Shown here in pieces: positions 1 to 26,125 of a stretch of 26,125 bases of DNA. The notes beneath the pieces are model-generated. The model did not search any database and had not been told where the DNA came from. It worked only from the letters and a program-made list of their open reading frames with translations. The translations under genes and the position numbers were made by a program. The stretch covers positions 1 through 26,125 of IMG/VR virus record IMGVR_UViG_3300016659_000060; one strand, 5' to 3'. Origin of the DNA: a virus. Its lineage: Duplodnaviria; Caudoviricetes. Position 1 is the first letter of the stretch, and each line of letters opens with the position of its first letter.

Positions 1-1
1 C

Positions 2-769
2 CATTCCGATACCCGGTAACTCATTGCTATCGTCTTGGGTTTCTGAACTATCAAACAAAATTGATAAATCCAGTTCCTTACCTCCCCAATTGAGTTTCAT
101 CTCTACCAACGCTTTTTGAAAGCTCGCAAACAGCAAATACACGCCATAGATGAATCCGAACGGTGCATATTTTAGCTTTTTGGCTCTTTTTTCGATGGTG
201 TGCGAGTTGTACACTTCTCGGATATCACCTTTGTCCTTTTGGAAAAAATGAAAAGGTGCTGCAGGTCGATAGAGTATGGCAACTAACAAATACAATATCT
301 CTGGGTCGCCACAACTATGAAAATCATTGAATAAACGCAAAGCATCAAGGTATTCTCCAAAGGTTAGGTTATGGAAATTATCTGCGGGTCCGTGATACTT
401 GATAAAGCTGGGTCGTATGGTAGGAACCGGATTGGTTAGATAATTTTGCTTAATGACTTTCACACCATCCTGGTCTTCAAAGAACGTATCTATGAGCTGA
501 GTCAACTCATAGATATTGGATGCTTTGATGTCTTCCTCTGTAATGGACTCGTCCAGTATTTGAGTAGGAAGGAGTGCTTGTTTGGCTTCTTTCATTTTCA
601 ATAAACGATAGACGGCCGCCACTTTGAATTGCATAAAAGCAATTTGATTGCTTTGGTACAAATACAATAATTCGCAAATATTGATGTATTCTTTCGCATC
701 ACACTCGGCTAATTCGCTTGGAATGTATCTTGAGATATTGGCTTCGGGTATGTAAATGTGGTGATGCAT
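2..769 (-). CDS. Phage hypothetical protein, 3' end runs off the window (not in ORF track)
   Basis: Manual translation from ATG at 769, which overlaps the upstream TAA (TAATG): MHHHIYIPEANISRYIPSELAEC...; the last codons in the window read ...NELPGIGM. Interior not checked codon by codon. Confidence 0.75.
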   Translation of the reverse strand, partial: MHHHIYIPEANISRYIPSELAECDAKEYINICELLYLYQSNQIAFMQFKVAAVYRLLKMKEAKQALLPTQILDESITEEDIKASNIYELTQLIDTFFEDQDGVKVIKQNYLTNPVPTIRPSFIKYHGPADNFHNLTFGEYLDALRLFNDFHSCGDPEILYLLVAILYRPAAPFHFFQKDKGDIREVYNSHTIEKRAKKLKYAPFGFIYGVYLLFASFQKALVEMKLNWGGKELDLSILFDSSETQDDSNELPGIGM

Positions 770-1077
770 TAAACAAGTTCTAATTTAGCATTGATTCGCA
801 CTCCTGTTTTGGACATTTCTTGTCCAAATTCGGCTATGATACGTTCGCGTATTTCGATGTGATTTCGACGTGTTTTTGGGATGTATTTTGAATCCGCATC
901 CACATTTAAATAGCGCTCCACCATTTTCACAATACGACCTTTTAGGATGATTTTATCCACTTCGATTTCGTCTACTTTATCCTGAAGAATGGTGTTGATT
1001 TTTTCAAACTTCTTGGTTTTGAAGTAGCCAGTAATGGAGCGATAGATTTTTTTTAAGGAGATAATCATTTTTTTCAT
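769..1077 (-). CDS. Phage hypothetical protein (102 aa, basic)
   Basis: ORF tightly packed between neighbours (2-bp gap upstream, TAATG overlap downstream). Confidence 0.75.
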   Translation of the reverse strand: MKKMIISLKKIYRSITGYFKTKKFEKINTILQDKVDEIEVDKIILKGRIVKMVERYLNVDADSKYIPKTRRNHIEIRERIIAEFGQEMSKTGVRINAKLELV

Positions 1078-1079
1078 TG

Positions 1080-2072
1080 TTATGCTGATATAAAATTGGT
1101 TCCTGTGATGATTGTGGGCATTATAACGGTATCTGTAGGTTCAGGTGCTGGTGTTAGAAAGGTTTCGATTTCTAAAACGGCTCTGTCAAAGTCGGCCGCA
1201 AAAGCTTGGCGTGCTGCTTCGGGTTCTGACTTCAAAGAAGGCTTTAACCCTTGGGTCGTTGCTTTATCGCTTACCACGTATTGCAAGACACCCTCGGGAT
1301 AAAGCTGTACTGATAGTCTTGGAATTGACCATGCTAAGGCATAGAACACGGTTGCTCTACGAATTAACTTTAGCAAGTGCAAATCGCTCTCGTCTGTGAT
1401 TTCGGTGTTTCCTTTGAGCTTGGTTTTAAGTTCTGTGAATTTCGCTGCTCCAATTCTTCCTTTTATTTGGTTTTCTTCGCAATCTTCTAATCCAGAGAAA
1501 AGCTTCATAAATAGCAATCTTGATTCGATTGGAAATACATAATTGAATTCTTCGAGCGTGCGAACAAATAATCTATTGGATGCTTTGAAGGCTTCGGAAC
1601 TAGTCCAAACGGTATAAATAGAAGTTGCAGTTTCTGAATCGGTTTTGGAGTTATCCAAAAAGTAAATCAAATCATCAATTGCACCATAGTATTTGCGTTC
1701 AAGATTCTTGTTATCTCGGTCAATCATCCATTCGAAAGGCAATTTTTGCGCATCATCTTGCAACATTTTACGCCCGTTGTTGGTGTGTGCAATGTCGTTG
1801 TTTGGTGCGTAGTTTCGATAAGCGTCAATAGCAATAGGAAAACGAATGGCATCGATAAAAGTTTTATCTTCTGGAGCTAAATTGGTGCCGTCACCATATT
1901 TTTCTTCTGCCAATTTATACACCTCTTTGCCTATTATTTTGACTATTCGAATAGTAGCAGACATCAAATCTGCTTTCATATTCTTGATTGGCAAATCGGC
2001 ATTGATAAAACCCAAAGCTTCTTTAAGTTCTGTGTTTCCCGCTGTTGTGGTGGTATTGAATAGTAGTTTCAT
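1080..2072 (-). CDS. Conserved Bacteroidota phage protein (DUF6712-like), probable head-completion/adaptor protein
   Basis: 330-aa ORF coupled to the portal-like gene by a TAATG overlap; family from recall, function inferred from position. Confidence 0.6.
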   Translation of the reverse strand: MKLLFNTTTTAGNTELKEALGFINADLPIKNMKADLMSATIRIVKIIGKEVYKLAEEKYGDGTNLAPEDKTFIDAIRFPIAIDAYRNYAPNNDIAHTNNGRKMLQDDAQKLPFEWMIDRDNKNLERKYYGAIDDLIYFLDNSKTDSETATSIYTVWTSSEAFKASNRLFVRTLEEFNYVFPIESRLLFMKLFSGLEDCEENQIKGRIGAAKFTELKTKLKGNTEITDESDLHLLKLIRRATVFYALAWSIPRLSVQLYPEGVLQYVVSDKATTQGLKPSLKSEPEAARQAFAADFDRAVLEIETFLTPAPEPTDTVIMPTIITGTNFISA

Positions 2073-3436
2073 TATACGATGTTTTTAACGCGTTTGCTTT
2101 CTGTGACATCCTGTTCTTTTTCGGGTGCCATATGGTAGAAGCCTAATTTTACTTTCTTTTCTGGCCAATTGGCTTTGATAGCATAGTTAATGGCTTTCAT
2201 TACTATCATTTCGGGAATGTCTATTCCTGTCAATAAGTAGTTTTTCAGTGCGTAGAGTTGTTCAGAACCGCTATCGCTTTTACCTGATTCGGATACATTC
2301 CCCAATGCAGAGTGCAATCCTATTCCTCCTGATATGGCGTGGTCAGCACGATTAGAAATTGCGATTTGAGAATCTACAAAGTCTTTGATTTTTTGGTCGA
2401 TTACATTTATCTCCCAACCGTGTTCAATAAGGTTAGTTCCGTCTACTGTGAAGCTCTTGGTGGTGTGCAAATAACGCCCTGTGTTTTCTTCTCCTGATAA
2501 GACCTCACTTACTTTTTTTAGGAACTCAGTTTGGTATTCCTCAATCATTGATTCTTTAAACTCAATGTTTCTTTTGGCGCAATTTTCAATGATTGCTTCT
2601 TTCTTTTTATCCCAAAACGCTTGAGGCGAAACAATATGATATTTAAGATTGATGCTGTTTTTACTTAAGGCTTTGAATATTAAAGGCACGGCGGTACTTC
2701 TGCGCAACCACTCCAAAGAACCGTATAGGTCTGGAACCGTATAATAGTCCGTACAGAAGCTGTACATATTGCTATAGATTACCGCATTCTTATTTTCGAA
2801 AGGCTTAGTAAAATCGAATAAGTTGTATACTTTGTATTTGGTCAAAGAATTAGCTGTGCTAAATGACCAATCGGTAACAATGGCGTGTGTTGCTTCTCTA
2901 TCATCTACTTCTTTCAAAGAGCCTAATCTTGTGCGGTCAGGGTATAGATGAATAAGGCGCGATATAAAATTCTTACCTAATCGAGCACCTTTCGATAACT
3001 CTATTTTACTGAATACTCCCTCTATATGTTGGAAGTCTACACAGGCTTTAAGTAGGTAGGATTGATAATCCCAAGACTCGAGCCACTTCATTACATCAGT
3101 GTCTTCTGTCCACTCACGAACTAATCCAGTAGTCTCCATCTTCTCTGTGTACAGCATAGGACCTAATCCCCAAAGTAGTTGAGTTTTCTTTTTAAGTACA
3201 CCAGGAGCCAAATAGTTTTCTTGAACTACCTTCTTGATAACATCAGGTAGATCATTGCAAGAACCATATGGATAAACAATATAATCACCGATGTAATTAT
3301 AACGTTCATTCCAATCAAGGTAATCGTCAGACGATTTAAGTTTATAGAAGTCTCGAGGTGTTTCACTTACTTGATACGTAAAAGAAACCTTTGGTGTCTC
3401 GACTATCGCATCTCTTCCAATGTATTCTATGTTCAT
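2072..3436 (-). CDS. Putative portal protein
   Basis: ~454 aa; likely start MNIEY at 3436 (ATGA overlap with upstream stop); portal-like segments YPYGSCNDLP, DYYTVPDLYG, DSGSEQLYA; size and position fit. Confidence 0.7.
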   Translation of the reverse strand: MNIEYIGRDAIVETPKVSFTYQVSETPRDFYKLKSSDDYLDWNERYNYIGDYIVYPYGSCNDLPDVIKKVVQENYLAPGVLKKKTQLLWGLGPMLYTEKMETTGLVREWTEDTDVMKWLESWDYQSYLLKACVDFQHIEGVFSKIELSKGARLGKNFISRLIHLYPDRTRLGSLKEVDDREATHAIVTDWSFSTANSLTKYKVYNLFDFTKPFENKNAVIYSNMYSFCTDYYTVPDLYGSLEWLRRSTAVPLIFKALSKNSINLKYHIVSPQAFWDKKKEAIIENCAKRNIEFKESMIEEYQTEFLKKVSEVLSGEENTGRYLHTTKSFTVDGTNLIEHGWEINVIDQKIKDFVDSQIAISNRADHAISGGIGLHSALGNVSESGKSDSGSEQLYALKNYLLTGIDIPEMIVMKAINYAIKANWPEKKVKLGFYHMAPEKEQDVTESKRVKNIV

Positions 3437-3708
3437 AGTATGATAGTATAATCGTTGAATTTGGTTAAAAGAGGAAGATAAAACCATCGGCTTTTCCCCA
3501 TTTCGTCGTAACCTATTAGGATATTTGATTTATTGCTTTGGTCATCTCTAAAGCCCTTTCTTAGTTGCGCCTTGTCTACTCTCTTGAACCCATCACTAGC
3601 ACCATTGGTGGAGTTGTAGGTAAGAAATTCAAATGAAAAGGGCACTCCTAATTCGGTTAGCTTTCTCATTCGTTTCAAAGCTTCATAAAGCTTTATTGAT
3701 TTGTCCAT
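3433..3708 (-). CDS. Conserved phage hypothetical protein preceding the portal
   Basis: Start revised to MDKSIK at 3708 because the predicted -7 promoter element lies at 3734-3741. Confidence 0.75.
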   Translation of the reverse strand: MDKSIKLYEALKRMRKLTELGVPFSFEFLTYNSTNGASDGFKRVDKAQLRKGFRDDQSNKSNILIGYDEMGKSRWFYLPLLTKFNDYTIIL

Positions 3709-3733
3709 GTAATTACCTGTTTGTATTGTAGTA

Positions 3734-3773
3734 CAATGATACATTTACCACAGCGTTTATGGTGTGACATAAA
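3734..3773 (-). promoter_or_regulatory. Putative late promoter, copy 1: TTTATGTCAC-N22-TATCATTG
   Basis: Same upstream box and 22-nt spacer to a TAnnTTTG-like -7 element as three other sites. Confidence 0.7.
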
Positions 3774-4087
3774 CAAATACAAGGGTTTAGGTTACCTACG
3801 GTGTGCTAAAGTGGTGGGGCGTGGCGGTCGGTCAAAATCATATCTCTCTCGTTTTGACCTCGAGGTAAAGAGAAAAACGTTTTTGAGCGGGACGGTATTT
3901 TCTTTCAAACAAAAGCATAAACCCCCTTTTTAAGTTTGGTTTATTGCTTGTTTTACAGTCTTTTAAGTTTTTTTCGTTTTTATTTTAGTTCTTTTTTTAG
4001 CCTATTCAAACCTTAAAAATTTCTTATTTAGAATCATTTTATATTTAGTTTTTTTAGTGAAAAAGATACTTTTTTCGGGGTTAATGT

Positions 4088-4118
4088 TTCCGTATATGTA
4101 CGGAATTTTGTATCTTTA
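4088..4118 (+). promoter_or_regulatory. Operator-like palindrome TTCCGTA-N4-TACGGAA next to a -7-like element (TATCTTTA) upstream of the plus-strand accessory operon
   Basis: 7-bp perfect inverted repeat at 4088-4105, ~40 bp upstream of ATG 4147. Confidence 0.45.
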
Positions 4119-4146
4119 AGTATTGAAAATCAATAAAATATATTCT

Positions 4147-4545
4147 ATGAACACACAGACAAACACCGCCAAAGAGGTAAAAAGATTACCTATCGCAAAC
4201 AAGGTAGAACCTACCGAAGAACAAAAAAAAGCAGCTGCAAAGGCTATGATTGAAAAATTCAAACCCGAGCCACCCAGAAGCGCAGACGACAGAATTATGG
4301 CAATAGGACATTTTGAAGCTCTTTCCAAGAGGTACAAAACCCTAAAAGAGAAAGCAAACGAGTTAAAAATGTTCGATGCTGGAAATGACAAAACCAACGC
4401 TAAAATTTCTTTCAAAAATGCACAGGGTTTCGAGTTTGATATCAGGAATTCAACAGTAATTGAGAAGCTAAAAACCGAAGCAGAAAAGGAGTTAAATATT
4501 TTACTCGCAGAAGCCGAAAACGAAATTCTAACCTTTCAACTGTAA
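4147..4545 (+). CDS. Hypothetical protein (coiled-coil rich)
   Basis: ORF 4123-4545; first ATG (MNTQT) at 4147; followed by a hairpin. Confidence 0.75.
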   Translation: MNTQTNTAKEVKRLPIANKVEPTEEQKKAAAKAMIEKFKPEPPRSADDRIMAIGHFEALSKRYKTLKEKANELKMFDAGNDKTNAKISFKNAQGFEFDIRNSTVIEKLKTEAEKELNILLAEAENEILTFQL

Positions 4546-4550
4546 GCATT

Positions 4551-4586
4551 AAAAAAACCCTCTAAAGGTCGAAGTTTAGAGGGTTT
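4551..4586 (-). terminator. Intrinsic terminator-like hairpin (12-bp stem AAACCCTCTAAA/TTTAGAGGGTTT)
   Basis: Perfect stem 4555-4566/4575-4586; the longer U-tract is on the minus strand. Confidence 0.6.
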
Positions 4587-4610
4587 ACAATCAAATAAAC
4601 TATACACACC

Positions 4611-4841
4611 ATGACGCGCATACAATCTACAAGCCACAAAAATACATCTTTTAAATTGTCAGAACAAGTAAAAGAAACACTACACGCCAAAGGATATTCC
4701 AAAATCTTTAATTACCAGGATTACAAGTACTACAAAGCACAGGTTAAAAAAGCATTCAACAAAGCGCAAGCCATAGCGGAACTGTTTATACAGGACAATC
4801 TAACAAACAACACTAGCGACTACAACGAATATATTTTTTAA
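4611..4841 (+). CDS. Small hypothetical protein preceding RadC
   Basis: 76-aa ATG ORF with A-rich leader, 10 bp upstream of the RadC gene. Confidence 0.7.
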   Translation: MTRIQSTSHKNTSFKLSEQVKETLHAKGYSKIFNYQDYKYYKAQVKKAFNKAQAIAELFIQDNLTNNTSDYNEYIF

Positions 4842-4851
4842 TCTATACGCC

Positions 4852-5304
4852 ATGATTCACAACATACCCGAAATTAAAATCTCAGTTTCTTTCGATAAGA
4901 ACCTGAAAAAATCAGAACTATTAAAAATCACATCCTCAAAAGATGCCTATCATATTTTTCAGCGAGTTTTTAACGCTGATACTTTCCACTGGTCAGAAGA
5001 ATTCATTTTGCTTTGCTTGAACAACTCTAATAAAGTTGTTGGTTTTTACAAGCTATCAAGCGGAGGAATGACCGGAACCGTAGTTGATGTACGAATGATT
5101 TTTACCACTGCTTTAAATTGTTTGGCAACTGCTATAATAATAGCACACAACCACCCAAGCGGAACGCTCCACCCAAGCGAGGCAGACAAAGCCATAACCC
5201 GAAGAATAAAAGAAGCAAGTAAAACGCTTGATATTGCAGTACTCGACCATCTAATTATCACGGACGAGGATTTTTACTCATTTGCTGATAACGGTTTATT
5301 ATGA
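4852..5304 (+). CDS. radC: RadC-like JAB/MPN domain protein
   Basis: JAMM-type motif: E...AHNHPSG...PSEAD...LDHLII...YSF; short mobile-element form lacking the N-terminal HhH domain. Confidence 0.92.
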   Translation: MIHNIPEIKISVSFDKNLKKSELLKITSSKDAYHIFQRVFNADTFHWSEEFILLCLNNSNKVVGFYKLSSGGMTGTVVDVRMIFTTALNCLATAIIIAHNHPSGTLHPSEADKAITRRIKEASKTLDIAVLDHLIITDEDFYSFADNGLL

Positions 5305-5729
5305 AAATCACAAGATATAACCCCAACCGCGCAAAGGTTGGGGAAAATATTTTTTATATTCAATCTCACGGACTTCACGCAGGGCGACCGCTCAAAGAAC
5401 CCATTCCCAACAGTTGGGAAATTCAAACCGATGTAAAAAACGCTTTCGAAATTTGTTTTATGTTGTATAACTCTCGGTTTTTAAAAAACTTCCTTCGGGG
5501 TTCTGTAATTCCTTTTTTGAGTTTGCACGAATACAAAAAAATAATTCACCCACTTTTAGAAAACCCCATTAAAGAGGAGCAGAGCATACAAAAAAAGTTA
5601 AACGCCTTACAACTCATAGACACGTTTTTGATGCAACAGGAGCAGAAAAAACAATACTACAAGCAATTAAAAATAGCTTTGGCGCACGAACTTTTACAAA
5701 GCTTTACTAAACAACAAAACGCCCTATAA
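5301..5729 (+). CDS. DUF6943-like protein; C-terminus resembles a type I R-M HsdS conserved helix
   Basis: ATGA overlap with radC; FYIQSHGLHAGRPLKEPIPN and GSVIPFL...EEQ...LNALQLID pattern; family from recall. Confidence 0.6.
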   Translation: MKITRYNPNRAKVGENIFYIQSHGLHAGRPLKEPIPNSWEIQTDVKNAFEICFMLYNSRFLKNFLRGSVIPFLSLHEYKKIIHPLLENPIKEEQSIQKKLNALQLIDTFLMQQEQKKQYYKQLKIALAHELLQSFTKQQNAL

Positions 5730-5741
5730 GGGGCGTTTTTT
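5716..5741 (+). terminator. Intrinsic terminator of the plus-strand accessory operon
   Basis: AAAACGCCC-TATAAG-GGGCGTTTT followed by further Ts, overlapping the stop at 5729. Confidence 0.75.
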
Positions 5742-5747
5742 ATGTCT

Positions 5748-5772
5748 AAAAAAATTTCCGCCCTCCGGGCGG
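5748..5772 (-). terminator. GC hairpin CCGCCC-TCC-GGGCGG, likely terminator of the minus-strand accessory operon
   Basis: Stem 5758-5772, followed on minus by AAATTTTTTT; ~35 bp past the stop at 5808. Confidence 0.5.
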
Positions 5773-5807
5773 CATTGGGTTTTCTTTCTCTTTTTTTTGT
5801 GTAAAAA

Positions 5808-6065
5808 CTATCGTTTTTTTAAATTCAATGCAGCTGCTGCTTTTGTAATTTGATTTGGTAACTCATTCCATTCATAAGCAATTGCTGTTCTTATTGCTTG
5901 TGAATAAGAATCATAATCAGTAGTATCAATAGCTTGAAAAGTTAATATTTCACGTTGCTTTTTACCGTATTCTCGTTTGAGAACGATTTTTTCATTAGAT
6001 ATTTTTTTGATATCGTCACGATTAATCACCGTTACTGTAACTTCTGGATATTTATTTGATTCCAT
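5808..6065 (-). CDS. Hypothetical protein (85 aa)
   Basis: ATG ORF at the end of the minus-strand accessory operon. Confidence 0.6.
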   Translation of the reverse strand: MESNKYPEVTVTVINRDDIKKISNEKIVLKREYGKKQREILTFQAIDTTDYDSYSQAIRTAIAYEWNELPNQITKAAAALNLKKR

Positions 6066-6086
6066 ATTCCAAATATAATCAATTTT

Positions 6087-6404
6087 TTATTCCTCCTGAC
6101 TATCTTCCCAAACAAAATAATCCTCCAAATACTTCCACGCAGCTTTCAAAACTTTATTAGAATTATGATCAGTAGCTTCGCAATTATTTTGAACAAAAAC
6201 GCCAAACCAATTTTCGTCCAAATACTCAAAACGGTCTTGCTTACCAGTAAACTGAAAGTCATCGAAATCATCTACATTGATGAATTCAATAAGTGACAAA
6301 CTAGGACGATGATAAATCCAAATGCGATCATCATTTTGGGTATCATCTTTAATAACGATTTCACAAAAAAGGAAATCAGGCTGGGTAAACTCAAACTTCT
6401 TCAT
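6087..6404 (-). CDS. Acidic hypothetical protein
   Basis: Likely start MKKFEF at 6404, overlapping the HTH gene; D/E- and aromatic-rich. Confidence 0.7.
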   Translation of the reverse strand: MKKFEFTQPDFLFCEIVIKDDTQNDDRIWIYHRPSLSLIEFINVDDFDDFQFTGKQDRFEYLDENWFGVFVQNNCEATDHNSNKVLKAAWKYLEDYFVWEDSQEE

Positions 6405-6639
6405 TACCAATTTTTAAAGTTAATTCTAAACATTCCAAAATAAGATAAAGTATATCCGCATTGGGAGAATACTTGCATCCCTCTATTTTTATAATCGTTT
6501 GACGTCTCACGCCTAAGCGTTCAGCAAGTTCCTCCTGCGTCCATCCTTTTTGCACTCGGGCAGTTTGGATAATTTTCGCCACTTTTTGACGCTTACTGTT
6601 AATAATCATTGATTCTACTACGTTGTCTGGTTCTTTCAT
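6391..6639 (-). CDS. XRE/Cro-C1 family helix-turn-helix regulator
   Basis: ARVQKGWTQEELAERLGVRRQTIIKIEGCKYSP is a canonical HTH_3 motif; start at 6639 (alternative 6660). Confidence 0.9.
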   Translation of the reverse strand: MKEPDNVVESMIINSKRQKVAKIIQTARVQKGWTQEELAERLGVRRQTIIKIEGCKYSPNADILYLILECLELTLKIGNEEV

Positions 6640-6641
6640 AT

Positions 6642-7784
6642 TTATAATAATTGCATCCATTTCTGAATTATTTCATCACTTTTTCTCATTCCGTTTCGTT
6701 CAATAAGTTGTTCTTTGGTGTAATTTACATTTTCGCCAAACGTCCACTTCTTGCTGGTAATATTCCCTTCCCAATCACAAAGCAAAATCCTTTTAACCAT
6801 ATATTTAAAACAATCTTCATCCTCCACATGTTGCAATCGCAACCATTGATAATCAAAAATTCGCTTTAAATCAGGATGAATAGAACCCATCAAAAATTCT
6901 TTATATTCCTTCCAAGTTTTAAAGTTCTCAGGCAAAGATTTAATGGAATACATCAAATTTTCTTTACCATAAATTGCTGCAGTATGAACGCCATGTAATC
7001 GCTTTTCTAATTTATCATAGGTTTCAGGCTCTAGTTCCTGCAGATCGGTAAGGCATCGAAACGCTTTTTCGTGTACCAAATTCGACACTCGAAAGGTTTT
7101 CAAATTACCGCCAAGCATATACATTTTATCATAAATCCGATTGTATTTAAGATTGTTTTCAATCAAATACTTCCAAATGTCTGTGTATCTCCAATCAATA
7201 ATGGGATACGCCTTGTGCGGTTTGTTTTTTCGTCTCAACCAAAACAACTCCGAATCTTCTCCAAACATTACAAATCTTCTGTCTGGACTTTCTTCAGCTC
7301 GCAACCCGATGATAGAAACACTTTTACCTTTCATTTTCTTTTCTAGGTTCTGACCCACCCACAAATTAAATTTATGAAACCTTTTTGGATACATTCGGTC
7401 AATGCTATGAATCGCCATTGGATGCTTTTCCCTAATCCATTCTTCGCCTTCGCCCCAAGCCCACAAAAATAATTGTTGTTGGCTTGCTGCATTGGTCATA
7501 AAGATAGGAACCTGATACCATAACGGAATAACATTTGGCTGAGACATTGCCCATTCTACAAAATCAATTGTTCCTTGATACTCGGCCTCTTGGTCTTGGA
7601 AGTACAAAATGAATTTCCGATCTCTTTTTTTAGCTTCGGCATTAATCAAATGAAACAAAGCCGTACTGTCTTTACCTCCCGAAAAAGACAGCGAAATGTT
7701 GTCGTATAAATCAAACAATAAAGAAATCCTTTTCTCTACCGCTTCCAGTACATCAACAGTCCCCCTAACTACCGTTCTAGCCAT
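6642..7784 (-). CDS. ibrA: IbrA-like PP-loop ATPase (PAPS-reductase fold plus DUF3440-like C-terminus)
   Basis: SFSGGKDS PP-loop, DQEAEY, GLRAEES.RR, YPIIDW, YD.MY..G; directly downstream of an IbrB-like gene. Confidence 0.85.
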   Translation of the reverse strand: MARTVVRGTVDVLEAVEKRISLLFDLYDNISLSFSGGKDSTALFHLINAEAKKRDRKFILYFQDQEAEYQGTIDFVEWAMSQPNVIPLWYQVPIFMTNAASQQQLFLWAWGEGEEWIREKHPMAIHSIDRMYPKRFHKFNLWVGQNLEKKMKGKSVSIIGLRAEESPDRRFVMFGEDSELFWLRRKNKPHKAYPIIDWRYTDIWKYLIENNLKYNRIYDKMYMLGGNLKTFRVSNLVHEKAFRCLTDLQELEPETYDKLEKRLHGVHTAAIYGKENLMYSIKSLPENFKTWKEYKEFLMGSIHPDLKRIFDYQWLRLQHVEDEDCFKYMVKRILLCDWEGNITSKKWTFGENVNYTKEQLIERNGMRKSDEIIQKWMQLL

Positions 7785-8332
7785 TACTCAAAATCAGGTT
7801 GTACATCTTCTTCCACTTCTTTAATTTGTCGTTCGATGGAGTAGGGAACGCCTTGTATTTCACTAGCAATTCCTTTCAAACCAATCAAACGCTGTACTTC
7901 TTCGAGAGTCATTCCCAACTCCTTCATGATCTTGATTTCGTCCCAACCAGCTTTTAGCATTCCAACCAATGAAGCTTGTAATTCTACTTCGTGCTTTCCA
8001 CGAGCTCGATTGTGGCGAATGGTAGAGGCCATTCGGTCGGATATATCTTTTTCAATTACCGATACTGGTAACATTCCGCCCTCACGCTCATAAATATTCT
8101 TGTAGCGCACCATAATGGTATAACGGTGAAAACCATCAACAATCACGTATTTATCGCGGTCTTTGTCGTAAAAACACACAATCGGCATCGTGTATCCATC
8201 GCATTTAATACTTTGATACAATAAATCCATTTCTCTTTTGGCTACGTGATTCGGGTTGTAGTCATTAGCTTCTATCTTATCCAATGGCACAGCAATCACA
8301 TTATATACTGGGCTTTTAAACTTTTTACTCAT
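7784..8332 (-). CDS. ibrB: IbrB-like ParB/Srx-fold protein
   Basis: NDYNPN, SIKCDGYTMPIV, IVDGFHR, ASTIRHNRARGKH plus a C-terminal HTH-like segment (KELGMTLEEVQRL). Confidence 0.9.
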   Translation of the reverse strand: MSKKFKSPVYNVIAVPLDKIEANDYNPNHVAKREMDLLYQSIKCDGYTMPIVCFYDKDRDKYVIVDGFHRYTIMVRYKNIYEREGGMLPVSVIEKDISDRMASTIRHNRARGKHEVELQASLVGMLKAGWDEIKIMKELGMTLEEVQRLIGLKGIASEIQGVPYSIERQIKEVEEDVQPDFE

Positions 8333-9552
8333 AACAATTTCTTTAAATTTTCTCTACCTACTTTTTTAAAATACTCTACCATATTTGTTTTGGCTTTTAC
8401 ATTTTTGTCAAACAAATTTTCAAGCCCTACGTTTCCAGTCATATCCCAATAATAACAATCCTCTAGGTTTCCCGTTCTGTAGTTCCGGAACGTGCCTTGC
8501 TCTCGTAATCCCCAATCAAAATTTTTATCCCAAAAAATGGTATAAGGATAATTCTGCAGGTTCAAACTCATAGATTCCTTTTGATAACTCAACACTTGCG
8601 CTTTCGGAAACGCTTCCTTGACTTCCTCCTGAGAGCGCACGAACTTGCAAAAAATGATATGCTTTTCTTGTGGCCATTGCTTAAAATGTTCTTCCAGTAC
8701 TTCAAATTTATTCCGAGTGCAGCAGTATGTGTGTTGCATCTTTTGGGTCATTTCAAGGAAAATATTGTTGTTCTTTTCCTCCAGCGTTTTATCGTCCAGA
8801 TACTTTTCTTTTAGAAAATCATATTCTTCTTTGGTTTCGTCGCATAGCGTGTAACTATAATTGTTCCAGTACTGCTTGATATCCAAATTCAAATCACATT
8901 CAAAAACATATTCCCCGATTAGCGAATAGAGGTAATCAATATTTTCAATCCCTGTAATAAATTCCTTGGTATAACTACGCTTACCGCTTAAATGCTTGGT
9001 AATCTGAGTATACTTCAGAAAAGTATTCTTGAATTCCCCGTAATCCATTCTAAGAATCAATGGCGACAAAAACTGAATCTGACTCCATAAATCCAATAAA
9101 TTCTTGGTGATAGGCGTACCGTTCAAAATCAATTTGTACTCGACCATCTTACCCAGTTCCAGCATGCGTTGGGTACGTTTGGCGTCAAAGTTTTTCATCT
9201 TTATGCTTTCATCCACTACCATAAAGCAACGCCAAGCCGTGGCAATTTGTTTGTACAATTGCAAATAAGCACGGTCTGATAATTGCAAAGTTTCAATACC
9301 CATATACACTACGTTTGGACAATTGAAACCGCCCCATTTGTTGATTTCGTCAATAATACTCGGCAAACCATCCTTTGGTTTGATACTTCGCAAAGGACCA
9401 ACCCAAACCACCAAATCCACATCGTCAACCGAGTTCACAATTTCCAATGTGGGTCGGGTTTTGCCTGTTCCTGGTTTCATAAACAAAGCCCCTACCTTGT
9501 TTGGCAGGAGTTTTGTTTTTACAGCTGTTTGTTGAGGGAGTAAACCTATCAT
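8329..9552 (-). CDS. Compact SNF2-family helicase/translocase-like protein
   Basis: Walker A MKPGTGKT, Walker B VVDES, motif III LNGTP...DLWSQ..FL, IIFCKF, motif VI-like EQGTFRNYRTG. Confidence 0.85.
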   Translation of the reverse strand: MIGLLPQQTAVKTKLLPNKVGALFMKPGTGKTRPTLEIVNSVDDVDLVVWVGPLRSIKPKDGLPSIIDEINKWGGFNCPNVVYMGIETLQLSDRAYLQLYKQIATAWRCFMVVDESIKMKNFDAKRTQRMLELGKMVEYKLILNGTPITKNLLDLWSQIQFLSPLILRMDYGEFKNTFLKYTQITKHLSGKRSYTKEFITGIENIDYLYSLIGEYVFECDLNLDIKQYWNNYSYTLCDETKEEYDFLKEKYLDDKTLEEKNNNIFLEMTQKMQHTYCCTRNKFEVLEEHFKQWPQEKHIIFCKFVRSQEEVKEAFPKAQVLSYQKESMSLNLQNYPYTIFWDKNFDWGLREQGTFRNYRTGNLEDCYYWDMTGNVGLENLFDKNVKAKTNMVEYFKKVGRENLKKLL

Positions 9553-9872
9553 CGTTTCAGCTCGTTTATGGTGTTGTTATCTATAGCTTCTTTTGGCTCT
9601 GGAGTGTGTTTGGTAACCACATAATGCGGCACTTCTTTTCTAGTCACCGTATCAAAGTACGCTTGCTTTTTGCAGGAATATTGAAGGCTTTTTTGCTTCA
9701 AAATCCATTCACTTATCCAGTAAGCATCGCTTTTTTGAACACTGTAATCTTGACCGAATACCTGACTTTTTGGGATTAATGCTTCACTACCATCAAAAGC
9801 AGCAGCCAAATAGCATTTGTCAGATATTGCAGTAAGGCTCGAAAGCCTTACTGAATAACATAAACTTTTCAT
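9549..9872 (-). CDS. Hypothetical protein coupled to the helicase
   Basis: 107 aa; ATGA overlap with the helicase gene and TAATG overlap with the upstream gene. Confidence 0.75.
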   Translation of the reverse strand: MKSLCYSVRLSSLTAISDKCYLAAAFDGSEALIPKSQVFGQDYSVQKSDAYWISEWILKQKSLQYSCKKQAYFDTVTRKEVPHYVVTKHTPEPKEAIDNNTINELKR

Positions 9873-10369
9873 TAAAATCTAACGTATTTGTTTAAAGATT
9901 CCTGATAGATGTATATTTTATTGAAAGCAATAAAATAATCTAACTTTAAACCTCTTAAAACCATCGGAGAAGCAAAATCAATTTCTTTATTGTTTTCAAT
10001 AGACTCTCTAATCTTAGAAATGATTTCGATAATTTCAATAATTAATGGCTCGCTACTGGCTTTTATCGAACGAATAGGAGAATTACCATAATCTTTTTCT
10101 AATCCTTTTTCTACAGCAACAGAAAGAGTTTCAAGGTCGTTTTCGCTAAACCACTCTGGTGCTTCAACCAAAAGATATGCAGTACAACAGTTTGGGTTTT
10201 CTGAATAATATTTTTCGTCTTTTTTCCAAAAATCAAAAGGAGCAACTGGATAAACTCCATTAGTGTTTTTATCTTTAAAGTTGTTTTCTGTTCTTGCTAC
10301 AAGTTTAGAAAGAAAAGCTGATCTGTTTGAACTAGCATAAGGGACGAAAATGTAAGTTGAATTTTCCAT
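9872..10369 (-). CDS. Hypothetical protein, first gene of the minus-strand accessory operon
   Basis: 165-aa ATG ORF directly downstream of a predicted promoter. Confidence 0.65.
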   Translation of the reverse strand: MENSTYIFVPYASSNRSAFLSKLVARTENNFKDKNTNGVYPVAPFDFWKKDEKYYSENPNCCTAYLLVEAPEWFSENDLETLSVAVEKGLEKDYGNSPIRSIKASSEPLIIEIIEIISKIRESIENNKEIDFASPMVLRGLKLDYFIAFNKIYIYQESLNKYVRF

Positions 10370-10423
10370 AATCTTAATGCAGACTTTATCGTCCTGCGCC
10401 GGACTGTTAGTGATTTTGTTTTA

Positions 10424-10454
10424 CAAATGTACGGTATAAGGTACATTTATGCAA
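10424..10454 (-). promoter_or_regulatory. Bacteroidota sigma-A-type promoter (TTG...TACATTTG) overlapped by palindrome AAATGTAC-N8-GTACATTT
   Basis: Perfect TAnnTTTG on minus at 10431-10424; TTGC upstream; 8-bp perfect inverted repeat 10425-10432/10441-10448. Confidence 0.7.
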
Positions 10455-10478
10455 GTGTTTTTGTAATTTATATTAAAT

Positions 10479-12179
10479 TTAAATAACACTAGGGTCACTT
10501 CCGCTATATCCCGAATGCGTATTCACTTTGTTTACAAAATTTCTACGGTACACGAAATATTTAAACGCATCACTGTAGTTCGTAGAATACATAGGGCGTA
10601 AGTGAATAGGCAAACTCTCTGATGATTTATCTTTTTGAATGGTCTTAGAACCCGTCAATTGAGATTTAATCTTGATTTTCGTCAATTCCAAAGAGCTCTT
10701 AAGATGCTTACACAGGAATCGGTCGATTTTAATTTTTGGCAATCCCTTTTTCGTTTCGCCAAACAACGCTTTGGCAAAGTTAAATTCCTCTTCTTGCAAA
10801 ATAGTAGCTTGATTCAAACTCATTAAGTTCACGACCCAGCCAGTTCTTGTGCCGTTGTTGTATTCAATTGCATTTTTAATAGCGTGCGCCCAGTCTCTTT
10901 TTGTCTTGCTATTCTGATTCCCTGAACGGTCATAATACAAATCAAGCACCTTGACCGGATGTTGTCTGTAGAACGCACAAAATTGTTTCCCTAACTGAAT
11001 CTCATTTTCTGGGGCCAAAGTATGAAACTCCTTCATTATGTATAAATACTCCCCACGTTCCTGACCCGTAATCATACTACACATATCCCCAAAATCGACA
11101 CCCGCTTCAATTTTTTTGGTCTTGTCTAGGTAGCGTAACGCCAAGCAGCTTTCTTCAATATCATCTGTCAATAAAAAATTGTCGTAGTAAGAGGAAACAA
11201 TACCATCATCATAAAAATGATGCTCCCCTAGATTACCATAAAACTTTTCTCCTTTCTTCAAATTGATTTTCAAAGAAAGAATGGCACTCTTAAATTCTTC
11301 AATACCGAGAGCTTTCAAGCTATCCTCAAAATATCCTTCGGTCAAAATATCCACGTTAACCAATGACGAAACCACATAAAAGAACATCGAGTTCTTGCGC
11401 ACACGCACCCAGCGTTCCGTCCATCGAATCAAATTTGCTTGTAGCTTTTCAATCGCTTCATAGTTACCTACTTGCTTGTGCGACAAAATTTCACGCTTAA
11501 TTTCGTTCAGAACCAAACCCACTTCCAAAGCAAGTTTAACCTGATTCAAATCCATATTCTTTTCGTCCTGCATAATCCAATCATCGTCACCGTCCATCAC
11601 GTTTGGCATATCAGTAGTAAAGGTCGTGCCTCTGTAGTACACAGAACCGCCAAACATTGCGTATTCCCCACGAATTGCGGGAGTCAATTTCTTTAATTTG
11701 GCGTGTTTCAACAATCGCGCCTCGTCACCATACATATGTTGGTACGAACCACCCGCCAATCCTCCTGGTTGATCTAGTGACCCCAAGTTAAAAAAGCAAC
11801 CGTTAAAAACAGAAATCGAATGTTTGTAAGCCTCTACAGGCTTGTAAGGAAGTTTAAAGTGGGCGGGAGGTCGCTTATCCGTAACATAATGAATTCCTTC
11901 GCGCCACCCTTTACGATTCCAACCCTCTAGTAATGTAGGAACCACGTTTTTCATTGCGTTCATATACGTGTCCGAAACCAAAACCTGATAACTTCTAGGC
12001 ATATCCCAACAGATATTTTGTGCCCTTTCGGCAATAATATCCGATGTTTTCGCCATCGCACGACCCGCAATCAAACGCAAATCTTTGGGAGCAATCAAGA
12101 AAATGACTTGCTTTACCCAGGAGCCAAACTCGCTACGAACATCTTTATCTTTATGATTTACGGCCGTCTTCCTGCTCAT
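10479..12179 (-). CDS. terL: Terminase large subunit
   Basis: N-terminal ATPase (AGRAMAKT Walker A variant, MYGDEAR Walker B) and C-terminal RNase H-like nuclease (AGVDFG, LYYDRSG, NYSDAFKY). Confidence 0.82.
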   Translation of the reverse strand: MSRKTAVNHKDKDVRSEFGSWVKQVIFLIAPKDLRLIAGRAMAKTSDIIAERAQNICWDMPRSYQVLVSDTYMNAMKNVVPTLLEGWNRKGWREGIHYVTDKRPPAHFKLPYKPVEAYKHSISVFNGCFFNLGSLDQPGGLAGGSYQHMYGDEARLLKHAKLKKLTPAIRGEYAMFGGSVYYRGTTFTTDMPNVMDGDDDWIMQDEKNMDLNQVKLALEVGLVLNEIKREILSHKQVGNYEAIEKLQANLIRWTERWVRVRKNSMFFYVVSSLVNVDILTEGYFEDSLKALGIEEFKSAILSLKINLKKGEKFYGNLGEHHFYDDGIVSSYYDNFLLTDDIEESCLALRYLDKTKKIEAGVDFGDMCSMITGQERGEYLYIMKEFHTLAPENEIQLGKQFCAFYRQHPVKVLDLYYDRSGNQNSKTKRDWAHAIKNAIEYNNGTRTGWVVNLMSLNQATILQEEEFNFAKALFGETKKGLPKIKIDRFLCKHLKSSLELTKIKIKSQLTGSKTIQKDKSSESLPIHLRPMYSTNYSDAFKYFVYRRNFVNKVNTHSGYSGSDPSVI

Positions 12180-12786
12180 TTGGAAATACTTTTATTGGTA
12201 AAATTTGGGCTTCACGTTTTATTTGTACACGTTGCTTTTCTGTAAGTTCAGGAAAAGCATCAATCATTTCTGCGAGCCTATGACGATTTGCTTTGGTTTC
12301 TAAGCCAAGGAACTCCGCATCCGCAGAATAAATAACCCAAGGTGGCTGGAATAATTCTGCAGGCAATTCCTCTTGTTCTGGTAGATTGATTCCTCGAAGT
12401 TCTGCCACATCAAGAAGCATCTTAACCACTTTTGCTGCATCAGTAGGATTCTTTACCGTTTGCATTGCAAAATTGATCATCTTCTCGGCTTTTTCAGCAT
12501 AAATGGTACGCCACGCTTGTTTGCTTATTTTGGAATCACTATAAAAATATTGTTGGGCTTCGTCGCACAACTGCATGGCTTTATAGCGCGATATCTTATC
12601 AACGAGCATCAAATGTTTTACAATAGACTCTTTTGTACCAAATACGTCTATCCTCAAAAACATTCCCCTGATTTTGTCCAGTAGTTCCAGATACAATACG
12701 ATTTCTTCAGGGGCATTGTTCAAATTGCCCTTTTCCATAAAATCATAAATATGCTCTAGAGATATTTCGTTAATAGTCATCGCCAA
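12151..12786 (-). CDS. Phage packaging-module protein (possible terminase-associated subunit)
   Basis: 211-aa helical ORF overlapping the terL start; function inferred from position. Confidence 0.55.
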   Translation of the reverse strand: MAMTINEISLEHIYDFMEKGNLNNAPEEIVLYLELLDKIRGMFLRIDVFGTKESIVKHLMLVDKISRYKAMQLCDEAQQYFYSDSKISKQAWRTIYAEKAEKMINFAMQTVKNPTDAAKVVKMLLDVAELRGINLPEQEELPAELFQPPWVIYSADAEFLGLETKANRHRLAEMIDAFPELTEKQRVQIKREAQILPIKVFPNEQEDGRKS

Positions 12787-13093
12787 AAAGTATTTTATTT
12801 CTAATGTTTGTAATGTCCATTTCTTCCTTTTGCTTCAAAAAAATCTGAGCAGCTGTGATATTTCCTTTTTCGGCCAATTCCTTTTGTTTGTTGGTAATAG
12901 TGAATTCGCTCACGAGTTTCCCTCTTTCATACGCCAACCGAACGGCACTTTCTTTATCGTACCACAATTGCAAAAAGGATTTTTTGTCAACGTCCAAATA
13001 CAAAGCGATTTTCTCAGGCGCATAATTATTAGCTGCCAAATCGTGTATTGCGGTCATTTCTTCCTCAGAAAATTTAAGCTCGATTAGTTTCAT
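12770..13093 (-). CDS. Putative terminase small subunit / HTH protein
   Basis: N-terminal HTH-like PEKIALYLDVD and a LAEKGNITAAQIFLK segment reminiscent of TerS-like proteins. Confidence 0.5.
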   Translation of the reverse strand: MKLIELKFSEEEMTAIHDLAANNYAPEKIALYLDVDKKSFLQLWYDKESAVRLAYERGKLVSEFTITNKQKELAEKGNITAAQIFLKQKEEMDITNIRNKILFGDDY

Positions 13094-13168
13094 TTTTATC
13101 CAGTATTAAAACATAAATTCCCAGTAGGATTAAATACAACATCACATTTATTTAAGTCAGTTAATAAT

Positions 13169-13191
13169 CCCCCCTTTTGGGGGCTAGGGGG
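13169..13191. repeat. REP-like GC element CCCCCC-TTTT-GGGGG-CTA-GGGGG
   Basis: Isolated GC run hairpin with an extra G-tract directly after the stop at 13194. Confidence 0.5.
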
Positions 13192-13193
13192 CT

Positions 13194-13790
13194 TTAATAT
13201 TTTTTCAAATTACTCTCTGTAAAAAGTTTTAATCTAAAATCATACAAGCCTTTGCTATTCGCAAAAGTGTATTGTTCGTAGTGGGCGTTTTCGCTCCAGT
13301 TCCCAGAACCTTCCACTACAAAATAATTATCGTGCGTTTGCATCAAACATACTTTGGCGTGCACCCACGCATAAAGCACCGTAAGATTCGGCCGACTTTG
13401 AGCCATTGCCATAAGATTGTCAATCACGATAGGATTTCGCTTTATCATACTATCAGAAATCAATAACGTGATGCGCTCAATCATTCCTTTGTCGTGTAGC
13501 TCAATCAAGGCATCTATCACCTTTCTACTAATACTGTAGGTTGTTGCGTGCAATTCTTTAATAGGGAAAACTTTAGCCACCAACGGAATAAAAGTAAACG
13601 CATTAAAAGCCGTATCGCTTTGCAAAAAGAAAAACTCCTCTTGCGTAGGAATCCGAAACAAATCGTTTTCCAAGCTCGATACCTTTTGGTAATGCGCAGC
13701 TAAATATTTTGAAGTAAATAACTCACTCCCTTTTTTATCCTCCTCAAGAGGCTTTACAGGAGTGAGTATATCTTTGTAGCTAAACAGCAT
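13194..13790 (-). CDS. Phospholipase D-superfamily (single HKD-like) domain protein, possible nuclease
   Basis: VHAKVCLMQ...VVEGSGNWS...EQ matches HxK...GSxN; the canonical Asp is absent. Confidence 0.7.
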   Translation of the reverse strand: MLFSYKDILTPVKPLEEDKKGSELFTSKYLAAHYQKVSSLENDLFRIPTQEEFFFLQSDTAFNAFTFIPLVAKVFPIKELHATTYSISRKVIDALIELHDKGMIERITLLISDSMIKRNPIVIDNLMAMAQSRPNLTVLYAWVHAKVCLMQTHDNYFVVEGSGNWSENAHYEQYTFANSKGLYDFRLKLFTESNLKKY

Positions 13791-13791
13791 A

Positions 13792-14619
13792 TTATTTGGT
13801 TTGGATTCCTAATTTTTTATTAACCAAAGCCAACTTAACTTCGCGTTCTGCAACACGATCATTAATCTCTTTTATTTTGGCTTCGTCTTGTTTGGCCACA
13901 GCTTTTGCCAATGATTGTTTGTTGTCTGTAAAATACTTAGCCGAAGCATTTTTGTACTTAAACAACTCTTCGTTGGTCATTTCCTCAACTTCTCGCTCCA
14001 TTTGTAGCTTTCTAAAGATGGGATGCTTGCCAAGAACCTTACCCGTTTCTTTGTATGCGTTTAATTCTTCGTAGATAGCTTGATTTTCTTCAAAAGCAGC
14101 AACAGCATCCTTTGCCAATTCTGACAAGCTTTCTTTTTCTTCAGCAGTCAATACTTCTTTTGCATTCAAAATCACAATTTGTTCCTGGATTGCTTCGTAC
14201 TGTTTCCAAACTGTAATTTTATCCGCTACCAAAATTTTCAACTCATTAGGACAATCCTTATCGTTTAGAAATTTGAATTCTTCACGCAGAGGAACAATGG
14301 CTTTTTCAGCATCTACTGCAGCACCATCATCTTTACCGCCATCTGCATTTCCATCTTTTTCCATTTCACCAACAACTTCTAACTTCTCACTTCTACCTTC
14401 TAACTTCGTATAGCGTTCCGTATCGGTAATGTTGTAGGCTTTTTGCAAATCATACAATAAACTCTCAAGCATATGCTTAGAGTAACCCGAAGCATTATAA
14501 GAACGCTCCGCACTGGTATTCTTCTCTGGGCTTTGTCTGTATAAACCAAATGCTTCATTAAACTGCTCAGATGGTTCCTCGGGCAACGCCTGAAAAAACG
14601 CAATTACTTTTTGTTTCAT
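13792..14619 (-). CDS. Conserved phage hypothetical protein (coiled-coil)
   Basis: ATG at 14619 (TTG alternative at 14625); LREEFKFLNDKDCPNELKILVADKIT and G.VLGKHPIF segments. Confidence 0.75.
   Translation of the reverse strand: MKQKVIAFFQALPEEPSEQFNEAFGLYRQSPEKNTSAERSYNASGYSKHMLESLLYDLQKAYNITDTERYTKLEGRSEKLEVVGEMEKDGNADGGKDDGAAVDAEKAIVPLREEFKFLNDKDCPNELKILVADKITVWKQYEAIQEQIVILNAKEVLTAEEKESLSELAKDAVAAFEENQAIYEELNAYKETGKVLGKHPIFRKLQMEREVEEMTNEELFKYKNASAKYFTDNKQSLAKAVAKQDEAKIKEINDRVAEREVKLALVNKKLGIQTK
14374..14408. repeat. Five imperfect tandem heptamers (AACTTCT consensus) inside a CDS
   Basis: AACTTCT AACTTCT CACTTCT ACCTTCT AACTTCG. Confidence 0.75.
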
Positions 14620-14688
14620 TTTCAAAAGTTTTAATTAGTAATGTCTTAATACTTAATTCTCAAGTCTTAATACTCTTTCATTGAATTT

Positions 14689-14728
14689 CAAAGTTGGTAA
14701 TTACCTCCCGTTTTTGGTGTGACATAAA
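14689..14728 (-). promoter_or_regulatory. Putative late promoter, copy 2: TTTATGTCAC-N22-CAACTTTG
   Basis: Same motif and spacer as 3734-3773. Confidence 0.7.
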
Positions 14729-14755
14729 AAAACCCCTTATAAAAAAGGGGTTTTT
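14726..14755 (-). terminator. Intrinsic terminator after the capsid operon
   Basis: AAAAACCCCTT-N6-AAGGGGTTTTT with A/T tracts on both sides. Confidence 0.75.
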
Positions 14756-14789
14756 CCTAACTAAATAAACCAATTAAATAAAAATGAAA

Positions 14790-15614
14790 CTATGCTCTAG
14801 AAACTTCTTGTAACAAAGTTATTGCACCATTCTTGAATACCTTCAAGTTGATTACAGCGCCATCCAATGCCGTCCAAGTAGTACCATTGATTAGCAATGC
14901 AGACTTATCAGCAACACCAGTTACTAAAGTCGCAGCACCAGCGCCACCGCCACCAATCAAACTGATTTCATCACCGTGATTCAAGGCAATTGCAGCAAAT
15001 ACAATTGGAGCAGTTACCGCCGTTGCAGGCAATTGGTAAGTTCTGCCATTGGCTTCATTTACCGTTACAGCACCTACAGAAGCTACAGCAAACGGAGCAG
15101 CAAAACTCAACGTTCCAGTGTAGTGTCCTGGTACATATCCTGATTTAGCAAATTGCTCAAAAACCAACATATGCTTGCGCGCATCGTTGTCGTCTTGCAA
15201 ACTTGGTTTCAATTGCATTGGAGCACATTTGGTTCCCATTACTTTTCTGTAGCTATCTACACAGCTACCGTAAATAATAATGGAATTTACCCCAATCCAG
15301 TTTTGTACAAACTCGGATAACTCTAATTCGTTACCCGGACTTTCGGCCTCAAATTTTTGCATGATCGAAACGGAGTCTTCGTCACCATCGCTCTCAAAAG
15401 TAGCTTTGATTTTAGAAGGCGTCATATACACGCTAATCATTTTAGCGTTATCTTTCATAACAAACGAACCAAGCATATTCACGCCTTTATTGTCTCTCAA
15501 TGGCCAAGTGAGAATATCATCAACCGCTACGATAGTAACGTTTGGCTCTTTTGGAGCAGCCGCCCCTGGGCTTTTGCCCAAGGGTTTAACTACATTTTTT
15601 CTAATATATGTCAT
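14790..15614 (-). CDS. Virion structural protein (possible major tail/tube protein with C-terminal beta-rich appendage)
   Basis: 274 aa, directly after the capsid gene; beta-rich N-domain and an Ala/Gly/Val-rich C-domain. Function inferred. Confidence 0.55.
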   Translation of the reverse strand: MTYIRKNVVKPLGKSPGAAAPKEPNVTIVAVDDILTWPLRDNKGVNMLGSFVMKDNAKMISVYMTPSKIKATFESDGDEDSVSIMQKFEAESPGNELELSEFVQNWIGVNSIIIYGSCVDSYRKVMGTKCAPMQLKPSLQDDNDARKHMLVFEQFAKSGYVPGHYTGTLSFAAPFAVASVGAVTVNEANGRTYQLPATAVTAPIVFAAIALNHGDEISLIGGGGAGAATLVTGVADKSALLINGTTWTALDGAVINLKVFKNGAITLLQEVSRA

Positions 15615-15625
15615 CGTCCTTTATA

Positions 15626-17767
15626 TTAAGCGATTAATCTTCCTGTTTCAATCCATACACCGTCTACCAACGTAAGTTGTAAGTAGTCAGTTGCATCCAA
15701 TAATGTCGCTGCACTAGCCACATTGATATTACCCGTATCAGAGAAAGTCACATCTACAGAAGCGGTATCAGTACCGAATATCTTGATTGTTTTACCTTCT
15801 ACACCGTTTTGAATACCTGTGATAGCTTTAGTAGCAGCACCGTTGTAACGGAAAGTACTTCCTAAGTTTGCATCAACTGTAGCCGTATCAAAGTTCACGT
15901 CTGAAACTACAGTACTTTCAGGGGCAGCTGTACGAGCCAGTTCTTTCACAGTTCCGTCAGCGTTTACATACAATGTCAACGTTCCACCTGATTTCAAGTT
16001 AAAAGCAACGTTTCCAGCCAAATCTACTTTGGCACCATCAACCACGTTTTTAACGGCGGCCAATTGGGTATCCCCTTTAATCTTGATGATCGTTCCTGGA
16101 GTAGTGTTGGTAAACTCTGTAATGTCTGTAGCCCAATCTTTGGTCACATACAAGTTTTTGAAGTTTACTTTTACTTTTCCTGTAGCATCGTCATTCACTG
16201 GCACGAAGAAATCTTTAGGGAATACTGGAGCAGTATTACTCCATACAGTTTGTACAGAAAACTCTAACGGGTCTCCTTCTACTACTGGGTTACCAATATG
16301 AAGGAAACGAACCCCCATTTTGTAATCAGCCCAGATGTAAATCATACGTTTCAAGTACTCAAAATGATACATTGATTTTTCTGCAGGAATGTTTTCTAAT
16401 ACTTCGATGTTGTCATCAAAAGTCATAAACATAAAGTCAGAACCTTCCATATCTACCAACACTTCAAACTTGATGTTGTTGTAGTCTTTTGGATTCGTAG
16501 GATAGCCTGTGTAATCATTGTTCCCACCGAATAAAGTTTCGCTTCTACGTTTGTAGGCTTTCAACCAAAAATCAGAAAGATACAATACCAATCCTTGTTG
16601 TGTACGCACATCATAAGGCAATTGCTTGATGAAGTTGTCTACATAGTCTACGATGTTCGTAGGAGTAGGCATACCTAAGTCAAACGGACGATATTTTTTA
16701 GTCACGTCACGCGCTTGCTGTGCTAAGTACAACAATCCATTTTGGCGATTGATAAATCTACCCGGAGTTGTAGCATTTTCTGGAGTTTCTACATACACCC
16801 CTTTGATTGTAGCAATTCTATCCTCTTGTCTTGCTTTCTTGTCTATTTCAGAAACTAAGAAGCGAACGAATGACGTTTTGTAAGGTTGAGAACCTTCTTT
16901 GTTCATCATATTCAACCAGCTTGCTTCAATCTTTTGCAAGAAGTAACCCACGTACTCGATATCAATTTGAATTGGGAAAATTTGTCCTTCTTCTGGTTTG
17001 ATAATCTGACGGTTTTTTGGTAACCAAGGTAACTTTCTCGCTTGCGAAATTTCGGCAGTGGCGATAGTCGCATCGGCTACTTTATCATCTACCTTAGTTC
17101 TTTTGTTCCAAAAAGAAGGTAACCCAAAGTTATCACGATGCAATGATTTTAACTCCTCAGGATTTTCTCTAAAGTATAAATCTAAGTCGTTGTTTAGTTT
17201 TTGTACCGTAGGTTGGTCTGTGAAATTGGTTGCTGCAGTAGTTAATCCAGCGGCTCTAGCATTCCAGTTTCTTTCTTCAAAAGCGTCATAGGCTTTTGTA
17301 GAGCCAAAAAGGTGAGAGGCAGAATGAGTAATCTTTTTGCCATTCCCTTGAATAATTGCAGAAGGTACGTCCCCTTCAGGGTCTGCAATTAATTTTTGAA
17401 TCTGTGCTGCTTGTTCGTTGTTTTTCTTGGCAATTGCTTGCACTAGCGCAACGGTTTCAGGAGCTCCATTACCATCTTTGGCAACGTTTTTCAATTCTTC
17501 TTCTGTCAACGCTGATAATCTTACCATAGCATCAACTTCATCCTTAATAGCTTTAAGGTTCAAGTTTTCTTGTGCCATGTTTTTGATTTCAGAATTGATT
17601 CCATTTATAGCCTCACCGGCTAAATCTTCTCCCAAAGCATCTACGATTTTTTGGCGTTGCTCTGCGCTAAGGTTTAGCGTTTGCGCTTCTCCATCAATCG
17701 GGATGTCTTTAGTTCCTAACAGTGCCGAGAATAACGCAACTGTTTTGGCCATAATTTTCCATTTCAT
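15626..17767 (-). CDS. Major capsid protein with N-terminal scaffold-like region and C-terminal extension
   Basis: Follows the S49 protease; coiled N-terminus, central capsid-like region (...FEYLKRMIYIWADYKMGVRF), ~190-aa beta-rich tail. Confidence 0.72.
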   Translation of the reverse strand: MKWKIMAKTVALFSALLGTKDIPIDGEAQTLNLSAEQRQKIVDALGEDLAGEAINGINSEIKNMAQENLNLKAIKDEVDAMVRLSALTEEELKNVAKDGNGAPETVALVQAIAKKNNEQAAQIQKLIADPEGDVPSAIIQGNGKKITHSASHLFGSTKAYDAFEERNWNARAAGLTTAATNFTDQPTVQKLNNDLDLYFRENPEELKSLHRDNFGLPSFWNKRTKVDDKVADATIATAEISQARKLPWLPKNRQIIKPEEGQIFPIQIDIEYVGYFLQKIEASWLNMMNKEGSQPYKTSFVRFLVSEIDKKARQEDRIATIKGVYVETPENATTPGRFINRQNGLLYLAQQARDVTKKYRPFDLGMPTPTNIVDYVDNFIKQLPYDVRTQQGLVLYLSDFWLKAYKRRSETLFGGNNDYTGYPTNPKDYNNIKFEVLVDMEGSDFMFMTFDDNIEVLENIPAEKSMYHFEYLKRMIYIWADYKMGVRFLHIGNPVVEGDPLEFSVQTVWSNTAPVFPKDFFVPVNDDATGKVKVNFKNLYVTKDWATDITEFTNTTPGTIIKIKGDTQLAAVKNVVDGAKVDLAGNVAFNLKSGGTLTLYVNADGTVKELARTAAPESTVVSDVNFDTATVDANLGSTFRYNGAATKAITGIQNGVEGKTIKIFGTDTASVDVTFSDTGNINVASAATLLDATDYLQLTLVDGVWIETGRLIA

Positions 17768-17797
17768 AGGATTTTCTGTTTTAGGGTTAAAAATTAA

Positions 17798-18670
17798 TTA
17801 CTTATAGTGGTTCAGTTCACTCATTATATGAAGCCTTTGGATAGCTTGGTCCATAGAACCTATGGCATCAATCATTCCGTATTCTAAGGCTTTTTCTGCA
17901 TTAAAGGTTTTGCCAGTCAAAACACCAACTTCTTCCTTCAAGTTAGGACAAGCGGCACGCACCGCTTCTTGAAACTTGATAGCAATAGGCGAGAGGTGCT
18001 CTTCTTTAATCATATCATACTTTCCATCCATAGCCAAACGAAACGCTTCGTTTTTATGCTCGCTTTCCTTTGGATATATTTCGTGGAATACATAGCCTAA
18101 ATTCTCCAAGTACTTACGATTGTCCGCAAATGAAGAAACAACACCAACACTTCCAAACTGTGCCGAAACGTTATTGTCAGTCATTTTATAATCGGTAGCT
18201 GCGCACAACGCCCAATAGTGTAAAGAACACGCTTGGTCTGCCAAACCAACTACTGGTTTTTTCTTTTTGGCTCCAAAATCCATAAAAGGACCAATAGCCG
18301 AAACCGCTCCCCCTGGACCATCAACATTCAATACAGAACCAATAATGTTTGGGTTCGCATCCGCAAGATGTAAAGCATTTACAATTTCGTCTGCACCATA
18401 CGTGCAAAAATCGCCGTACTTGATAACGGGTCCAATCATATCAATAACCGCCACAGAACCTCTAGGAACAACCATTCCGTTATCCTTGTCCGCTAACACC
18501 TTTTTGCCGTTATCGTCCAAAATGGTCACTATTGCGCTAGTCTTATTGCCTATATTCAAGCTTTCGCCTGTAATAATTTTATGCACTATAGGAGCGTAGG
18601 CAGTCAAGCCTTCAAACGACATAAGCCATTCGGAGCGCATAATATCCATTAAGAGTTTGTTTACATGCAT
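17798..18670 (-). CDS. S49 (SppA/ClpP-fold) prohead protease
   Basis: LNVDGPGG, ACSLHYW (catalytic Ser region), FGSVGV, SEHKN, GKTF.AEKALEYGMID. Confidence 0.9.
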   Translation of the reverse strand: MHVNKLLMDIMRSEWLMSFEGLTAYAPIVHKIITGESLNIGNKTSAIVTILDDNGKKVLADKDNGMVVPRGSVAVIDMIGPVIKYGDFCTYGADEIVNALHLADANPNIIGSVLNVDGPGGAVSAIGPFMDFGAKKKKPVVGLADQACSLHYWALCAATDYKMTDNNVSAQFGSVGVVSSFADNRKYLENLGYVFHEIYPKESEHKNEAFRLAMDGKYDMIKEEHLSPIAIKFQEAVRAACPNLKEEVGVLTGKTFNAEKALEYGMIDAIGSMDQAIQRLHIMSELNHYK

Positions 18671-18684
18671 GATCTAATTTTTTA

Positions 18685-18723
18685 CGAAGATGATTTTATT
18701 TCTTAAAATAGGCTGTGACGTTA
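18685..18723 (-). promoter_or_regulatory. Putative late promoter, copy 3 (overlapping the 3' end of the spanin gene): TAACGTCAC-N22-CATCTTCG
   Basis: Same 22-nt spacer; the -7-like box ends 14 nt before the protease ATG. Confidence 0.55.
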
Positions 18724-19280
18724 GAAATCCACTTAAAGCGATACTTTAAGTAAATCACAACCAACACAGCAATTGCAATAAGTAGCAACCAAATCCAAAC
18801 CGAAAATGAAATCCTTGACCTGTCTACAACCTTATCCAATTCTTTGGTTTTTTCCTTTTCCTTAGCCTTAATTTGGCTTTTGGATGTAGTGGCTTTTTGG
18901 TGGAATTCTTCGGATTTTTTGGAATTCCTTTGTTTCTCCTGAGCCTGATGCGTAGTCGTTTCTTCTGTGTAAGAAGCGTTATCTAGTTCTACACGTTTAC
19001 CTTGACTGTCTACCGCTACCGCCTTTTTATCAGGCAGAATAGGAGTGTAGGTCTTTTTTACCGTAACCGTTTGCGAAGCTGCATCCTTAGTTTCGGTAAC
19101 TTTTATGCTCACATTTTGACTGGAATTATCGGAATTGTCGGAAACCACAAGCAATTCCTTTTCCTGAAGCTTCGTCTGCTCTTGTACTTTCTTTTGGGTA
19201 GTTCCGCAACTGTTGATTGCTATTGCAATGGTCAATACGGTAATCCAAGACAAAAGGGCTTTTAGTGTTTCTTTTTTCAT
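18696..19280 (-). CDS. Putative unimolecular spanin
   Basis: N-terminal signal with lipobox-like INSC, Ser/Thr/Lys-rich periplasmic region, C-terminal TM helix (VWIWLLLIAIAVLVVIYL); directly after the endolysin. Confidence 0.7.
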   Translation of the reverse strand: MKKETLKALLSWITVLTIAIAINSCGTTQKKVQEQTKLQEKELLVVSDNSDNSSQNVSIKVTETKDAASQTVTVKKTYTPILPDKKAVAVDSQGKRVELDNASYTEETTTHQAQEKQRNSKKSEEFHQKATTSKSQIKAKEKEKTKELDKVVDRSRISFSVWIWLLLIAIAVLVVIYLKYRFKWISNVTAYFKK

Positions 19281-19804
19281 CGGTTTCTAGGTAATTTCAA
19301 TTTGTGATACATCGGATTTTCTTTCAGCATCAAATCCTCATATTCTTTGTACGCATCGAATGAAGGACATTCCTTGATTCGTTCCCAGGATTCAATTGCA
19401 CCGTTTTTGTTTTTATCATTCGAAAAATGATAATGACCCACAATCATCACGTTTTGCAAATCATTCCCGTTTTCGTGTAACCAATTCATCATTGATAGAA
19501 TCTCTTGCAGTAGTGCATTCTTTTGTGCTTGTGTTCTCGTGTCAGCAGCTTTTTTTACATTTTCGTGCAAAACACCACCTCGATAACAAACGTGCATACT
19601 TTGAGAGTTAAAACCTTTAACGCCATTGGTAGGCGTATTGTAGTCCGCAAGTTTGTGAGCAGTTCCGTCATAATCTATCCAAGTGTTATAGCCTGGAGAG
19701 TTCCAACCTAAAGTATTCTTCCAAAAGGCTTGCATACTCTCTAACGTTCCGTGTCCTGCTTGGCAGTGCACCACGATATACCGAATGTTCTTTGCTCTAT
19801 TCAT
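19277..19804 (-). CDS. Endolysin, N-acetylmuramoyl-L-alanine amidase (T7 lysozyme-like)
   Basis: YIVVHC, GWNSPGY, NGVKGFN, CYRGG, DTRT.AQK, VGHYHF, KECPSF zinc-ligand pattern. Confidence 0.92.
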   Translation of the reverse strand: MNRAKNIRYIVVHCQAGHGTLESMQAFWKNTLGWNSPGYNTWIDYDGTAHKLADYNTPTNGVKGFNSQSMHVCYRGGVLHENVKKAADTRTQAQKNALLQEILSMMNWLHENGNDLQNVMIVGHYHFSNDKNKNGAIESWERIKECPSFDAYKEYEDLMLKENPMYHKLKLPRNR

Positions 19805-20225
19805 TGTCTACACTTTTTAAGTCTTTTTTAAACTCAGCGGCCTTAGCAATCATTTCTTTCAGTATAACCCAAATCGATTTATTGCCCAGTCCTACACTGG
19901 TTTCATCAATAGATTTTATCTCAACATATATCCATACCAAAGCCATTGATTTTGAAACTAAACAATCCACACCAAACAACTTTGATTGAAATACATAGGT
20001 GTCAACAAGAAAAGCTAAAATGATAGAAGCGAGATAAAAAAAACTTTTTACAACGAGGTTAAACAGCTTGGTACTCCTAAAAGATTTCCAACCTTTTCTC
20101 TTTACTGTAGAATAAATACCAAAACAGGTATCTAAAAAAATAAAGAGAATCATAAGCAATAGTAATCCCTGTATAGGAATTAGAAATGTCGCGATAGAAG
20201 CCAGTATGAGAAGTAGTGTTTTCAT
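19797..20225 (-). CDS. Phage holin family protein
   Basis: Several TM segments, LDTCFGI, EIKSIDE, charged C-terminus; overlaps the endolysin start. Confidence 0.82.
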   Translation of the reverse strand: MKTLLLILASIATFLIPIQGLLLLMILFIFLDTCFGIYSTVKRKGWKSFRSTKLFNLVVKSFFYLASIILAFLVDTYVFQSKLFGVDCLVSKSMALVWIYVEIKSIDETSVGLGNKSIWVILKEMIAKAAEFKKDLKSVDNE

Positions 20226-20247
20226 AGTTATAAGTTGTGATTTATAA

Positions 20248-20287
20248 CAAATGTATTCCCTTACTAAAAAAAGTACTGTGACATAAA
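20248..20287 (-). promoter_or_regulatory. Putative late promoter, copy 4: TTTATGTCAC-N22-TACATTTG
   Basis: Perfect TAnnTTTG element with the same upstream box and spacer, upstream of the holin. Confidence 0.75.
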
Positions 20288-20315
20288 AAAGCCGTGTCTA
20301 TTACAGCACGGCTTT
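20285..20315 (-). terminator. Intrinsic terminator
   Basis: AAAGCCGTG-N10-CACGGCTTT with a U-tract on minus, overlapping the stop at 20301. Confidence 0.7.
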
Positions 20316-20861
20316 ATTCATAACATTATTTGGTTTTCCTATTTGGAACCGGTGCGCCAATTGGTTCTGTTTACGCTCTCGATAATATAACCTCCTGAGT
20401 GTGTCCGTACTAAATCCAAATTCAAGCAAATCATACTTATCGATAAACTTATCAATAGCAGCTACTACAGAAGCTTCTCCATTACTTTCTACATATCCAT
20501 TCATATAAGATACGAAGGACATTCTAAACATATCTTCCAATAGATCATTAATGTCATTATTAGCTTCCTCTGGAAGTTTTAGAAAAGAATTATATCCTTT
20601 CTCAAACTTGTAGAATTCCCCTTTGTATCGATTACTACTCGCTCCATCAGCGACCGTAAGAAACAAATTGAAATGACAAACGTTAAGAGGCGTGCCACTT
20701 TTGACCATCAATAAACGTATGATGCGGCCAACAGTAGAAGCGGTTCCAGAAAACAAAACCGACTTTACTTTCTTATTGCCATAAGAAGCCTCTTTGCCAT
20801 CGCTTTCCTTAAAAAAGAACGGCACCAAATGCGGACGAATTACCAAAGGAACTATTGACAT
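20301..20861 (-). CDS. Conserved phage hypothetical protein, possible DNA-binding regulator
   Basis: Likely start MSIVPLVIRPH at 20861; C-terminal AIDKFIDKYDL...DTLRRLYYRER helix pattern; flanked by terminator-like hairpins. Confidence 0.65.
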   Translation of the reverse strand: MSIVPLVIRPHLVPFFFKESDGKEASYGNKKVKSVLFSGTASTVGRIIRLLMVKSGTPLNVCHFNLFLTVADGASSNRYKGEFYKFEKGYNSFLKLPEEANNDINDLLEDMFRMSFVSYMNGYVESNGEASVVAAIDKFIDKYDLLEFGFSTDTLRRLYYRERKQNQLAHRFQIGKPNNVMNKAVL

Positions 20862-20905
20862 ATTTTTTGCTATACATTTATTGCATCCAAACAATGCTCT
20901 TTTGT

Positions 20906-20935
20906 TAAAATAAAAACAAGGGCTTTCCCTGTTTT
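20906..20935 (-). terminator. Possible terminator of the tail-fibre module
   Basis: AAAACA-A-GGG-CTTT-CCC-TGTTTT imperfect stem followed by a T-rich run on minus. Confidence 0.4.
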
Positions 20936-20983
20936 GGTTAAAGTTTTTCTTTGGATATTATGGTTTTAAACACTTCCATTTTT

Positions 20984-21157
20984 TTATCTTGCTTTTTCAG
21001 TATCGGATTCCGGATTTTCATCCGCAATTTCTTTATCCTGCCTTTCTTGCGCTTCTTTATTTAAAAAGAATTGCATTAGAGGTGTTCCTTGATTTACGGT
21101 TAAATTATTACCGATATAATCTTTCAATTGTGCGACTTCTTGTTCCGTTAAATGCAT
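20984..21157 (-). CDS. Small 57-aa protein missed by the ORF track (possible fibre chaperone)
   Basis: Manual translation MHLTEQEVAQLKDYIGNNLTVNQGTPLMQFFLNKEAQERQDKEIADENPESDTEKAR*; starts 4 nt after the upstream stop. Confidence 0.7.
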   Translation of the reverse strand: MHLTEQEVAQLKDYIGNNLTVNQGTPLMQFFLNKEAQERQDKEIADENPESDTEKAR

Positions 21158-21161
21158 ATTA

Positions 21162-21416
21162 TTATTTTTTAGTTATACTTAATTCTGTTAATACAATATT
21201 CTCAATATACTCCATTGAGTCGCCCCACTCATCTACTTGTTCGGCACTAAGAGTGATATTCCCATCCATTAGCGGACTGCCTTCTTCTGTTAGCAATTGC
21301 CAGTATATCATACCAGTTGCGTTGGCTATTCCCTCTGTCATTGTTCTAACGAAAATTTGTGTTCCCTCTCCTTTTAAAGGTATTACTACGGGGTTGATTT
21401 GAATGTTTGTGTTCAT
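21162..21416 (-). CDS. Small tail-fibre-associated protein
   Basis: 84 aa directly downstream of the fibre gene; YWQL...GNITL...EWG pattern. Confidence 0.65.
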   Translation of the reverse strand: MNTNIQINPVVIPLKGEGTQIFVRTMTEGIANATGMIYWQLLTEEGSPLMDGNITLSAEQVDEWGDSMEYIENIVLTELSITKK

Positions 21417-21444
21417 TTTTATTTTGGGTTTTTGAAATTAATAA

Positions 21445-23853
21445 TTAATTAGTATAATACGCAAAAGAAGAAGCAAAAGAATGATTTTGACTAGCTGATA
21501 ATCCTGAAGGTATGACTACATTCATTTGAGTATTTGGAGTTGTCTTCTCATGTTTTACGTATGCGTTGAAAATTTGATTAGTTGAGTTTTGAAAAATAGC
21601 AGGCGAAACCAACTCGGTTGAACTTGAAAATCTAGGGAAACCGCTAGGTAAATCAAAAGTAAATGCGCCACTTGAGCCAGATGCGTTACAAGTACCATTT
21701 AAATGACACGTTACTATTCTCCCAACTTTAATAAATTTAATAGTATAAAATGCGTCGTTAAAGCCTACTAAATTAATACCGTTTGAAGTATAAGTTCCGC
21801 TTACTCCAGCCACCGCATCCAACTGACTCTTAACAACAACTTGATTAGGTGATACTGCTGGGGAGGCTGTGATGTTGCCGTTGACTTGAATTACCCCATC
21901 GCCTGCATCGTTTGTTTTGCCGAATAGGGTGTTGCCTCCGTTAATAGCTAATGAATTAGTAAAGTTAATGTAACCAGTTGATGGATCATTAGATGTAATT
22001 CCTATTTCTGCATATCCTCCAGATGTATTAGAAGCTCTTAATGCACTACCACTTGCGTTTCTTGAGTCAAATTGTGTTGATGGACTTGTTGTTCCTATAC
22101 CTACATTTATACCATCATCATAAATTGAACTATTCCCTAAACTATTAGCTCCTGTAGCTTTAGGTATATAATTTGTTGCTAGTGTTCCAGTGATTGGATC
22201 AACAAGATTTCCTGTGTCAAGTAGTTTTACCCAAGGTTGCCAAATCCCATAGGATTTAGTTCTTATATAAGTTTCAGTAGTAAATGGTCCTCCAAATCCT
22301 GTAGCTGTTTGGACTACCCAATAATCATTATTAGCATGTCTTTGTACACTGTAATGAAACCAACCATTTATAGGAGCATTAATTAATTCAGCTCCATCAT
22401 AAAAACCTGCCTCTGTTAAATCATTTAAGTCTCCAGTGTAGTTTATTGCTTTACCATAAGTTAGTCCCTGTGATGTTACACTTGAAGAAAATTTAGCACT
22501 TCCATTAACCTGCAACTTATCTATTCCGTTATCTACTACAGTACCAACTAGAACATTTGTACCATTATCATAAATTGAACTATTTTCAATCGTTTCGCTT
22601 GATGTAAATTTAGGCACATAATTAGTAGTACCACTACCCGAAACTTTCAGAGCTAACCCATCAAAAACAGCATTTCCGCTTACTGCGTTTGTCGAACCGT
22701 TTATTATGGTTTGGTCGACTGTTGGTACTGTTGGAAAAGTCCCTAAAGTCTTATCCCCTTTAATATACTGTAAGGCTGTACCTGTGGGGATTATTGGCTC
22801 TTTACCGTTTAATGCGGTTTGTGTAGCTGTACTTATAGGCTTATTCAAATCCGAAGTATTATCCACATTTGAAAGTCCTACATCAGATTTATTTAAATCA
22901 ATGTTTCCTGCACCAACTATAGATTGATTTTCTATTGTTTTGAACGTTGGGAAATCTGTAATTTGACTAACCGTATGTGTGTGTGCAGATGGAGGGAAAG
23001 TGCTAGGTTTCCCTTGTAATTCGCTCCAAGTACCAATTCCTTTTGAACCAATAAGCATGTGATGCGCATAAGGCGCATACGTAATATCAAACGAAAACTC
23101 AATCGTTTCATTCGGAGCCAAAACATAATCCTGACCGTTTGCAAAAACAAAATCCACCCCAAAACCGCTAACAGAATGACCAATTGTAACTGGTGTAGCT
23201 TGCGCATTGAATAAAGTAATTCGCTTTCCATTATAAGGTACTGAAGCATAGGAAATAGTATTCAATCGTGTTATTGAACCTTTAAAAACTATTGTAGCCT
23301 TTTCGTCTACTAAATCTAATTGATTGATTACGCCTGAGCCAGTAAGCACTACATTGGCGCGTTCGGATTTTTCTATAAAATTTGTAATAGGCGTAGGAGT
23401 AGGTTGTCCTACAACCATACCAAACACAACAACTCCAGCCAAACGAATAGTACCTTCTGGCGTATTAGGTTCTATTGCAGTAGTAGCACTAGGATTTCCT
23501 TGTACTACTTGGTAGGTTCCTGTGCTAGTACCCACAATAATATCCGCACGATAAAAACCATCTGCGGCTGCTGTAAGATTTACACCGTAAGAAGGAGGAT
23601 TCAAAAAGGATTGTTGGTTGATTCGCCAAGCAAAAGCATTTGCTGCAATATTGACGGCTAATCCTGTTATAGAAATAGTACCAGTTTTTAGAACAGCATC
23701 AGGCAAAAAACCTTCAGCTAATTCGTTTATACTATCACGAATTTGGTTGATTTCCTCGGCAGATAAATAACTTTTTTCGCCAAACTGCTGTAAATAAGCC
23801 AGTAGTTCAGGGCTATTTTCTTTATCTTGAAAAGTTATAGGTAAATTGCTCAT
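21445..23853 (-). CDS. Tail fibre / receptor-binding-like protein (mosaic; pyocin-knob-like domain)
   Basis: WSELQGKPSTFPPSAHTH, KSDVGLSNVDNTSD, DLNDLTEAGFY...WQPWVKL, and two NY.PK....NSSIYD.G.NV repeats. Confidence 0.8.
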   Translation of the reverse strand: MSNLPITFQDKENSPELLAYLQQFGEKSYLSAEEINQIRDSINELAEGFLPDAVLKTGTISITGLAVNIAANAFAWRINQQSFLNPPSYGVNLTAAADGFYRADIIVGTSTGTYQVVQGNPSATTAIEPNTPEGTIRLAGVVVFGMVVGQPTPTPITNFIEKSERANVVLTGSGVINQLDLVDEKATIVFKGSITRLNTISYASVPYNGKRITLFNAQATPVTIGHSVSGFGVDFVFANGQDYVLAPNETIEFSFDITYAPYAHHMLIGSKGIGTWSELQGKPSTFPPSAHTHTVSQITDFPTFKTIENQSIVGAGNIDLNKSDVGLSNVDNTSDLNKPISTATQTALNGKEPIIPTGTALQYIKGDKTLGTFPTVPTVDQTIINGSTNAVSGNAVFDGLALKVSGSGTTNYVPKFTSSETIENSSIYDNGTNVLVGTVVDNGIDKLQVNGSAKFSSSVTSQGLTYGKAINYTGDLNDLTEAGFYDGAELINAPINGWFHYSVQRHANNDYWVVQTATGFGGPFTTETYIRTKSYGIWQPWVKLLDTGNLVDPITGTLATNYIPKATGANSLGNSSIYDDGINVGIGTTSPSTQFDSRNASGSALRASNTSGGYAEIGITSNDPSTGYINFTNSLAINGGNTLFGKTNDAGDGVIQVNGNITASPAVSPNQVVVKSQLDAVAGVSGTYTSNGINLVGFNDAFYTIKFIKVGRIVTCHLNGTCNASGSSGAFTFDLPSGFPRFSSSTELVSPAIFQNSTNQIFNAYVKHEKTTPNTQMNVVIPSGLSASQNHSFASSFAYYTN

Positions 23854-24347
23854 TATTCTAATGTTAAAGGAATGAAACTTGGTAATTGATACGCACTAGA
23901 GTTAGCCACAAATCCAGAAGGCGTAATAGAAACCGTCTCGATGCTTACCGATCCTTTTTGAAGGTTCGCTTCAATCTTGATTTTTGGGCGTGCGTTTTGC
24001 TTATAGTCGTTGCGGCCAATGACGATATCTCGTCCATCGGACAATTTTAGTTTTACAAACTTGATCCTGGATAACAATGCCAATCGCTCGGAACGATTTC
24101 CATCGGCATTGGGAAAAGAGAAAACTACTTTTTGTTTGTAGAGCGTTCCTGCAGATAATTCCTCTGAGGATTCTTCAAAAGCAACACTGGCTAAGCCTAC
24201 GTATATTTTGCTAAAATCCGTTTGGACCATAGCCGAATTATAGAATTGTTGCCAATCCGGAATAGACGCAGCTGTAAGTTGACCATTGAATGCCAACTCC
24301 ACACCGCAGATACGTACGTTAACTTTTGCTCTATCAAGTAGTTCCAT
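23853..24347 (-). CDS. Conserved phage hypothetical (probable virion) protein
   Basis: 164 aa, TAATG-coupled to the fibre gene; beta-rich. Confidence 0.7.
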   Translation of the reverse strand: MELLDRAKVNVRICGVELAFNGQLTAASIPDWQQFYNSAMVQTDFSKIYVGLASVAFEESSEELSAGTLYKQKVVFSFPNADGNRSERLALLSRIKFVKLKLSDGRDIVIGRNDYKQNARPKIKIEANLQKGSVSIETVSITPSGFVANSSAYQLPSFIPLTLE

Positions 24348-24364
24348 AAAATATTTGGTTTCTA

Positions 24365-24419
24365 CGAAGATAGTAAAAAATCAACTAATAGTTTATTTTT
24401 TACTTACAAAATCAACTAA
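24365..24419 (-). promoter_or_regulatory. -7-like element TATCTTCG with upstream direct repeat AAAATCAACTAA x2
   Basis: Repeats at 24377-24388 and 24408-24419; -7-like box 17 nt upstream of ATG 24347. Confidence 0.45.
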
Positions 24420-24473
24420 AAAGATAATAAATTCAACCTGTAGTTTAGTTCTAGTTTTTTCAAAAACTCGAAA

Positions 24474-24726
24474 AAACCTAGAAAAAAATGTAATTTTGTA
24501 ATTTTCGGTTTTTTTACCCTCTCAACCCTTATAAAATAAGGGTTTTTTAATTACAACCGTTTTGTAATCTAGGGTTTTGAAGAAAATGTAAAAATGTAAT
24601 TATATTTTATGTTACATTTTTTTTGTAATTCACGTTACAAATCAAAGTATAAAATGTAACTAATAAACCCCTATAAACACTGGGCATTTCCGCAGAGGTT
24701 ACAAAATTACATTTTTTTCTAGGTTT
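24474..24726. repeat. Perfect 28-bp inverted repeat enclosing 197 bp rich in TGTAA/TTACA pentamers (candidate origin or invertible segment)
   Basis: AAACCTAGAAAAAAATGTAATTTTGTAA at 24474-24501 and its exact reverse complement at 24699-24726. Confidence 0.85.
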
Positions 24727-24827
24727 ATTTTAAAATGGGGGGTTGGGGTAAAAGTAGGTAAGAATTCGCGTACTTTGCTTTTTTAGCGAGTACTTACAAA
24801 AATGTATTTTGATTAACCAATGACCCT

Positions 24828-25118
24828 ATGCCATTTACTGATGACCAAATAAGCCAAATGCAGCTCCTTTTCAAGCGAATTGAACCTACTACCATAGAAA
24901 GTCTTCAGGTGTATAAAAAAGAGAACGAGCACCGCACCGGTTGCACCCAGGTGATAAAGAACCGATGGGGCAAACCTATTTGTGTATTTCAAGTATTCGA
25001 GCCACTGAGCAAGTATCGTATGTCGTTATTACTGCGATTATCTGCATCAATCCCGTTTCAAATTCATATACGCGATTCTCGTGAGGACAGAATCACGGTA
25101 GGATGGAAGTGTAAATAA
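24828..25118 (+). CDS. Hypothetical protein (96 aa)
   Basis: ATG ORF ending at a hairpin shared with the convergent gene. Confidence 0.6.
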   Translation: MPFTDDQISQMQLLFKRIEPTTIESLQVYKKENEHRTGCTQVIKNRWGKPICVFQVFEPLSKYRMSLLLRLSASIPFQIHIRDSREDRITVGWKCK

Positions 25119-25144
25119 AAAAACCACTCTGAAGGGAGTGGTTT
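25117..25144. terminator. Terminator hairpin between convergent genes
   Basis: AAACCACTC-TGAAGG-GAGTGGTTT. Confidence 0.7.
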
Positions 25145-25346
25145 ATAGTTCTATGGTTCCGTTACTGAATGGACAATATTGCTTTTTGGGTTTTGGTAAT
25201 AGGTCTGAGTGTTCTCGTTTTATTTTCTCAGCAATAGCCTCACGAATAAATCTGCCAACATCAACCTTAAAACCCTTCATTTTTTGAAGGGTTTTGTGTT
25301 GTGTTTCGGTTATTCTGATAACCTTAGTTTTGGTGTATTGCTTCAT
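25143..25346 (-). CDS. Small ribbon-helix-helix-like DNA-binding protein
   Basis: KTKVIRIT strand followed by two helices (ETQHKTLQKM, VGRFIREAIAEKI). Confidence 0.6.
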   Translation of the reverse strand: MKQYTKTKVIRITETQHKTLQKMKGFKVDVGRFIREAIAEKIKREHSDLLPKPKKQYCPFSNGTIEL

Positions 25347-25391
25347 AATTGTAATACATTTATAAGTACTAGCCAGTAGTTAGCACCAATA

Positions 25392-26036
25392 CTACGAAAC
25401 TGCACAACCAAGAACATATTGTCCTATATTTGGGTCAACGCAATTGCGAATTATTTGGTCTTTTCTATGTTTCAATTTATATTCTCGTAAATCAAAATAA
25501 CCTTTTTCAGAACTTCCTCTTTCATTGTGAGTTAATCCGTCTTTTATTTCTGTTTCAGGTATTTCAAAGTTTGCCCAAAATAAATGCCTACCAAGTTTTG
25601 CAGTTGGTTTTACAAATGGCTCGTAATAAGGCTTTACATTTTCAACTACAAACTTTATATCAGTATTCTTTGTAAAGTTCTGTAAAAAGATTATTTCACT
25701 CCACAATTTCATATCAGGCATTACTGCATCGTAACTTCCACTTTTACTTGCCATCATTCTTACTTTGCTGTGGCTTTGGCAAGGTGGAGAACTCCATATA
25801 AAATCAAACTCTCTCCAATGTTTAGCCAAATAATCGTGTGCATCAGCAACTATTACATTATCGTTTGGGTGTAATTGCTTGTAAACATTTGCGATTTCTT
25901 CATTGTATTCTATTGCGGTAACTTCTACATTTCCCCAATGTTTGCGGTTTCCTCCAATTCCAGCATATAGGTTTAAAACCCGTACTGGTGCTAACATCGG
26001 TTTGGCAAAATTGCCGTTTAGTGCTTCGTTTGACAT
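25392..26036 (-). CDS. Short C5-cytosine DNA methyltransferase
   Basis: Motif I LYAGIGG, motif IV SSPPCQSHS, motif VI VVENV; alternative in-frame ATG at 25997. Confidence 0.9.
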   Translation of the reverse strand: MSNEALNGNFAKPMLAPVRVLNLYAGIGGNRKHWGNVEVTAIEYNEEIANVYKQLHPNDNVIVADAHDYLAKHWREFDFIWSSPPCQSHSKVRMMASKSGSYDAVMPDMKLWSEIIFLQNFTKNTDIKFVVENVKPYYEPFVKPTAKLGRHLFWANFEIPETEIKDGLTHNERGSSEKGYFDLREYKLKHRKDQIIRNCVDPNIGQYVLGCAVS

Positions 26037-26114
26037 TCTATCTTTAATTTAAGCATTTGTAATTCTAATGAAGTTTTGTGTTCGGCAACTTCGCCAAGCC
26101 GAGAAACGTTAGTA
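25982..26114. other. attC-like recombination-site hairpin
   Basis: TGCTAAC (25989-25995), 20-bp imperfect arms 25997-26016 and 26083-26102 (17/20 complementary), then GTTAGTA at 26108. Confidence 0.6.
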
Positions 26115-26125
26115 GCAAGACTACA

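Follow-up and report, generated by a model that had tools for sequence, protein, structure and literature searches.

A methyltransferase gene cassette in a Flavobacterium-type phage points to an integron-like system of gene exchange, likely driven by a short Xer-type recombinase

Background

In integrons, as described in PMC5027507, the attC site of a cassette carries two or three extrahelical bases near its L box, and the strand that bears the crossover AAC folds and recombines preferentially. The same source describes XerC/D as able to recombine single-stranded substrates. At attI1, ORF-11 is described as aiding translation of the first cassette (PMC8618304, PMC8876359). A site in Polaribacter phage P12002L was filed by Qi et al. 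2023 as attC1, part of a phage CALIN, and it was the only one of six sites that IntI1 failed to recombine (PMC9892861).

A literature search, in which subscription journals, figures, and bioRxiv supplements were thinly covered, returned no account of the system described below. The methyltransferases of Baltic Flavobacterium phages were reportedly compared by Nilsson et al. The methyltransferase differences among these phages were tied by the authors to plating efficiency, and the words "integron" and "cassette" are absent from the main text (PMC7077304).

The current work concerns a window of 26,125 nucleotides, the whole stretch of viral DNA that was analysed (IMG/VR record IMGVR_UViG_3300016659_000060). 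The original prediction, made from the letters of this window, had described at its right-hand end a phage methyltransferase gene packaged like an integron cassette, with start codons inside an attC-like site.

The window and the structure of the cassette

All 92 records matching the first 8 kb of the window are Flavobacterium phages, and its best matches are the F. psychrophilum phages 2A, 23T, and 1H (Unahavirus), at 79% over 1.9 kb. At 6642-8332 the window carries a gene pair for a PAPS-reductase-like and a ParB-like protein, annotated in the F. psychrophilum phages as IbrA/IbrB.

Every element of the original prediction was found again at its place in the window. Read as its reverse complement, GTTAGCACCAATAC (25379-25392) agrees with GTACTGGTGCTAAC (25982-25995) at 13 of 14 positions; GTTAG stands at 25379 and at 26108, with CTA 8 nt after each; and the hairpin arms TCGGTTTGGCAAAATTGCCG and CGGCAACTTCGCCAAGCCGA pair in the fold, with spacers of 1 nt and 5 nt. 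A single inverted pair is not rare, as 34 pairs of 14-mers matching at 13/14 and lying at most 1 kb apart occur in the window, at about 8 places. The detector called the full pattern, a hairpin with complementary ends, a single time in the window (the 729-nt unit) and 179 times in 60 related loci, against 1 call in shuffles of those loci. The parts of the unit are the following.

25379..26107, no strand assigned: mobile cassette, 729 nt from GTT to GTT, consisting of closing box, methyltransferase gene, and own hairpin
25379..25392, minus strand: closing box, GTATTGGTGCTAAC on the gene strand, overlapping the stop codon and directly 3' of the gene
25392..26036, minus strand: gene of an orphan C5-cytosine DNA methyltransferase, 214 aa (PF00145, E 4.8e-10; phrog_363)
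25982..25995, minus strand: opening box, reading GTTAGCACCAGTAC on the gene strand; it is the complement of the closing box at every position but the seventh after GTTA, where a G·T wobble stands
25992..26111, minus strand: attC-like hairpin site, TAAC...GTTA, 120 nt (from folds and pair statistics)
26034..26036, minus strand: ATG of the hairpin loop, the likely start codon; A stands at -3, -12, and -13
26108..26125, minus strand: closing box belonging to the neighbouring upstream cassette, truncated where the contig stops (identical 14-nt end found elsewhere)

The hairpin of the window has a 4-nt bulge and a C·A mismatch, and its loop, long and rich in A/T, contains the likely start codon; the gene-strand fold contains no extrahelical bases. 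The junction rejoined at the length of a 729-nt circle folds into a single stem (-25.9 kcal/mol). A search of Rfam gave no relevant match to the hairpin site; its five weak matches are all far from the gathering score.

Complementarity of the ends was counted in 73 matches to the window's hairpin arm, a set in which some contigs appear twice. The 10 nt after GTTA agree with the reverse complement of the 10 nt before the later TAAC at 9/10 positions in 53 rows and at 7-8/10 in 17; agreement is lower or absent in 3 rows and 10/10 in none. Among 435 distinct cassettes, which remained of 480 after removal of near-copies, the mismatch lies at position 7 in 423, and in 362 the gene strand shows it as G·T. 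Thus, the single mismatch noticed at first reading is a conserved, strand-specific feature. The bases after GTTA vary across the 435 cassettes, those of the window being GTTAGCA / TGCTAAC, and the gene strand gives the better fold of the rejoined site in 369.

Of the 435 sites, 240 have a spacer asymmetry of 4 nt, 114 of 3 nt, and 42 of 2 nt. The 240 sites with an asymmetry of 4 pair without gaps, and their arms covary freely while the C·A mismatch is kept in 136 and the G·T pair in 159; the remaining sites may hold bulges, as the register was set by ungapped matches. Because the detector selects paired arms, these statistics describe detected sites.

The gene had been predicted to point away from its own hairpin. 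This is the arrangement in the window and that of the longest ORF in 334 of 390 cassettes of at least 200 nt. Setting aside the 56 whose longest ORF is on the other strand and 34 without an ORF spanning 60% of the body left 300 cassette ORFs; in 100 of these, as in the window, the stop codon ends 13 nt from the cassette end, which is the commonest arrangement.

A second cassette had been suspected at the window edge. In agreement with this, the 14-nt end found there closes unrelated ORFs in other loci, and the contigs of other runs change into other sequence after 26111-26112. In five loci (L131, L142, L161, L133, and L290), this closing box and the matching opening box surround five unrelated ORFs. 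Cassette ends are evidently reused across genes.

Mobility of the cassette

In a comparison of 60 viral methylase loci with the window, the whole 729-nt unit was matched in 10, at 91.8-94.5% identity, and identity stops at the TAAC/GTTA cores; the remaining loci mostly have other ends or none. The match spans 26111-26121 to 25378-25379 in L001, L003, L009, and L010, extends to 25359 in L045, and begins at the contig's own end in L002. In L004-L007 it begins at 26101, within the left arm. The methylase cassette of L004, L006, and L007 has no upstream TAAC and lies in G+C-richer surroundings; it was apparently inserted there minus the left end of the site. Cassettes with the two end sequences of the window were found between 12 different pairs of neighbours.

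Junctions could be read more closely in contigs from other runs. Two contigs are nearly the same as the window up to the junction, X11 over 24301-25381 (16 differences in about 1,080 nt) and X15 over 24301-25384 (19 differences), and both pass into other sequence from there. Since X11 reads GTTG and shares only GTT, the crossover is placed within GTT (25379-25381). The X2, X4, X5, and X8 contigs break at 25381-25383, and loose ends also occur at 26111-26112.

Methylase-rich arrays are present in five isolated Flavobacterium phages. Four of them carry four different last cassettes on one identical anchor, followed by a 65-aa homologue of the 67-aa protein encoded beside the window's cassette. 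When blocks of at least 300 nt shared by the five phages were compared in pairs, 18 of the 24 block ends, which are not independent, lay at most 4 nt from TAAC, against 5.5% of positions. Two of the other six are at GTTA, three inside a hairpin arm, and one elsewhere; thus, some exchange takes other routes.

The stretch 25379-26107 had been proposed to be one cassette, exchanged at its GTT cores and followed by further units. It recurs as a block between different neighbours and is bounded by the cores. The X11 and X15 junctions, the boundaries of the recurrent unit, and the block ends of the isolated phages put the swaps at the GTT core. Further units upstream form chains of up to 9 cassettes before a 67-aa-type anchor gene, and 12-13 detector calls fall in one array region of the isolated phages. 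The genome comparisons confirm the methylase unit as a real mobile gene cassette.

No back-joint of the 729-nt circle was found in the Logan contigs of 8 runs, an assembly type that drops rare forms. One contig with a hairpin arm before 25379 was considered as a circle and rejected: the hairpin is a different one, so the position is interior to an array.

Exchange by short homology has to be weighed here. The hairpins would then be repeated regulatory spacers, serving translation start or a transcription pause, and genes would be swapped as in PeSL shuffling, with no dedicated recombinase. PeSL shuffling, which involves mini-circles, sets a precedent (PMC2839356), many array-bearing phages have no recombinase, the loops carry start signals, and the three block ends inside hairpin arms, with the two at GTTA, are of the expected kind. 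Most junctions, however, share TAAC only and have unrelated sequence on both sides, even at the hairpin-less anchor. Homology swapping also leaves unexplained why distant cassette ends stay complementary with a strand-specific wobble, and why recombinase genes stand at a fixed distance from array ends. As an account of the whole system it is unlikely, and it may account for the junctions inside arms.

Array ends and the linked recombinase

The array in the window ends in the following elements.

25344..25382, minus strand: attI-like anchor, array end, TAAC-TACTGGCTAG...TATAAATGTATTACAATT-ATG (same spacing and motif in homologous loci)
25143..25346, minus strand: gene of a small protein of 67 aa, predicted ribbon-helix-helix (phrog_25647; model pLDDT 75)
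25121..25144, minus strand: terminator-like stem-loop directly 3' of the 67-aa gene (consensus match only)

The anchor has 36 nt between the T of TAAC and the ATG, and it forms no hairpin. A hairpin-less attI-like site at 25379 had been postulated, and the conservation of anchor spacing and motif in homologous loci argues for it. The anchor motif turned up in 42 loci; their upstream 30-mers are of 39 different kinds, and 33 of the loci then carry a 67-aa-type gene. Of 50 loci with the 67-aa gene, 49 were entered and 34 kept; a cassette closes at most 170 nt from the start of the 67-aa homologue in 28 of the 34, mostly at 36-38 nt (control 2/90). The protein model is a strand-helix-helix with pLDDT 75. 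Its fold matches are nearly all ribbon-helix-helix proteins and are weak (E 2.5 or worse; Z at most 4.5), so this is a likely assignment only. The stem-loop at 25121-25144 would end the array transcript.

Beyond these elements, the stretch 24372-24729 is A/T-rich and non-coding, and it holds a 31-nt inverted repeat (24471-24501 / 24699-24729). TGTAAH motifs number 12 in 24489-24711 against 88 across the whole window, and another lies at 25350 in the anchor. The stretch may be a replication origin or may contain operators for the 67-aa protein.

In other arrays, the place of the 67-aa gene is held by a recombinase. The 80 recombinase loci were reduced to 68 entered and to 56 after removal of duplicates and of loci with less than 900 nt upstream. 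In 45 of the 56, a cassette closes at most 170 nt from the recombinase start, the distance being 46-57 nt in 44 of the 45 (control 5/160). The array-linked enzyme is about 267 aa long, is closest to XerA/XerC, and has a gene co-oriented with those of the cassettes. Among the loci fetched, two have a full short tyrosine recombinase at the array end and two contigs have a truncated one. In L005 (6672-6839) and in L001 (from 7685), an array and an anchor are followed by a truncated recombinase gene, of 55 and 114 codons, respectively. Loss of the recombinase from arrays seems recurrent, because the genes in both of these loci are truncated.

A second type of array end is recognizable in the sequences, one with an attI-like site before a ribbon-helix-helix-like gene instead of a recombinase, and one phage record contains both anchor types. 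Since the window has the site before this gene, its array would need a recombinase from outside. The original prediction saw no integrase in the window, and none of the 35 window proteins scanned matched a recombinase family.

On TIGR02249 (cut-off 265), the recombinase of L109 scored 132.7, in two pieces. Between two aligned blocks it is 48 residues shorter than VchIntIA, at the place where IntI has its insertion, and all 78 scored ORFs have their motifs 59-64 residues apart. By its alignment, the array-linked recombinase is without the IntI insertion and hence is no IntI. The suggestion that a tyrosine recombinase belongs to the arrays is borne out by the short recombinase genes at array ends (45/56 loci), the visible link being one of adjacency.

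The distribution of the enzyme is uneven. No match to the short recombinase was found in two isolated phages with large arrays, two proviruses gave only a 27% match, and phages 2A and 1H only 23%; these weak matches are probably the proviruses' and phages' own prophage integrase. Among the four best chromosomal matches (42-44% identity), one has cassettes nearby, with the recombinase head-on to them. The other three have no cassette nearby, and two of them are on contigs shorter than 5 kb. The bacterial contig with the head-on recombinase (C12 of G007; L286, L291, and L292) carries long arrays of cassettes of 0.6-3 kb, and this recombinase has 345 aa; hairpins there reach about 190 nt, and the cores are CAAC/GTTG.

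These results bear on the possibility that the units are ordinary integron cassettes, carried off from a host integron by the host IntI, and that the phage array is a passive remnant (CALIN). The insertion typical of IntI is missing from the linked recombinases; the sites differ from attC in spacer, core consensus, and gene orientation; and P12002L_attC1 was not recombined by IntI1 (PMC9892861). In addition, annotations of the arrays in the isolated phages give methyltransferases and small hypothetical proteins as cargo, and phages conserve the anchors. Such an origin is quite improbable, even though the GTT/AAC geometry is the same, the P12002L site of this shape was called attC by Qi et al. 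2023 (PMC9892861), and two contigs have truncated recombinase genes 3' of the array.

Translation start and the methyltransferase

Two ATGs, at 26036 and at 25997, are in frame with the methyltransferase, and the start had been predicted inside the site at one or the other. In F. johnsoniae, A at positions -3, -12, and -13 of the initiation region is described as promoting initiation (PMC6847099). The likelier start is the loop ATG at 26036, which has these bases; the other ATG (25997-25995) lies in the stem without A at -3, -12, or -13 and is disfavoured. Across cassettes, A occurs at -12 before 98 of 112 loop ATGs versus 151 of 312 other hairpin ATGs, and at -3 before 73/112 versus 83/312. 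A hairpin ATG opens 122 of the 300 cassette ORFs, and 77 of the 122 have no in-frame ATG in the next 90 nt. Because the other 178 start in the body, a start within the site is common but not the rule.

Residues 1 to about 18 of the methyltransferase (MSNEALNGNFAKPMLAPV) are encoded by the site and the box, and homologues outside a window-type cassette start near the position of VRVLNL. The opening box sits where the free homologues have their start codon; the site is therefore probably needed for expression. The original prediction expected leaders of the FAKPML type on unrelated proteins. Among 42 cassettes with the window's hairpin arm, FAKP.L heads 35 ORFs, and the NGNFAKPML-type leader is present in 18 of the 19 cargo families.

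The methylase likely shields phage DNA from host restriction. It also occurs in a second end set with its own start kept, and without ends (L011, L014, L016, and L033 versus L019-L046). A methylase tree of 31 rows left 13 of 28 branches open and grouped the ten type-A cassette copies only at 75/98; in such a tree repeated packaging and loss of ends look alike, and the label "free" may include decayed cassettes.

Proposed mechanism and meaning

Mobility, boundaries, complementarity of the ends, strand bias, and two anchor types are read here from genome comparison. The likely explanation is exchange at AAC sites on the folded gene strand by a short Xer-like recombinase, supplied in trans for the array of the window; we infer the enzyme, the circle, the single-strand mechanism, the mode of expression, and the methylase function. 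The unit in the window would be the anchor-proximal cassette of a phage gene-cassette array, ordered on the gene strand as hairpin, opening box, gene, and closing box. On excision, the closing box would be linked to the hairpin of the same cassette, giving a fully paired site in a 729-nt circle; the circle would then insert at some other hairpin or else into the fixed anchor. The recombinase for this array would come from another phage or from the host. With the gene oriented away from its hairpin, an array transcript would begin at the far end, pass through the hairpins, and reach the anchor gene and the terminator. Each cassette would carry its own translation start, as the hairpin loop likely supplies the start signal.

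The same recombinase might instead work by a classical two-strand reaction of the Xer type, on sites that are double-stranded or cruciform, and the hairpin would then serve mainly in RNA, for expression. The enzyme is indeed closest to XerA/XerC and without the insertion that marks IntI, and a G·T bias on the coding strand would also suit an RNA fold. The boxes, however, meet only after excision or across a whole gene, and exchanged partners share only 3-4 nt, which makes a two-strand reaction highly unlikely. Both observations fit exchange of one strand on a folded site, as described for integrons (PMC5027507), and this favours the single-strand mechanism given above.

A broader and more tentative reading is possible. 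Phages of the Bacteroidota may run a mirror image of the integron, with an Xer-like enzyme lacking the insertion, starts within sites, arrays fed in trans, and gene loading. What would distinguish its folded single-strand sites is a 4-nt bulge with wobble pairs, in place of extrahelical bases, and arrays without a recombinase, anchored by the ribbon-helix-helix-like gene, would draw in trans on a shared pool of cassettes. New cassettes may form when a gene is loaded between existing ends, because identical ends flank unrelated genes and because one methylase was found free and in two sets of ends.

The arrays, the swaps at GTT, the FAKPML leaders, and the linked tyrosine recombinase support the predicted phage-borne system for cassette shuffling. 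In sum, the results point to an integron-like system that has hardly been described, through which phages exchange anti-defence genes and whose likely driver is a short Xer-type recombinase. If true, this would be a second integron-like chemistry, in which cassettes are shuffled without the insertion that marks IntI and which is built into phages, not hosts. It would offer a mechanism for the unexplained methyltransferase differences in Baltic Flavobacterium phages (PMC7077304). The system is directly testable, because these phages and their hosts are in culture. The arrays flag hundreds of small unknown genes as candidates for counter-defence functions. The reuse of ends on unrelated genes bears on how cassettes first arise, and if new cassettes are made by loading genes between ends, the origin of gene cassettes becomes testable.

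Comparison with known systems

The closest described site is P12002L_attC1, a TAAC-hairpin-GTTA site of the same kind as that in the window and likewise heading a methyltransferase cassette. By our own comparison, the attC2 of Qi et al. is the reverse complement of the terminal site of the P12002L array. The text available of that paper makes no mention of the inverted gene, an own recombinase, or anchors (PMC9892861).

The rAID-1 elements of Bacteroidales (10.1101/471110; PMC12247911) belong to the same phylum and have an XerD-like recombinase and co-oriented small genes. Their intergenic motifs are called integron-reminiscent, and the likeness drawn here is one of description, not of site sequence. 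The rAID-1 group is delimited by over 44% identity to BF9343_RS08045 together with this motif. As described, the rAID-1 recombinase lies 5' of the genes, whereas the phage recombinase lies 3' of the array, or head-on in one chromosomal contig; rAID-1 cargo consists of chromosomal immunity genes, that of the present system of phage genes.

PeSL of T4-type phages (PMC2839356) resemble the present sites in being stem-loop spacers where accessory genes shuffle, with mini-circles known for PeSL. They are promoter-terminator units, and covarying ends, a fixed 3-nt crossover, and a linked recombinase are not among the features mentioned in the accessible text (PMC2839356). Sigma70-like promoter hits at the present sites number 8 versus 6.6 ± 2.3 expected, which is chance level for a consensus that does not cover Bacteroidota promoters.

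With integrons, as far as the cited descriptions go, the system has the following in common. Cassettes are bounded by GTT/AAC and their ends re-form a paired site (PMC5027507, PMC2095811); the crossover falls in the GTT/AAC triplet, here as read from genome junctions; and hairpin sites of about 45-130 nt have one strand that folds better. A hairpin-less terminal site stands beside a tyrosine recombinase, here in 45 of 56 recombinase loci; in the window the site equivalent to attI precedes the 67-aa gene instead.

The two systems differ as follows. In an integron, the cassette gene is read from attI/Pc in the direction of its attC, whereas the phage cassette gene leads away from its hairpin. 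IntI carries an extra insertion with helix I2 (PMC2095811), whereas the phage enzyme of about 267 aa does not. The attC spacer leaves 5-6 nt unpaired on each arm, against 5 and 1 nt in the window with a 4-nt bulge, and of the integron core GTTRRRY / RYYYAAC the phage sites keep only GTTA with 10 covarying bases. Unlike in the integrons described, the start codon is often inside the site, there is a second type of anchor, and the arrays are common in phages. Thus, from its sites, junctions, and enzyme, the system is integron-like in its working, yet it falls outside the integrons.
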